From an uncultured Campylobacter sp. (GTDB lineage Bacteria; Campylobacterota; Campylobacteria; Campylobacterales; Campylobacteraceae), in assembly GCA_963519515.1 (NCBI GenBank), contig CAUQNJ010000002.1, forward strand, positions 51,953-115,952: a stretch of 64,000 bases of DNA, written 5' to 3'. Of this stretch, positions 1-64,000 are shown in pieces. Numbering within the stretch: the stretch's first letter is position 1; each line of letters begins with the position of its first letter. The position numbers and the translations under genes are program-made. The notes beneath the pieces are model-generated. The model worked only from the letters and a program-made list of their open reading frames with translations. It was not told where the DNA came from and made no database searches.

Positions 1-159
1 AAAACCAACGGCGCGGGCGAGTTTAGCTTCGTGATGCCGGTTGCCGGCTGGTGGGGCTTCGCGGCTCTTAGCGAGGAGGAAGCTGCCAAAGGAAGCGAGC
101 AGCCCGTAAATGAGCTGGGAGCCGTGCTTTGGATCAAGGCGGACGAGCTGAAAAAATAA
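1..159 (+). CDS. C-terminal fragment of a periplasmic DUF4198/NikK-like metal-uptake accessory protein (5' end outside window)
   Basis: Frame 1 is open from the window edge to TAA 157-159. The tail TNGAGEFSFVMPVAGWWGFAAL...VLWIKADELKK resembles the C-terminal beta-sandwich of COG5266/DUF4198 proteins that accompany Cbi/Nik ECF transporters. Same strand as cbiM. Confidence 0.4.
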   Translation, partial: KTNGAGEFSFVMPVAGWWGFAALSEEEAAKGSEQPVNELGAVLWIKADELKK

Positions 160-874
160 GGGAGCGGCTCGGTGAGATCTCTTTTTTTGGGCGAAATTTG
201 CGCAGCTGCGGATAAATTTAAATTTGCGTTTGAGCGGAGTTTTAAAATTTTATTTTCGCGCGTTTTACTTTTGGGCGTAGAATTTTCAGCGAATTTTGCG
301 GCTAAAATTCTAAATGGCAAAATTCCGCCGAGTAAAATTTTAAGTAACGTAGCTCTGCTGCGTGTAATTTTGCTCGGTAGAATTCCGCTCTTAGGAGCTT
401 CGAGCCGTAAAATTTCACATCCGTGGATCTATGAGCATAAAATATCGGCGCGCAAAATTTCGTTTTTTGAAATTTTACAAACCTCGACTTTTAAAAGTTC
501 GCAAGCTCTGTTTTGCCGCGCGAGCACCGCGCCGAGATCGATCAGGGATTTAAATTTTGCGTTGCAAAATCCGCTCGCCGCTCCTGCAAATGTAGCAAGC
601 GAAAATTCTTGCGCCATGCGAGCCGTAAAATTTATCAAATTTGCCGGTTCCGCAAGCGGTTCCGAGACCGCTCCGAGTTTTACGCTAGCGGTTGCCGCAA
701 ATAGGACGCAAGCCGCGAGTTTTATAGCCGCAAATTTTGCCGCGATTAAAGCCGTAAAAGCAAGATCTGTAGTAATCAAAGCGGTTATCGCAAAAGTCGC
801 AAATGCCTTAAATTTAGCTAGCTCCCGCGTTTTTACGCATCTGAAAAACGAAGGCTATTTAAAGGAGGCGAGCC

Positions 875-1474
875 GTGCACATTAGCGAAGGAGTTTTGAG
901 CGCGCCCGTGCTGCTCGCAGGCTGGGCAGTTACAGCGCCTGCGGTAGCGGCGATTTTATGGCGCGTAAGGCAGTCTGAAATCCCTAGGATCGCATGTTTT
1001 AGCGCACTATTTTTCGTTGCTTCTTTCGTGCACCTGCCCGTGGGCGTCAGCTCCATGCATTTGATGCTAAGCGGGCTCGTGGGCGCGTTTTTGGGCTCGC
1101 GCGCGATCTTGGCGATTTTCGTCGCGCTATTTTTGCAAGGGGTATTTTTCGGCTTTGGAGGGCTTAGCGTGCTCGGCGTAAATACCGCAGTCATCGGCTT
1201 TCCGGCGATTTTAGGTGGGCTCCTTGCCGCCGCCGCAAAAGCGCAAGAGCTAAAAGTGCGCACGCAAAAAATTTATCTATTTTTGGCAGGTTTCGTGCCG
1301 ATCGTCTGCTCGATGCTACTTCTTGATCTCGTGCTTTTCATCAGCGGACGGGAGTTTTTTGTTATCGCGACGCTTATCTCGCTCGAAGGAGCGATTCTAG
1401 CTGTTTTGGAAGGTATCATCACCCTTTTTGCGCTTAGCTTTATTGCGAAATTTTACGGCGGACAGAGGCGATGA
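875..1474 (+). CDS. cbiM: ECF transporter substrate-capture component CbiM/NikM (cobalt or nickel)
   Basis: GTG start gives the N-terminus MHISEGVL; the Met-His N-terminus is the hallmark of CbiM/NikM. Multi-pass membrane protein. AAGGAGG RBS lies just upstream. ATGA overlap with the next gene. Confidence 0.9.
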   Translation: MHISEGVLSAPVLLAGWAVTAPAVAAILWRVRQSEIPRIACFSALFFVASFVHLPVGVSSMHLMLSGLVGAFLGSRAILAIFVALFLQGVFFGFGGLSVLGVNTAVIGFPAILGGLLAAAAKAQELKVRTQKIYLFLAGFVPIVCSMLLLDLVLFISGREFFVIATLISLEGAILAVLEGIITLFALSFIAKFYGGQRR

Positions 1475-2016
1475 GAGCGCTATTTTTCTTAACGGTTTTG
1501 AGCTCCTTTGCATTTTCGCATGCGCTTCATCTTTTTGCAACTCAAGAGGGCGATAGAGTGGCGATTTATAGCTATTTTTATAAAAATTCTCCTTGCATGG
1601 AGTGCGAAGTTTTAATTAGTGCGGACGGGCGCGAAATTTTGCGCACTAAGACCGATAAAGAGGGACTTGCGAGCATACGAATACCCGCTAAAAATTTTAC
1701 TATTCAAATTTACGGAGGTGCAGGGCACGGCGCGCAGATGGAATTTAGCGTCGAGAGCTTTACGCCGCAGAATTCCGGTGGTCCTGAAAATTCTACGCCG
1801 CAAAATTCTGAACCTCAAAATTTAGACGCCGCTAAAAATTCCGCGTCCGAAGGCAGCGCGTCCGAAAATATTGCGCCGAAAGAAAACTCCAAAAATGACA
1901 TTCAAAGCATGGCGTTTCAAAGCCAGTCCGCCGAGGCGCCTAAAATCGCGCTTTGCTTGGCCTTGATTTTCGGCTTTTTTGCTTTGATGTGGCTAGCGAA
2001 AAGAGCGCGCAAATGA
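1471..2016 (+). CDS. CbiN/NikL-like accessory membrane protein of the ECF transporter
   Basis: An N-terminal hydrophobic segment and a C-terminal TM helix (IALCLALIFGFFALMWL) flank an extracytoplasmic domain, the same topology as CbiN/NikL. Translationally coupled between cbiM and cbiQ. Contains a TPQNS-type low-complexity linker. Confidence 0.5.
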   Translation: MRALFFLTVLSSFAFSHALHLFATQEGDRVAIYSYFYKNSPCMECEVLISADGREILRTKTDKEGLASIRIPAKNFTIQIYGGAGHGAQMEFSVESFTPQNSGGPENSTPQNSEPQNLDAAKNSASEGSASENIAPKENSKNDIQSMAFQSQSAEAPKIALCLALIFGFFALMWLAKRARK

Positions 2017-2660
2017 GCCCCGTTATATCGCTGCTCGCGTTTTTTATCTTCAGCTTCGGCGTCGGACTTAGCGGGCAGCTTTACGCAGCGTTTTTTGCCC
2101 CGCCGCTACTTCTTTTTGCGCTTAAAATTTCGATTACGCGCGCGGTCTGCACAAGGCTTGCGGTATTAAATATCTTTGCGATTTTAAGCGCGTTAAGCCC
2201 CGCTATAGTCGGCAACTACGAGCTTGCGGGCGTGATATTTTTACGCGCAAATTTGATAATGGCGTTTGCGATTTTGCTATTTTACGGCAAGGACGAATAT
2301 TTTTTCGCACGCGGATTTTACGGGCTCGGGCTCGGCGAAAATCTAAGCGCTTTGGTGTATTGCTGCGGGCGATTCGTAAATTTTTTACGCTCTGATCTAG
2401 CGAGGCTGCAAGCACTTTTGCGCATGCGCGGATTTGTGGGGACGAGCGGAATTTTCACTTATAAAATTTATGCAAATTTAGTCGGGATTTTAGCGATTTC
2501 GGCACTTGAGCAGGCAAGAAATTTAAGCCTGGTGATGAGCGCGCGAGGGTTTTGCGGTAGGCTATTTTACGAGCGTCGCGAAGGCTTGAGCGTCTTGGAA
2601 GCCTCGTTTTTGGCGTTTGTGTTGGCGTGCGTATCTGTTAAAATCGGAGCTATCTTATGA
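2013..2660 (+). CDS. cbiQ: ECF transporter transmembrane T component CbiQ
   Basis: I prefer the ATG at 2013 (ATGA overlap with the upstream stop) to the track start at 1953. Multi-pass membrane protein with two Ala-Arg-Gly-type coupling motifs (LRMRGF, MSARGF). Confidence 0.8.
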   Translation: MSPVISLLAFFIFSFGVGLSGQLYAAFFAPPLLLFALKISITRAVCTRLAVLNIFAILSALSPAIVGNYELAGVIFLRANLIMAFAILLFYGKDEYFFARGFYGLGLGENLSALVYCCGRFVNFLRSDLARLQALLRMRGFVGTSGIFTYKIYANLVGILAISALEQARNLSLVMSARGFCGRLFYERREGLSVLEASFLAFVLACVSVKIGAIL

Positions 2661-3433
2661 GCTGTTCGCTTAAGGCGCTAGGTTTAAGCGCTAAAAACGG
2701 CGAGCGGGAGATTTTTCGCGGCGTAAATTTGAGCGTAGGGCATAAGGAAAAAGTGGCGATCTTGGGCGCGAACGGGCAGGGCAAGACGAGCCTGCTTCAA
2801 ATTTTAGGCGGCCTAAGGCAATGGGGCGAGGGCGAAATCGAACTTTTCGGCGAGAAGCTCGAGTGCGCGGAGGATTTTGTAAAATTTCGCCACGAGATCG
2901 GGTTTTTGTTTCAAAACAGCGACGATCAATTTTTGTGCGCGAGCGTGTTTGAGGACGTCGCATTTAGCCTGCGTGCGCAAAATGAGCGGTTAAAACGAGC
3001 GCGAAATGCGGAGCAAAGACGTGGAATTTTTTCTAAATTTTTTGGTCGTAAGGCGCAAATTTTAAGGCAGGGCAGCGAAAACGACCATCTAAAAAAGCTT
3101 GAAATTTTAAGCGAAGAGAAGATCGAGCGAAAGGCGCTGGAAACGCTGCGGCGCTTGGGAATCGAGCATCTACGCGAGCGGGTGCCCTTTCATCTAAGCG
3201 GCGGCGAGAAAAAGCTGGTGGCGCTTGCGGGTGCGCTGGTGTGCGAGCCTAGGATACTACTGCTGGACGAGCCTACGACGGCGCTTGATGAGGCGATGCA
3301 GGAGCGTGTGGCGGGGATTTTGGCGGGGCTTGACGTAAGCGAAATCATCGTCTCGCACGATAAAAGCTTCATCGATAAAATCGCAGATAAAATCTATTAT
3401 TTGAAATCGGACGGTCTGTATGAAAGTCCATGA
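2657..3433 (+). CDS. cbiO: ECF transporter ATPase CbiO
   Basis: Walker A GANGQGKTS, ABC signature LSGGEKK and Walker B LLLDEPT. ATGA overlap with cbiQ. An extra segment of about 45 aa lies between the Q-loop and the signature motif. Confidence 0.9.
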   Translation: MSCSLKALGLSAKNGEREIFRGVNLSVGHKEKVAILGANGQGKTSLLQILGGLRQWGEGEIELFGEKLECAEDFVKFRHEIGFLFQNSDDQFLCASVFEDVAFSLRAQNERLKRARNAEQRRGIFSKFFGRKAQILRQGSENDHLKKLEILSEEKIERKALETLRRLGIEHLRERVPFHLSGGEKKLVALAGALVCEPRILLLDEPTTALDEAMQERVAGILAGLDVSEIIVSHDKSFIDKIADKIYYLKSDGLYESP

Positions 3434-3487
3434 TAAAATCATAGTAAATTTATCGTTTAAAATCAAGAGGCTTGTATAAGTCCATAA

Positions 3488-3564
3488 TGGCGACCCTTGC
3501 GGGATTTGAACCACGCGTTTTCGCACTGAGAATGCAACGTCCTGAGCCACTAGACGAAAAGGTC
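3488..3564 (-). tRNA. tRNA-Glu (anticodon CUC) candidate
   Basis: The reverse complement GACCTTTTCGTCTAGTGGCTCAGGACGTTGCATTCTCAGTGCGAAAACGCGTGGTTCAAATCCCGCAAGGGTCGCCA folds as a cloverleaf. The acceptor stem is GACCTTT/AAGGGTC and the anticodon stem TTGCA/TGCGA. The loop TTCTCAG gives anticodon CTC, and CCA is encoded. The T-stem needs one bulged T. Confidence 0.7.
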
Positions 3565-3721
3565 AAGAAACCGCATTATAGCGACAAAAACAAAATTTTA
3601 GATAAAATGCCGACGGCGGCGCAAGCGCAAATCACTTATAAATTTAAAAACCGGCGCGGCATAGAGAAAATTTGCAACGTAAATTTTATGATTTGGCTGA
3701 AATTTCATATATGAAAAAAGC

Positions 3722-4159
3722 CTAGCCGATCTTTTCCATCGCCTTGTTTTTAAACGCTACGGGATTAGCGATAAATTGGAAGCTAACCGCCGTGCCGCCG
3801 GTGCCTCGCACCACTATGGTGCCGAATTTTAAAATTCTCCCCAAGATACTCTGCGCTACGGATATACTTTCGATTTTTTCATATTTTAGCTCCACCGTTT
3901 CTCGACTAATAAGACCCTTTTTGCCGATTATACGCTGATTGGTGATAGCAAGCTCGTTTGTCTTTAAAACAATAAACCCGTGAATTAGCGCCGCTATAAA
4001 ACCGCCAAAGCATATGAATGAAAGTCTATCGTCTTTATTTATGATTCCAACTATCGCGGGAATCAATATGACGATAGCGGAGATAAAAACCGCCCAGTGA
4101 ATTTTGGCTTTAGCAATTACATTTTCGCCATTCAGAAGGTTAGACTCTACGTAACCCAT
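3722..4159 (-). CDS. membrane protein with a bacterial PH domain (bPH_2/YdbS-like)
   Basis: 145 aa with two TM helices followed by ...LAITNQRIIGKKGLISRETVELKYEKIESISVAQSILGRILKFGTIVV..., typical of PF03703-type proteins. Confidence 0.65.
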   Translation of the reverse strand: MGYVESNLLNGENVIAKAKIHWAVFISAIVILIPAIVGIINKDDRLSFICFGGFIAALIHGFIVLKTNELAITNQRIIGKKGLISRETVELKYEKIESISVAQSILGRILKFGTIVVRGTGGTAVSFQFIANPVAFKNKAMEKIG

Positions 4160-4660
4160 AAATATCCTTTAAAAGAATTTGAGACTTGAATTATATCCCT
4201 GCCCCATTAATCTTGACTTAAATTTTCTGCGGGGCGGCTCGTTCAATGGCGGATTGAACGATCGGAATTTACATGCAAATTTGCATTAAATTTTATGCGG
4301 ACGGTTGCGAAATTTTGTGCAAAATTTATGGCTAAATTCTGCGCGCTAGGCTTTTAGAATTGTAAATTTAGCGGCGCGAAATTGCCTCTCTTGCGCCCTG
4401 GGAGATCGTCGCATACTGCGTAAATTTATCGAAGTTCCCGAAGTTTGATGAAGCGCGCGCGGAGTTTAAAATTTTACAAATATGCTAAATTTTATGGCCG
4501 CGCGATAAATTTGAATTTTTAGCGCGCGATATACGAACTCACTATGCTTGAAGCCTACTCTTGTGAATATAGAATTTTTTGGCGCAAAGTGTGGAACCGG
4601 CTAACGTGCGAAAAATTTTAAGCGCGCTAGCCTAAATTTGAAATTTTACAGCCGTCCGCT

Positions 4661-5731
<1,071 letters not shown>

Positions 5732-5752
5732 TTAGCGAAATTTTACTAACTC

Positions 5753-6340
5753 TTAATAGGGCTTGCCGAAAAATTTCTCGTAATGTTCGTAAAAGCGCTT
5801 GTAGTAGGGGTTTGAGTAGCGTTTGCGCATGCCGTAGTTGTAGCACTCGATCGTGTCTTTGATATTTTTGTCTTTAGCGTTCCAGCATTTGCGTAGGATT
5901 TTGGCGCATTTGGTGAGGTTGTACATAGGGTTGAATATATAATCTATCTCATTTTGGCTGAAATTTACGGCGTTTAGCTGCCCGAGTCCCACGTCGATGC
6001 TAAAGCCATCCTCGTACAGGTACTTGGCGATTTGCACGGCGTAAATTTCGTTTGCCGGTATGATCGTAACGACCCATTTGCTGGAATTTAGGCTGTAGTT
6101 GCTCGTTTTGATGCGGATATTTTGATTGCGCAGGCCTGCGAAATAATCGGCGTTTGCTTTGTTTGTCAAAAAGGAGATCGTGTAGGGCTCGAAGTCGCTT
6201 TCGATTTTGACGATGGTGTAGAGGATCTCGGGCTTGACGCCTTCGTTTTGCGCTACTGCGGCGATGGCGTTTACGATCTCGTTCGGCGAGTAAGCGGGGG
6301 CTTGAAGCGCTAAAAACAGGGCGAAAAGCAACTTTTTCAT
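5753..6340 (-). CDS. secreted small lytic transglycosylase (SLT domain)
   Basis: Signal peptide MKKLLFALFLALQA. SLT-like motifs: catalytic E in VKIESDF, plus GLGQLN and CYNYG. Confidence 0.65.
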   Translation of the reverse strand: MKKLLFALFLALQAPAYSPNEIVNAIAAVAQNEGVKPEILYTIVKIESDFEPYTISFLTNKANADYFAGLRNQNIRIKTSNYSLNSSKWVVTIIPANEIYAVQIAKYLYEDGFSIDVGLGQLNAVNFSQNEIDYIFNPMYNLTKCAKILRKCWNAKDKNIKDTIECYNYGMRKRYSNPYYKRFYEHYEKFFGKPY

Positions 6341-6468
6341 CTAAATTTACCGAGCCTTTGATAAAATTTTATGTCGCAAGTATAGCACAATTTCAGTCTT
6401 TTCATTATTGTTTAAGTGAAAATTAATCGTATTAGATATATAATCACATTTCTTTTTTAAACCCAAAC

Positions 6469-6544
6469 GGTCGCTTAGCTCAGCTGGTAGAGCGCCACCC
6501 TTACAAGGTGGATGTCGCAGGTTCGATCCCTACAGCGACCACCA
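6469..6544 (+). tRNA. tRNA-Val (anticodon UAC)
   Basis: GGTCGCTTAGCTCAGCTGGTAGAGCGCCACCCTTACAAGGTGG...AGCGACCACCA. The acceptor stems pair, the anticodon loop is CTTACAA, and CCA is encoded. Confidence 0.95.
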
Positions 6545-6604
6545 TTTTGAAATCCTTGGATTTCATACTTCTTTAGCACTTGCGCTGCGAGTGTGATTTT
6601 TGGT

Positions 6605-6681
6605 GCGACGGTAGTTCAGCTGGTTAGAATGCCGCCCTGTCACGGCGGAGGTCGTGGGTTCGAGCCCCATTCGTCGCGCCA
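6605..6681 (+). tRNA. tRNA-Asp (anticodon GUC)
   Basis: GCGACGGTAGTTCAGCTGGTTAGAATGCCGCCCTGTCACGGCGG...TCGTCGCGCCA. The anticodon loop is CTGTCAC. Confidence 0.95.
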
Positions 6682-6692
6682 CTTCTTACGAT

Positions 6693-6768
6693 GTCTTGCT
6701 AGCTCAGTAGGTAGAGCATCTCACTTTTAATGAGGGGGTCGTTGGTTCGAATCCAACGCAGGACACCA
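6693..6768 (+). tRNA. tRNA-Lys (anticodon UUU)
   Basis: GTCTTGCTAGCTCAGTAGGTAGAGCATCTCACTTTTAATGAGG...GCAGGACACCA. The anticodon loop is CTTTTAA. Confidence 0.95.
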
Positions 6769-6846
6769 CTTTTATTACTAATTAAATCGCAAATTTTATG
6801 ATTGATCGGTTATATCTAAAAAAGCAAAAATAAGTAAGGATATAAA

Positions 6847-7308
6847 ATGAAATTTTTTCTCATCATAATTAGTATATTTCTTTATATTTATATTATTCTT
6901 TCGGTGCTAAGTTTTTCACCTTGTGATATTAACGATATGTTGAGGCAAAACTACAATCGTATGGAGCAAAAATGCAGATTAAAATTGATACGACGGGCTA
7001 ATAATGGCAACAGCGGGGCGCATAGGTGACTTTTTTATTTTTATGAGCGATATTTTTTAGATAGATATTGTGTAGATAAAAAGGCGCAGCAAGAATTAGA
7101 CAAAGAAGAGCTAAATTTTATTAAAAAATTTCATTCTGGAAATTTAGATCTATGCACAAATAACGACTTTATAGTTGGTTTATTAAAAAAGTGCGTTTTG
7201 AGGGAGGGAAATTTCACATTGTGTACCGAGCGGATCGGAAAGGAAAAAGAGATTAATATGGATGAAGTCATACATCTATATTACGCGGATAGAAAGCCGA
7301 AAGAATAA
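6847..7308 (+). pseudogene. small membrane-anchored protein interrupted by an in-frame TGA (paralog of 7317..7652)
   Basis: The same frame continues for 93 codons after TGA 7027-7029. The joined product (TM helix, SPCDINDM..., KAQQELDKEELNFIKKF...) aligns along its length with the 7317 ORF (SASCDIKDL..., EEVLNELDQEEIEFLKKL...). Confidence 0.6.
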
Positions 7309-7316
7309 GAGATTTC

Positions 7317-7652
7317 ATGAAAAATAAAATTTACTTTATTGCCGCCGCTATAATATTATTTGCGTGGATATTTTATCTATATAAAGAGCAAAGCGCCTCT
7401 TGCGATATAAAAGATCTTTTTATGGGCAATTCTGAAATAACAAAAGAGTGCAGGATCGTCATAATAAAGCAATTTGAAAAGAACGGCAACCCGCGCGCAT
7501 ATAAAAGGCTGAGTTTGGTTTATGGAAAAATTTTAAGCGAAAAACCGACAGAAGAGGTTTTAAATGAGCTAGATCAAGAAGAGATAGAATTTTTGAAAAA
7601 ATTGTATCCTGATTCAGAAATTTTATCTAAAGAGTTGCCAAGCAGAAAATAA
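7317..7652 (+). CDS. small N-terminally anchored hypothetical protein (island family A)
   Basis: 111 aa with an N-terminal TM helix. Paralog of the disrupted 6847 gene. AT-rich island context. Confidence 0.6.
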   Translation: MKNKIYFIAAAIILFAWIFYLYKEQSASCDIKDLFMGNSEITKECRIVIIKQFEKNGNPRAYKRLSLVYGKILSEKPTEEVLNELDQEEIEFLKKLYPDSEILSKELPSRK

Positions 7653-7728
7653 TCAATTTTTATAAATATAAATTTGTCATAAAGATGGCTAAATGTTTAA
7701 TAAAGAATGAAAAAAGGATAGGTGGTTA

Positions 7729-8115
7729 ATGGAGTTAGAACTTTTATACCGAAATTCAACCAATTCTGATAAATTCAGCATCAATTCGTTTGTTGGGAAA
7801 TTTATCTATCAAAAAACTTGGTCGGATTGCGATTATTGGGAGTTGGATAAAGCTTTAATGCAAATTTTGAGCTTTTATCATGATAAAACGCTTCCAAAAG
7901 AAATTTTCGCCGCAATACTAGCGATATTTAATGATGTTATCGGCGTAGAGGACAAATCGGAAATTTATGTAAGCAATATATTGTGTGCGAAAAACAGCGA
8001 CGGCGTGGTGCCTAGCATATATGATAGATTTGAAAGATTAAACGTTCTGTGCAACAGCATCGTATTCAAAGAAAAGCTTAGCAATAGCGGTTTTTGGTAT
8101 GCTCCAAAGGATTGA
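7729..8115 (+). CDS. hypothetical small acidic protein (island family B, copy 1)
   Basis: 128 aa. Shares NSF(V/I)G...WSDxDYWxL...L..IL..Y..K.LP.EI...(I/D)RF.R with the next ORF. Confidence 0.6.
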   Translation: MELELLYRNSTNSDKFSINSFVGKFIYQKTWSDCDYWELDKALMQILSFYHDKTLPKEIFAAILAIFNDVIGVEDKSEIYVSNILCAKNSDGVVPSIYDRFERLNVLCNSIVFKEKLSNSGFWYAPKD

Positions 8116-8119
8116 TGCA

Positions 8120-8515
8120 ATGAATCTTGTAAATTTTTATAGAAATACCGCATTTGATGATAGATATGATGCCAATTCGTTCATAGGTATGATTTTGGAT
8201 AATAATCTATGGTCCGATGATGAGTATTGGAAATTGGAAGCCGATTTAAAAAAGATTTTGCAGCATTATAAAAACAAAGAGTTGGACCCAGAAATAATGC
8301 AAGGCATTATTTCTATTTCTAATGACATATTTCTAAACGGAAGTTGGCGCGACGTAGATATAGACGCAAAAAGCGAATGTTTTAAAACGTATGAATATCA
8401 AGAAGATACAAAGCCAAATATTTTCGATAGATTTCGTCGCATAAAAAGCTTATTATTGGCGGTTGCTTCAGGGGATGAAAATTTTTATAAAATCAAATTT
8501 TTCTATGAAAATTAA
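8120..8515 (+). CDS. hypothetical small acidic protein (island family B, copy 2)
   Basis: I prefer the ATG at 8120 (AAAGGA RBS 9 nt upstream; N-terminus MNLVNFYRNTAF aligns with MELELLYRNSTN of copy 1) to the track start at 8099. Confidence 0.6.
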   Translation: MNLVNFYRNTAFDDRYDANSFIGMILDNNLWSDDEYWKLEADLKKILQHYKNKELDPEIMQGIISISNDIFLNGSWRDVDIDAKSECFKTYEYQEDTKPNIFDRFRRIKSLLLAVASGDENFYKIKFFYEN

Positions 8516-8598
8516 TATAAATGATCTTTGCTTCGCAAATAAGGTGTATAATTTAGCAAAAGCAAAAATTATGGTGGATAGAGACGAAAGGGCATAAA

Positions 8599-8940
8599 AT
8601 GACATATATAAAAACATACCCCGATATGGTAGAAATGAGTGATTTTTTTGGTTTTTATCCGGATGAAATAGATAGTGATATTGGAAAATATACGTTTGAA
8701 ATAGACGGGCTGATATTTACATATTGTATAGTCGAGGGATGGGTGGAAATTACTATAAAAGCAGGCGGAAAGACGGCTGTGGAATTTACCGCCGAATGCA
8801 TCGAGTCCTTAAAAATTAGAAGAGATAAAGATGGCGAATTTATAGAAATAGGACAAAATTTTGCTATAGACAGAATGGTACAGATAGAGTTGTATATAAG
8901 ACCGAAAATTTTATTAAAATATGCGAGTTTAGAATGCTAG
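8599..8940 (+). CDS. hypothetical small protein (island singleton)
   Basis: 113-aa ORF on the same strand with island-like AT-rich codon usage. No recognisable motif. Confidence 0.5.
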   Translation: MTYIKTYPDMVEMSDFFGFYPDEIDSDIGKYTFEIDGLIFTYCIVEGWVEITIKAGGKTAVEFTAECIESLKIRRDKDGEFIEIGQNFAIDRMVQIELYIRPKILLKYASLEC

Positions 8941-8948
8941 ATGAAACT

Positions 8949-8978
8949 CACATCCCAATAAAAGGAAACCCAAATGCA
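8949..8978 (+). repeat. conserved cassette junction J1 (CACATCCCAATAAAAGGAAACCCAAATGCA)
   Basis: This 30-mer, containing an RBS and an ATG, recurs at 11461, 11879 and (in 3' part) 12319, each time immediately 5' of a family C gene. Confidence 0.75.
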
Positions 8979-9032
8979 AATTGATGGAAAAAGATATTTA
9001 ATAAAGGTACGCTTTTATTTAGGCTATGTCTG

Positions 9033-9365
9033 ATGGCTTCTTTTGAATTGCAAGAGAAAAATATTGCACACCGAACATTGGAACGCTATTTATCACCTGG
9101 AGAAATGGTAGATATGCTATATTTTTCTTGTGAGCAGGCTTTGGAAGAGGAATTTAAATTTTGTTTCTTATACTACGAAAGAGATGCACTAAAAGAACTT
9201 ATGGAGCTTATGGATAAATATCTTAAAGACAGCAGCTTACTGGAAGGTATAGGCGAATATCTAGTCTATCACAATAAATCCTGGATAGAGGTCAGGGAGT
9301 TGGCTTTAAAAACAATCCATATTTTCGGATACGATTTAGATGACTTTAACTATGACTTTGATTAG
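9033..9365 (+). CDS. island family C member, N-terminally truncated by a 1-nt deletion (ancestral start ATG 8974)
   Basis: The C-terminal two thirds closely match 11904 and 12338 (LVYHNKSWIEVRELALKTIHIFGYDL). The paralog-type start MQIDGK at 8974 runs into TGA 9031-9033 after a 1-nt deletion relative to copy 11904. Confidence 0.6.
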   Translation: MASFELQEKNIAHRTLERYLSPGEMVDMLYFSCEQALEEEFKFCFLYYERDALKELMELMDKYLKDSSLLEGIGEYLVYHNKSWIEVRELALKTIHIFGYDLDDFNYDFD

Positions 9366-9377
9366 ACTTGGTTCAAA

Positions 9378-9728
9378 ATGCGGTTTCAAATGAATAAAAA
9401 GACATTTTTAACTATTTTATCGGTAATAATCGAAGATGGCGATTATATCTCTTTATGGGAAATCGTTTGGGAATTAAATTCTATTAACATTGCCAATTCG
9501 CTTAAAGTAGCGAAAAAAATTTTATTGTCCTTATACGAGCAAGGTTATATAAGATTGTTTAGTTCAAATTGGGGTTATGATACAGAAACAAAAGAGATAT
9601 GTGATAAATCTGAAATTTTAAATATTTTAAGGGATGATAAAAATTATGAGCCGGTCGGCGTAAATAGCAAATATTTTTGCGTAACAGAAACAGAGCAGGG
9701 AAAAATTTATTATGCAAAACAATACTAA
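9378..9728 (+). CDS. hypothetical small protein (island singleton)
   Basis: 116-aa ORF, tightly packed on the same strand. No recognisable motif. Confidence 0.5.
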   Translation: MRFQMNKKTFLTILSVIIEDGDYISLWEIVWELNSINIANSLKVAKKILLSLYEQGYIRLFSSNWGYDTETKEICDKSEILNILRDDKNYEPVGVNSKYFCVTETEQGKIYYAKQY

Positions 9729-9760
9729 AATGCGAAAAACAATAGTTTGGACGGTATAAA

Positions 9761-10372
9761 ATGAGAGTAAAAGCGCTTGATTTAAATTTAAACCCATATG
9801 TCTATTTCTTTAGCGAAGCGGAAGATTTTAGGTTTAAGATTTTTAAAGATTTTCAAGCCGTGAGCGGGAAAAGATCGCTGGATTTTTATGAGCTTGAGGC
9901 GTTTAGCCTAATGAAAAGCACCGAAGTCTATGAGACCGACTCTATCGCCAGCACATTAATTCATAATTTTAGTTTATGCGATGAGAATGTAAAAGATATT
10001 TTAATAATGCTATTTGGGCAGTTTTATCTAAATAATTTCATAGATACCGACATAAAATATAAAACTAGCGCCAATATAAATTTAAATATGAAAAAATTTG
10101 AAGAATGGAAAATTTTAAGAGAAAATTTCTTTTATAATTTAGATAATTTTGTAGCCCGCTCATACGAACCTCTAAAAAATTATACTCGCGCAGACAGCGC
10201 CTTTTGGGAGGAGCTGGATCGGTGGTGCCATTACAATATGTATATGTTTATCGCAGAATGCGGCAAAAAATATTATGATGAAATTTTAATTCCTAGCCTC
10301 TACAACAAATACGAACACATAGAGGTCGATATCGACGAAGAGGGAAATGTAACGAAGTGGTACGGAATATAA
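9761..10372 (+). CDS. hypothetical protein (island singleton, 203 aa)
   Basis: Longest ORF in the island. Acidic, aromatic-rich, no recognisable catalytic motif. Confidence 0.5.
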   Translation: MRVKALDLNLNPYVYFFSEAEDFRFKIFKDFQAVSGKRSLDFYELEAFSLMKSTEVYETDSIASTLIHNFSLCDENVKDILIMLFGQFYLNNFIDTDIKYKTSANINLNMKKFEEWKILRENFFYNLDNFVARSYEPLKNYTRADSAFWEELDRWCHYNMYMFIAECGKKYYDEILIPSLYNKYEHIEVDIDEEGNVTKWYGI

Positions 10373-10388
10373 AATTTAAGAGAATAAA

Positions 10389-10742
10389 ATGGCGAGAGGA
10401 AGAAAAGCACTTTTACAATCACTTTTTGCTTTAGCATCAATTGAATTTCAAACCAAGTATATTGATAATGCCGATGCAGATGCCGATGTATATACATCGC
10501 CGGAAGAATTACTAGAGGACCTAAGTAGTGCCTGCATAGAGGCGCAATCATTTAAGGAAGAATTTACGCAAGATGAATTAGAACGATGTGAAGTAATGAG
10601 GGATAAGATAAAAAGTCTTCCCAATGAAGATATATATAAAACGCCTCTTTGGGAAAAACTACGTAAAGAAGCGAAAGATTTTTTAAATTTTATGGGTTAT
10701 AATGTAAGCGATATCGACGATAGCATTTTTAAGCAATTTTAA
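10389..10742 (+). CDS. island family C member (divergent)
   Basis: LFALASIEFQTKYID...SPEELLEDL...WEKLRKEAKDFLNFMGYNVSDID aligns with LSLMASLEYQDKYIV...WIEVRELALKTLHIFGYDLGDFD of 11904. Confidence 0.6.
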   Translation: MARGRKALLQSLFALASIEFQTKYIDNADADADVYTSPEELLEDLSSACIEAQSFKEEFTQDELERCEVMRDKIKSLPNEDIYKTPLWEKLRKEAKDFLNFMGYNVSDIDDSIFKQF

Positions 10743-10903
10743 TTTTAGCCTTATGAATTTGTAGTATTAAATTTACATACAATTATAGGGCAAAAGTAAT
10801 GATATTTTAAAAACGCTTTCGATGTTAAAATTTATGAAATATCACGCCGCGCCGTAAAGTGGTCAGAAATTTCTTTGAGACAGGATTAAAGAGTAGGGGA
10901 AAA

Positions 10904-11383
10904 ATGATAGAAGTAGTGATTGACTTTGATGAGCTGCAAAAAGACAGAAGATATATTGATGAGTGGCATGATTATTGCCCCAAAGAAATAGAGCATAAGT
11001 TATACTCATATTTATCCGAAAAGCTGTCTTTACCGCTACGTATCGGTCCTGATGCATTCGCGGACTTCTTTTGGTTTCTACGATTTAAGGAATGGAAAGA
11101 CTACAGCGAGGAAGAATGGGAGCAATATGAAGATAAGGACGAGTGGGAAAGCTATAGCGAATACATCGAAGAAAAAGAAGAAAACTCGAGATATGGGTTA
11201 AAAAATAAGCAAGGCGTTCGAGACGATTTAAAGTTGATTTTCTTAAATTTTAATGCATTTAAGAAAAAATACAGCGATTTGGCTAAACAGCTGCTAGATG
11301 TGATAAAATTTACGCTCTTGGAAACCGTTAAATACCCAGATCACGATGACTTGCTTGATATTCAAATAGAAATTCGAGGCTAG
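10904..11383 (+). CDS. hypothetical highly acidic protein (island singleton)
   Basis: I prefer the ATG at 10904 (AGGGGA RBS) to the GTG at 10859. Contains a W/E/D/Y-rich stretch (EEEWEQYEDKDEWESYSEYIEEKEE). Confidence 0.5.
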   Translation: MIEVVIDFDELQKDRRYIDEWHDYCPKEIEHKLYSYLSEKLSLPLRIGPDAFADFFWFLRFKEWKDYSEEEWEQYEDKDEWESYSEYIEEKEENSRYGLKNKQGVRDDLKLIFLNFNAFKKKYSDLAKQLLDVIKFTLLETVKYPDHDDLLDIQIEIRG

Positions 11384-11460
11384 AAGATTGTGGGGCTACG
11401 ATAATAAATTTAAGTATGTGAAAATTTTAAAAATATATTACGATATAATGCGCGCAAAAC

Positions 11461-11490
11461 CACATCCCAATAAAAGGAAACTCAAATGCA
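11461..11490 (+). repeat. conserved cassette junction J2 (CACATCCCAATAAAAGGAAACTCAAATGCA)
   Basis: 29 of 30 identical to J1. Ends in the start codon of the 11486 ORF. Confidence 0.75.
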
Positions 11491-11914
11491 GAAAAATAAT
11501 GCACAAAAGGCTTTTATCGTCGAGCCTTTATATTGTCTTGCATCGAGAAAACATCAGATTAGATATATAGATAATTCTACTATCGATGAATATGCAACAC
11601 CGGGCGAATTAGTCGAATATGTATATAATCCTCTAGAGATAGCCCAGAGACCGGAATACAAATTTCTATTTACAGAAACGGAATTAAAAGCTATAGCAGA
11701 GTATAAAGAGATGATCGATTATTTTTATAGCAAATATGACTACGATGATATATATGATAATATGCCTGAAATTTGGAAAAAGATAATGGAGAAGTCATTA
11801 AAACTACTGAATATACTTGGTTTCACTCTTGATGATTTTTATGAGTGTGGGGATTTAAAATCCAAAACCAACGAAACCCACATTCCAATAAAAGGAAACC
11901 CAAATGCAAATTGA
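11486..11914 (+). CDS. island family C member (divergent) whose 3' end reads through junction J3
   Basis: LYCLASRKHQIRYID...TPGELVEYV...LKLLNILGFTLDDF matches family C. The last 13 codons (ETHIPIKGNPNAN) are the translated junction repeat, which overlaps the next gene's start at 11904. Confidence 0.6.
   Translation: MQKNNAQKAFIVEPLYCLASRKHQIRYIDNSTIDEYATPGELVEYVYNPLEIAQRPEYKFLFTETELKAIAEYKEMIDYFYSKYDYDDIYDNMPEIWKKIMEKSLKLLNILGFTLDDFYECGDLKSKTNETHIPIKGNPNAN
11879..11908 (+). repeat. conserved cassette junction J3 (CACATTCCAATAAAAGGAAACCCAAATGCA)
   Basis: 29 of 30 identical to J1. Ends in the start codon of the 11904 ORF. Confidence 0.75.
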
Positions 11915-12299
11915 CGGAAGAGAGATATTCTACAAAGGTAGTCTTATGTTTCATTTAAGCCTAATGGCTTCTTTGGAATACCAGGATAAATATATCGTTC
12001 ATCCCACAAAGGACTACTATACATTAGCAGACGAAATAGTAGATTGGCTATGTGATGAATGCAAAAATGCTTTATTGGAACAATTTGAATTTTGCTTCCT
12101 GCCATACGAGAGGGATGCGCTAAGAGAACTTAAGGAGCTCATAGATAAGTACACTGAAGACGACAGTATATTAAAGGGGGAAGAAGATGGCTATTACTTG
12201 GTCTATCAGAACAAATCTTGGATAGAGGTCAGAGAGCTAGCTTTAAAAACTTTACATATTTTCGGATATGATTTAGGCGACTTTGACCTATTATATTAA
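11904..12299 (+). CDS. island family C member (full length)
   Basis: 131 aa, MQIDGREIFYKGSLMFHLSLMASLEYQ...LVYQNKSWIEVRELALKTLHIFGYDLGDF. Close paralog of 12338 and 9033. Confidence 0.65.
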   Translation: MQIDGREIFYKGSLMFHLSLMASLEYQDKYIVHPTKDYYTLADEIVDWLCDECKNALLEQFEFCFLPYERDALRELKELIDKYTEDDSILKGEEDGYYLVYQNKSWIEVRELALKTLHIFGYDLGDFDLLY

Positions 12300-12318
12300 A
12301 CTCACGGAGTCAGCACTT

Positions 12319-12342
12319 AAATAAAAAGGAAACCCAAATGCA
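12319..12342 (+). repeat. conserved cassette junction J4 (partial: AAATAAAAAGGAAACCCAAATGCA)
   Basis: The 3' part of the junction repeat is retained directly upstream of the 12338 ORF. Confidence 0.6.
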
Positions 12343-12727
12343 AATTAACGGAAAAGAGATATTTAGGAAAAGCGGGCTTATGGTTAATCTATGTCGTATG
12401 GCTTCTTTGGAATATCAAGTTGATCATTTGATACATCCTGCGGTTGAATATTACGAAAGCCCATCGGAAATGGTAGAATTTTTATATACCGAATGTAAAA
12501 ATGCCTTATTGGAACAATTTAAATTTTGTTTCCTGCCATACGAAAGGGATGCACTAATGGTGCTTGTGGAACTTATAGATAAAAATTTTAACGACCGCGG
12601 CTTATTAGAGGCAGACGGTTACGAATACCTAGTCTATCATAATAAATCATGGGTAGAAGTCAGAGAGCTAGCCTTAAAGACTTTGCATATTTTCGGCTAC
12701 AAACCATATAGCTTTAACTATGATTAG
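12338..12727 (+). CDS. island family C member (full length)
   Basis: 129 aa, MQINGKEIFRKSGLMVNLCRMASLEYQ...LVYHNKSWVEVRELALKTLHIFGY. Confidence 0.65.
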   Translation: MQINGKEIFRKSGLMVNLCRMASLEYQVDHLIHPAVEYYESPSEMVEFLYTECKNALLEQFKFCFLPYERDALMVLVELIDKNFNDRGLLEADGYEYLVYHNKSWVEVRELALKTLHIFGYKPYSFNYD

Positions 12728-12859
12728 ACCCGGATTAGACTTGGTAGAATGAAATTTATCGTATATATCTTTACTCAGCTGCTATTCCTAAGCGCCTGGA
12801 CTCTGCTTGGTTGTATACAGCGAAAATAAAACCGACTCCACGCAAACGAATAGTTTTAT

Positions 12860-12990
12860 TTCTGGTCGCGCTTGGTTGTGCCGCGTCATACCGTATGCCG
12901 TAACGACGCATCTATTGCCGCCAGACCGTGCTTTAGCCGCTACGTCGCGATGCGCTCTATCGCTATGCCTTAAATCCTTGCACCGAGGCG
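12860..12990 (+). repeat. C-rich/G-poor dispersed element, copy A (short)
   Basis: Shares GCGCTCTATC(GC) (12952-12963) with the reverse complement of 63826-63835, and has the same pyrimidine-rich style as 34620-35020 and 60100-60570. Abuts the stop of the minus-strand gene at 12992. Confidence 0.4.
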
Positions 12991-12991
12991 T

Positions 12992-13879
12992 CTAGATCAT
13001 CTTTCCGATGAGTTTTTCTTTAAATTCCTTGTAAATTTCAGGCCCTGCGTGTTTGTATTCGCTCGTCAGCCTGTTGTGAAATTCCGCCATATCGCCGCCG
13101 CTTTCGCGGTAGAGCTTGATCGCGTTTCGCCTTACGGCGCCGTCTTTTAGGTCGCTATCGTAGGTGATGCTTGCGTATCGCGTCCGCGCGCCGTCCTTGA
13201 TCTCGCGGTAGGCCTCGCAGCCTTTGGCTCTGCCGAGTTTCGCGACGCACGCGGCATAGAGGGCTTGCAGGCTCACGCACTGGGGTATCAGCGCCTCCGC
13301 CGCGGCAAGGTCTGCTTTGGCGATTTTAAAATTTGCAGCCTTTTGTTCCTGTTGCACGGCCTTCGGCTCCTGCTTTGCGGTTTTGGGCTCCTTTTTCGAG
13401 GCTTTTGCCCCTTGCTTTTGGGTTTTTGGCTCTTGCTTTGTAGCTTTCGGCTCCGCTTTTTGGGCTTTTTTCTCCGCTGTGCCGCTTGCTTTGCTTTGTT
13501 TTGCGCTCGCTCCTGCGGCATGCGAGGCTAGACTGATCTTTTCAAATTTAGGATTTTTGCGGTAGTTTAGATCGTTAAAGAATTCTATCACGTCGTCGTA
13601 AAATTTGTCGTTGCTGACGATGCCGATCTTGCCCTCTTGCCCGCAGAGCTTGCCCATCAAAAATACGATGATCTTATCGGCGAAGTCCTTTCTTTGCTTG
13701 CCGATCGTGAAAACCTCGCCTATGCTAACGCCCATCTTGGACAGGCGCGCAAGGGTCAAGGCGTCGATCTTTTTAGCGGTGTTGGAGACGATATTCAGCT
13801 CGTCGCCCTCTTTGAGATTTACGACGTCGAATATATTATCGACGTCGATATTTTCGTCGTCTATGATAAAGCGTGTCAA
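12992..13879 (-). CDS. NYN/LabA-like (PIN-fold) domain protein with a Lys-rich linker and an uncharacterised C-terminal domain
   Basis: The N-terminal approx. 115 aa carry the NYN pattern: RFIIDDENID, FADKIIVFLMGKL and IGIVSNDKFYDDVIEFF. Next comes about 70 aa of (A/E/P)K(Q/T)-rich linker, then an approx. 110-aa helical domain. Confidence 0.5.
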   Translation of the reverse strand: MTRFIIDDENIDVDNIFDVVNLKEGDELNIVSNTAKKIDALTLARLSKMGVSIGEVFTIGKQRKDFADKIIVFLMGKLCGQEGKIGIVSNDKFYDDVIEFFNDLNYRKNPKFEKISLASHAAGASAKQSKASGTAEKKAQKAEPKATKQEPKTQKQGAKASKKEPKTAKQEPKAVQQEQKAANFKIAKADLAAAEALIPQCVSLQALYAACVAKLGRAKGCEAYREIKDGARTRYASITYDSDLKDGAVRRNAIKLYRESGGDMAEFHNRLTSEYKHAGPEIYKEFKEKLIGKMI

Positions 13880-13891
13880 ATTCGATCCTTA

Positions 13892-14182
13892 TTATTCGCT
13901 AAAAAGTCGCCAAAACTCGGGCGCAAATTTCGTCGGCGTAAATTCTATGATCTCGTATTTTGCGACGCCGTTTTGAAAGAACGGATCTTGCGCGATGATC
14001 TCATCAAGCTCCGCGCGGTCTTTGGCGTTGATTAAGATGATGCCGCCCGTGCGAGGGACTTTGCGCCCCGAGCAGATAAATTTATCCGCCGCGAAGAATT
14101 TATCCAAAAACGTGTTGTGCTCGTTGATAAAGCGGTCCGCTTCGCTTGCGTCCTTGACGTAGGTGAGGTTTGCAATAAACAT
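13892..14182 (-). CDS. YciI-like protein
   Basis: I prefer the ATG at 14182 (AAAGGA RBS). MFIANLTYV...FLDKFFAADKFICSGRKVPRTGGIILINAKDRAELDEIIAQDPF...EIIEF is typical of the YCII family. Confidence 0.7.
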   Translation of the reverse strand: MFIANLTYVKDASEADRFINEHNTFLDKFFAADKFICSGRKVPRTGGIILINAKDRAELDEIIAQDPFFQNGVAKYEIIEFTPTKFAPEFWRLFSE

Positions 14183-14261
14183 TTTGATCCTTTGTGAGAT
14201 TTGAAGCGCGATTTTAGCATAAAATTCCAACGGATAAAATTCCCGCTGGAATTTTCGCGCG

Positions 14262-15515
14262 CTACGTTATAAAAAATATCGGCGAAATTCCGATTATCGC
14301 ACAGCCAAGCGCTGCGTATCGAAGCTTAATCGCAGCAAGCGCGCAGATGTTTGCGAGCGCGAAAAGAAGCGGCGGAATTTGCGCCTGAAAGCTCGGCAGA
14401 GCAAAGTTTAAAAACGCAAGCAGCGGCGTATCGAGCGCGCCGCCGAGCCCGAATAGATGCAAAAATATGCTTAGCGGATAAAAGATCACGAACGCGTATC
14501 CTAGCGGCATGACGCTAAGCTGCTGCAGCGAAGCGGTTGGGAAGAAATAATAGACCGCTACGTTCATGCTGAGCCAAACGTAGAGGTTGAAAAGTATGAC
14601 GTTCTGCCAGAGCTTAAATTTAGGCGCGAAATGGTGCAGATAGAGGAAAATATACAGCACGCCGAGGCAGGAGAAATAAAATCCGATCGAAAAGGCCAGG
14701 TGCGGGAAAAACGCAAGCAGAAGCGCGATCGTTAGGAAGAGGTTTGTAAATTTAAGTACGTAGAAATTTCGCATCGCAAGGTAAAACCCCACGCAGCACA
14801 TCACAAGCGAGCGCAGAAAGCTCGGCGTAAAATCAAGCACGAAGAGATACCCGCTCATAAGCACGATCACAAAGACGCTAAGATCGCGCCTCGCGCTGCG
14901 GTACGGAAAGTAGCGATCCTGAAAATAGCGGTAGATCGGCATTGCGAGCAGAAAGACGGTGCTAAAGATAATGCCCAGATGAAAGCCGCTGATCGAGATG
15001 ATGTGCGCTATGCCCCAGTTCGTCACGCTAGTGCGCAGCGGTTTTGAAATTTCGGTCGCAAAATACAGCGCGGAGTAAAGATCCGCCGTCATCTCATCTT
15101 CGTGTTGGGCTCGGACGAACTCTATGGCGCGCCATTTTGCCCCAGAGGGCGCAAGCTCGTCTCCGATTTTAAAATTTGGCGCGTAAAAGCGCTGCTTTAA
15201 AAAATCTAAAAATTTTACGTTTTTGGTTACGATGCCGATATTTACGCGCGCGAAGCGGTGAAATTCCCGCCCGAGCCCGGCAGTCGTGTAGAGGGTGAAA
15301 TCCGCCGTTTTGAGCTTTAGCACCGTGTAGGTGCGGCCGCGCTCGTTGGTTTTGGCGTAGGCGTTTAAAATTTGCGCGTCGTAAAAGACGTAGTTTCTCT
15401 CGCGGAATTCTCTGAATTCATAAAATTTTAGACCTAAGTTTAGCGATAAAATTCCAAGCAAAATGAGCAGAAAGTATAAAATTTCACGTTTTCGGTAAAA
15501 GAGCTGAAGCTTCAC
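14262..15515 (-). CDS. comEC: ComEC/Rec2 DNA internalisation channel (short form without the metallo-beta-lactamase domain)
   Basis: 417-aa polytopic membrane protein with the ComEC core motif HIISISGFHLGIIF. Confidence 0.8.
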   Translation of the reverse strand: MKLQLFYRKREILYFLLILLGILSLNLGLKFYEFREFRERNYVFYDAQILNAYAKTNERGRTYTVLKLKTADFTLYTTAGLGREFHRFARVNIGIVTKNVKFLDFLKQRFYAPNFKIGDELAPSGAKWRAIEFVRAQHEDEMTADLYSALYFATEISKPLRTSVTNWGIAHIISISGFHLGIIFSTVFLLAMPIYRYFQDRYFPYRSARRDLSVFVIVLMSGYLFVLDFTPSFLRSLVMCCVGFYLAMRNFYVLKFTNLFLTIALLLAFFPHLAFSIGFYFSCLGVLYIFLYLHHFAPKFKLWQNVILFNLYVWLSMNVAVYYFFPTASLQQLSVMPLGYAFVIFYPLSIFLHLFGLGGALDTPLLAFLNFALPSFQAQIPPLLFALANICALAAIKLRYAALGCAIIGISPIFFIT

Positions 15516-15646
15516 GGGCGGTATTTAAGTTCGCAGTTCGCGCGACGGAATTTTAAAAGCTCGCGCGCGGCGAAATTTTAAAATTCCAAGGCTCTATGCC
15601 GCACCGTCTCGTAAAAACCGGGCGGTGCGGCATAAATAAGCCCGTC

Positions 15647-17074
15647 TTAGCACGAATAATTCGTCGCAAACTCAAACGGCGTAGGGCGCGCCTCGTAAGG
15701 CCAAACCTGAGTTTCAAATTTAAAATGCTGATAGGTCTCGATAAAAAGCTCGCTCATTATCGGGCGCAGATACTCATTATCGCGGATCACCGCCTCTAGA
15801 CTGCCGCGAAGCGTGTGCGGAAGCTGCTCGATACCGCGCTCGCGGATCTCATCCAGGTGCAGCTTGAATAAATTCTCATCCATCGGCCCGACCGGCTCGG
15901 TTTTGTTTTTGATACCGTCGATGCCCGCCATAAGCATCGCCGCAAATGCCAAATACGGGCACGCGGTGCTATCGGGGAAGCGCATCTCCGCGCGCACCGA
16001 GTGCTCTCCGCTGCCGTAAGGGATGCGGATCGAAGCGGAGCGGTTTTGGCTCGAATAAGTTAGAATCGACGGCGCCTCAAAGCCCGGGATCAGGCGCTTG
16101 TAGCTGTTGGTGCTCGGGTTCGTAAACGCCGCGACGCTGCGCGCATGCTTTAGTACGCCACCGATATACCATCTCGCCGCGTCGCTTAAATTTGCATAGT
16201 TGCCCTTTTTGTAGAAGGTATTTTTGCCCTTTTTCCAGATTGATTGGTGCACGTGCATTCCGCTGCCGTTATCGCCGTAGAGCGGCTTTGGCATAAAAGT
16301 CGCGGTCTTGCCGTTTAGGTGCGCGACCATCTTTACTACGTATTTATATTTTTGCACGTTGTCGGCGGCCTCGACGAGGGTACCGTATTTAACGCCGATC
16401 TCGCCTTGGCCTTGCGCTACTTCGTGGTGGCAGATGAAGGTCTCAAGCCCGATCTGCTCGAGTACCTTTAGCATCTCGGCGCGCAGATCGACCATCGAAT
16501 CGACGGGCTGGACGGGGAAGTAGCCGCCCTTTACGCCCGGGCGGTGACCGCTGTTAAAGCCGTCTTTGTAGTTTTTGCCGCTGTTCCAATGCCCCTCTTC
16601 GGTATCTACCTTAAACATCGCGCAGTTCATATCGTCGATGATCTTTACGTCGTCGAAAACGAAAAACTCATTCTCCGGCCCGAAATAGCAGGTATCTCCA
16701 AGACCCGTAGTTTGTAGAAACTGCTCGGCTTTTTTGGCGATCGAACGCGGGCATTTTTCGTAAAGCTCGTTTTTGTAGATGTCGTAAACGTCGCAGATGA
16801 CGATGATCGTCACGTCAGCGGTGAATGGATCCAAAAACGCCGTTTGCACGTCGGGCTTTAGCATCATATCGGATTTATCGATCGGCTGCCACGCCTCTAC
16901 CGAGCTCGCGTCGAACGGAATTCCGTCTGCAAAATCCTTCGGCAGGCGCTTGTAGTTGTAGGAGACGTGGTGCCAGGTGCCTTTTAGATCGGTAAATCTA
17001 AAATCCACGAACTCGACCTCGTTTTCATCGCAAAATTTAAAAAATTCCTTCACGTCATTAACAAATTTTCCCAT
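15647..17074 (-). CDS. glnA: glutamine synthetase type I
   Basis: I prefer the ATG at 17074 (AAGGAAAAAATATG). Motifs [11 protein letters not shown] and [16 protein letters not shown], plus the C-terminal catalytic domain. Confidence 0.95.
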
Positions 17075-17268
17075 ATTTTTTCCTTTTTTCCGCCCGTATG
17101 TCGGGCTAAATTTAACGGCGGATTTTAACATTATTTAGTTGAAATTCGACTTTATCTGCGCCGTTTTGCGCGCCGCGATTTTTAAAATTTTACGCCGCCG
17201 AAGCTTTTGAAATTTTAAAATTTCTCGCCGACAGCGCCTTTTTAAATTTAAAGGCGGCCGCCGTAAAT

Positions 17269-18060
17269 TTACGCCAGACTTACAAACTGCCGCTCGCGAT
17301 TTTTGAAAACGGCAATCTTATCGTAGCCGAACTCGCGCGCTTTAGCGTAAATTTTATCATAGTTTAGCGCCACTTGAGCTACCGAGTGCGCGTCCGAGCC
17401 AAGCGTGATCGGCACATCTGCATCCGCTAGCATCTGCAAAAGTGCGTCGCTTGGATAAATTTCATTTGCGGGCTTGCGAAGCCCCGCGGAGTTTAGCTCC
17501 ACGACGATGCCGCTTTTTTTGATCGCGTTTATCGCGCCGCCAGCCAAAACTCTGATATCTTTTTTCGGAGTAAATTTAAAAATTTTAATCAGATCTATGT
17601 GTCCTAAAATGTCGAATTTGCCGCTTCTGCACAGCGCGCAGATCAGCGCAAAGTATTCGCGATAAACGTCGTCTATTTCGCGCCCGCTCCACTGATCTAA
17701 AAATTCCTCGTTATCAAAGCCCCAGTTGTTTAAAAAATGCACCGAGCCGATGAGATAATCTACCTCGCGCGCGAAAATCCGCTCATCCATTAGCTCTTTT
17801 TTCGTCATAAAATCGACCTCATATCCGAGCCGCACGTCGATTCGCCCGCTAAACTCATCTCGCAGATCTCTAATCATCCGCTCGTAAAGCTCCATCTGCT
17901 CGAAGCTCATTCGGTATTTTTGATCGAAGTTCATCGGCGCGTGATCCGCGAAGCCGAAAATTTCTATACCTCGTGCGATCGCCGCTTCCAAATACTGTCG
18001 CGGCTCGCCGTTAGCGTGGTTGCAAAGATAAGTATGGTTGTGTAGATCGGCTCGCATCAA
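17269..18060 (-). CDS. PHP-family histidinol-phosphatase (HisJ/HisK type)
   Basis: DLHNHTYLCNHA...FGFADHAP...GSVHF...LGHIDLIK...GSDAHS metal-ligand pattern of PHP phosphoesterases. Confidence 0.8.
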   Translation of the reverse strand: MMRADLHNHTYLCNHANGEPRQYLEAAIARGIEIFGFADHAPMNFDQKYRMSFEQMELYERMIRDLRDEFSGRIDVRLGYEVDFMTKKELMDERIFAREVDYLIGSVHFLNNWGFDNEEFLDQWSGREIDDVYREYFALICALCRSGKFDILGHIDLIKIFKFTPKKDIRVLAGGAINAIKKSGIVVELNSAGLRKPANEIYPSDALLQMLADADVPITLGSDAHSVAQVALNYDKIYAKAREFGYDKIAVFKNRERQFVSLA

Positions 18061-18122
18061 CTGCTCCTTAAATAAAATTTTGGCTAAATTGTAGTAAAAT
18101 CGCGCTTAAAAAATCACTAGGA

Positions 18123-19391
18123 ATGTATTTGAAAAAACCCGAACTCTTAGCTCCTGCTGGGAATTTAACGAAACTAAAAATCGCCCTGGCTTACGGCGCG
18201 GACGCCGTGTATGCAAGCACGGGCTCATTTTCGCTGCGCCAGCGAAGCGCGAAGGAATTTAGCAAGGAAAGCTTCGCGCAGGGCGTCGCGTACGCGCACG
18301 AGCGCGGCAAGAAGCTTTATGCGACCGTAAACGGCTTTGCGACCAACGGCCAGCTAGGAAACATCGAAAGGCATTTGGAATTTCTTCGCGATCTGCGCGT
18401 GGATGGAGTTTTAATCGCCACTTTAGGCGTCGCGAACCTCGCGCGAGCCGTAGCGCCTGAAATTCCGATTCACGTCTCCACCCAAGCCAACGTGCTAAAT
18501 TATCTGGATGCGCAGGTTTGGGCGGAGCTGGGCGCCGTCCGTATCGTCGCAGCGCGCGAAATGACGCTCAAAGACGCCGTAGAGATCAAAGAAAAAATTC
18601 CGAACCTCGAGATCGAAATTTTCGTGCACGGCTCGATGTGTTTCGCATACAGCGGGCGCTGTCTTGTTAGCGCGGTGCAAAGCGGACGCTTTAGCAACCG
18701 CGGAAGCTGCGCGAACGACTGCAGATTTAACTACGAGCTTTACGCGAAAAATCCCGAAACCAGCGCGCTTTTCCGCTTGCAAGAGCGCGAAGGGGAGGGT
18801 ACTTTCGTAATGAATGCGAAGGATCTTAGCCTCATTTCGCACGTGCAAAAGATCATGCAAACGGGCGCGATCGACAGCTTCAAAATCGAAGGGCGCACCA
18901 AGAGCGAATACTACGTCGCATGCGCCACGAATGCCTACCGTGCGGCGATCAACGATGCCGCGGGCGATAAATTTGAGCCCCGTGTTTACGAGCGCGAGAT
19001 TGCGACGCTTAAAAACCGCGGCTTTAGCGACGGATATTTGATAAAGCGCCCGTACGAGCGAGAGGATACTCAAAATTTAGACCGCAGCATCGAGCTTGGC
19101 ACGCATCAGGTTTGCGCGATCTCGCAGGACGGCGAGTTTATAAGCGTCAAAGATAAAATTTTACCCGGCGTTTCGTATGAAATTTTTGCTCCGCGCGGCT
19201 TTGAAATTTGCCCTTGCGATAATGAAATCGGCGAAATTTTTGAGCTTGACGGCAAGCCATATTTGAAATTTAAGAAGCTGCAAAGCCGCAGCGGTAAGGA
19301 ATTTAGCGAGATTCACAGTGGCAATCTAAATGAGATTAAGCTGCCTGCGAAGCTCGCGGAGTTTTGCTTTTTAAGAAAGGAGATGGAATGA
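18123..19391 (+). CDS. peptidase U32 family protein
   Basis: Contains the U32 signature EIFVHGSMCFAYSGRCLVS. 422 aa. Confidence 0.85.
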   Translation: MYLKKPELLAPAGNLTKLKIALAYGADAVYASTGSFSLRQRSAKEFSKESFAQGVAYAHERGKKLYATVNGFATNGQLGNIERHLEFLRDLRVDGVLIATLGVANLARAVAPEIPIHVSTQANVLNYLDAQVWAELGAVRIVAAREMTLKDAVEIKEKIPNLEIEIFVHGSMCFAYSGRCLVSAVQSGRFSNRGSCANDCRFNYELYAKNPETSALFRLQEREGEGTFVMNAKDLSLISHVQKIMQTGAIDSFKIEGRTKSEYYVACATNAYRAAINDAAGDKFEPRVYEREIATLKNRGFSDGYLIKRPYEREDTQNLDRSIELGTHQVCAISQDGEFISVKDKILPGVSYEIFAPRGFEICPCDNEIGEIFELDGKPYLKFKKLQSRSGKEFSEIHSGNLNEIKLPAKLAEFCFLRKEME

Positions 19392-19888
19392 AATTTGTTT
19401 CTATAATAATGGGCTCAAAGAGCGATTACGAGGTCATTTACGAGGCGGCTAAAATTTTAAACGAATTCGGCGCGCCGTACGAGATGATCGTATCTTCTGC
19501 GCACCGAAGCCCCGCCCGTACGGCTAAATACGTCGCGGACGCCGAGAAAAAAGGCGCGCAGGTTTTCATCTGTGCGGCGGGCATGGCGGCGCATCTTGCT
19601 GGAGCGGTCGCTGCGAATACGACCAAGCCGGTGCTAGGCGTCCCGCTCGGCGGCAGCGCGCTTAGCGGCGTAGATGCGCTGTATTCGACCGTGCAGATGC
19701 CTGCGGGCATTCCGGTTGCGACGCTTGCGATCGGCAAGGCGGGCGCGAAAAACGCGGCGTATCTGGCGGTGCAAATTTTGGCTCTAAGCGACGAGGTGCT
19801 AAGCTCGAAGTTAAAGGCGGATCGCGCGGCAAAAGCGGAGGTTCTGAAAAAGGACTCTGAGCAGATCGAAGTACTACTTGAGGACTAG
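19388..19888 (+). CDS. purE: N5-carboxyaminoimidazole ribonucleotide mutase
   Basis: I prefer the ATG at 19388 (ATGA overlap with the U32 stop; GGAG upstream). MKFVSIIMGSKSDYEV...AHR...AGMAAHLAG. Confidence 0.9.
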   Translation: MKFVSIIMGSKSDYEVIYEAAKILNEFGAPYEMIVSSAHRSPARTAKYVADAEKKGAQVFICAAGMAAHLAGAVAANTTKPVLGVPLGGSALSGVDALYSTVQMPAGIPVATLAIGKAGAKNAAYLAVQILALSDEVLSSKLKADRAAKAEVLKKDSEQIEVLLED

Positions 19889-20101
19889 AGCGCAAAGGTG
19901 CGCGGCAGCGCTAGGCGCGAGCTTAGCGAGTAAAATTTGGCGCTCAAAAAATGTTTAAATTTACGCAGCGGCAAATTTAAACGGCGAGCCATAGGTGCCG
20001 CGAGGCTAAATTTTTAAATTTATACTTCGTGCGGGTTTTAAAATTTAAGAGCCGAAACCCGCGCGAAATTTAGTAAAATTTGATCGATTTAAAGGAATAA
20101 A

Positions 20102-20722
20102 ATGAAAAAGATCGTCGCTCTGTCGCTTGCTTTTGTCGCGCTTTTAGGCGCAAAAGAGATTAAAAGCAAGGAGGTGTTTTTATCGGACGCCGCCTCCGTG
20201 GATAGTTTGAGGCAATTTTTGAAAGCGAATAAAGAGGAGATCGTAAAGTTAAATTTAAGCTACTGCGCGAACGAAAACAGTTTGAAAATTTTAGAAAAAA
20301 ATGCGAACGAGCGCAAAGGGGGCGTGAAATTTAGCGGTATTGCAGAGGACTACAAGCCCTCAAAAGACGTTACTATCGAATATTACGGCGAGCATTTCGA
20401 TCTGGGCGAGGGCTATGACGACGAGGGTAACGCCGCAATCGACGAGGGGCAGATGATCATCAGATATAGCCCGCGCGAGGGCTCGTTTCAAAGCCTTACG
20501 CTGCAGGTAGGCGGCTCTGAGCGCGGCACAAGATATAAGTGGCGGTATTTTTGGGACGAAAAGGCTAGATGCAAGGACGGCGAAGTGAGGCTAGAGGGAG
20601 CGTTTTACGTCACGGACGGCGAGTATCCCGCGGCAAGAGATCTCGGCGATAAGGGAGATTTCGATATATTCGCCCTTGATCCGATCGCGAAAAAATACTT
20701 CAAACTGCTGGAGTATAGATAA
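20102..20722 (+). CDS. secreted hypothetical protein
   Basis: Signal peptide MKKIVALSLAFVALLGA. 206 aa, no recognisable domain. Confidence 0.55.
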   Translation: MKKIVALSLAFVALLGAKEIKSKEVFLSDAASVDSLRQFLKANKEEIVKLNLSYCANENSLKILEKNANERKGGVKFSGIAEDYKPSKDVTIEYYGEHFDLGEGYDDEGNAAIDEGQMIIRYSPREGSFQSLTLQVGGSERGTRYKWRYFWDEKARCKDGEVRLEGAFYVTDGEYPAARDLGDKGDFDIFALDPIAKKYFKLLEYR

Positions 20723-20950
20723 ATTTGCCGCAGCAGGGTTTGCAGAATGAAATTTCGCTAAAATTTCAGGCAAAAATGAGAGATCGCCTTGTTTTGAAAA
20801 AACGATCTAGTTTCGGTAAATTCCGACTGGGCAGGCGAATGCTCGGCTGAAATTTGAAAAATTTTTAGAGCCGCGAAGAGCCTTTGAAGCAGGCTTTGAA
20901 AGGCGCTTGGAAGATAAAATTTAAATTTACATATCGATAAAAGGATAAAA

Positions 20951-21949
20951 ATGACGTTTTCACAGATTATTTTGACGCTTCAAAACTACTGGCACGAGCA
21001 GGGCTGCTTGCTCGTTCAGCCCTACGATATGCCCGCGGGCGCGGGCACCTATCATCAGGCTACCTTTTTGCGCAGCCTAGGAAGCAAGCCGTGGCGCGCT
21101 GCATACGTAGCACCATCGCGCCGCCCAACAGATGGGCGCTACGGCGAAAACCCAAACCGCCTCGGTGCGTATTATCAGTTTCAGGTGATCTTAAAGCCGA
21201 GCCCGGATAATATCCAAGAACTCTATCTAAAAAGCCTAGAAAAGCTGGGGTTAGATCTTAAAAGTCACGATATCCGCTTCGTGGAAGACAACTGGGAGAG
21301 CCCGACGCTAGGGGCCTGGGGGCTTGGCTGGGAGGTTTGGCTAGACGGCATGGAGGTGACGCAGTTTACCTATTTTCAGCAGGTAGGCGGCATCACGTGC
21401 GAGCTAATTAGCGGCGAGATCACCTATGGGCTTGAGCGCTTGGCAATGTATCTGCAAAACAAAGACGACGTTTACGACATCGTCTGGGACGACAAGGCGG
21501 GGCTAGTAACCTACGGCGACGTGCATAAAAGGGGCGAGTTCGAGTTTAGCAAATACAACTTCGAGCTTGCAGACACCGCAATGCTTTTTAATCAGTTTGA
21601 AAACTGCTTCGGCGAGTGCAAAAGCATCCTAAAGCACGGCCTGGCGCTTCCTGCGTATGATTACTGCATGCTCGCGGCGCACACATTCAACGTCCTTGAC
21701 GCGCGCGGAGCGATCTCGGTCACGCAGAGGCAGGATTATATTTTAAAGATCCGCGATCTTGCCAAAAACTGCGCGCTTTGCTACGCAGATCCGCAAAAAT
21801 ATGTCGCCGATCTTTGCGGCACGGCATGCAGCGATAAAAAAGGCGGCAAAGACGGCGGCACGGCGCTCGCTTCCTCCGCGGGCGCAAATTTAAAAAACGC
21901 CCACGGCAAGCAAAATTCCGCGGATAAAACGGATAAAAGCGCAAAGTAG
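20951..21949 (+). CDS. glyQ: glycine--tRNA ligase alpha subunit with a low-complexity C-terminal tail
   Basis: [19 protein letters not shown]...[21 protein letters not shown]...[30 protein letters not shown]. About 44 extra C-terminal residues. Confidence 0.95.
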
Positions 21950-21954
21950 GATTT

Positions 21955-22677
21955 ATGAAAACGGGCGAAATTTATGAAATTTTAAACGCCGCCGCGCCAT
22001 TTTGCGACGCCGAGGCGTGGGATAATAGCGGGCTAATGCTCGGAAACTTGGATGATGAAATTTCAAAAATCTATCTAAGCCTCGACGTTACTAGCGAGCT
22101 GGTGCGCGAGGCTGAGGCGGGCTCGCTTTTGGTGGTACACCACCCGCTAATTTTTAGCCCGCTAAAATCGCTCGATCCGCGGCTATATCCTGCAAATTTG
22201 ATCTATGATATGATCCGCAAAAACATCTCTCTCATCGCGATGCATACGAATTTTGACAAGCACGTTTTAAACGGATTCGTAGCGCGCGAAATTTTAAAAT
22301 TTGAAATTACGGATGAGCGGGAATTTTTGGTTTTCATGCGCGCGGATTTGAGCTTTGAGCAGCTGTGTGCACAGATAAAGCGCGAGCTTGGCATCGAGCA
22401 CCTGCGCGCCGTAAAGACGAAAGATTTCATCCAAAATATCGCGCTTTGCACCGGCAGCGGAAGCGAACTGAACCAAAGCTTGGGCGTGGATTGCTTCATT
22501 ACGGGCGACATAAAATATCACGCGGCGCTTCAAAATTTAGAAAACGGCGTGAGTTTGATCGATATAAATCATTTTGAAAGTGAGCGCTATTTTGGGCGCG
22601 CGCTCGCACCTTTCTTGCAAAAAAGCGAAATTGAAGTTATAATAAGCGAGCAAAAAAATCCATTTACGTATTATTAA
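21955..22677 (+). CDS. Nif3-like dinuclear metal centre protein (GTP cyclohydrolase 1 type 2 homolog)
   Basis: WDNSGLMLG...VVHHPLIF...MHTNFD...GDIKYH motifs. Confidence 0.85.
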   Translation: MKTGEIYEILNAAAPFCDAEAWDNSGLMLGNLDDEISKIYLSLDVTSELVREAEAGSLLVVHHPLIFSPLKSLDPRLYPANLIYDMIRKNISLIAMHTNFDKHVLNGFVAREILKFEITDEREFLVFMRADLSFEQLCAQIKRELGIEHLRAVKTKDFIQNIALCTGSGSELNQSLGVDCFITGDIKYHAALQNLENGVSLIDINHFESERYFGRALAPFLQKSEIEVIISEQKNPFTYY

Positions 22678-22686
22678 AGGAAAAAG

Positions 22687-23394
22687 ATGAACAAATATTT
22701 AAGCCAATTGGTAGAGCTTTGCGAATTCGATAAGCAGCTGGACGGATTTAAGCCTAAAATCGAGGCCGCGCAGGAGAAGCTGAGTAAAAAAAGCACTGAA
22801 ATAAACGGCGCAAAAGAACAGATCGAAACTCTAAATGCGGAGATCGCCGAGCTAAAATCTCAAATTTTACAAGCAAACGCGCAGCTTAGCGCCTTTTCGT
22901 CCAAGCTAAAAAGCACGGGCAAAAAAAGCGGCGCGGCAAAAACCGAAAAGGAGATCAAGGCCCTTAGCGTCGAAGAGGACATCGCAAAAGAGCAGCTCGA
23001 AGCCACAAACGAGGAGATCGAAAGGCTAGAAAAGATCGTAGCCGCAAAGGAGGCGCTCGTAAAAGAGCAGAGCGAAAAGCAAGAGGCGTTTGAAGCCGAG
23101 CTAAAAAGCTTGCAGGAGCAGGTAAGCGCCGAGATGGGCGAAGTTGAGGTCGCTCGCGGCGCGATCTACGCTAAGCGCGATAAACTAATGCAGGCTATGA
23201 ATCCAAAAACCGTCTCATTCTACGAAAAGATCCGCAAGTGGGCGGGCAATACGGCGGTCTCGCCGGTGCGCAAACAGGCCTGCTACGGCTGCTTTATGCG
23301 CATAAGCGACAAGACCTATTCCGCGGTCATCAAAAGCGACGACATCGTAACCTGCCCGTATTGCGGCAGAATTTTATATAAAGAAGCCGAGTGA
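22687..23394 (+). CDS. coiled-coil C4 zinc-ribbon protein (DUF164/COG1579, HP0958-like)
   Basis: Long coiled coil followed by CYGCFMRI...CPYCGRILY. Sits between Nif3 and waaA, as in Helicobacter pylori HP0959-HP0957. Confidence 0.8.
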   Translation: MNKYLSQLVELCEFDKQLDGFKPKIEAAQEKLSKKSTEINGAKEQIETLNAEIAELKSQILQANAQLSAFSSKLKSTGKKSGAAKTEKEIKALSVEEDIAKEQLEATNEEIERLEKIVAAKEALVKEQSEKQEAFEAELKSLQEQVSAEMGEVEVARGAIYAKRDKLMQAMNPKTVSFYEKIRKWAGNTAVSPVRKQACYGCFMRISDKTYSAVIKSDDIVTCPYCGRILYKEAE

Positions 23395-24779
23395 TCTACA
23401 CCGCCTTGGCGTTTTTGGCGTGGCTTGCAGCTGCGCCTTTTATTTTTATCCTAAGCTTTAAAACAAAATACCGCACGAGCCTGAAGGCGCGATTTTTTCT
23501 ATACAAAAACCCTAAATTTAGCCCCGCAGCGGTGCACTTTCACGCTTGCAGCTTGGGCGAGGTAAACGCTCTTGTGCCGCTAATTTCTAAATTTGAGAGC
23601 GTCGCGCTTAGCACGACCACGCAGACGGGCTTCGGTGCGGCGCGTGCGCTCACGCCGAACTCTCGCTACCTGCCGTTTGAAAACTGGCTTCCGTTTTGGC
23701 TTACGGGCAGCCGCGTGCTGGTGATCTTTGAAGCCGAGCTGTGGCTAAATTTGATCCGTACCGCTAAATCGCGCGGAAGCTACGTGATCCTGCTAAACGC
23801 GCGCATTAGCGACCGCTCGTATGCGAGCTATCTGCGTTTTAAGCTTTATTATCGCAAAGCGTTTGAAAATATCGATCTGGTGCTTGCGCAAAGCGAGCTT
23901 GATGCGGTGCGGCTGCGGGAGCTCGGCGCAAAAAATATAAAGGTCGCGGGCAACGTGAAAAGCGCGAATATCGCCGTTGCGACGAAGGACTATTCTGCTG
24001 CGTCCGCAAATAGCTTCGTGCTTACGATCTCAAACACTCACGAGGGCGAAGAGGAGCTTGTTTTATCGAATTTAAACGATTTTATGAAATTTCGCAGTTC
24101 GCAAAATATGCCCGAAAAATACCAGCGCGCAGCGAGTATCCGCGACGATAGGAGCTTGCCTGCGGCTGAGCTTCGCGACGAGCAGGGCTCGCTTGAAGCG
24201 GTAAATTTAAACGCAACTTCTTTGGATGCGGCGACTTCAAGCGACGATTCGTCCGCCGTGCCGAATACGGCGCCTTTAAACGGTGCGTCTTTAAATTTTG
24301 CCGTACCAAATACGACGTCTTCGACTGCCGCGCCGCAAAAGCTAAAAATCATCCTGGCGCCGAGGCATCCGGAGCGCTTCGAAAAGGTATGTGAAATTTG
24401 CAAGGCTTGGGCGCGCGAGCATGAGCTTAGCTTTGAGCGATTTAGCGACGGCGCGGGGCTTCGGAGCGATTTTATCTTGCTGGATGCCTTCGGGGAGCTA
24501 GCGAACTTTTATAAAATTTCAAACGTCGTGATCTTGGGCGGCAGTTTTTTGCGCAATATCGGCGGACATAGTCCGATCGAGGCGGCGAGCTTCGGCGTGC
24601 CGATCATCAGCGGGCGATTTTTTCATAATCAAAAGGCGCTGTACGCGCTCGTGCAAAATATCGCTCTGTGCGACGCGGATGAAATTTCAAGCCTTTTAAA
24701 GGAGCCGCTAAAGGACACGCGGATAGATAAAATTTGCGATCTACAAGAGATAGAAAATTTAATCAAGGAAAGAATTTAA
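23391..24779 (+). CDS. waaA: 3-deoxy-D-manno-octulosonic acid (Kdo) transferase with an internal low-complexity insertion
   Basis: N-terminal membrane anchor and HACSLGEVNA motif. The C-terminal half has ILAPRHPERF...GGSF...GGHSPIEAA. 462 aa, against a typical length of about 390-425. Confidence 0.85.
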   Translation: MIYTALAFLAWLAAAPFIFILSFKTKYRTSLKARFFLYKNPKFSPAAVHFHACSLGEVNALVPLISKFESVALSTTTQTGFGAARALTPNSRYLPFENWLPFWLTGSRVLVIFEAELWLNLIRTAKSRGSYVILLNARISDRSYASYLRFKLYYRKAFENIDLVLAQSELDAVRLRELGAKNIKVAGNVKSANIAVATKDYSAASANSFVLTISNTHEGEEELVLSNLNDFMKFRSSQNMPEKYQRAASIRDDRSLPAAELRDEQGSLEAVNLNATSLDAATSSDDSSAVPNTAPLNGASLNFAVPNTTSSTAAPQKLKIILAPRHPERFEKVCEICKAWAREHELSFERFSDGAGLRSDFILLDAFGELANFYKISNVVILGGSFLRNIGGHSPIEAASFGVPIISGRFFHNQKALYALVQNIALCDADEISSLLKEPLKDTRIDKICDLQEIENLIKERI

Positions 24780-25528
24780 TGCAAGAAAAAGCCTACAAAT
24801 TGCTGGCGGCGCAGGAAAATATCTCGCACAACGAAGCTAAAGCCCTCATCGACGCGGGGCTTGTGAGCGCGCGCGGCGCAAAGATCGCTCTAGCGCGCGA
24901 GATGCTCGGCGAAAATGTTAAATTTAGCGTGATGAAGCCCGCAAAACCCGCGATCATTTACGAGGACGAGAACGTTTTGGCGGTCAATAAGCCGCCCTTT
25001 ATGAGCAGCGAAAATTTGGAAAAAATCTATAAATTCAGCCTTCTAAACCGCCTGGATAAGGAAACTAGCGGCGTCGTGCTGTTGTATAAGAACGAGGAAT
25101 TTCGCGAAGCGGCGATTGCAGAGTTTAAAAATTTGCGCGTGAAGAAAAGCTACATCGCGATCGTGAAGGGGATCGTGAGCGAAGAGATGAAATTTGACGA
25201 GCCGATTTTGACGATAAAAACCAGAAGCGGCGCCTTTTCTAAAATTTCGCCAAACGGCAAGAGCGCATTTAGCGAGGTTTATCCGCTTATGGTAAGCGGC
25301 AAAAAATCGCTCGTGAAGGTGCGGATCGAGACGGGCAGGACGCATCAGATCCGCGTGCATCTAGCAAATGCAGGATTCGGCGTAATAGGCGATGAAAAAT
25401 ACGCTAAAAGCCGCGCGAAGCGGATGTTTCTGCACTCGTACGAGACTGAAATTTTAGGGCTTAAATTTAAAGCTCCGCTAGGTACAAGCTTCAACGAATT
25501 CGGCTTTGAAATTCCTAAGGATCTCTGA
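24779..25528 (+). CDS. RluA-family pseudouridine synthase with an N-terminal S4-like domain
   Basis: I prefer the ATG at 24779 (TAATG overlap with the waaA stop). Motifs LNRLDKETSGVVLL and GRTHQIRVHL. Confidence 0.85.
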   Translation: MQEKAYKLLAAQENISHNEAKALIDAGLVSARGAKIALAREMLGENVKFSVMKPAKPAIIYEDENVLAVNKPPFMSSENLEKIYKFSLLNRLDKETSGVVLLYKNEEFREAAIAEFKNLRVKKSYIAIVKGIVSEEMKFDEPILTIKTRSGAFSKISPNGKSAFSEVYPLMVSGKKSLVKVRIETGRTHQIRVHLANAGFGVIGDEKYAKSRAKRMFLHSYETEILGLKFKAPLGTSFNEFGFEIPKDL

Positions 25529-25594
25529 TATTCAATGGCTTTTAAGTTAATTTTAGGTAACATCGCAAGTTTAAAAATTTTATAAGGGATCAAA

Positions 25595-26935
25595 GTGTTT
25601 GAGATTATAAGCGAGTCGTTTAAAAACGCGGTCAATAAATTAAAAACAATCGATGACGAAAAAGCTTTAAAAAACGCCTTGGAAACGCTAAAAAAGGCGC
25701 TTTTAAAGGCTGACGTACACCACAAAGTCGTAAAGGATTTTTTGGCGCTTGTCGAAGCCGATCTTCGTATCGGCACGATAGGACAGAAGCCGTTTTTGCA
25801 GTCTATCAAGACAAATTTGACTAAAATTTTAACGGCGCCTAGGGGCAGCAGCCAAGGGTTTGTATTTGCCGGCACGCCTCCTACGGTAGCTTTGATGACG
25901 GGACTTCAAGGAAGCGGAAAATCCACAAGCACGATAAAACTCGCGAACTATCTGAAACTTCGTAAAAAAAAGGTCTTAGTCGCAGCGTGCGACTTGCAGC
26001 GCCTAGCCGCGGTCGAACAGCTCCGCCAGCTTTGCGAAGCAAATGAGATCGAGCTGTTTTTTATCGAGGGCGAGAGCGATCCGCTAAAGGTTGCGCAGAA
26101 GGCGCTAAGCAAGGCTAAGAGCGGGCTTTATGACGTACTGCTCGTAGATACGGCGGGACGTCTTGCGATAGACGAGGCGCTTATGGCACAGCTTGCGGAG
26201 ATGAAAAAAGCTTTAAATCCGCATGAAATTTTTTACGTAGCGGACGCCATGAGCGGTCAAGACGGCATTAAAACGGCCGCTAAATTTGATGAAATTTTAG
26301 GCCTTACGGGCGTGATCTTAAGCAAATTTGACGCCGATACCAAAGGCGGCGTAGCTATTGGTATCGCGCAGCAGCTGGGCATCCCGCTTCGTTTTATCGG
26401 AACTGGCGAAAAGGTGGCCGATCTGGAGGGCTTTATACCCGATAGAATCACCGGCCGCATTATGGGCGAGGGCGATTTAGCGACGCTAGCCGAGAAAACA
26501 AGCGCCGTCTTCGACGAAAGAGAAGCCAAAGCTTTGAACAAAAAGATCAAAAAGGGCGAGTTTAATTTCAACGATTTCGTAAATCAGCTCGAAAGCGTGA
26601 AAAAGCTCGGTAATATGAAAAATTTGATCGGTATGATCCCGGGGCTTTCCGGCATGGCGAATAAGATAAAAGATATCGATTTGGAAAACTCAAAAGAGAT
26701 ACTTCATATCAAAGCGATGATAAATTCTATGACGCCGAAAGAGCGCGAAAATCCCGATCTGCTAAATAATTCGCGCAAGCGCAGACTTGCTGCTGGCGCA
26801 GGGCTTTCGCAGGTGGAGGTGAACCGCTTTTTAAAGCAGTTCGCGGGTGCTTCGAAGCTTGCGAAGAAATTTTCGGGCAAGGGCGGCATGCAGGGGCTTG
26901 CCTCAATCGCTCAAAGGCAAAATTTACCGAGATAG
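25595..26935 (+). CDS. ffh: signal recognition particle protein Ffh
   Basis: GTG start. GLQGSGKSTS, DTAGR and SKFDADTKGG motifs, plus a Met-rich M domain. Confidence 0.95.
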   Translation: MFEIISESFKNAVNKLKTIDDEKALKNALETLKKALLKADVHHKVVKDFLALVEADLRIGTIGQKPFLQSIKTNLTKILTAPRGSSQGFVFAGTPPTVALMTGLQGSGKSTSTIKLANYLKLRKKKVLVAACDLQRLAAVEQLRQLCEANEIELFFIEGESDPLKVAQKALSKAKSGLYDVLLVDTAGRLAIDEALMAQLAEMKKALNPHEIFYVADAMSGQDGIKTAAKFDEILGLTGVILSKFDADTKGGVAIGIAQQLGIPLRFIGTGEKVADLEGFIPDRITGRIMGEGDLATLAEKTSAVFDEREAKALNKKIKKGEFNFNDFVNQLESVKKLGNMKNLIGMIPGLSGMANKIKDIDLENSKEILHIKAMINSMTPKERENPDLLNNSRKRRLAAGAGLSQVEVNRFLKQFAGASKLAKKFSGKGGMQGLASIAQRQNLPR

Positions 26936-26949
26936 CCTCTCGGTAGAGT

Positions 26950-26980
26950 TTGCAGATGTTTAAGTTTTAGCCATCTGCAA
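26950..26980 (+). terminator. stem-loop between ffh and rpsP
   Basis: TTGCAGATG (26950-26958) pairs perfectly with CATCTGCAA (26972-26980) around a 13-nt loop. There is no clear U-tract. Confidence 0.4.
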
Positions 26981-27013
26981 GTTCTAAAACTTACAAAAAT
27001 TTAAGGAGAAAAA

Positions 27014-27244
27014 ATGGCAACAGTTGTTAGGCTTACAAGAATCGGAAGAAAGAAGCAGCCTTTTTACCGCATCGTGGTAACGGATAGCAGGAAAAGACGC
27101 GACGGCGGCTTTATCGAGACGATCGGCTTTTATAACCCGTTAAAACAGAGCGATAATATTAAATTCGACGCGGAGCGTTTGGCATATTGGAAGAGCGTAG
27201 GCGCGAAGTTAAGCGATAGGGTCGCTCAAATCACAAGCAAATAA
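27014..27244 (+). CDS. rpsP: 30S ribosomal protein S16
   Basis: [22 protein letters not shown]... Confidence 0.95.
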
Positions 27245-27245
27245 A

Positions 27246-27488
27246 ATGGTAGAAAATTTTATAAAAGAATACGCAAAGTTGATCGCCGACTATCCGCAGT
27301 CCGTCTCTACGCAAAAGCGGGTCGGTGAAAACTTTACCGAGATCATCGTCTATGCCGACAAGGCCGATACAGGCAAACTCATCGGCAAGGACGGCAAAAT
27401 GATAAACGCCATAAAGACCGTCATCATCGGCTATAAAGCAAAAGATCCGATCAATTATAAAATTACCGTCAAAGCCAAAGATGCCTGA
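27246..27488 (+). CDS. KH-domain RNA-binding protein (YlqC/UPF0109)
   Basis: 80 aa with GKLIGKDGKMINAIK (a GXXG KH motif). Conserved position between rpsP and rimM. Confidence 0.85.
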   Translation: MVENFIKEYAKLIADYPQSVSTQKRVGENFTEIIVYADKADTGKLIGKDGKMINAIKTVIIGYKAKDPINYKITVKAKDA

Positions 27489-28011
27489 TGATCTTTTAGA
27501 GGTCGCGAAGCTCGGTAGGACTATCGGTCTAAAGGGCGCGGTTAAAATTTTCGATCGCAGCGACTTCCCCTCTCAGTTTAAAAAAGGCGCCAAATTTTAT
27601 CTGCGAAACGGTGAAATTTTAGAAATTATATCCTTCAACGGCACAAATTCTAGCGCTATTTTTAAAAATTACGAAAGTGTAGAAGCGGCGGCAAATTTAA
27701 CCAACCAAATCCTTTACCGAAGCAAAGAGGACACGCGGAAATTTTGCAAATTGCAAAAGGGCGAGTTCTTTTACTTCGATATTATCGGGCTTGAAATTTA
27801 CGAAGACGGCGCGGTTTTGGGGCGCGTAAAGGACATATCGCAGATCGGAAGCGGTTATCTTTTTGAGGTAGAAACGGATGAAAGCTTAATCTCGCAGGCT
27901 TTGCCGAAAGAATTTTTTATCCCATACGTGGACGCCTATGTGAAAGAAATTTCGCTTAGCGAGCGTAAAATTTTTACACAAAATGCGCGCGCGATTTTGG
28001 AAAACTCATGA
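27481..28011 (+). CDS. rimM: 16S rRNA processing protein RimM
   Basis: [18 protein letters not shown]...[11 protein letters not shown]... Operon position. Confidence 0.9.
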
Positions 28012-28709
28012 ATTTTATCTTCATCTCTCTATTTGAAAATCTCATCGCGCCGTATTTTGAAGACTCGATTTTAAAACGCGCGGTCGATAAGAAAATAATT
28101 GTGACGCATTTTTTTAATCCGCGAAATTTCACGACAAATCGGTATAAAAAGGTAGATGATTATATGATAGGCGGCGGTGCGGGGCTTTTGATCGGTACGG
28201 AGCCGCTTGCCGGAACGATCGAGCAGGTAAGAGCTAAATTTAAAAATGCCAAGTTTATCTACCTCTCGCCCGCCGGTAAAAAATTTAACCAAAACGACGC
28301 CAAGCGCCTAAGCGGCGAAGAGAGCCTATGCTTTATCTGCGGGCGCTATGAGGGGATCGATGAGCGCATAGTCGAAAGATATGTAGATGAAATTTTTTGC
28401 ATCGGCGATTTCGTCCTTACCGGCGGCGAGCTTGGCGCACTTTGTATGTGTGATGCGATAAGCCGCAACATAAAGGGCGTTTTAGGTAACGAAAGCTCGC
28501 TTGTCGAAGAAAGCTTTGAAGGCGGAATTTTAGAGGCGCCCGCATTTACAAAGCCTGATGTTTTTGAAAATTTACCTATAGTTTCAGAGTTTTTAAAGGG
28601 TAATCACGCTAAAATGCGTAGCTTAAAAAATCAAATGGCGCTATGTAAAACGAGGTTCTTCCGCCCGGATATGTACCGAAAGATCGCCAAAAATAAAGGA
28701 AATTTATGA
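28008..28709 (+). CDS. trmD: tRNA (guanine37-N1)-methyltransferase
   Basis: [10 protein letters not shown]...[11 protein letters not shown]...[10 protein letters not shown] motifs. Confidence 0.95.
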
Positions 28710-29062
28710 AAAACAAGTATATCCAAGCGTTTGAGGACGCTCAGATCACAAGCAAAAGTGTGCCTGATTTCCGTGCCGGCGACACCTTAAAGGTAGCCAT
28801 CAGGATCAAAGAGGGCGATAAGAGCAGAATTCAAAATTTTGAAGGTACCTGCATAGCGCGCCGTGGAAACGGCGTAAACGAGACCTTTATCATCCGCAAG
28901 ATCGGTGCAAATAGCGTCGGCGTAGAGAGAATTTTCCCGATCTACAGCGAGAGCATCGAAAGCATAGAGGTTCTAAGAAAAGGACGCGTTCGCCGCGCGA
29001 AGCTATTTTACTTACGCGACAGACGCGGTAAAGCGGCTAAAATCAAAGAGCTTCGAAAATAA
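28706..29062 (+). CDS. rplS: 50S ribosomal protein L19
   Basis: [11 protein letters not shown]...RIQNFEG...[14 protein letters not shown]. Confidence 0.95.
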
Positions 29063-29191
29063 TCCTTTAAATTTACGCTTCCCAATTCAAAAAGAAGCTT
29101 CTTTTATAATGCGCGAGATTTTAAAAAATTTCGCGCAAAATCCACTCGCAATTAAATCTAAAATTTTTAATTTTAAACTGCCTAAAATCGC

Positions 29192-29209
29192 CTTTTTCTA
29201 TAGAAAAAG
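29192..29209. promoter_or_regulatory. perfect 18-bp palindrome CTTTTTCTATAGAAAAAG upstream of the activase operon
   Basis: Read directly: CTTTTTCTA is the reverse complement of TAGAAAAAG. It lies about 125 nt upstream of the GTG at 29335 in an AT-rich spacer. Confidence 0.35.
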
Positions 29210-29334
29210 ATAAAATATATCCTGATTTTATTTGCGTTTAAAAATATTACTATAAAATGCAAATTTTAATTTAGAAAGCTCGCGCTAAATTTGAGAATTC
29301 GGCCGAGTAAAATTTATTCAGTAAAGAGCGAGAT

Positions 29335-32277
29335 GTGATTTTCTTAGGCATTGACGTAGGATCAACCACTGTTAAAACGGTAGTTTTAAACGAAAAATAT
29401 GAAATTTTAAGCAAGAGCTACGAGAGGCATTTAGCAAAGCCCAAGGAGCTGGTGCTGGATAAAATTTTGCAAATCCAAAAAACCTATGCAGGCGAGCAAT
29501 TCAGCGTCGCCATAGCGGGTTCTGCGGGCATGGGTATCGCCAAAAATTGCAAAATTCCGTTCGTCCAAGAGGTTTTCGCTACCTCGCTCGGCGTCAAGCG
29601 GATGTTTCCGAAGACCGATGTCGTCATCGAGCTCGGCGGCGAGGATGCTAAAATTTTATTTCTCACGGGTGGACTTGAGGAGCGGATGAACGGCTCATGC
29701 GCGGGCGGTACCGGCGCATTTATCGACCAGATGACTAATCTTTTGCATCTGGATATTACGGAGCTCGACCGCCTAAGCTTTGCGGCGAATAAAATTTACC
29801 CAATCGCCTCGCGCTGCGGCGTATTCGCCAAAAGCGACATTCAGCCGCTGTTAAATCAAGGCGTACGCAAGGAAGACATCAGCGCCAGTATCTACGCCGC
29901 GGTCGTCGAGCAGACGATCTCGGGGCTTGCGCAAGGTCGCGAGGTCAAGGGCAATATCCTGTTTCTAGGCGGCCCGCTGTTTTTCCTAAAAGGCCTTCAG
30001 GCGCGCTTTAAAGAGGTGCTAAAGCTTACCGACGAAACCGCGACTTTCCCGGACATCGCGCCTTATTTTGTGGCCTACGGCAGCGCGCTGTATGCAAAAG
30101 ATACGGGCGAGACTCTAAATTTAGATGAAACGATCGCGCTTTTAAAAAAGGAGCCCGATAGAACCGCGCTGGAAGCCGAGCCGCCGCTTTTTAAAGACAA
30201 AGCGGAATTTGACGAGTTCATCGCTCGCCATGCCCGCGCGAGCGTGCCTAAGGTAGATATCCACACCTACAGCGGAGATGCGTATTTGGGCGTGGATTGC
30301 GGCAGCACCACGATCAAAGTCGTGCTTATGGGCGCGAACTACGAGCTGCTGTATAAATTTTACTCCTCCAATAAAGGCGATCCCGTCGACATCCTGCTGC
30401 CACGTCTTAAGGAGCTATACGATCTTTGCGAAGGTCGCATTAAAATCAAAGGCAGCGGCGTTACCGGCTACGGCGAGGATCTCATTAAAACCGCCTTTCG
30501 CTTCGATTACGGCATCGTCGAGACGATCGCGCATTATAGCGCCGCGCGCCACTTCAATCCAAAGGTAGATTTTATCATCGACATCGGCGGACAGGACATC
30601 AAGTGTTTCTCTATTAAAGATGGCAATATTGATTCTATCGTGCTAAATGAAGCGTGTAGCTCGGGCTGCGGCTCGTTTTTACAGACCTTTTCAAATTCTT
30701 TAGGCTACGACATCAAAGATTTTGCGAATTTAGCCCTTTTTGCGACCCATCCCGCCAAGCTTGGCAGCCGCTGCACGGTCTTTATGAACTCTTCGGTCAA
30801 GCAAGCCCAAAAGGACGGCGCTACGATCGAGGACATCAGCGCGGGTCTTGCCATCAGCGTTATTAAAAACGCGATCTACAAGGTTATCCGCGTGCGAAAC
30901 GCCGACGATCTTGGGCAAAATATCGTAGTGCAGGGCGGGACATTTTTAAATAATGCCGTGCTACGCGCGTTTGAGCTTGAGCTTAAGAAAAACGTTATCC
31001 GCCTCGATATTAGCGAGCTTATGGGTGCATACGGCGCGGCGCTTTTTGCCAAAAATAATGCAAACGAGCGCACCGATATGATCGGTCGCGCCGAGCTTGA
31101 TAGTTTTACTCACAGTAGCGAGTTTAGCGTCTGCAAGCTCTGTACCAATAAATGCCCGCTTACGATCAGCCACTTCGGCGATACTAAATTTGTCACAGGC
31201 AATAAATGCGAGCGCGGCGCGGGCAAGGAGATCCGCCATGACATCACGAATTTATTCGAGTTTAAAAACGAGCTTTTGAAAAAATACCGCAAGCCGCCGA
31301 AGCAGGGCGCACCGCGGGTCGGAATTCCGTTTGTTTTGAATATGTTTGAGATGATCCCGTTTTGGAGCGCATTTTTTGAAAATTTAGGCATGAGCCTCGT
31401 GCTGTCGCAAAAGCCGCGAAAAGAGACGCTGTTTTTGGCAAGCCAGAGCATCCCGAGCGACACCGTCTGCTACCCGGCTAAAAGCGTGCATGGCCACATC
31501 TACGATCTTTTAAACAAGGATGTGGATTTTATCTTTTATCCATGCATGAGTTACAGCCTGGATGAAAATATCAGCGAGAACTGCTACAATTGCCCAGTGG
31601 TTGCGTATTATCCGGAGCTGATCCGCTCAAACGTAGGGGCGCTGGAGGAGAAAAAATTCCTCTATCCGCACGTGGATCTGAATATGCAAGACTCGTTTTC
31701 AAATACGATGCAAAGCGAGCTTGCGGACGCCGGGTATAAATTTAATGTCGATGCGATCAAAAACGCCGTATTTCAGGGGTTAAAGGAGCTGCAAAACTAT
31801 AAAAACACCGTCCTAATCAAGGGCGAGGAGGCCCTAAAAGAGATACAAAGCAGCGGCGCTAGCGCCGTCGTACTCGCGGGTCGTCCGTATCATATCGACA
31901 AGACGATCAATCACGGCATCGATCGCTATCTAAATTCCTTGGGCTTCATAGTTCTTAGTGAGGACGCACTACCGCTTAGCAGGGTGCAGACGAAGAGCCT
32001 TAATCAATGGACCTACCATGCCAGGCTTTATAGCGCGGCACGGTTCGTCTGTAAATACCCGCGCATGCAGCTGGTGCAGCTAGTCAGCTTCGGCTGCGGG
32101 ATCGATGCGATCACGGGCGACGAGGTGCGCGACATACTGCGCCAAAACGGTAAAATTTACACTCAACTTAAAATCGACGAGGTCACCAACCTAGGTGCGG
32201 TCAAGATCCGCCTTCGCAGTCTAAAAGCTACCATGCTAGAGCGCGAGAAGCAAGCGCAATCAAAAAAAGGCCAATAA
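29335..32277 (+). CDS. fusion of a tandem BadF/BadG/BcrA/BcrD-type (HgdC-like) activase ATPase with a dehydratase-like Fe-S domain
   Basis: Two ASKHA modules are present, starting GIDVGSTTVKTVVL and GVDCGSTTIKVVLM. Each carries the HgdC-type cluster cysteines (SCAGGTGAFI + SRCGVFAKSD; ACSSGCGSFL + SRCTVFMNSS). A C-terminal domain of about 400 aa contains CKLCTNKCP...C. Confidence 0.8.
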   Translation: MIFLGIDVGSTTVKTVVLNEKYEILSKSYERHLAKPKELVLDKILQIQKTYAGEQFSVAIAGSAGMGIAKNCKIPFVQEVFATSLGVKRMFPKTDVVIELGGEDAKILFLTGGLEERMNGSCAGGTGAFIDQMTNLLHLDITELDRLSFAANKIYPIASRCGVFAKSDIQPLLNQGVRKEDISASIYAAVVEQTISGLAQGREVKGNILFLGGPLFFLKGLQARFKEVLKLTDETATFPDIAPYFVAYGSALYAKDTGETLNLDETIALLKKEPDRTALEAEPPLFKDKAEFDEFIARHARASVPKVDIHTYSGDAYLGVDCGSTTIKVVLMGANYELLYKFYSSNKGDPVDILLPRLKELYDLCEGRIKIKGSGVTGYGEDLIKTAFRFDYGIVETIAHYSAARHFNPKVDFIIDIGGQDIKCFSIKDGNIDSIVLNEACSSGCGSFLQTFSNSLGYDIKDFANLALFATHPAKLGSRCTVFMNSSVKQAQKDGATIEDISAGLAISVIKNAIYKVIRVRNADDLGQNIVVQGGTFLNNAVLRAFELELKKNVIRLDISELMGAYGAALFAKNNANERTDMIGRAELDSFTHSSEFSVCKLCTNKCPLTISHFGDTKFVTGNKCERGAGKEIRHDITNLFEFKNELLKKYRKPPKQGAPRVGIPFVLNMFEMIPFWSAFFENLGMSLVLSQKPRKETLFLASQSIPSDTVCYPAKSVHGHIYDLLNKDVDFIFYPCMSYSLDENISENCYNCPVVAYYPELIRSNVGALEEKKFLYPHVDLNMQDSFSNTMQSELADAGYKFNVDAIKNAVFQGLKELQNYKNTVLIKGEEALKEIQSSGASAVVLAGRPYHIDKTINHGIDRYLNSLGFIVLSEDALPLSRVQTKSLNQWTYHARLYSAARFVCKYPRMQLVQLVSFGCGIDAITGDEVRDILRQNGKIYTQLKIDEVTNLGAVKIRLRSLKATMLEREKQAQSKKGQ

Positions 32278-33494
32278 TGTTTGCTAAATTTACAAAAGAT
32301 ATGAAACAAACCCACACGATCTTAATCCCTACGATGATCGATCCGCACTTTCGCTTTATGCAGGGGGTGCTGCGCGATGAGGGATACAAAAGCGTGCTGC
32401 TTAAAGAGGATCGCGCAAATATCGTCGAAGAGGGGCTTCGCAGCGTCCACAACGATATGTGCTACCCCGCGCTGCTCGTCATCGGGCAGTTTATCGACGC
32501 GCTAAAAAGCGGCGAGTATGATACGCACAAGGTAGCGCTTCTTATCAGCCAAACAGGCGGCGGCTGCAGGGCGAGTAACTATATAAATTTACTCCGTAAG
32601 GCGCTTGAAGATAGCGGCTTTTCTTACATTCCGGTGATCTCTTTAAATTTCGGCTCGCTTGATGAAAATGAGTTCGCGCTCGGTAAAAAATCGCTCATAA
32701 AGCTTATGGCTGCGATCTTTTACGGCGATTTGATGATGAGTCTTTATAATCAGTGCAAGCCCTATGAGATGACCCCCGGCGCTACGAATGAAATTTACGA
32801 GCGGGTCGCCGCGCGCATCGCTTCGATGACAAACGAGTGGGCGTTCTTCCGCTTAAAAAAGAATTTTCGCTATATTTTGGAAAACTTTGCCGCTCTGCAG
32901 CGCAGCGGCGAGCAGAAGATCCGCGTGGGCATCGTGGGCGAAATTTATCTAAAATACTCGCCTATCGGCAACAACGGCCTAAACGCCTATCTCATCCGCG
33001 AAAACGCGGAGCCCGTAAATACGGGGCTGATGGACTTCGTGCTTACCTGCATCTACGATGCGGTTTACGATAAGCAGCTTTACGGAAAGGGCGGCGCGGC
33101 GTATTACGGCTCTCTCGCCGTCGCGAAAATTTTAGAATTTTTCCAAGGCTGGCTGATAGCAGAGACTAAACGATACGGGTTCGCCGCGGCGACGCCGTTT
33201 GGCGAGGTGCGCGCAGCCGCCGAAGGCTACATCAGCCATGGCGTCAAGATGGGCGAGGGCTGGTTACTAACGGCCGAGATGGTGGAGTTTATGAAGCGCG
33301 GTATCGAAAACGTCGTGTGCGCGCAGCCCTTCGGCTGCCTGCCTAACCACATCATCGCGCGCGGAATGATCCGAAAGATCAAGCAAAATTACCCGCAGGC
33401 AAACATCGCCGCGATCGACTACGATCCGGGTGCAAGCGCGGTAAATCAGGAAAACCGCATAAAACTGATGCTTGCCAACGCAAATCGAAAGTAG
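32277..33494 (+). CDS. 2-hydroxyacyl-CoA dehydratase-like (HgdB/D-component family) partner protein
   Basis: Starts within the stop codon of the upstream gene. Conserved Cys contexts: HNDMCYPALLVIGQ, GGGCRASNY, CAQPFGCLPNH. Confidence 0.7.
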   Translation: MFAKFTKDMKQTHTILIPTMIDPHFRFMQGVLRDEGYKSVLLKEDRANIVEEGLRSVHNDMCYPALLVIGQFIDALKSGEYDTHKVALLISQTGGGCRASNYINLLRKALEDSGFSYIPVISLNFGSLDENEFALGKKSLIKLMAAIFYGDLMMSLYNQCKPYEMTPGATNEIYERVAARIASMTNEWAFFRLKKNFRYILENFAALQRSGEQKIRVGIVGEIYLKYSPIGNNGLNAYLIRENAEPVNTGLMDFVLTCIYDAVYDKQLYGKGGAAYYGSLAVAKILEFFQGWLIAETKRYGFAAATPFGEVRAAAEGYISHGVKMGEGWLLTAEMVEFMKRGIENVVCAQPFGCLPNHIIARGMIRKIKQNYPQANIAAIDYDPGASAVNQENRIKLMLANANRK

Positions 33495-33926
33495 CGCACG
33501 AGGTTTATTTACTTGTGCTCGTCGGCTCATGCGCTTTGTTCTTTGAGCCGCCGAATTGAGCTTTTTGCAGCTTAATCTTGGTCGCAATGCGGCGTAAATT
33601 TTAAAAATTTAGCGCGCAGTGATCGATAAACTGTATTGCGGCAAATATAAAGAATTTTAGAATTCTAGAATTTCGGCAAGCGAATTTTAAAGAATTTTGA
33701 AATTCCGAGCGGGCGAATCAATAAATTTTATCTACACTGCGCTTTTTGAACACGCACCTTTCTATGAAATACAGCGTGAAATTTTAAAATTTCATGCAAG
33801 TAAATTTTATCACTCGCGGCGCCGTATCCGGCAAACCCAAGTCGCGATTTTATGCGCATAGCGGTCGCTAGCGAGATCGATCAAATTTACGATGATTAAA
33901 TTTTGTAGATTTAAGTTTTGAATCGG

Positions 33927-34017
33927 TGGCGGACAGAGAGGGATTCGAACCCTCGAGCCCCGGTTAGAAGCTGCACCCTTAGCAGGGGTGTGGTTTCGGC
34001 CACTCGCCCATCTGTCC
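33927..34017 (-). tRNA. tRNA-Ser (anticodon GCU)
   Basis: The reverse complement is GGACAGATGGGCGAGTGGCCGAAACCACACCCCTGCTAAGGGTGCAGCTTCTAACCGGGGCTCGAGGGTTCGAATCCCTCTCTGTCCGCCA. It has a long variable arm, anticodon loop CTGCTAA and T-arm GAGGG/CCCTC. Confidence 0.9.
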
Positions 34018-34619
34018 ATAAAAAGAAATCGCATTATACATAACTAATCTAATAACGGGCTTAAATTTAAGGCGCCGAAATTTCGCGGGATTAGAATTTA
34101 CGGCGCAAACCCCAAGAATATAAATGCCATCGCAGGCTTGCTTTTGGCGCAGGAAAATTGGAAATGCGCGCATTAAAATCGCACGGATTCATAAAATTTC
34201 AGATCCGTAGAGGTTTGAAAATTCTGAAATTTCAAAATTTGCAGAATTCTAAATTTCTAAAATTTAGAATTCTCGCGAGCCTTGAAATTTCAGAAGTTTG
34301 AAAAATTTAAACGCTTTGAATTTTTTAAAATTTTAAAATTTTTAAGATTGCACTTTAAAAGTCTTTTGAAAATCGCGCCGAATTTTGATGAGCTTGAACA
34401 GATTGGAATTTTAAAATTTCAAAACCCCAAAAACTAAGAAAATTTTAGGCTAAAGAATTCAATCTAGGTAAATTTAAGTCAAAACAAAATTCAGTCGAGG
34501 CGAATTCTGGCTGAGGCGAATTTTAATCTGAATAAATTTTAACTCGGGGAAATTTTGGCTGAAGCGGATTAATTTCTAAATTTAATTGCGCCGCTAAACG
34601 CCCGGCTCTATGTGCGGCG

Positions 34620-35020
34620 CGCAGTGTTTGGCGGCACAGCTAGCCTTGCCACGTCGCACTGAATCCAATGCAACCATTTTCACCATTCTGCGACTCGCCG
34701 CACTTATCACACAAGATGGCGTTTGGTCCTAATCTTGCCATTTTGCGCTGTATCAATGCGCCTATTTCCGTGCCATATCTAGCCACTCGTCTTGTTCTAT
34801 CGCGCTTCAATGAGTGTTTATTTCCTCGCTCACGCCGTATTGTACTGCCTGGCATGTACTAAATCATGCCACGCCGCACCCGACCACTCGCCGTGCCGTA
34901 TCGCGCTTAATACATACCTATCTCTGCTGCGCCGTAATATCTTAGATGCGCGCCTAGAAGTCCTACGTTGCACTATTTCGCACTAGCTTTTCACGCACGA
35001 TGGACGCGCGCCCGGCTATT
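34620..35020 (+). repeat. C-rich/G-poor dispersed element, copy B
   Basis: ORF-poor segment of about 400 nt. Hand count of 34861-34960 gives C=35, G=20. Shares CCACTCGCCGT (34884-34894) with 60137-60147, and CGCTCACGCC (34827-34836) with the reverse complement of 63773-63782. Abuts the stop of the minus-strand bactofilin gene. Confidence 0.5.
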
Positions 35021-35023
35021 CAC

Positions 35024-35455
35024 TTAAGCGCGTAAATTTTGTTCATCCAGCGCTTTGTCGATCAGCCTGACATCCTCGGCGACGGTGCCGTCCACCACGA
35101 GGGGCTGTTCGCCGCCGTTTACCGCGCTTTTACCGTTAAATTTAGCGCCCACTTCGATACCGAAATTTTGCGATAGCACGTCGCCTACGAGTACGCCGCC
35201 GCCTAGTAGCTCGACGAGCTCGGCTTCGATATTGCCGAAAAATTTGCCGTTGATTACGATATGTTTTGCCTTGATTGAGCCGCGCGCAGTGCCGTTTTTA
35301 CCGATGACGACGGTGCTATCTGAGATCACGTCGCCCTCTACATTGCCGTCTATATGCAGTATGCACGACAGACGCATCTCTCCTTTGATGAGCGTGCCTG
35401 CCGAGATTATCGTTGTTTGAGCGGTGTTTGCATTGCCTTTATTAAAGACTGCCAT
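35024..35455 (-). CDS. bactofilin (CcmA-like polymer-forming cytoskeletal protein)
   Basis: Repetitive beta-helix pattern (IKGEMRLSCILHIDGNVEGDVISDSTVVIGKNGTARGSIKAKHIVINGKFFGNIEA...). Lies downstream of an M23 peptidase, as in the Helicobacter csd/ccmA loci. Confidence 0.85.
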   Translation of the reverse strand: MAVFNKGNANTAQTTIISAGTLIKGEMRLSCILHIDGNVEGDVISDSTVVIGKNGTARGSIKAKHIVINGKFFGNIEAELVELLGGGVLVGDVLSQNFGIEVGAKFNGKSAVNGGEQPLVVDGTVAEDVRLIDKALDEQNLRA

Positions 35456-36360
35456 GGGATATCTTCCTCCTTGGTGAAAATTTCTTTATAGTTCTTTTTG
35501 TTCCATTCGATGAAATTTAGCGGATTAAGCGGTAGCTGCAAAAACCTAATCTCGTAGTGCAGATGCGGCCCCGTGCTGAGCCCCGTATTGCCGCTAAAAG
35601 CGATAAGATCGCCTTTGCTTACGAACTCGCCCACTTTGCGGGTTAAATTTGAATCCAGATGCGCGTATCGCGTCGTAAAGCCGTAGTTGTGGCGGATCTC
35701 GACTAGGTTGCCGTAGCCGCTGCCGCCTGCTCCGCTGTATTGGATGATGCCGTCTGCCGGCGCGTAAATCGGCGTTTTAAGCGGCGTGCGCAGATCTACG
35801 CCGGGGTGGAATTGTTTGCGTTTTAAAACCGGGTGGTTGCGCCAGCCGAATTTCTCGCTAAGCTGGTGGGTCTGCATCACTCTGCCGTTTGGGATCTGCA
35901 TAAATATCTCTTTTACCAGCGCGTCCGAAAAGGTTTGGTTTACGATCTTATCGGCGCGGTTTTTGATCTCCTCTTCCGAGGTCGGCTTGATGTGCGAAAG
36001 GCGGTCGATCATGCGCTCATCAGCCTCCGGATCGAGCCCGAACTCATGCTCTAAATCCGCTATCTTGCCCTCGATGGCTTCAAATTCGATCTGGCTTGCC
36101 TCTATATTTTCGCGAAGCCTTTGATTTAGCTGGTTAAGCTCGGTTTTGGTCTGCGAAAGGCTATCGATTTTAGATCCCAGATACCTTATGTATAGCGCGC
36201 CCGTGACGAAAATAGTGAAAACAAATAAGACCAAATATAACGCGATCTTTTTGATGATTTGCGAAAGCAAAAAATTCCTAGAGCCGTTAAGATCGGTGAT
36301 AGTTATCATAAATTTGTTTTTCATGGCGTGCATTATAATGTAGTCTAGCTGAAATTTCAA
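35407..36360 (-). CDS. M23 (LytM-type) peptidoglycan endopeptidase with an N-terminal TM and coiled coil
   Basis: HPGVDL...GNTGLSTGPHLHYEIRF metal-ligand motifs. The start is uncertain (ATGs at 36360, 36333, 36324, 36309). The 3' end overlaps the bactofilin start by 49 nt. Confidence 0.85.
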   Translation of the reverse strand: MKFQLDYIIMHAMKNKFMITITDLNGSRNFLLSQIIKKIALYLVLFVFTIFVTGALYIRYLGSKIDSLSQTKTELNQLNQRLRENIEASQIEFEAIEGKIADLEHEFGLDPEADERMIDRLSHIKPTSEEEIKNRADKIVNQTFSDALVKEIFMQIPNGRVMQTHQLSEKFGWRNHPVLKRKQFHPGVDLRTPLKTPIYAPADGIIQYSGAGGSGYGNLVEIRHNYGFTTRYAHLDSNLTRKVGEFVSKGDLIAFSGNTGLSTGPHLHYEIRFLQLPLNPLNFIEWNKKNYKEIFTKEEDIPWQSLIKAMQTPLKQR

Positions 36361-36409
36361 AAAAGTTGTTTATAAATTTAAAATCTGTTAATCAAAAATT
36401 CCACTAAAA

Positions 36410-36425
36410 GATAAATTTTATTATC
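36410..36425. promoter_or_regulatory. Fur/PerR-box-like inverted repeat GATAAATTTTATTATC upstream of dps
   Basis: GATAA...TTATC arms around a 6-nt AT core, about 30 nt upstream of a TGnTATAAT extended -10 (36453-36461). RBS AAGGAG, ATG at 36491. Confidence 0.4.
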
Positions 36426-36490
36426 TAGTATTATTTCTGTTTAAGGTTATCGTGATATAATTCGATTAAATTTAAAACAAGGAGACAAAG

Positions 36491-36934
36491 ATGTCAAAAA
36501 CAGTAAAACAGCTAAACAAACTTCAGGCCGACGCTCACGCGCTTTTCGTCGCATTTCACGATTATCACTGGAATGTTAAAGGTTTGCAATTCGCGCAAGT
36601 TCACGCTTACACAGAGGAGGCCTACGATGAGATGGGCGAGCTTTTCGACGATATGGCCGAGCGCGCGTTAATAATCGGCGGCAAGGCGGTAACTAAGACC
36701 AAGGATCTCATCGAGCTTTCAAAAGACGCGCCGATCAGCGTAAAGGACAGCTACGGCGTAACCGAAGTACTTGAGAACGTCAAAAAAGCCTACGAGTATT
36801 TGGTAAAAGAGTTTAAAAAGCTTCAAGAGGTAGCCGAAGCGGAGGGCGACGATACTACTTCAAACATCGCCCAGGATCACTATGGCGAATATGAAAAACG
36901 CCTATGGATGCTTGCTTCGATGCTTTCAAAATAG
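36491..36934 (+). CDS. dps: Dps-family DNA-binding ferritin-like protein
   Basis: LNKLQADAHALFVAFHDYHWNVKG...FDDMAER ferroxidase-site pattern. 147 aa. Confidence 0.9.
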   Translation: MSKTVKQLNKLQADAHALFVAFHDYHWNVKGLQFAQVHAYTEEAYDEMGELFDDMAERALIIGGKAVTKTKDLIELSKDAPISVKDSYGVTEVLENVKKAYEYLVKEFKKLQEVAEAEGDDTTSNIAQDHYGEYEKRLWMLASMLSK

Positions 36935-36941
36935 TCTGATT

Positions 36942-36968
36942 TCGGCTGCGGAGCTTTTCTGCAGCCGA
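36942..36968 (+). terminator. stem-loop downstream of dps
   Basis: TCGGCTGC (36942-36949) pairs with GCAGCCGA (36961-36968), starting 8 nt after the stop codon. Confidence 0.5.
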
Positions 36969-37295
36969 GTCTAAATTTTAATCCTTTCAAAATTTATGGA
37001 GATGCATATCTCTAATCTGTATTATAAAATTCCAAAATTATCATTGTTATTTAAAATTGGCTACTAAAAATATCCAGTAAAATTCCAAGCTCAAAGACGA
37101 AATATAAATGCAATTTCGGCTAAACTAAATTTTATATTCTATGAGTACATCAATCGTATTGTGGCGTGTGTAAGGCGCGCCAAATTTAGGTAGTGCAGAA
37201 AAACACCGCTTTTTATGCTAAAATAACTGCGATATATCGGTAAAAATGTCCAGCCGTAAATTTGCTGGCATTGCAAAAAAACTATACTTTAGGAG

Positions 37296-37850
37296 TTGAA
37301 GTTGAGTGGATATATTTTACACCGAATTTGCGCGGGTTGTGGTGCGACAACGGAGTTTGAGATTGCCGCTCGCGATATGGCGTTTGGTCAATTTGATGAA
37401 GCGGTTGTTAGAGCTAAGTGCGAGAAATGTGGCAGTTGCGAGTGCAAGAAAGTATGGGGTAGTAATATAGCCATTGACTCGGAGTTATTAAACGAGTGGG
37501 GACAAAATGCGGAGTTGAAATTTTGCTATAGTCAGGAGAGTGTAATTGTAAGCGATGGTAAGGAGCAATTAATGCAGTATGAAAATGATGAGGACGTAAA
37601 TTTATGCGATTTCTGCGATTTTGAGCTGCTTTTGGCAAATTTAGAAAATGAAAATTTTTTACCGCAAAAGCGCGGTACCATCGCGTCCGCCCTTTGCACG
37701 GCGGCATATGATGAGAAAGATGACGCACGGCTAGAAAAGATGTATGAGCTTTTAACGGAGAACCGAGAAGCTATTGCGCGTTATAAGGAGTATATGTGGG
37801 ACTTCATCATAGAGTACATTTTTCCTAAAATCGGGCTTGAAGCAGAATAG
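37296..37850 (+). CDS. hypothetical protein with an N-terminal CxxC...CxxC zinc-ribbon-like motif
   Basis: 184-aa ORF (TTG start after TAGGAG) containing CAGC...CEKC. Flanked on both sides by about 300 nt of AT-rich non-coding DNA. Confidence 0.5.
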   Translation: MKLSGYILHRICAGCGATTEFEIAARDMAFGQFDEAVVRAKCEKCGSCECKKVWGSNIAIDSELLNEWGQNAELKFCYSQESVIVSDGKEQLMQYENDEDVNLCDFCDFELLLANLENENFLPQKRGTIASALCTAAYDEKDDARLEKMYELLTENREAIARYKEYMWDFIIEYIFPKIGLEAE

Positions 37851-38133
37851 AATTTCGCAGTTTTTCTAGTGTTGGCAAAAAAATCTACGTGCTATAAAAT
37901 TTTGACGGATTAAATTTACTGGGTAAAATTTTAATATGTTCTAAAATTCTGCCCAGTAAGTCCTTGTGCTTGTAATTTTACGCCAAGCAAAATTTTGTAA
38001 TTTACGAACTAAAATATATACTATAAAAATCCACATAAAACCTTGCCTGATAAGAATTTTGCATTACAAACCTTAACTTTTGCAGATTACATACTTCTCC
38101 GGCTAATTTTACAAGCTGAAAATTCTTGGGCGA

Positions 38134-38490
38134 TTAAAAATTATCCTTCGTATTTCGGTCGCTTACGTGATCCCACGGCAGCTTCATTCCGCCCAGGATA
38201 TGAAAGTGCAGATGCATCACCTCCTGCCCGCCGTTTTCGCCGCAGTTGCAAACAAGGCGGTATCCGCTCTTATCGAGCCCCATCGCCGCGGCTACCTCTT
38301 GGATAAAGGCGCTCATCTTCGCCATCACTTCAGGAGGCGTTACTTGGAAGTTTTCGTAGCATTTTTTAGGGATCGCCAGGATATGGATCGGTGCTTTTGG
38401 GTTGATGTCGTGGAAGGCCAAAAATTCATCGTTTTCCAGCACTTTGTTGCACGGGATTTCGCCGTTTACGATCTTTTCGAAGACGTTCAT
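38134..38490 (-). CDS. HIT-family nucleotide hydrolase
   Basis: I prefer the ATG at 38490 (AAAGGA RBS). Histidine triad HLHFHILGG. Confidence 0.9.
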   Translation of the reverse strand: MNVFEKIVNGEIPCNKVLENDEFLAFHDINPKAPIHILAIPKKCYENFQVTPPEVMAKMSAFIQEVAAAMGLDKSGYRLVCNCGENGGQEVMHLHFHILGGMKLPWDHVSDRNTKDNF

Positions 38491-38617
38491 TTTAGATCCT
38501 TTATGAGGTTGAAATTTAGCCGCGATTATAGCCAAAAAATCCAAACACGCAAATTTACCTAGCTTTTATCAAATTTTAACTACAATCGCGCCATTAATTT
38601 AACCACAAGGATAGAAT

Positions 38618-39613
38618 TTGCAAGAGATTAAAGCAAAAATAGACGCCGCATCGAGCCTAAGCGAGCTGGAAGCCGTGCGCTTGGAGCTTTTCGGCAAAAA
38701 AGGTATCATAACGGCGCTTTTTTCTGAGCTCAAATCCGCAGCGCCCGAGCAGAAAAAAGAGCTTGCCGTAAGTGCGAATGAAAAGTGCGATTATTTCAGC
38801 GAGCTCATCGCCGCAAAAAGGGCGAGCCTGGAAGAGGCGGAGCAAAAAGAGGCGATGAAAAATGAAGCGAGCGACGTCACGCTTTTTAACGAAAACGTAA
38901 GCTGCGGCGCGCTGCATCCGGTGATGGAGACGATGGATAAGATCATAGACTACTTCATCGCGCAAAATTTCAGCGTCGAAAGCGGCCCGCTCATCGAGGA
39001 CGACTTTCATAATTTTGAGGCGCTAAATTTACCCAAATACCACCCCGCGCGCGATATGCAAGATACGTTTTATCTGAACGACGGGCGGCTGCTACGCACG
39101 CATACCAGCGGCGTTCAGATTCGCACGATGGAGAAATTTAAAGCTCCGCCGGTGCGCATGATCGCCCCCGGCGCGGTCTTTCGCCGCGATATGGATCTAA
39201 CTCACACGCCTATGTTTCATCAAGTGGAGGGTCTCGTAGTCGAGCAGGGAGATCGCGTGAGCTTTGCGAATTTAAAATACGTTTTGGAGGAATTTTTGCG
39301 CTATATGTTCGGTAGCGTGCAGGTGCGCTTCCGTCCGAGCTTCTTTCCGTTCACGGAGCCGAGTACCGAGGTCGATATCAGCTGTATTTTCTGCCACGGC
39401 CACGGATGCCGCGTCTGTAAGCAGACGGGCTGGCTCGAGGTACTAGGCAGCGGCGTGGTCGATCCTAACGTCTTTAAGGCGGTAGGCTGGAAAAACGTCA
39501 GCGGATACGCATTCGGGCTCGGCGTCGAGCGCTTCGCGATGCTGCTGCACGGCATACCCGATCTGCGCTCGCTATTTGAAGGCGATATTAGATTATTGGA
39601 GCAGTTTAAATGA
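38618..39613 (+). CDS. pheS: phenylalanine--tRNA ligase alpha subunit
   Basis: TTG start after AAGGA. Class II motifs [11 protein letters not shown] and [18 protein letters not shown]. Confidence 0.95.
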
Positions 39614-41940
39614 TAATAACGAGAAATTGGCTACAGGACTGGATCGACGTAAAAGAAATTTCAAGCGAGAAGCTGGCCGCTACGCTAAATTCCATCGGTC
39701 TTGAGATCGACGCGCACGATAAAATTTCGCTTCCCAAAGGCGTCGTAGTAGGGCTCGTAAAAAGCAAACATCGCCACGAGAACTCCGATCATCTAAACGT
39801 CTGTGAGGTGGATGTCGGTAAGCAGAGCCTGCAGATCGTCTGCGGCGCGAAAAACGTCGAGGCGGGGCAATACGTCGCGGTTAGTCTGATCGGCACCGTG
39901 CTGCCTAGCGGTCTTGAGATAAAGCCTGCCAAACTTCGCGGAGTGGAGAGCTTCGGCATGATCTGCTCTGCGACCGAGCTTGGGCTTGCTAAGACGAATG
40001 ACGGCATTATGGTGCTTGATAGCAGCATCGGCGAGCTCGTACTCGGTAAGGAGCTGCGCGAGTATGAAATTTTTAACGACGACATTATCGAGATCGAGCT
40101 TACCGCTAATCGCGGCGACTGCCTTAGTATCTTAGGCATAGCGCGCGATCTGGGGGCTGCCTTGGATCTGCCGCTAAAAGTAAAGCAGGATTTTGAGGAC
40201 GCCGACGGCTTGCCCGGCATCGGTAGAATTCTAAGCGTGCGCGCAAGCGACGAAGTAAGAGCTAAATTTGCCTTCCGCGCCTTCGAGATCAAAAGCGCGC
40301 TGAAGCTAAATTTAAAGCAGACGCTGCGTCTTGCGAGCGCAGGGATACTGCAAGGATGCGCGGTGCAAAATTTCATCAATTACGCTACACACGCTACCGG
40401 CGTGCTGCTACGCGCTTATGATTTTGAAAAGATCGCTGCAGCGTCGGAAAAGCTCATGCTGGATATCAAGACTATGAAAAACGGCGAGTTCGGCGTTTAC
40501 GCGGGGCAGAAGCTTCTAGGCGTAGCGGGGATCTGCCAAGATGCGCAGCTTAAAGCAAATGCGGCCAGCAAAACCGTGATCGTCGAGGCAAGCTATACGA
40601 GTCCGCTACTCATCGCTAAAGCGGTAAACGAAGACAAAAGCTTAAAGGGCGACGAGCACGTGTATCGCTCGAGCAGAGGCAGCGAGCCGAAGCTAAGGGC
40701 GGGGCTCGATCTGCTATTTAGATTGCTCGTAAAAAACAGCGCCGTTAGCCTATATGCGGGCACGCAAAGGGTTTCAAACGCTTTGGAGCCGCTTATCGTG
40801 GGCTTTAGCGAAAAAGAGATAAACTCAATGATCGGCGCGCAAATTCCTCGCGATAAGATCGTAAAAATTTTAAAAAGGCTAGGCTTTGATGTGGGCGTCG
40901 AAGCCGATCTCATTACCGCCAAGGTGCCGCCTTTCCGCCACGATATCGTAAATTCCCACGACGTGTGCGAGGAGATCGTGCGTATCGTGGGCATCGACAA
41001 TATCGCCGCCGCACCGCTAAGCTTCTACGAAAAAAACCGCCTAAACGATACCTACGTAAATTTACAAAACGGGCGCAAGCTTCGCAATAAGGCGGCTGCA
41101 GTAGGATTTTTCGAGTGCGTGCATTATGTGTTTGATGACGGAAAGGCTCTGCAAAATTTAGGCTTTGCGCCGTGCAAGGTTAAAATTTTAAATCCGATCA
41201 ACGGCGAGCTGGACGCGCTAAGACCGACGCTGATTAATCATCTGCTAGAATCTGCTGAGCGAAATTTAAAGAATTCCCGCAGAAGCGTCAAGCTTTTTGA
41301 GCTAGGAGAGGTCTTTGACGAAAGTGGCGCGCAGAGCCTAAGGCTGGGCTTTATCGCTAGCGGACTAAAGGCGGAGCCCTCTATCGCGGCCGGCGCGAAA
41401 CCCGCCGCGGTGGATTTTTTGTATTTTGCAAATTTAATCCAAAGCGTCATCGGTAAATTTAATGTCAGGCTGCCTGGCGAAAATTTGAAATTTTTAAGCG
41501 AATTCGAGCAGGCGCAGATCGAGCAGGGCGGCGAAATAGTGGGCTTTATCGGGCGCGTGGATTACGCCGTAGAAGCGGGACGCGATCTGGATAAAAGCTA
41601 TCTGTGCGAGATCGATTTTTCCAAGCTTAAATTTAAAAATATCGTAGCGGACGCTTATTCGAAATTCCCTAGCGTATCGCGCGATCTAAGTATTTTGGTG
41701 CCGAGCAGAATGCGTTTCGAGCAGATCAAAGCGTGCATAGACGCCCTTAAAATCGAGGCGCTAAAGGAATTTATCCCGAGCGATCTTTACGGCGATGAAA
41801 GCCTGGGCGATTCAAAGAGCCTGACGATCAGGCTTGTATTTCAAGACCTTCAAAAAACGCTCTGCGACGAGGAAGTGGCGGGCTTTACCGATAAAATTTT
41901 AGCCGCTCTTAGCAGCGAGCTAGGACTTGGGCTGCGATGA
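39610..41940 (+). CDS. pheT: phenylalanine--tRNA ligase beta subunit
   Basis: ATGA overlap with pheS. 776 aa with N-terminal tRNA-binding, B3/B4, B5 and C-terminal FDX-ACB-like regions. Confidence 0.95.
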
Positions 41941-43211
41941 GAATTTTTGCGCAAGCGGGCCCTTTGCGAGCGGAGATCTCAAACATCGCCGCGGATAAAT
42001 CGATCTCGCATCGTGCGGCGATCTTTTCGCTGCTAGCGGAAGGGACGAGTAAAATTTCAAACTATCTAGCCGCCGAGGATACGCTAAATACGCTAAAGAT
42101 CGTGGAGCTTTTGGGCGCTTGCGTGCAGCGCGTAGAGGGCGAAATTTTAATCACTCCGCCGGAGGTTATCAAAGAGCCTAACGTTCCGCTTGATTGCGGC
42201 AACTCGGGTACGGCGATGCGGCTATTTATGGGCTTTTTGGCGGGACGCGAGGGCTTTTTCGTGCTGTGCGGCGATCGGTATCTAAGCGAGCGCCCGATGA
42301 GGCGCGTTGCGGATCCGCTTTGCAAAGTAGGCGCTAAAATTTACGGGCGTCAAGGCGGCGAAAAGGCGCCTATTGCGGTGCTGGGGCAAAAGCTTGGGTA
42401 TTTTGAATACGCGAGTAAGATTGCGTCCGCGCAGGTAAAGACCGCTCTAATTTTAGCGGCCTTGCGCGGCAGCGGGTGCAGGTTTAGCGAGCCCGAGCTT
42501 AGCCGTGATCACAGCGAGCGGATGCTAAAAGCGATGGGTGCGCAAATTTCGCGAAACGACCTTGCGATCGAAGTCGCGCCGCTTAGCTCGCCGCTTAAAC
42601 CGCTTGAAATTTTTATCCCAAACGATCCAAGCTCGGCGTTTTTTTTCGCCGTCGCCGCAGCGATAATCCCTGGCTCGCGCATCGTGCTAAAAAATATGCT
42701 GCTAAACAAAACCCGCATAGAGGCGTATGAAATTTTAAAACGCATGGGCGCCGAGGTTAAATTTAATAAAACGAGCGAAATTTACGAGCAGATCGGCGAT
42801 ATAGAGGTCGCTTACGCGCCGCTTCACGCCGTAGAGGTAAGTGAAAACATCTCGTGGCTGATAGACGAAGCGCCGGCGCTTGCGATTGCCTTTGCATGCG
42901 CGCAGGGAAGTAGCGTGCTTAAAAACGCCGCCGAGCTGCGCGTAAAGGAGTGCGACCGCATAAAGGTAACCTGCGAAGGGCTTCGCGCTTGCGGTATTAA
43001 GGCGCGCGAGCTACAGGACGGCTGGCAGATCGAAGGCGGCGAGGCGAACGCGGCTATCATCACGCCGTGCGGAGATCACCGCATCGCGATGAGCTTTGCG
43101 ATTTTGGGCTTAAGATCTGGGATGATCATCGAAGATAGCGATTGTATCGCGACGTCGTTTCCGAACTTCGCCGCGATTTTAAGACAGATCGGGGCCGGCG
43201 TTGAAGATTGA
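41937..43211 (+). CDS. aroA: 3-phosphoshikimate 1-carboxyvinyltransferase (EPSP synthase)
   Basis: DKSISHRA...CGNSGTAMRLF...ERPM...DHRIAMSFAI motifs. Confidence 0.95.
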   Translation: MRIFAQAGPLRAEISNIAADKSISHRAAIFSLLAEGTSKISNYLAAEDTLNTLKIVELLGACVQRVEGEILITPPEVIKEPNVPLDCGNSGTAMRLFMGFLAGREGFFVLCGDRYLSERPMRRVADPLCKVGAKIYGRQGGEKAPIAVLGQKLGYFEYASKIASAQVKTALILAALRGSGCRFSEPELSRDHSERMLKAMGAQISRNDLAIEVAPLSSPLKPLEIFIPNDPSSAFFFAVAAAIIPGSRIVLKNMLLNKTRIEAYEILKRMGAEVKFNKTSEIYEQIGDIEVAYAPLHAVEVSENISWLIDEAPALAIAFACAQGSSVLKNAAELRVKECDRIKVTCEGLRACGIKARELQDGWQIEGGEANAAIITPCGDHRIAMSFAILGLRSGMIIEDSDCIATSFPNFAAILRQIGAGVED

Positions 43212-44037
43212 GATGGCCAAAAGCTACGGCTTTTGCTTCGGCGTCAAGCGCGCGATCAAGATCGCAGAAAGCGCCGGCGAGGCCGCTACGATCGGCGAAC
43301 TGATACATAACGCCGAAGAGATTAACCGTTTAAAGCAAAATTTCGGCGTCAAAACCCTGGAGGGCGTTAGCGAGATCACTGACGAGCAAAAGCTCATCAT
43401 CCGCACCCACGGCATCCAAAAGGACGATCTGCAAAGATTAAAGGCGCAAAATAAAGAGCTCATCGACGCTACCTGCCCCTTCGTGACCAAGCCGCAGCAG
43501 ATCGTAGAAAAGATGAGCGCGGAGGGCTACGACATCGTGATCTTCGGCGATAAAAACCATCCCGAGGTAAAGGGGGTGAAATCCTACGCCAAAGGAAGAG
43601 TATATGTAGTGCTGGAGCCTGCGGAGTTACTACAGATCAAGCTCGGCTCGCGCGTCGCGCTCGTTTCGCAGACTACGAAAAAGATAGAAAATTTTACTAA
43701 AATCGCGGATTTTTTGATGCAGCGCGCGAGGGAGCTGAGAATTTTTAATACGATTTGCAATGCGACGCTGGAAAATCAAGAGGCGGTAAAAAGCCTGTCG
43801 CAAAAGGCCGATGTGATGATAATCGTAGGCGGGAAAAATTCCTCCAACACCAAGCAGCTTTTTTTAATTTCGCAAAATTTTTGCAAAGACAGCTACCTTA
43901 TAGAAAACGAAAACGAGCTTGAGCGCTCGTGGTTTGAAAATAAAAGCCTCTGCGGCATCTCCGCAGGAGCTAGCACGCCTGATTGGATTATCAAAAAAGT
44001 AGTAGCGAGAATCGAAAATTTAACGCAGAATTTATAA
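43201..44037 (+). CDS. ispH: 4-hydroxy-3-methylbut-2-enyl diphosphate reductase
   Basis: TTG start gives MKIEMAKSYGFCFGVKRAI (Campylobacter-type N-terminus). Conserved Cys residues in CFGV, ATCPFV and TICNAT. Confidence 0.9.
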   Translation: MKIEMAKSYGFCFGVKRAIKIAESAGEAATIGELIHNAEEINRLKQNFGVKTLEGVSEITDEQKLIIRTHGIQKDDLQRLKAQNKELIDATCPFVTKPQQIVEKMSAEGYDIVIFGDKNHPEVKGVKSYAKGRVYVVLEPAELLQIKLGSRVALVSQTTKKIENFTKIADFLMQRARELRIFNTICNATLENQEAVKSLSQKADVMIIVGGKNSSNTKQLFLISQNFCKDSYLIENENELERSWFENKSLCGISAGASTPDWIIKKVVARIENLTQNL

Positions 44038-44149
44038 GCCCTCTTATCAAATTTACTCTTAGAAATTTATCAAATCGAAAGCAAATTTTGGCTAGAATCG
44101 CGCATTTTAGTTCTTTTCAAAAAAGCACAAATAAATTTAAAGGAAGCAT

Positions 44150-45817
44150 ATGGCTGAGGTGAACGAGAAGGTTCAAAACCACGCAGAGGAAGATTTTGCG
44201 ACATTGTTAGAGGAGTATGACGCCCAAAAGTCTCGAGATGAGGTCGTCACAGGTAAGGTTATCGCCCTTAAGGACGGCGAGGTTTTCATAGACGTAGGTA
44301 GGAAGTCGGAGGGCATTTTAGACGCCGCCGAGGTTAGCGACGAGCAAGGAAACCCGCAGGTTAACGTAGGAGATGACATCAAAGTCGCTATTATCGGAAG
44401 CAGAGGCGGTCGCCCGGTCGTATCGTATAAAAAGGCTCTAAAGAAGGAAAAAGTAAAGGCGTTCATCGACTCCTATGATGAAAACGCAGAAAATATCTAT
44501 GACGTTAAAATTTTATCGTTTAATAAGGGCGGCTACGTTTGCGCCAACGCAGACGACGTGGAATTTTTTATGCCTCGCTCGCAAAGCGCGCTTAAAAACC
44601 CAAACGGCGCCATCGGCAAAAATTTCAAAGTAAAGATCATCAAGGTTGATAGAGATGAGCAAAGCGTCGTCGTATCGCGCAAGAAACTACTTGATGAGGA
44701 TCGTAAAGCAAGCAAAGAAGCGATCGAAAAGGTAGTCGCTACCGAGGGCATCATCGAGGGTATCGTTAAAAAGATCACTACCTACGGTATGTTTGTAGAC
44801 GTAGGCGGCGTGGACGGACTCGTACACTACAGCGAAATTTCATACAAAGGTCCGGTAAATCCAAGCTCGCTCTACAAAGAGGGTGATAAGGTTCCGGTTA
44901 AAGTTATCAAATACGACAACGATAAAAAGCACCTCTCTCTTTCGATCAAAGAGGCGATGCCCGATCCTTGGAACGAGATCAAGGATAGCCTGGAAGTAGG
45001 TGACACTATCCGCGTAAAAGTAAGTAATATCGAGCCTTACGGCGCGTTTGTCGATCTTGGCAACGACATCGAGGGTTTTTTGCATATCAGCGAAATTTCG
45101 TGGGATAAAAATATCAAAAATCCGAAAGATTTCATCAGCGAGGGCGAGGAGCTTGATGTCGAGGTTGTAGAGATCAACCCTAGCGAGCGCAGGCTGCGCG
45201 TGAGCCTTAAAAATTTACTCACCAAGCCGTTTGACGAGTTCGTTGCTAAATATAAAGTAGGCGATGTGCTAAAAGGCAGCGTCACTACGATTACAAATTT
45301 TGGTGCGTTTGTGAGGATCGACGGCGTAGAGGGACTTTTGCATAACGAGGACGCTTCGTGGGATCGCGGCGAGAAGTGTAAAAATTTATTCAAAGTGGGC
45401 GACGAGATCGAAGTTAAGATTATCAAGATCGACAAAGACACTCAAAAAATTTCTCTAAATCACAAAGAGCTCGGCGATAGCCCGATTAGCGATTACGCCA
45501 AGAGCCACAATCAAGGCGATGTCGTAAAAGGCAAGATCCGCGATATTAAAGAGTTTGGAATTTTTGTCGAGCTCGGAGGCGGTATCGACGCGCTTATTCG
45601 CAAGGAAGATCTTGGCAACGTAAGCGTAGATAGCCTAAAAGTGGGCGACGAGATCGAGGCTGCGATCGCCTTTATCGACGAGAAGAAAAATAGAATTCGC
45701 CTAAGCGTGCGCAGACTGGCTCATCAGAAGGAGCGCGAGGCGCTAAACGAGATCAATAGCAACGACGACGAGAAGCAAAGCCTAGGGGATCTGATCAAAG
45801 ATCAACTAAATAAATAA
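44150..45817 (+). CDS. rpsA: 30S ribosomal protein S1
   Basis: 555 aa with six repeated S1 domains (e.g. GIVKKITTYGMFVDVGGVDGLVH). Confidence 0.95.
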   Translation: MAEVNEKVQNHAEEDFATLLEEYDAQKSRDEVVTGKVIALKDGEVFIDVGRKSEGILDAAEVSDEQGNPQVNVGDDIKVAIIGSRGGRPVVSYKKALKKEKVKAFIDSYDENAENIYDVKILSFNKGGYVCANADDVEFFMPRSQSALKNPNGAIGKNFKVKIIKVDRDEQSVVVSRKKLLDEDRKASKEAIEKVVATEGIIEGIVKKITTYGMFVDVGGVDGLVHYSEISYKGPVNPSSLYKEGDKVPVKVIKYDNDKKHLSLSIKEAMPDPWNEIKDSLEVGDTIRVKVSNIEPYGAFVDLGNDIEGFLHISEISWDKNIKNPKDFISEGEELDVEVVEINPSERRLRVSLKNLLTKPFDEFVAKYKVGDVLKGSVTTITNFGAFVRIDGVEGLLHNEDASWDRGEKCKNLFKVGDEIEVKIIKIDKDTQKISLNHKELGDSPISDYAKSHNQGDVVKGKIRDIKEFGIFVELGGGIDALIRKEDLGNVSVDSLKVGDEIEAAIAFIDEKKNRIRLSVRRLAHQKEREALNEINSNDDEKQSLGDLIKDQLNK

Positions 45818-45824
45818 AACTCTT

Positions 45825-45850
45825 TCCGCAAGGCATCTCCGCCTTGCGGA
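45825..45850 (+). terminator. perfect 10-bp stem-loop after rpsA
   Basis: TCCGCAAGGC (45825-45834), a 6-nt loop, then GCCTTGCGGA (45841-45850). No U-tract follows. Confidence 0.5.
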
Positions 45851-45873
45851 CCTACTTCAAAAGGTTAAATTTA

Positions 45874-47451
45874 ATGAAAACTATCATAGTCTGCGACGCA
45901 ATCCACAAAATCGGTTTTGATCTGCTTAAGCAGGAATCGGACGTTAAGGTAATCGACGCTACGAACGTGCCCAAGAGCGAGCTATACGGAATTTTAGGCG
46001 ATGCGGACGTTGCGATTACCAGAAGCTCTACGGCGGTGGATGAGAAATTCCTTGGCGCTGGCACCAAGCTAAAAGCGATCGTGCGCGCGGGCGTGGGCGT
46101 CGATAACTGCGACATCGACGGCTGCTCCAAGCGCGGCATTATTTTGATGAACGTACCTACCGCAAACACCATCGCCGCAGTAGAAATGACCATGTGCCAC
46201 CTACTAAATGCGGCGCGCAAATATGTAAATTCCTGCAATGATCTGAAAATTAATAGAATTTGGAAACGCGAGAAATGGTACGGCACCGAGCTTTATAAAA
46301 AGAGCCTCGGCATCATCGGCTTTGGAAACATCGGCTCGCGCGTGGGGGTGCGCGCGCTCGCGTTTGGGATGAACGTCATCGCCTATGATCCATATATCGA
46401 GCCTGAGAAGGCCACGAAGCTCGGGGTAAAATATACGAAAAATTTCGACGAAATTTTATCTTGCGACTTCATCACGATCCATACGCCGAAAAATCAAGAG
46501 ACGATAAATATGATCGATGAGCCGCAAATAGCGAAGATGAAAGACGGCGTGCGCCTAATAAACTGCGCTAGAGGCGGGCTGTATAATGAAAAAGCGCTCG
46601 CAAACAATTTGCGCAGCGGCAAGATCGCATATCTCGGCATCGACGTGTTCGACAAAGAGCCTGCGACCGATCACGAGCTTTTGGATATCGAAATTTTAAG
46701 CGCGACTCCGCATCTTGGCGCAAACACGCTCGAATCGCAAAGCAATATCGCCAGGGAAGCCGCAGAGCAGGCGATCAGCGCCGCGCGTGGCTTGAACTAT
46801 CCAAACGCTTTAAATTTGCCGCTTAAGCTCGAGGATCTGCCGCGCGGTATCGAGCCGTATATAAATTTGGTCTCGAAAATGGCCTATCTTGCGGCGCAGA
46901 TCAATAAAGGCCCGATCAAATCGATCACGATCGAGGGCAGCGGCGAGGTGGTGCAGTATCTAAAATCGATGCTCGTTTTTGCGATCGTAGGCGCGCTGCA
47001 CGATTCTTTGGGCGATTCGCTAAATTACGTCAATGCTAAATTTCTTGCAGATGAAAAGGGGATCGAGACGAGCTTCGGCGAGCTTGCAAACAGCGTCTAT
47101 AAAAGCGAGATCGCGGTAAAAATTATGACCGACGAGGCGATCTCAAACGTCGCGGGCACGGTCTTTGACGGCAGCGAGGAGCGTATCGTAAATATCGGCG
47201 GATTTAAGACCGATTTTAAGCCGAAGGGCAAGATGATAATCTTCAAAAACACCGACGTGCCGGGCGTTATCAAATCCGTAAGCACGATCCTAGCCGACGA
47301 AAACATCAATATCGCGGACTTCCGCTTGGGCAGAGGCGAGGAGGGGGATGCTTTGGCGGTCATTTTGGTCGATTCCGAAGTACAAAAAACTACGCTTGAT
47401 AAGCTGGCAGCGCTTCAAACCTGCCTAATGGTGCGCTACGCGGCGCTTTAA
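45874..47451 (+). CDS. serA: D-3-phosphoglycerate dehydrogenase
   Basis: I prefer the ATG at 45874 (MKTIIVCD). NAD motif GIIGFGNIGSRVG, catalytic ARG...HLG pattern, C-terminal ACT domain. Confidence 0.9.
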   Translation: MKTIIVCDAIHKIGFDLLKQESDVKVIDATNVPKSELYGILGDADVAITRSSTAVDEKFLGAGTKLKAIVRAGVGVDNCDIDGCSKRGIILMNVPTANTIAAVEMTMCHLLNAARKYVNSCNDLKINRIWKREKWYGTELYKKSLGIIGFGNIGSRVGVRALAFGMNVIAYDPYIEPEKATKLGVKYTKNFDEILSCDFITIHTPKNQETINMIDEPQIAKMKDGVRLINCARGGLYNEKALANNLRSGKIAYLGIDVFDKEPATDHELLDIEILSATPHLGANTLESQSNIAREAAEQAISAARGLNYPNALNLPLKLEDLPRGIEPYINLVSKMAYLAAQINKGPIKSITIEGSGEVVQYLKSMLVFAIVGALHDSLGDSLNYVNAKFLADEKGIETSFGELANSVYKSEIAVKIMTDEAISNVAGTVFDGSEERIVNIGGFKTDFKPKGKMIIFKNTDVPGVIKSVSTILADENINIADFRLGRGEEGDALAVILVDSEVQKTTLDKLAALQTCLMVRYAAL

Positions 47452-47466
47452 TATTTTCCCGCTTAG

Positions 47467-47491
47467 GAGGCGGAATTTTAAATTTCGCCTC
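47467..47491 (+). terminator. GC-clamped AAATTT-core hairpin after serA
   Basis: GAGGCGGAATTTTAAATTTCGCCTC. The outer arms GAGGCG(G)/CGCCTC pair, with an AT-rich centre. It lies 16 nt after the stop codon. Confidence 0.45.
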
Positions 47492-48048
47492 ATCCAATTC
47501 TTTATAATTTAAATTTACAATCCAGTTTACGATGGTGTTTTATGAGACGATGCAAGAACGCGTGGCGAGGATTTTGCGAAATTTGACGTAACGTGCAGGC
47601 AAGCGCTTGCGATACGTTGCGACATGCGCTCGGCAGATACGTTTTGGCTCACGGCTTTTGCAAACGCCGCGTGCGCTTTAAATTTAACTCTCGCCGTGAG
47701 CTTGCTTTTAAATTTAAATTTCATCCTTGTAGATCTGCTTTTAAATTTCATCATCGCGGGCGCTGCCGATTAAATTTTGCCGCTATGCAGGTTTGGCACT
47801 AAAAGCTAGAGGCTGCGATGCGAAACGCGGTCAAATTTTATAAATTTTTAGACACGGAGGGTGCTTTTGCTTTAAATTTATTAGCGGGTGCTTCATCTCT
47901 CTAATCGTATCGCCCGTTTAAATTTAGGCGGCTGCCGAGAGATTGCGCCGCTGATTAAATTTTACGTTTTGCCGAAATTATGCTTCGCCGAAAAATTCCG
48001 CCCGGCCTAAATTTAGTCGATGCAAAATTTCAGCCGCAATGCGCCATG

Positions 48049-48999
48049 CTAATTTGTGAGTTTAAGTGTTTCGATTAGGCTTAAAATTTTGCGGATCTGC
48101 GTTTGGTATTCGCGCGCGAGCTCTATGCTAGCGGGCCTACCAAAAAGCGTAGTTTCAAAAAGATCGGGCGCACCGTTTAAAAATAGATATAAGCGCTCAT
48201 CCATAAATACCGTGCTCAAGCTGAACTCGCCGCTCGTTTCGCGATTTATTTCGCGCAGGCGCTCCATGAACGCGGGCGTTAGCAGATAGCGCGCTTCTAC
48301 TTTGTCATCCGCAAACACGCGAAAATCGCGCATAAAATCCACATCGTCCATCATCTCTTTTTCGCCGAAGATCTTGGCGTTTAGCTCCCTGCTTACCACT
48401 ATCGTTTTGCCCGAGGTTTTTTTCGCGAGCTCGCAGATCAGTACGTTGCCGTCAAAGTCCATATAGTTATCGTAGAATATTTTGATCAACATAATCGCCG
48501 CTATGAGCGGATTATCCGTTTTCATGTAAAACCTACCATTACTATGTACCTCGCTGAGGCTAAATTTAATCCCGCAGTACACGCCCGTAATCCGATCCTC
48601 GCTTTTGATCCTAGATTTCCTATAAATTCTAAATTTTTGAAATTCCTCTTCTTGCATGCCGGTATATGGATCGTATTTTAAACCGGCATCTATATCTTTT
48701 ATTACGGCGCGGACGAATATCTCTTTATAAAATTTGTAGTAGCGAATTTCCGCTTCGCTTTCTTGACTGGCGCAATGCATAAGAAATATCCAAAAGATCT
48801 GAAAAAGGATCAAGACGCTCGAAAATTCGGCAATTTTTATTAGAGGAGTGTCTGCTTTAACGCCGTCTAGAGACATTATTGCGAATAGGACCGCAAAAAA
48901 GGCGGCTATACTGAGGTAGTAATATCTATTAAAAGCTCTAGCGCACGCTTTTTGTTCGGTTAAAGTTTGCGAAATAGCATCTTGCAAAGAAGGCGACAT
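48049..48999 (-). CDS. membrane protein, probably DUF3137 family
   Basis: Two N-terminal TM helices followed by an approx. 220-aa soluble domain (...SEDRITGVYCGIKFSLSEV...). The family assignment is from memory of the architecture only. Confidence 0.45.
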   Translation of the reverse strand: MSPSLQDAISQTLTEQKACARAFNRYYYLSIAAFFAVLFAIMSLDGVKADTPLIKIAEFSSVLILFQIFWIFLMHCASQESEAEIRYYKFYKEIFVRAVIKDIDAGLKYDPYTGMQEEEFQKFRIYRKSRIKSEDRITGVYCGIKFSLSEVHSNGRFYMKTDNPLIAAIMLIKIFYDNYMDFDGNVLICELAKKTSGKTIVVSRELNAKIFGEKEMMDDVDFMRDFRVFADDKVEARYLLTPAFMERLREINRETSGEFSLSTVFMDERLYLFLNGAPDLFETTLFGRPASIELAREYQTQIRKILSLIETLKLTN

Positions 49000-49241
49000 A
49001 TCTATCCTTGATAAAAATTTCGCCCGTATTGTAGCGAAATTTAGCGGAATTCATAAAGAGCGAATTTCGCCTCATAATTAAATAGTTGGGATCGGAGCTT
49101 AATTTACGCAGTCCTTGCGGCGTAAAATTTTAAAATTTTACTATTCTGAAATCAATTCGCACCGGATTTAAAATTTAACGCATCGTGTAAGCTTATATTT
49201 CACGCGAGCCGCTTTTGTAAATTTGCGTTTAAATTTTGCGA

Positions 49242-51557
49242 TCACAGCACCCTGAGGTTGTCTGAGAGGAAATACATAAAAATCCCGAGCCCAAACATCA
49301 CGAAAAGTCCCAAGAATTCGACGTAAAGCTTCAGGCTTACGAGCCGCTTTGAGCTAAGCTCGTTTGCTTTCGCGCCGAAAAGCGCGGCTAAAAATATCAC
49401 GACGCTCATTCCAAAACCGATGAAAAGCGCACTTGCGACGCTAAGCGCGAAGCTTCCGAGGCTGAAGGCAAGCACAAAAATAAGGATCGTGCCGGGGCAG
49501 GGCACGAGCGCCGCCGCAAGCGCGATAAGCCACTCTCGCCCTTTCTCGCCGCCGTAGGTCGCGCCATTTTGCAGCGAGCGAGACGAGGTTTTATGGGCAG
49601 CGGCTTTGGAATTTATAAAATTTGAAACTTCATTTTGTGCATTTTCGCTCGCGTTTTCATCGCGATTTGCGGTTAAATTTGAATCCGAATTTGACTCTGC
49701 CGCCGCGGCGCCTAAATTTTTGGCATCCAAATACTGCGCGGATTCGCCGCTAGGGGTTTTAAATTTAGAAAATTTATAGCTCTTTGATGCTGCGTGAGCG
49801 GAATTTCCGGCGTTTGCAAATGCCGTATTTTTTAAGCGGACGTCCGTCTCTGCGGTCTTTGCGACGGAAGCGCAAGCGGCGCAGGAGCAGCCCGCATCGT
49901 GGTGGGCGCCCGACGATCTTACGCGGCGAGCTTTGTCGTAGATGATGAGCGCCGTTATGACGATGATCAGAAGTGCCGAAATTTTCGTAGTGATCGAGGC
50001 GGAATTCGTGGAAACGAGGCCTGCGACGTTTTGTAACACGAACATGCTCGCGCTTACCAAAACGAGCGCTCCTAGGACGTGTAGAAGCCCGATTTTAAGG
50101 GCAAATCCAAAGGCTTTGACGTAGCTGCCGCCATGGGCTAAGAAATAGCTCGCAGTTAGCAGCTTCGCGTGCCCTGGACCCGCCGCATGGAAAAAGCCGT
50201 ATATGAAAGAAAGTGCTAGAACCCATAGGATGGTGCTTGCGCTTGCATGCTCGCTGCTTGCGCGAAATGCCGTTTTGAGACTTTTCATAAAATCGACCGT
50301 CTTTTGCGCGACAAACCCCAGCGCAGCCTCTTCGTGCGGCTCGTTTGAAATATCGCCGCTATCGGACGCAGCGCCGTTTTTGCTCGCGCTATTTTGCGCT
50401 AAATTTAAAGAGCTTTCCTCGGATGGAGTCGCGAGATTTTGCGTAGAATGCGCGGAATTTAAAGAATTATCTCGTCTCGCCGTCAAATTTTGCCCCGCGC
50501 CTTTATCTACAGACGGCGCAGAATTTGCGGAATCGTTAAAATTTATCGCAGCGCTCCTGCCGCCCCCGTTTAGCGCTAAATTTGAATCATCGCCTAAAGA
50601 AGCCGCGGCATTTTCGCCGTTTTTTGCGGCGGCCTCTAAGTTTTCGCTACCTAAGCGGTCGGAATTTGCGGGACCACCTTTTGCTTGCGCGTCCTTTTTG
50701 GCGGCTTTATTAATCTGCGCAATAGTATCCGAAGCGGCGATGTTTTTTTGTGCCTCTGCAGTCGCCTCCGAGACGATATCGCCGACGGATCTTTGGTTTG
50801 ATCTGCGTGCTGAGCTGGCATTCGGTTTATCTTGACCGCCTTGCGCAAGTTTATCTTCCGAGCTCGCAAGACCCTGCTCGCTAGATGCAAGAACATCCTG
50901 CGTTAAATCGGAGCTCGGCGCGCTTGAAATAGACGGCTTTTTCTCTGCAAGCTTGAGTTTTTCGCCGCTAAATTCTATAAAAGTGGTGGCTAAATTTGAA
51001 TTGGGCTTCGCTACAAAGCCGCTGCCAAGATCAAATGGCTTGTCGTCAACCATTTTGAAATTGAAAAACCCCTGATCGTCGTTAATGGAAATTTTAAGAA
51101 CGCGGCCGTTTCGCAGCTCGAAACCGATCTCTTGATCGAACTCGAACGCAAGCCTGCCCTTTTTGATGAGGCTTTTTGCGTTTTTAAAATTTCCCTTGAT
51201 CTGCGTGCCTACGAGGTTGCTAAGTGCGGGCTTTGCGCTTTTCGGCGCTTGATCGTAAAATTCCGCCTCGCAAAGATAGTTTTTTGGGCTTAGATAATCG
51301 GTCATCGCCTTTGTTATCTCGGCAAGCTCGTTATTTTCGAACTTACCGTTGGAATTTATATCGTAAGTCTGCATTATGACGTCGGTGAAATTTTGAGAGA
51401 AGAGCCACGAAAAGTGCAGGCTCACGATCTTGCCGTCCTGTGCGACGGGGGCGATGCTAACGTGCGCAGTGGGCGTGTATAGGGCGCACAGAGCGCACGC
51501 AAATATCCGCGAGCTAAAGATCGCGGATAAAAGTAAAATTTTAATAAATTTCATCAA
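49242..51557 (-). CDS. fusion of a periplasmic DUF1007 domain with a NicO/RcnA-type metal permease, carrying two long low-complexity segments
   Basis: The N-terminal approx. 200 aa are DUF1007-like (signal peptide, HFSWLFSQNF). The permease motifs are FFHAAGPGHAKLL and LVPCPGT. A His/Cys loop reads HHDAGCSCAACAS. Its start directly abuts the znuA stop. Confidence 0.7.
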   Translation of the reverse strand: MMKFIKILLLSAIFSSRIFACALCALYTPTAHVSIAPVAQDGKIVSLHFSWLFSQNFTDVIMQTYDINSNGKFENNELAEITKAMTDYLSPKNYLCEAEFYDQAPKSAKPALSNLVGTQIKGNFKNAKSLIKKGRLAFEFDQEIGFELRNGRVLKISINDDQGFFNFKMVDDKPFDLGSGFVAKPNSNLATTFIEFSGEKLKLAEKKPSISSAPSSDLTQDVLASSEQGLASSEDKLAQGGQDKPNASSARRSNQRSVGDIVSEATAEAQKNIAASDTIAQINKAAKKDAQAKGGPANSDRLGSENLEAAAKNGENAAASLGDDSNLALNGGGRSAAINFNDSANSAPSVDKGAGQNLTARRDNSLNSAHSTQNLATPSEESSLNLAQNSASKNGAASDSGDISNEPHEEAALGFVAQKTVDFMKSLKTAFRASSEHASASTILWVLALSFIYGFFHAAGPGHAKLLTASYFLAHGGSYVKAFGFALKIGLLHVLGALVLVSASMFVLQNVAGLVSTNSASITTKISALLIIVITALIIYDKARRVRSSGAHHDAGCSCAACASVAKTAETDVRLKNTAFANAGNSAHAASKSYKFSKFKTPSGESAQYLDAKNLGAAAAESNSDSNLTANRDENASENAQNEVSNFINSKAAAHKTSSRSLQNGATYGGEKGREWLIALAAALVPCPGTILIFVLAFSLGSFALSVASALFIGFGMSVVIFLAALFGAKANELSSKRLVSLKLYVEFLGLFVMFGLGIFMYFLSDNLRVL

Positions 51558-52487
51558 CTACAAATTTTCTCCGAAAACGTCAATCGTCTTTTTCATCGTC
51601 TCGTACCAATCTAGCGGCAGCTGATCGATCTCTATAACCTTTGCGCCCGTTTGTGCGGCGATGGTTTGCGCTGCCTTTTTGGAAAACTGCGGTGCGACGA
51701 AAATCACCTTGATCTTCTCCTCTTTGGCTTCCTCGATTAGCTCGGCTAAATCCGCAGGCTTGGGTTCTTTGCCCTCCACCTCGACCGCGATCTGCTCCAG
51801 GTCGTATCGGTGCGCGAAATAGCCCCAAGATGGATGATAAACCATAAATTTCTTTCCCTTGACGCCCGCTAATTTCTGCTTCGCGTAAGCGTCCAGCTCG
51901 TCAAGCTTTTTAGCAAATTTATCGAAATTTGCTTCGTAAATTTTAGCATTCTTAGGATACTGTTTGGTTAACGCGTCTTTAATATTTTTAGCTTGAATTT
52001 TTACAAGCTGCGGATCGAGCCAGATATGCGGATCTAAGCCGTCATGGTGATGATGGTGCTCGGCGTGATGCTCTTTTTCATCGTGATCGCGGTGCGCTTT
52101 GTGCTCCTTCTCATCGTGATGAGCGCCGTGATCGTGCGCGTCGTGCTCGTCATGATGGTGTGCCGCCATAGCCATCTTTTCGATACCCTCTTCGGTGCGG
52201 ACTATCTTCATCTTTGGATACGCCGCGGCGAGCTTCGGTAGCCAAATTTCATCAAATTCTATGCCGACTGCAAAATACAGATCGCTGTTTTGCACCATCT
52301 TCATCTCCGAAGGCTTGGGCTCGTAGGTGTGCGGATCGGCGCCCTTGCCGACCATCGTATTTACCTGTAGCGTGTCGCCCGCGATCTGCTCGACGAAATA
52401 CTTCGTCGGAAGTATGGTCGTGCTGACCGTAGGTTTGGCAAACAATGCGCAACTCATCGCAAAAAGCGCGAAAACAATCTTTTTCAT
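51558..52487 (-). CDS. znuA: periplasmic zinc-binding protein ZnuA (cluster A-I SBP) with a His-rich loop
   Basis: I prefer the ATG at 52487 (GGAAAGGA RBS; signal peptide MKKIVFALFAMSCALFA). Motifs DPHTYEP and DPHIWLDP. A loop of about 45 aa is rich in H, D and E. Confidence 0.85.
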   Translation of the reverse strand: MKKIVFALFAMSCALFAKPTVSTTILPTKYFVEQIAGDTLQVNTMVGKGADPHTYEPKPSEMKMVQNSDLYFAVGIEFDEIWLPKLAAAYPKMKIVRTEEGIEKMAMAAHHHDEHDAHDHGAHHDEKEHKAHRDHDEKEHHAEHHHHHDGLDPHIWLDPQLVKIQAKNIKDALTKQYPKNAKIYEANFDKFAKKLDELDAYAKQKLAGVKGKKFMVYHPSWGYFAHRYDLEQIAVEVEGKEPKPADLAELIEEAKEEKIKVIFVAPQFSKKAAQTIAAQTGAKVIEIDQLPLDWYETMKKTIDVFGENL

Positions 52488-52525
52488 AAAATTCCTTTCC
52501 GAAAAAATTGCGAAAGTATATCGTA

Positions 52526-52540
52526 TGCAACTTAGTTGCA
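52526..52540. promoter_or_regulatory. palindrome TGCAACTTAGTTGCA in the znuA/zur divergent promoter region (candidate Zur operator)
   Basis: TGCAAC and GTTGCA are exact reverse complements separated by 3 nt. It lies 39 nt upstream of the znuA ATG and 61 nt upstream of the zur ATG. Confidence 0.4.
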
Positions 52541-52600
52541 ACTTAATATAAATTTATCTAAATTTCGCTATCATCGCTCAAATTTTAAAAAAGGCGCAAA

Positions 52601-52954
52601 ATGGATCCCAAAGATTTTTTAGCGAGCCATGATATCGCTTACACGGCGCTTCGCGGCCAGATCGTGCAAATTTTAAACGAGAAAAAATCTCCGGTAAGTT
52701 GCGACGAGCTAGTTGAGATTACGGGTGCGAATAAAACCACGATCTATCGCAATATTGCGCTTTTGGAAGAGAAAAATTTAATAATCGCGAGCGAAAATAA
52801 CCATAAAAGCTTTTACGAGCTAAGCAGTAGCGCGAAAGCTTATTTCGTCTGCGAGCATTGCCACAAGATGGAGGAAATTTCGATGCCCGCTCTGCCGCAA
52901 AAAAACGTCAAAAGCGTGCTCGTGCGCGGTCTGTGCGACGAATGCGGCGGCTGA
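52601..52954 (+). CDS. zur: Fur-family metalloregulator, probably Zur
   Basis: 117 aa. Winged-helix region (SCDELVEITGANKTTIYRNIALLEE) plus two CxxC pairs (CEHC, CDEC). Divergent from znuA. Confidence 0.7.
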   Translation: MDPKDFLASHDIAYTALRGQIVQILNEKKSPVSCDELVEITGANKTTIYRNIALLEEKNLIIASENNHKSFYELSSSAKAYFVCEHCHKMEEISMPALPQKNVKSVLVRGLCDECGG

Positions 52955-53039
52955 TAGGAAGCGGCGCGCGATTTAACGGATTTTTATAAAAGAAACGATA
53001 TAATCCGAGCATTTCATATTTTAAAAGGGAAAAATTTCA

Positions 53040-53480
53040 GTGAATAAAAACGATACTATCAAAGCCATCGAGAAGTTTGTAAATTCTCAAGAGATGACGA
53101 TGTTTCGCCTTAAAAAGGGTATCTACGGCGACGCCATGAAAAATCTCGATCAGGTTTTCACTCCATATAAAGAATTCGCCGATTTTTTAAAAAATCCCGC
53201 AAATAGGCTACAGGAGCTGCTGGGAAATATCGCGTATGAGTCGATTTTGAGCTTTACCGACTCGGGGCTTGCGCACTGCGAAAAGATTCATAATCTTTAT
53301 TTCACGGAGGCGAAAGGTTTTTTCAAAAGCGGACTGAAGTATATCGAGCCCGATGCCGCGACCAGGGAGAAGGCGAAGGGCTACTACGACAAACTGCTGG
53401 AAAATAACGAAAAGCTAAACGAATATATCAGCATAGGCTTGCAGAGGCTTCACGGCTTGGAAGCAAAGCTATTTGAATAA
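53040..53480 (+). CDS. hypothetical helical protein
   Basis: 146-aa ORF with a GTG start and normal (non-repetitive) composition. No recognisable motif. Confidence 0.45.
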   Translation: MNKNDTIKAIEKFVNSQEMTMFRLKKGIYGDAMKNLDQVFTPYKEFADFLKNPANRLQELLGNIAYESILSFTDSGLAHCEKIHNLYFTEAKGFFKSGLKYIEPDAATREKAKGYYDKLLENNEKLNEYISIGLQRLHGLEAKLFE

Positions 53481-54049
53481 CTCAGTATTTGAAATTTTAA
53501 AATTTATGTTCTTGTAGCGACCTTGCATTTTGCGCGGCGCGTAAATTTTATGTGCTCAAGGCCTCGGCGCGGAGGTTGTTTATAAAGATATAAAAATACT
53601 GCATCGAATTTTAAATTTTATTCCCGCGAGATAATTGTCGATATTGCCGCGCACATCGGCGTAAATTTACTCCGTAGCAGCTCAAGATTTCCGCCGTTTT
53701 GCGGCATTATGTCGCCGCCAATTTGATGCACCCTGATTAGACGGCGGTTTTGCTTATGCGTGCGGATAGTTCTTTTTGAAATTTTACCTTCTGCTTCGGC
53801 AGTCGGGCTTTTTAGATTTAATAAATTTGATTTTGCTTGTGCCGCGGCTTGCAGGCTAAATTTTACGCTTTGCGAAGCGGGGTGCCTGCAAAATTTAAAA
53901 TTTGCAGCCTTGGCGTTTGCTGCGTTTAACCACTTCTGCAAATCTAAATTTCAGATCGATTCGCGTCTAAGCCTTTACGGCGATAGGAATTTGCTCGTTT
54001 TAAATTTTTAAAATCGCTACTTTGAAATACAGATCGTTTCGGCTTTTTG

Positions 54050-54260
54050 TTTGCTGCGCCATAAACACCTCGCCTCGGCAGAACCCTGAGCGACAAGCTA
54101 GAAGCTTAAGCGGTCGGCTCTTTCGCCGTCGCTCCATTTTGCCGATCCGCACTGCGTATTTAGGGGTTTTATGCGGATTGCGTTTGATCTCGCGTAATTT
54201 AATCGCACGGCTAAATTTTAATGCGCAACACTGCCGAGCCGAGAACGTTTTATATCAACG
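54050..54260 (+). repeat. C-rich/G-poor dispersed element, copy E (weak)
   Basis: TCGCCGTCGCTCCATTTTGCCGATCCGCACTGCGTATTT resembles TCGCCGTCTTACCTCCGTCCTATCGCTCCGTATTTT at 60141-60176. Confidence 0.3.
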
Positions 54261-54621
54261 TCTGCTTGTAGCCGAAGATCGCGCTGGCCGTAAGGGTGAA
54301 ATTTTACGATAAATTTTTATCTTTACGGCACAATCTTTGCTGAGGATCAAATTTTAAAATTTAGCCGATTTCGGCGTATGTTTGCGAGCAAGCGGATTGA
54401 AGCGCATCCCGCCCGTCGCGCTTATGAGTATAAGTCCAAGCAAGAATCGTGGTACCGACTAGCAGCTCGCTGTCATTGGCGGATGAAAGCTGCCGGCGCA
54501 GGTTTGCCGTAGAATTTTAATTCGCCCTTGCGTATAGGAAGCCCGATCTTCGCGTATTTTGCGACGCACATGCAAAGCCCGCCGCCGAAAACGTAGGCGC
54601 GGGCTCGGAATCAAAGATCGA

Positions 54622-54852
54622 CTATTTGCCCTCTTTTTCGGCTTTGTATTGAGCCAGCAGGGCGCCTATCTCATCTTTTATGCGAAGCTTTTCCCTTTTC
54701 ATCGTATCAAGCTCCATATCGCTTAGATGCACTCTGCCCGCCTGCGCGTCGGCGATTTTGTGATCCAGCTCGTCGTGCTTCTCAAATAGCGAATCAAATC
54801 GCGCGTTTTTGCCCTTTAGCTCGGTAATCAAATCTCTGTATTCATGAAACAT
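54622..54852 (-). CDS. DUF465 (YdcH-like) small coiled-coil protein
   Basis: 76 aa. ...FDSLFEKHDELDHKIADAQ...LSDMELDTMKREKLRIKDEI... is typical of DUF465. Confidence 0.75.
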   Translation of the reverse strand: MFHEYRDLITELKGKNARFDSLFEKHDELDHKIADAQAGRVHLSDMELDTMKREKLRIKDEIGALLAQYKAEKEGK

Positions 54853-55191
54853 TTTTGCTCCTTATTTAAAATTTCTTGTAGTGTAGCATAAGGGCGCTTA
54901 AACCCCGATTTTAAAAGCAAATTTCGGCTAAATTTAATGCTGTTTTTTGCGTTTTTAAGAGCCGCGGCGATTTTTAAAACAGGCTAAATTTTATAAATTT
55001 AACCCGTTCTTTTGAGCTCTTTGTTGCGAGATAGGAGAGCCTGCAAAATTTTACGTTTACGATTATTTTTTCGCGGATTTGGAGAATATTGCCGCTGCGC
55101 CAGCTGTTTATCCGCTGCGATTAATTCATCTTTAAAATTTTACGCCCTCGGGTCTAAATTTTCATGAAATTTTATCGGCGAGGGTTTAAAT

Positions 55192-56385
55192 TTAGGATCT
55201 ATAATCCGCGTTGATTTTTACGTAGTCGTAGCTAAGATCGCAGCCGTATGCGCTAAACTCGCCGTCTCCGAGCCCCAAATCGCACCAGATCGTAAAGTTT
55301 TTTTGCTGCATTACGGCGTGAGCCGCGGCCTCGCGAGCGGCGTCCAGTTCGCGATTTTGTGCGTCATAAAGCAGCACGTCGTCGTATTTGATACGCAGCT
55401 TTTCTTCGTCGCATTCGATACCGCAGGCGCCTATGGTGGAGGCTATGCGACCCCAATTCGGGTCTTCGCCGAAGATCGCCGTTTTAACAAGCGGCGAATT
55501 GCTAAGCGCCTTTGCCGCCGTGCGGGCATCCCCAGCATTTGCGGCGCCGCTTACTCTAAATCGCACCAGCTTGGTTGCGCCTTCGCCGTCTTTTACCAGC
55601 ATTAGCGCAAGCTCGCGCGTCAGGGCGTTTAACGCGGACGCGAAGGCCTCCTTTTCGTAGGCGCATTTGGCGCTGCTGCAGAGCATAATCGTATCGTTGG
55701 TGGAGGTGTCGCCGTCAACGCTTACTGTGTTGAAGCTCTGCTCTGCCGCTTTTTTTAGCAGCTCGTCCATATCCGCGCGCGGTATTTTTGCGTCGGTCAG
55801 GACGAAGCAGAGCATGGTCGCAAGCGCAGGATTGATCATGCCCGCACCCTTGCAAACGGCTGCGATGTGAAATTTCTCGCCGTTTTCTAAAGAAATTTCA
55901 TACGCAAGCTCTTTTTTTATCGTGTCGGTAGTCATAATGGCGGTGGCTAGGGCGTTCGAGTTTCGTGCCGAGAGGTCAAAATTTTGCGCGGCGGCGATAA
56001 TTTTTTCCTTTTTGAGGCGGTATCCGATGACGCCGGTCGAGCTCATAACGGGGTTTATCAGAGGGATTTTTTTGCCAAGCTCGCTAAAAATTTCATCGAT
56101 ATCAGCGATGCCTTGCTTCCCGGTCATCGAGTTTGCGTTTTTAGAATTTACGAGGATAAAATTTGTTTTAAGCTCTCCACCTGCGCGCTCTTGCGCCATT
56201 TTGAAATGCCTAATCGGCGCAGCTTGAAATTTATTGCTCGTAAAGATCGCGCTTACGGCAAAGGGCTCATCGGCACGGATAAATCCTAGATCGTTACCCT
56301 GTTTTTTAAAGCCCGAATTCACGCCGTCAAAATAGAAGCCCTCGACGTTTTGCAGCCCAAGCTCAAGCGGGGCGATTTTAAACAT
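55192..56385 (-). CDS. argJ: bifunctional ornithine acetyltransferase / N-acetylglutamate synthase
   Basis: Autoproteolytic site context GMINPALATMLCFVLTDA. 397 aa. Confidence 0.95.
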   Translation of the reverse strand: MFKIAPLELGLQNVEGFYFDGVNSGFKKQGNDLGFIRADEPFAVSAIFTSNKFQAAPIRHFKMAQERAGGELKTNFILVNSKNANSMTGKQGIADIDEIFSELGKKIPLINPVMSSTGVIGYRLKKEKIIAAAQNFDLSARNSNALATAIMTTDTIKKELAYEISLENGEKFHIAAVCKGAGMINPALATMLCFVLTDAKIPRADMDELLKKAAEQSFNTVSVDGDTSTNDTIMLCSSAKCAYEKEAFASALNALTRELALMLVKDGEGATKLVRFRVSGAANAGDARTAAKALSNSPLVKTAIFGEDPNWGRIASTIGACGIECDEEKLRIKYDDVLLYDAQNRELDAAREAAAHAVMQQKNFTIWCDLGLGDGEFSAYGCDLSYDYVKINADYRS

Positions 56386-57508
56386 ATCTCATCTCCTGCG
56401 GCTTGTATTTGCTGCGGATGAGCTTTTTGGTGTTGCGGATGCCTTCTGCCGTGCCGATGACTAAAAATTTCACCCCCGTGCCGATCAGATAGTCGCCGCT
56501 CGGCATCGGAATGAAGCGGTTGTTCGGCTCCTTGATCCCCACGACGTCGGCATTTGTAAGATCGCGCAGGCGAGTTTCTTTTAGGCGCTTAAAGCGTACC
56601 CAGGAAAAATCCGGAATCGTGATCTCCTCGATGTCGATAGGAGAGTCTTTTTGATACAAAAATCGCTCCAAAATATTTTCCATATCGGGGCGCACGCTAA
56701 TCGCAGAAAGCCTTTGTGCGGCGAGCTTAGACGGCGAGACGATGGAATTTGCGCCGAGTTTTTTCAGCCTCTGCGTGTCGCTGTCGTCGTCGCTGTTTGC
56801 CATTATGGAGTAGGGAGTAATGCGGCCAAGCTCCTTTTCGTAGAGGCGTACCAGCGAGATTATCGCGATATTATCGGCTAAATTTGGAGCCAAGGTGATG
56901 ACGCATTTAGCCGATGAGAGGTGAGCTTTTAACATCGTAGTTTCTACGTGCGGCTCGCCTATGATATAATAGGGGTAGCGGTTTTCCTCGGCGATTTTGG
57001 CTAAATTCGGATTCGGATCGATCACCACGAAAGGCAGGTGATTTTCGCGAAACTGCTTGGCAAGCTCGGCGCAGTAGATGTTGTTGTAGCAGATGATGTA
57101 GTGGTTTTTTAGCCTTGCGATGTTGTTTATCATTCGTTGCTCCCTGAGTAAATTTTGAAGCGTGCCCTTTTTGATCACTTCGACGACGACGCCCAGACAA
57201 AAGGAAAAGGTTCCAAAGCCCATGAGGATGAATAGCACGGTAAAAATTCTACCCGCGGGCGATATGGGCGCTACCTCGGTAAAACCCACCGTCGTAAAGG
57301 TCATGCCCGCCTGATAAAAGGCGTCCACGAGCGAAAAGCCCGCTATAAAAACATAGCCTAGCGTGCCGATTAGCATCATCAATACGATGGTTATCAGCGG
57401 TAAGCGGAATGGGCGTAGCTGGTCGTAAATTTCCGTGTAGAGGTTTATGTCCGGCTTAGTCGAGCCGGACCAGTCGAGGAATCGCTTGATCTTGTCCAAG
57501 ATAGACAT
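56378..57508 (-). CDS. 2-TM pore ion channel fused to RCK (TrkA-N/TrkA-C-like) domains
   Basis: Two TM helices flank a pore loop GMTFTTVGFTEVAP, followed by RCK-like domains. It overlaps the argJ start by 8 nt. Confidence 0.7.
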   Translation of the reverse strand: MSILDKIKRFLDWSGSTKPDINLYTEIYDQLRPFRLPLITIVLMMLIGTLGYVFIAGFSLVDAFYQAGMTFTTVGFTEVAPISPAGRIFTVLFILMGFGTFSFCLGVVVEVIKKGTLQNLLREQRMINNIARLKNHYIICYNNIYCAELAKQFRENHLPFVVIDPNPNLAKIAEENRYPYYIIGEPHVETTMLKAHLSSAKCVITLAPNLADNIAIISLVRLYEKELGRITPYSIMANSDDDSDTQRLKKLGANSIVSPSKLAAQRLSAISVRPDMENILERFLYQKDSPIDIEEITIPDFSWVRFKRLKETRLRDLTNADVVGIKEPNNRFIPMPSGDYLIGTGVKFLVIGTAEGIRNTKKLIRSKYKPQEMRYV

Positions 57509-57526
57509 AAATTCCTCTTTAAGAGG

Positions 57527-57718
57527 TTATTTTGATAGCTTTTTCATAGTTCTTAGAGTAGAGGCGGCGACTTTGATCCTTTTGGTCGTGCCGTCTTCAA
57601 GCTGTACGCGTATGCTGCGTAAATTTACCTGAAATTTCTTCTTCGTTTTGTTGTTTGCGTGGCTGACGTTATTGCCTACCATCGCACCTTTGCCGGTTAT
57701 CGCGCATCTTCTTGCCAT
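57527..57718 (-). CDS. rpmB: 50S ribosomal protein L28
   Basis: [29 protein letters not shown]... Confidence 0.95.
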
Positions 57719-57862
57719 AATAGATCCTTGGTGATTAAAATAAATGGCGATTATAGCGAAAAAATTTCAAATTATGCTTAAAATTCGCCGCGGTTCAAAT
57801 TTAGCGAAATTTATGACAAAACTAAGTAAAATTCCGCATCTTGAAATTTTAAAGGAATCTTA

Positions 57863-58504
57863 ATGTATGTCGCACCCAGCATTTTATCGGCGGATTTCGG
57901 AAGACTTTCGGAGGAAATTCGCGCAGTCTGCGAAGCTGGCGCCGATCTCATTCACGTGGATGTGATGGACGGGCATTTCGTACCCAATCTCACGATCGGG
58001 CCGCTCGTAGTAAGCGCCGCGGCAAAGGCGAGCAGCAAGCCTTTAGACATCCATCTGATGGTTAAAAACGTGCCGTTTTTCGTCGATCTTTTTTTGCCGC
58101 TAAAGCCGAAATTTCTTAGCTTCCACATCGAGGAGGAGACCCATCCGTTGCGCCTCATAGATCATATCCGCCGCAGCGGCGTCTCGCCCGCAGTCGTGCT
58201 AAATCCGCACACCCCGCTTAGCGCGCTGGAGTTTATCTTGGGCGAAGTGGATATGGTGCTTTTGATGAGCGTCAATCCGGGCTTTGGAGGGCAGAAATTT
58301 ATCCCCTCGGCGCTTGAAAAAATTAAGCAGCTGCGCGAGCTGATCGATCGCAAAGGCGCAAAATGCCTCATCGAGGTCGACGGCGGCGTAAACGGGCTGA
58401 ATATCGCAGATATCGACGAAGCGGGCGCCGACGTCGTGGTAGCGGGCAACTACATATTTTCTTCAAACGACTACGCGGAGGCGATCCGTGCGCTTAAAAT
58501 TTAG
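57863..58504 (+). CDS. rpe: ribulose-phosphate 3-epimerase
   Basis: PSILSADF...HVDVMDGHFVPNLT...MSVNPGFGGQKF...VDGG. Confidence 0.95.
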   Translation: MYVAPSILSADFGRLSEEIRAVCEAGADLIHVDVMDGHFVPNLTIGPLVVSAAAKASSKPLDIHLMVKNVPFFVDLFLPLKPKFLSFHIEEETHPLRLIDHIRRSGVSPAVVLNPHTPLSALEFILGEVDMVLLMSVNPGFGGQKFIPSALEKIKQLRELIDRKGAKCLIEVDGGVNGLNIADIDEAGADVVVAGNYIFSSNDYAEAIRALKI

Positions 58505-58525
58505 GCGCGGCACGGGGGTAAAATT

Positions 58526-59332
58526 TTGACGCGCCAGATCGAAAATCTCATAAATTTACTGGCTCAAAAGAGCATAAATTATTACGATTTTATCTCAAAA
58601 GCAAGCGACATTGCCGAGATTACCGAGCTTTTCGAGCCAAAAGACCTCTCGATGTGGCGGGCGCTGGGCATAGAGATAATAAAACTCGACAACGGCAAAA
58701 TCACGCTCAAAACCCGCGAGACGGACATTTCGGATGAAATTTTTTGCTTCGTGGACATCGAGACGAACGGCGGGCTCTCAAACGGCCAGATCATCGAAAT
58801 CGGCGCGATAAAAACGCGCGGCACGCAGGAGCTGGATCGCTTTGAAAGCTTCGTTTACGCGCCCGTCGTGCCCGAAAATATCACGGAGCTTACGGGGATC
58901 CGCGCGGACGATCTGGTGGGTGCACCGCCGCTAGCTAGCGTGCTGGAGCGGTTTAGGCTGTTTTTAGGAGGTAGCGTTTTTGTGGCGCACAACGTCAAAT
59001 TTGACTACGGTTTTATCGACGCTAGCCTGCAAAAATGCGGCTTCGGGATGCTTTTAAATCGCAGGCTCTGCACCGTCGAGCTCGCGCGCCGTACGATCGA
59101 GACGCAAAGATACGGGCTCGGCTCGCTAAAAGAGCTTTTAGGCGTGCAAAACGTCCATCACCGCGCATTTAGCGATGCCGTTTCCTGCTTTGAAATTTTT
59201 AAATTTGCTCTAAAGCGCCTACCGTGGAGCGTGCAAAGCACAGAGGATCTGATACTTTTTAGCAAAACCGCAAAGAGCCTGGCGTTGCCTAAGCCGCAGA
59301 TTTCGGGGCGGGACGAGGGCAAAATTTTATAA
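58526..59332 (+). CDS. DEDDh 3'-5' exonuclease (DnaQ/epsilon-like) with an approx. 70-aa N-terminal extension
   Basis: TTG start. Exo motifs FVDIETNG, FVAHNVKFDYGFI and HHRAFSDA. Confidence 0.8.
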   Translation: MTRQIENLINLLAQKSINYYDFISKASDIAEITELFEPKDLSMWRALGIEIIKLDNGKITLKTRETDISDEIFCFVDIETNGGLSNGQIIEIGAIKTRGTQELDRFESFVYAPVVPENITELTGIRADDLVGAPPLASVLERFRLFLGGSVFVAHNVKFDYGFIDASLQKCGFGMLLNRRLCTVELARRTIETQRYGLGSLKELLGVQNVHHRAFSDAVSCFEIFKFALKRLPWSVQSTEDLILFSKTAKSLALPKPQISGRDEGKIL

Positions 59333-60099
59333 ATCGCGCGCCGAATTAAGAGATGAAATTTTAGTGAAATTTCGCACCGCCGTTTGAGGGGTAAATTTTA
59401 CGCGCATTCGCAGTATCGGTTTTTTACGCTCTTGCTTTAGGTAAAATTTGCTAGCGTTCGCAATCGCGCCGAGCGTGTCCAAGACATCGCGCGCTTTAAA
59501 TTTTAAAATTTAGCCTAAGCGAACGCGGCGCGAACTCGATGCTTTAAATTTTCAATATAGAATTTTATAAAATTTCACGGCGCCGATTACAAATGAAATT
59601 TTATAAATTTTTTATCGCAAAATACAGCGCGATCGGAGTAAATTTAACGCAAGCCCGGCTCTGTCGTAGCGGCGTATGGTGGCCGTATATGCACTAAATT
59701 AGCGATAAGCAAACCCGCGATTCTAATAATACGAATTTACGCAGACGCGCCCCGCCTCTCATCAAAGCGTCATCGGAGGGCTGGCAGGCTTTGCGAGCGA
59801 GCGGAGTAATGCGCCGCCGTTATCTTTGCAAGAAGCGCGATCTTGCGATCGAGCGACCTTTTTCGCCTCAAAAGGGGCATATCATGAGCTGAAATTCGAA
59901 AAGGAATTTCATAAAGCGGATCACTGCTTTTAAATTTACGTTGCAAATTCCATAGGCTACGAATACGGCATAAATTTTAAAATTCTATCTGTCTTAATCA
60001 TGCCTTGTGGTTGCATTGTGAGGGCTAGCAAGCCGCCTGATTAAAAAATGGATTTTAAATCATTCCTAGCGTATATGCTTGCGCAGTAAAGTAAAATTT

Positions 60100-60570
60100 T
60101 GCACTGGAAATTTCACGCCGCTATGTCACCGCCGAGCCACTCGCCGTCTTACCTCCGTCCTATCGCTCCGTATTTTCAAACGCGCTAGAATTTCGGAAAA
60201 GCTCCGCTTTAATGCAAAATTTTATCTGCTTAACCGTGGTCTGTGGTGGATGAAATTTTGCCGCTCGCCGCGAGACGCGCGTGGTATTTGCTTGCCACGC
60301 ATGCATGTCATAGCCCATATCCTTGCCGCAAGCCGCCGTTTTACCAACGTCCATCATTGTAGGCTCTTGTCTGCTTCTTCGCGTATATTTTTGTGCCTTG
60401 TAAGCTGCGCGTCACCGCATCTGCGTCAAGGCTGCGCCGCGTTTTTCAAAAGCATGAAAATTTATCCTACTAAAATTTTCGCTTCTTCGCCGCGTCGCCT
60501 ACCGCAAGCCGTCACCGCGCTATATCTCTGCCCGCACTCGCCGTACCTGTGCAAGCTCTAGCGGACGCGC
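60100..60570 (+). repeat. C-rich/G-poor dispersed element, copy C
   Basis: Hand count of 60121-60180 gives C=24, G=9. Contains CCACTCGCCGT (60137-60147) and CACTCGCCGT (60535-60544). GTCACCGC occurs three times, and GCTATGTCAC (60120-60129) matches the reverse complement of 63715-63724. Abuts the stop of the minus-strand glycerate kinase gene. Confidence 0.5.
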
Positions 60571-60593
60571 TTTAAAATTTTGGTCCAAAAGCC

Positions 60594-61730
60594 CTATTTA
60601 GCGCCGCGCCCGAGTATAAATAATCGCACTGCTTGTTCGGCGACGCGGGCTAAATTTTGCGCTGCGACGGCGGGCTCCATCGCACGCTCAAGGCTCATCG
60701 GCTCGTTTAAAACGCTGAAAAACGCGCCGATGCCGTGCTCGTTGCAGCCGCCGGCACAGGGCGAGACGCAGCCTGCCAGCGCGATGACGGGCACGCCGTA
60801 GCGCGCGGCGATCTTCGCCACACCGCTTGGGGTCTTGCCCATGCGGCTTTGGAAGTCGAGCCTGCCCTCGCCGGTGATGATCAGATCGGCGCCCTGCACA
60901 TCGTTTTGCAGCCCGATCTGCTCGGTGATGATGTCGATGCCGGGCCTTAGCTGCGCGCGCAGGAAGCTTACGAAGCCAAAGCCCAGTCCGCCAGCCGCGC
61001 CCGTGCCTTTTTCGCCCCAAAGCTCCTTTCCGAGACTCTTGCTTACGACGCCCGCAAAGCTTCGCAGCCCTGCATCCAGCGCCTCTACCGCAGCCTCGTC
61101 CGCGCCCTTTTGCGGTCCGTAAACATACGCCGCGCCGTTTTCTCCAAAGAGCGGATTATCCACATCGCAGGCGATGAGAAACTCGCTATCTTTGATGCTT
61201 TGCGGCACGTCCGCATCCGAAATCGCCGCTATTTTGATTAAATTTTCGCCTGTGCCCGCAAGCGCTTCGCCGCGCGCGTCCGTAAATTTAAAGCCCAAAG
61301 CGCTTAGCATGCCCGTGCCTGCGTCGTTCGTAGCGCTTCCGCCGATGCCTATGATAAACTTTCGCGCCCCCTTGCTTGCGGCGTGCAAGATCATCTCGCC
61401 AAAGCCGTAGGTGCTTGTTTTTAGCGGGTTTCGGCGCGATTTTTCGATAAGCGTGAGCCCCGACGCCGACGCCATCTCCAAAATCCCGAGCTCGCCCGCA
61501 AGAGCGTAGCGCGCGGTGATCTTTTCGCCGAGAGGGTTTTGCACGGCTAGCTCTTGAAATTCGGCTCCGAGCGCGTCGGCGAGGGCTTCGACGCTGCCTT
61601 CGCCGCCGTCTGCGATCGGCTTAACTACCACTTCGTCGCAGAGCTTTTCGATGCCCGATTTTACGGCGCTACCCGCCTGCAGCGAGCTAAGAGAGCCTTT
61701 AAACGAATCGATCGCAACCAAAACTTTCAT
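60594..61730 (-). CDS. glxK: glycerate kinase
   Basis: MKVLVAIDSFKGSLSS...IADGGEGS...GIGGSATNDAG...ITGEGRLD motifs. Confidence 0.9.
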   Translation of the reverse strand: MKVLVAIDSFKGSLSSLQAGSAVKSGIEKLCDEVVVKPIADGGEGSVEALADALGAEFQELAVQNPLGEKITARYALAGELGILEMASASGLTLIEKSRRNPLKTSTYGFGEMILHAASKGARKFIIGIGGSATNDAGTGMLSALGFKFTDARGEALAGTGENLIKIAAISDADVPQSIKDSEFLIACDVDNPLFGENGAAYVYGPQKGADEAAVEALDAGLRSFAGVVSKSLGKELWGEKGTGAAGGLGFGFVSFLRAQLRPGIDIITEQIGLQNDVQGADLIITGEGRLDFQSRMGKTPSGVAKIAARYGVPVIALAGCVSPCAGGCNEHGIGAFFSVLNEPMSLERAMEPAVAAQNLARVAEQAVRLFILGRGAK

Positions 61731-62029
61731 AAAATTCCTTTCAGACGGGGCTCGCGCGGATTTTGCGAAAGCCGCTTTTTAATTTGGTATTTTAATAAAT
61801 TTAGCCCTAAATTTAGCTTTGAGGAGTTTGTGCGTCGCCGCATTGGTAAATGAGGAAAATTTTAAACTGCTGCCGTTTTAAACGGCAAGGCGCGCTCGCG
61901 CGATAGAATTTAAGCGGCGAGGACAGGATGCTCGAGGCTGCGTAAATTTAGAGCAAAAAAGCCGACCCGCCCCGCGCAGTAAAATTTAAAGCGCGACGGC
62001 GGGCTTTTATTGCCCTAAATTTAGAGCTG

Positions 62030-63406
62030 CTAGATCAAAAACAGCGACAAAATCCACACGCTGATCATGCCCGTAATGCCCATAATTAGGGTCAGCATGG
62101 TCTGTGTGCGGTAGCCTTGCTGCGGGTTCATCTTGCTGAAATTCGTAACGACCCAGAAGTAGCTGTCGTTAGCGTGCGAAACGGTCATCGCGCCCGCTGC
62201 GATCGCCATTACGACGAGCGCGCCGGACATTTCGGAGGTGAAGCCCAGCACCTGCATCAGCGAGCCGTCCGCGTTAAATGCGCCCATAATCGAAGCGGTG
62301 GTGATGATCGCAACGGTGGAGCTTCCTTGCGCGCTTTTTAGGATAGCCGAGATCAGAAACGGAAAGAAAATCCCCGCGGCTTTAATCGCGGTCGCATTGT
62401 CCTTTATGTAGGTTACGAAGCCGGCGTCGGTGATTACCTTGCCTAGCACTCCGCCCGCTGCGGTGATGAAGAGGATCGGACCTACGATCTTTAAGGATTC
62501 GTTGGTGATCTCGCTAAATTCGCCTAATTTGCCGGTTTGCACGAGCAAAAATACCGCAAAAACTACGCCCAAGGCTAGCGCGATGATAGGATTTCCTAAA
62601 AATTGCGAAATTTCGCCTGCAAATCCGCCTACTTTTAGGATCTTGGCGACGGAGCCCAGCGCCATAAATAGGATCGGTATCAAAATAGGAGCTAAGCTTA
62701 AAAATCCGCCAGGTAATTTGCCGTATTGTTTAAGCAGATCGTCGTAGCTTTTTGCGATGACTTCATTCGCTTCGGCCTCGCTTATATGCACGCTCTTGGC
62801 GACTTTTTTAGAAAAAAAGTATGTAGCGATCAACACCGGCAAGGATACTACCGCGCCCATTGCGATTACGAGTAGCAGATTGCCGCCTAGACCCACGGCG
62901 CCTGCTGCGGCGATCGGTCCCGGAGTCGGCGGGATGAATACGTGCGAGGCGTAAAGTCCGCCGGAGAGCGCTACTGCAAGAGCGACAGGATTTTCGCCGA
63001 TTTTTTTGCTGATTGCTTCTCGGATTGGGTTTAAAACGACGAAGCCGCTGTCGCAAAATACGGGGATACCTACGATCCAGCCCATTATGAGCATCGCAAG
63101 CTCGGGGCGCTTTTGCCCGACTACGTTTACGACCATATCGGCGAGTTTGAGCGCCGCGCCGGTCTTTTCGAGCACGGTGCCGATGAGCGCGCCGAAGATT
63201 ATGACGATACCGATACTCTTAAACGTGCCGCTGAATCCGTCGCCGATAATCGCGGGGATCTTGGCTAGCGGTATACCCGCGACGATCGCGAGCGCCAGGG
63301 AGATAAGCATTAGCGCCAAAAACGGGTGAACGCCTGCTTTGGAGATCAAAAAAATCATCACGACGACCGCTATGGCGAAGCAGATGATTAACGCAACACC
63401 GCTCAT
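62030..63406 (-). CDS. GntP-family permease (gluconate/glycerate-type H+ symporter)
   Basis: 458-aa polytopic membrane protein with GntP-like N- and C-terminal halves. Adjacent to glycerate kinase on the same strand. Confidence 0.75.
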   Translation of the reverse strand: MSGVALIICFAIAVVVMIFLISKAGVHPFLALMLISLALAIVAGIPLAKIPAIIGDGFSGTFKSIGIVIIFGALIGTVLEKTGAALKLADMVVNVVGQKRPELAMLIMGWIVGIPVFCDSGFVVLNPIREAISKKIGENPVALAVALSGGLYASHVFIPPTPGPIAAAGAVGLGGNLLLVIAMGAVVSLPVLIATYFFSKKVAKSVHISEAEANEVIAKSYDDLLKQYGKLPGGFLSLAPILIPILFMALGSVAKILKVGGFAGEISQFLGNPIIALALGVVFAVFLLVQTGKLGEFSEITNESLKIVGPILFITAAGGVLGKVITDAGFVTYIKDNATAIKAAGIFFPFLISAILKSAQGSSTVAIITTASIMGAFNADGSLMQVLGFTSEMSGALVVMAIAAGAMTVSHANDSYFWVVTNFSKMNPQQGYRTQTMLTLIMGITGMISVWILSLFLI

Positions 63407-63639
63407 AAAAGCTCCTTGAATGGATTTAATTTGCCCGCAAGCGGTTTAAGCTAAGCCGTTTGCGCTTCAAATTTAATGCGGTAATTTTAGCGAAATTTTA
63501 ATATAAAGCAAGAATAGCGGCGTTAAATTTTATGGAAATTTATGATTTATGCGGAAATGATGGACTAGTCGGCGGAGTTTATCGGTTGGAATTTATCGGT
63601 GCCGCGCGGCGAGAGCGGTTAAAATTTTAAAATTTACGT

Positions 63640-63900
63640 CGTTTGCTTTGATATGCTGTTTGTTTTGATACGCTACGCGGCGGGCGGCGGAAATTTTATC
63701 GAGGATTGGTCGTCGTGACATAGCAATGGCGGCGGTGTGCTTGCGCTTTACGCGCAGCTTTGGCGGCTTGGGGGCGTGAGCGACGCGGACGGCTTTGCGG
63801 CGCTTGCTGCGGCGCAAGCAGTGAAGATAGAGCGCAATAGCCGCGGCGGCGATAGCGGCGATGAAAGGCGATATATCGGCAGCGGCGGCTATGAGGCAGC
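63640..63900 (-). repeat. C-rich/G-poor dispersed element, copy D (inverted: G-rich on the + strand)
   Basis: The + strand carries GTGACATAGC (63715-63724), GGCGTGAGCG (63773-63782) and GATAGAGCGC (63826-63835). These are the reverse complements of 10-mers found in copies C, B and A. Confidence 0.45.
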
Positions 63901-64000
63901 GGCGAAATTTTGATTTTGGCGGCGTCAGAGAAGCTTTTCTTAAAGATGAAATTTTAATCAAAGGCAGAGCAGCGTCAGTAGAACTTTGATTAAAAACGGC

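Follow-up and report, generated by a model that had tools for sequence, protein, structure and literature searches.

What does a compact array of small genes, set directly behind a tRNA cluster in an uncultured human-oral Campylobacter, do for its host? The array fills an island of about 6 kb and low GC content immediately 3′ of tRNA-Lys (positions 6769–12730 of the window, that is, of the whole 64,000-nucleotide stretch analyzed), and the remainder of the window consists of housekeeping genes. The island gathers immunity genes from several unrelated families, with the toxins missing from the window, and is very probably a heterogeneous poly-immunity (orphan immunity) locus; it most likely helps survival against toxins injected by neighboring bacteria.

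6693..6768, + strand: tRNA-Lys(UUU), called by ARAGORN; last of the Val-Asp-Lys cluster and left boundary of the island

The tRNA-Val/Asp/Lys cluster occupies 6469–6768 (+ strand), with the end of tRNA-Lys placed at 6768 by ARAGORN. GC content is 0.30–0.36 across about 7000–12500, versus 0.44–0.60 in the flanks and 0.43–0.55 beyond 12500, bearing out the low-GC block noted in the preliminary description. As also described there, the island holds 13 small + strand ORFs forming three paralog families (A, B, and C) and four singletons (o5, o7, o8, and o10); 11 are intact and two broken, the reported decay—an in-frame TGA in the copy at 6847 and a frameshift in the copy at 9033—being real. Other details change. 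Spacers put at 10–160 nt do extend to about 160 nt, but their lower end reaches −17 nt; the acidic, W/Y/F-rich character claimed for the products holds for 11 of the 13 (pI 4.4–5.2, 11–19% W+Y+F), but not for the pI of either family A copy (7.7 for the intact product and 10.0 for the truncated pseudogene product); and the TATAAT-like boxes said to mark the spacers occur at chance level (33 versus 28.7 ± 5.1 in shuffles). No toxin, secretion, or integrase gene is present in the window, although the absence of toxin genes applies to intact genes, four short remnants of toxin-gene 3′ ends being found.

The poly-immunity reading was originally drawn from architecture alone, together with the statement that no family could be assigned to a named immunity family. 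The former is now supported by gene-level evidence for nine of the 13 ORFs, whereas the latter does not stand, as family B is Imm41.

7729..8115, + strand: family B copy 1, Imm41, 128 aa (Pfam PF15592, 33.1 bits, cut-off 26.9)
8099..8515, + strand: family B copy 2, Imm41, 138 aa (Pfam PF15592, 44 bits, cut-off 26.9); an alternative start at 8120 gives 131 aa

The two copies, which share 33% identity (E = 1e-20), both cover nearly the whole Pfam model above its curated cut-off, and a protein identical to copy 2 is encoded on 20 oral-metagenome contigs. Imm41 has been recorded in homogeneous as well as heterogeneous polyimmunity loci, including those of epsilon-proteobacteria (Zhang et al., 2012). 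No cognate toxin of the family B copies was present in the loci examined.

Family C has five members in the window, as follows.

8974..9365, + strand: o6, frameshifted near 8990; the true ATG is at 8974 in another frame, and the listed ORF starts at 9033
10389..10742, + strand: o9, 117 aa, a divergent subtype with homologs behind Ntox30 tips
11486..11914, + strand: o11, 142 aa, a chimera whose last 19 codons (11855–11911) are a toxin-gene end
11904..12299, + strand: o12, 131 aa, with toxin-linked relatives in the related loci L019 and L028
12338..12727, + strand: o13, 129 aa, last gene of the island

Mutual identity is 63–66% among o6, o12, and o13, and that of o9 and o11 to the remaining members is 25–32%. 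Across related Campylobacter and unrelated soil bacteria, a family C gene lies directly 3′ of an Ntox30 tip in 16 independent cases, overlapping the toxin end by 4–14 nt or starting within 2 nt of it. Six independent tips (L026, L028, L079, L086, L088, and L090) score at or above the Pfam cut-off for Ntox30, and all are directly followed by a family C gene; RxH, R, and THIP, the motifs published for Ntox30, are present in the family C-linked tips. The Ntox30-tipped partners are two-partner-secreted CdiA-like giants, some adjoining a TpsB transporter; of eight Ntox30 matches, the two on the near-full-length L017 and L057 proteins score 21.6 and 21.7 bits, below the cut-off of 25. In L017, the gene after TpsB (ShlB, 254 bits, with POTRA domains) encodes a 2250-aa TpsA (TPS domain, 143 bits, with haemagglutinin repeats) bearing this Ntox30-like tip (21.6 bits); the final codons of the TpsA gene overlap a family C start, and seven further family C genes come next. 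Forest-soil contigs of 55% GC show the pairing again, there with a family C member only about 31% identical to o9.

Within the window, o6 is 94% identical to the immunity gene after the L015 toxin tip; o9 is 97% identical to the gene directly after the Ntox30 tip of L026 (27.5 bits, cut-off 25) and to its L079 counterpart; and o12 shows 87% identity to the immunity gene after the L019 tip and 80% to the gene after the L028 CdiA-like protein (at least 941 aa). The closest toxin-linked relative of o13 is 72% identical, and the best one found for o11 reaches just 33%, so that o11 lacks a close partner of this kind. Because family C lacks a Pfam model and a solved structural relative, its immunity role rests on conserved gene neighborhood. 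The AlphaFold model of o12 is all-alpha (pLDDT 84), and the RefSeq entry for o13 (WP_314166257.1) carries the name "phytanoyl-CoA dioxygenase". Full-length but sub-threshold matches to NCBIfam NF047838, the uncharacterized "SCO4402 family protein", were given by 12 of 134 family C relatives (best E = 8.8e-6) and by one of nine close members, all scoring far under the curated cut-off of 50 bits; the relation is remote at best and carries no functional information. Family C, previously neither named nor paired with a toxin, is a candidate new immunity family for Ntox30, and this is what is new here, the locus type itself being already known.

The window also retains four scars of a toxin gene's last codons (ETHIPIKGNPNAN and a stop), each at the start of one family C copy.

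8940..8984, + strand: toxin-tail remnant, last 14 codons (DETHIPIKGNPNAN and a stop) of an Ntox30-tipped gene, overlapping the true o6 start (repeat D4; motif scan)
11455..11499, + strand: degenerate toxin-tail remnant (QNHIPIKGNSNAEK and a stop), overlapping the o11 start
11855–11911, + strand: toxin-gene end inside o11 (LKSKTNETHIPIKGNPNAN and a stop)
12298..12348, + strand: decayed toxin-tail remnant (KLTESALK, stop, KGNPNAN, stop), overlapping the o13 start

By tblastn, the first is 100% identical to toxin-tip ends in L055 and L086, and the third to the terminus of the CdiA-like protein in L028. In related loci, a family C gene comes next after about 72 of 81 toxin tails of this kind, at a fixed offset of −11 or −14 nt.

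Two of the singletons can likewise be linked to toxins.

10904..11383, + strand: o10, 159 aa (dN/dS 0.09)
9378..9728, + strand: o7, 112 aa from the ATG at 9390 (dN/dS 0.24)

In L035, a homolog 95% identical to o10 shares 4 nt with the end of an ORF that spans at least 440 aa and has a barnase-type C-terminus (Pfam Ribonuclease PF00545, 25.6 bits, cut-off 24), and o10 is, on this arrangement, the predicted immunity gene for an RNase toxin tip of barnase type. DNA homology begins 2 nt upstream of its ATG at 10904, which is the true start, not the GTG at 10859 first proposed. For o7, whose start is probably 9390 instead of that listed, a homolog in L115 (34% identical) has a 4-nt overlap with an ORF that spans at least 184 aa and closes with KIFRIPLKGNPVLK and a stop, and a matching remnant (VVKIPLKGNAVLNE and a stop) lies upstream of o7 in L012, L025, L032, and L082; o7 is probably the immunity gene for a toxin with an IPLKGN-containing tail. 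Homologs of family C, o10, and o7 therefore do adjoin toxin or toxin-like ORFs, those of o10 and o7 in translational coupling with them, and profile and structure searches assigned no unrelated conserved function, both being checks that the preliminary description had proposed.

The remaining features are family A, o5, o8, and a site of gene presence or absence.

6847..7306, + strand: family A pseudogene, with an in-frame TGA at 7027–7029 (codon 61) and the same frame running on to 7306
7317..7652, + strand: family A gene, 111 aa, with an N-terminal hydrophobic segment and then a conserved Cys
8599..8940, + strand: o5, 113 aa (dN/dS 0.21)
9761..10372, + strand: o8, 203 aa (dN/dS 0.18)
8589..8591, no strand: presence/absence site of a 387-aa gene, missing here and present in most related islands

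For both family A copies, o5, and o8, no toxin-linked homolog, family match, or usable structure model was obtained, and it is their position and association with the other cassettes that suggest membership in the poly-immunity locus. The family A pair, not detected by BLAST, has a Smith-Waterman score of 112 versus 31 ± 6 for shuffles. Both copies carry the N-terminal hydrophobic segment; the family looks membrane-anchored or exported, in contrast to the other cassettes, and its product is probably located outside the cytoplasm. Intact 153-aa orthologs of the pseudogene occur in L005, L007, L020, and L060, among others, and the segment is missing from L001–L004 and L008. The gene at 7317 has lineage-restricted homologs only, no match in Pfam, NCBIfam, PADLOC, or PHROG, and a dN/dS of 0.15 over 29 alleles. 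These same four collections gave no family match for o5, which is unrelated to family C. In related islands o8 is invariably next after o7; its homologs are lineage-restricted, and its AlphaFold model is unusable (pLDDT 42). Judging from dN/dS, family A, o5, and o8 are under purifying selection. BLASTN breakpoints fall exactly at 8589/8591 in L001–L003 and L005–L010, and the 387-aa gene has no Pfam, PADLOC, or PHROG match.

Variation of the locus among related genomes, another check suggested at the outset, was found throughout: the complete islands compared, ten in number and all located at one chromosomal site, differ in gene content in 10 of 10 cases, and Colicin_immun (35 bits, cut-off 22) is found in related islands besides, as is a gene with weak likeness to SUKH. 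Could such an island nevertheless be dead wreckage, the decaying rest of a CDI locus, or of orphan toxin-tip/immunity modules belonging to one, now without toxins or function and persisting only by chance? The nonsense and frameshifted copies, the toxin-tail scars, the chimeric o11, and the truncated cassettes common among related islands would all fit. However, the window has 11 intact copies against 2 broken ones; the site is kept in ten species-level genomes, with the tRNA cluster on one side and PIN7/YCII/ComEC genes on the other; dN/dS is 0.07–0.28 for all cassette families tested (9–29 alleles); and the lineage has its true CDI loci at another place, beside trpBA, in MAGs that also hold the island (e.g., L017 and L062). 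Wreckage is thus an unlikely explanation.

It is very unlikely that the genes are cargo of a tRNA-targeting integrative element, brought by an integrase to tRNA-Lys and serving the element (e.g., in exclusion or addiction) rather than host defense. The island does abut a tRNA 3′ end with GC much below that of its flanks, and a 408-aa tyrosine integrase lies upstream in eight related loci (L003, L004, L020, L025, L032, L068, L082, and L094), but the window contains neither an integrase nor, at the far island boundary, a further copy of the tRNA 3′ end (one match at up to 3 mismatches in the window). In loci that do have the integrase, it is separated from the island by 16 nt that repeat the tRNA-Lys 3′ end—in L001, L003, L004, and L005, just these last 16 nt (CAACGCAGGACACCAC) precede the island, with the integrase element upstream—indicating that the integrase belongs to a separate tRNA-inserted element and that the island is resident downstream DNA. 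Furthermore, the island occupies the same site in all related genomes sampled, and cargo status leaves the toxin-adjacent homologs unexplained. Anti-phage defense or anti-defense cassettes, raised earlier as an alternative in which a small-gene hotspot serves phage–host rather than bacterium–bacterium conflict, would match the variable low-GC small-gene array beside a tRNA that is likewise typical of defense islands, but are extremely improbable, with PADLOC matching 0 of 10 products tested, PHROG matches sub-threshold only, no phage genes found nearby, and nine of 13 ORFs having immunity-family membership or toxin-adjacent homologs.

In the poly-immunity locus, the genes are presumably expressed, and each small, mostly acidic cytoplasmic protein would bind and block one type of toxin domain delivered by neighboring bacteria, to the benefit of its host. 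The targets would chiefly be the C-terminal tips of CdiA-like filamentous proteins that undergo two-partner secretion (contact-dependent inhibition) and circulate within this Campylobacter lineage. Variants of the Ntox30 tip, which is a predicted RNase, may be neutralized by the five family C proteins; a barnase-type RNase tip by o10; the toxin classes recorded for Imm41 by the two family B proteins; and the toxin with the IPLKGN tail by o7. The cassettes may have been copied out of toxin–immunity modules by recombination, with breakpoints at the last toxin-gene codons or the immunity start codon, and the conserved 35-nt toxin tail plus ribosome-binding site could act as a homology patch for gain, loss, and duplication of family C.

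Heterogeneous polyimmunity loci of polymorphic toxin systems, enriched in the human oral microbiome, have been described previously (Zhang, de Souza, Anantharaman, Iyer, and Aravind, 2012, Biol Direct 7:18; PMC3482391). The dominant family C and four further cassette types of the present island fall outside the families of that work. Shared features are tandem, same-strand, close-packed immunity genes whose families are unrelated (Imm41, family C, and o10 among them) with no toxin gene in between, content that varies between related strains, a tyrosine recombinase adjoining in some strains, and a human-oral host. The present island differs in keeping toxin 3′-end scars at its cassette junctions and in occupying one fixed chromosomal site after a tRNA cluster lineage-wide.

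Orphan cdiA-CT/cdiI modules lie downstream of cdiBAI loci (contact-dependent inhibition), as reportedly described by, among others, Poole et al. (2011). The likeness is that immunity genes derive from CdiA tip/immunity modules, and arrays of such modules are present within CDI loci of this lineage (L015, L035, L055, L077, and L079). In contrast, toxin tips in the window are cut down to 12–19 codons, so that recombination could restore no displaced toxin tip; the array is not downstream of cdiBA; and it mixes in Imm41 (and, in other strains, Colicin_immun), neither being beside a CdiA tip in the loci examined.

The recombinase-associated acquired interbacterial defense clusters (rAID-1) of gut Bacteroidales (Ross et al., 2019; preprint 10.1101/471110) are likewise low-GC, co-directional orphan immunity arrays with repetitive junction sequences and, as in some strains here, a 5′ tyrosine recombinase. 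Their orphans have diverged from toxin-linked cognates to 32–91% identity, versus 72–97% for four of the five family C members here (33% for o11). The present array differs in belonging to Campylobacterota rather than Bacteroidota, in its protective role being a predicted one, and in having as toxins two-partner-secreted (type Vb) tips instead of type VI effectors. The recombinase, missing from the window, is elsewhere set apart from the array by a tRNA-derived attachment-site copy, and the junction repeat is demonstrably a toxin-gene end, not an integron-like site.

The AT-rich island of the preliminary description, whose upstream neighbors are a tRNA cluster, an SLT transglycosylase gene, and the KdsA gene, follows directly on three tRNA genes located with ARAGORN:

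6469-6768, + strand: tRNA-Val, tRNA-Asp, and tRNA-Lys, with tRNA-Lys ending at 6768

The GC content is 0.30-0.36 at approximately 7000-12500 versus 0.44-0.60 in the flanks, and the GC profile of the window climbs back to 0.43-0.55 past 12500. As described, all 13 small ORFs lie on the + strand, separated by spacers of -17 to approximately 160 nt. The three proposed paralog families were recovered, namely family A (the 6847 pseudogene and 7317; Smith-Waterman score 112 versus 31 ± 6 for shuffled sequences), family B (7729 and 8099; 33% identity, E 1e-20), and family C, which has five members (o6, o9, o11, o12, and o13, starting at 8974, 10389, 11486, 11904, and 12338); the ORFs o5, o7, o8, and o10 are singletons. 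The reported decay is also present: the 6847 copy has a single in-frame TGA and continues in the same frame to 7306, and the copy placed at 9033 starts at the ATG at 8974 in a different frame, with a frameshift near 8990. The characterization of the products as acidic and rich in aromatic residues holds for 11 of the 13 (pI 4.4-5.2; 11-19% aromatic residues). The TATAAT-like boxes noted in the spacers amount to 33 sites versus 28.7 ± 5.1 in shuffles, which is no excess over chance.

Two flanking genes have features of their own. The KdsA (DAHP_synth_1) gene (4661-5701, - strand) contains an insertion of approximately 100 aa rich in A, S, G, and Q, coinciding with the GC peak of 0.60 at 5001-5500, and the length of this ORF varies from 324 to 388 aa among related MAGs. 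On the right flank, the product of the gene at 12992-13879 (- strand) is 295 aa long, with a PIN7-like domain at its N-terminus (27.8 bits, under the cut-off of 34) and a repetitive K/A/E/Q-rich middle; this gene adjoins the island in all related genomes.

It had been stated that none of the families could be assigned to a named immunity family and that the island contains no toxin gene. The former statement fails for family B, both genes of which belong to Pfam Imm41, scoring 33.1 and 44.0 bits against a gathering threshold of 26.9 and covering positions 2-106 and 1-98 of the 112 in the model. Imm41 occurs in both homogeneous and heterogeneous polyimmunity loci, including those of epsilon-proteobacteria (Zhang et al., 2012, PMC3482391). 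The latter is correct in that no ORF in 6769-12830 has a toxin-domain match, but toxin-tail remnants of 12-19 codons are present.

The lineage also has another type of locus, adjoining trpBA, in which family C genes come directly after giant ORFs. In L017 (L-numbers denote comparison loci from related or distant genomes and metagenomes), a 671-aa TpsB transporter (ShlB, 254 bits, with POTRA domains) is followed by its two-partner-secreted protein, a 2250-aa TpsA. The latter combines a TPS secretion domain (143 bits) with hemagglutinin repeats, and its C-terminus matches Ntox30, a predicted RNase toxin tip. The end of this TpsA, ...KTNETHIPIKGNPNAN*, overlaps the ATG of a family C gene that is followed by seven others. 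Ntox30 scores at or above the Pfam cut-off (25 bits) were obtained for six independent tips (L026, 27.5; L028, 25.1; L079, 28.1; L086, 25.4; L088, 25.0; and L090, 30.1 bits), with those of the L017 and L057 tips slightly under it, and the published Ntox30 signature, 'RxH, R, THIP', is found in the family C-linked tips. Homologs neighboring toxin genes, on which the earlier reading of the island as an orphan-immunity locus depended, were found in number: 16 distinct Ntox30 tips each have a family C gene immediately 3′, and these include full-length TpsA proteins (L017, L057, and L028) as well as 55%-GC soil contigs (L090 and L091). In related loci, approximately 72 of the 81 toxin tails have a family C gene after them at a constant offset (-11 or -14 nt), and most of the remaining tails lie near a contig end. 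A distant family C member from forest soil (55% GC) has a 4-nt overlap with an ORF that carries an Ntox30 tip (30.1 bits) and ends ...SGHIPIRGNPVLGQP*, indicating that the Ntox30/family C pairing is conserved far beyond Campylobacter. The closest tip-linked immunity gene is 97% identical for o9, 94% for o6, 87% for o12, and 72% for o13, and only 33% for o11. It is gene context, that is, the position behind toxin tips, that points to an immunity role for family C. In the survey of Zhang et al. (2012, PMC3482391), no immunity family is given for Ntox30, and export types II, VI, and VII, but not type V, are given. Family C is proposed here as a new candidate immunity family for Ntox30, and, judging from the sequences, Ntox30 is borne by two-partner-secreted proteins in Campylobacter, for which these loci provide new evidence.

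Both locus types occur within single MAGs (L017 with L062, and L015 with L040), and low GC is common to the CDI loci and the island (cdiA 0.40, family C array 0.36, trpBA 0.54). The tips of the CDI loci by trpBA are varied (L055:3-4124, L035:3-1325, L079:421-8925, L073:3-1619, and L041:2-1618), comprising a colicin-E3-type Cytotoxic tip (L055, 115 bits), a barnase-type Ribonuclease tip, and a tip ending ...NGHHRLQAAIELG..., together with two 538-aa fragments without a Pfam match. Small candidate immunity genes follow each of these tips, one of them with DUF7683.

Within the window, a 35-nt direct repeat, D4, translates as the end of a toxin gene and is present in four copies:

8940-8984: toxin-tail scar, DETHIPIKGNPNAN*
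11455-11499: toxin-tail scar, QNHIPIKGNSNAEK*
11855-11914: toxin-tail scar, LKSKTNETHIPIKGNPNAN*, forming the in-frame tail of o11 and 100% identical to the L028 protein end
12298-12348: toxin-tail scar, decayed

Each of the four overlaps a family C gene at its start, and only the last 12-19 toxin codons are retained. The ORF o11 is a chimera of a family C body and, as its last 19 codons, the end of a toxin gene (that of the L028 CdiA-like protein), and the chimera is kept at 96-97% identity in other islands (L025, L032, and L055). These toxin-tail scars, a new element here, record cassette capture.

Similar junctions were observed for two of the singletons. A gene in L035 that is 95% identical to o10 has a 4-nt overlap with the 3′ end of an ORF (at least 440 aa), the C-terminus of which is a barnase-type Pfam Ribonuclease (25.6 bits versus a cut-off of 24), and DNA similarity between L035 and the window starts 2 nt before the ATG of o10 at 10904. 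In L115, a 34%-identical homolog of o7 has a 4-nt overlap with an ORF (at least 184 aa) that ends in KIFRIPLKGNPVLK*, and o7 is preceded in several islands by a matching remnant, VVKIPLKGNAVLNE*. As a relative of Ntox30 the L115 ORF is marginal (9.6 bits versus at most 5.6 in 500 shuffles), and such a relationship is not claimed. Imm41, family C, and o10 are mutually unrelated families, and profile-profile comparison showed no relation of o5, o7, or o8 to family C. Family A, o5, and o8 have no family match in Pfam, NCBIfam, PADLOC, or PHROGs; deep searches with family A and o8 reached no further than the same lineage, where all homologs share at least 79% identity, and the AlphaFold model of o8 (pLDDT 42) is unusable.

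The island is well represented in the oral cavity. The 93-kb oral-metagenome contig L011 shows identity to the window over 9 kb, 20 oral-metagenome contigs have the window's Imm41 gene, and the island proteins are found in RefSeq as WP_314166246-257, from 'uncultured Campylobacter sp.'. Scanning species-representative genomes with the closer family C alignment (A3; the divergent alignment, A2, is without a conserved stretch) gave 76 loci, all in oral Campylobacter MAGs, many of which show the island at the same position, flanked by tRNA cluster/SLT/KdsA on one side and PIN7-like/YCII/ComEC/GlnA on the other. The variation between related genomes anticipated for a locus of this type is evident, with 10 of 10 complete islands (4.3-7.3 kb, GC 0.33-0.34 throughout) differing in gene content. 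The head, consisting of family A and two Imm41 genes, is conserved, and the tail contains 2-5 family C genes, the window having the highest copy count. Between them lies a variable middle composed of a 387-aa gene, o5, the o7-o8 pair, a SUKH-like gene, o10, a 90-aa gene, and a Colicin_immun gene; at the exact point between 8589 and 8591 of the window, the 387-aa gene is either present or absent. All cassette families show dN/dS values of 0.07-0.28 (9-29 distinct alleles), indicating that they are maintained genes. The 387-aa gene (L001:3479-4642), present in most related islands and missing from the window, has a dN/dS of 0.13 (strong purifying selection) and no match in Pfam, PADLOC, or PHROG, and is oversized for a typical single-domain immunity protein.

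With respect to the nature of the family C protein, scanning 134 relatives one by one against Pfam gave no consistent family and no model, and a sequence search of the PDB with o12, o8, o10, and the family B protein B2 found no relative. The family C structural model is a confident all-alpha bundle (pLDDT 84, pTM 0.81), for which Foldseek retrieved only generic helical bundles from the PDB (best E-value 0.9). The NCBIfam SCO4402 family, considered on the basis of an o12 match, is matched by one of nine close members and 12 of the 134 distant ones, in every case far under the cut-off, and may at most be a remote link to family C. An exhaustive profile search gave 194 family C clusters at 50% identity, nearly all stand-alone proteins of 110-140 aa. 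P0361, a 1010-aa eukaryotic protein (L089:6001-9033; GCA_030705265.1, an 8.3-Mb chromosome) with trypsin genes on either side of its own, was considered as a possible set of five family C repeats in tandem; it is a low-complexity repeat protein rich in N and Q, without a match to the locally built family C profile, and hence a compositional false positive. In RefSeq, most family C proteins (window 9033-9365, 10389-10742, and 11486-12727, and relatives; e.g., WP_314166257.1) are labeled 'phytanoyl-CoA dioxygenase', the o9 type is labeled 'hypothetical protein', and the other island proteins are hypothetical. The enzyme name is implausible for all-alpha proteins of approximately 130 aa without a Pfam match to that enzyme family, and looks like a propagated misannotation.

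The window contains no integrase, and no tRNA-derived direct repeat was found at the far boundary of the island. Eight related loci have a 408-aa tyrosine integrase upstream of the island, with approximately 2 kb of ORF-free low-GC DNA, and a 16-nt copy of the tRNA-Lys 3′ end lies between integrase and array, which makes the integrase part of a separate element inserted in the tRNA and the array resident downstream DNA. The integrase element (L003:1-3486; L068:3402-7038; L082:2688-6373) is approximately 3.5 kb long, with a GC content of 0.35, and its island-side end is the 16-nt copy. In L068 and L082, the far side of the element does not border tRNA-Lys but a tRNA-Arg(CCT) that follows a histidine-kinase/response-regulator pair, which could mean either that two tRNA-linked elements were rearranged with each other or that the MAG was mis-joined. 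Searches for defense and phage families gave zero PADLOC-DB matches for 10 products at E up to 0.1 and only sub-threshold PHROGs matches. Elsewhere in the window, the largest ORFs belong to housekeeping genes (PheT, S1, SerA, Ffh, ArgJ, and others), with no TPS or hemagglutinin-repeat protein among the ten largest.

Overall, the orphan- or poly-immunity reading, originally drawn from gene architecture, is borne out by immunity-family membership, toxin-adjacent homologs, and toxin-tail scars, and the sequence evidence supports the island as a heterogeneous polyimmunity (orphan immunity) locus, which is a known kind. The island proteins would bind and block incoming toxin tips, mostly those of the lineage's own CdiA-like proteins, the loci of which bear Ntox30, colicin-E3-type Cytotoxic, and barnase-type tips along with unassigned ones. 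The cassettes may have been excised from toxin-immunity modules, the breaks falling within the final codons of the toxin gene or at the start of the immunity gene. A ribosome-binding site, AAAGGAAA, is located 10-12 nt before the ATG, and together with the conserved tail it may provide the homology for gain, loss, and duplication of family C genes. A more far-reaching proposal, which we offer tentatively and consider rather doubtful as a whole, is that family C may be an unrecognised and fairly widespread immunity family specific to Ntox30, and that the toxin-gene end with its ribosome-binding site may act as a cassette junction by which immunity genes are captured, duplicated, and shuffled at the tRNA-Lys site without a dedicated recombinase. 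If so, the island would be the Campylobacter equivalent of the integron-like rAID arrays in gut Bacteroidales, aimed at oral contact-dependent inhibition toxins.

The locus shows that an apparently widespread human-oral Campylobacter lineage keeps a dedicated, fast-changing store of putative antidotes against the contact-dependent toxins of its own population, in line with an earlier suggestion that immunity genes are hoarded by bacteria of oral biofilms. Ntox30, a predicted RNase domain of many phyla, gains a directly testable candidate immunity family, the RefSeq name of family C is corrected, and the toxin-tail scars provide a readable record of the excision of immunity genes from toxin loci. 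Family C and the o10, o7, o5, o8, and family A cassettes would at present go uncounted in metagenomic surveys based on toxin and immunity markers.

Among known systems, orphan cdiA-CT/cdiI arrays are located downstream of cdiB-cdiA-cdiI, whereas the island lies elsewhere, after the tRNA cluster; furthermore, orphan tips in the true CDI loci of the lineage span 90-150 codons, in contrast to the island remnants of 12-19, none of which is rejoinable to cdiA. Being neither downstream of cdiBA nor equipped with usable toxin tips, the island is not a strict orphan cdiA-CT/cdiI array. [quoted passage not shown] With no recombinase, a different phylum, and toxins that use another secretion route, the island stands outside the rAID-1 family. 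The island corresponds to the heterogeneous polyimmunity locus (Zhang et al., 2012, PMC3482391). An adjacent recombinase, frequent in such loci and non-obligatory, is the one descriptive feature absent from the window; the island otherwise agrees in having at least four tandem immunity genes from at least two unrelated families, uninterrupted by toxin genes or cassettes except for short remnants, arranged in the same orientation with short spacing, and varying in number and type between strains.
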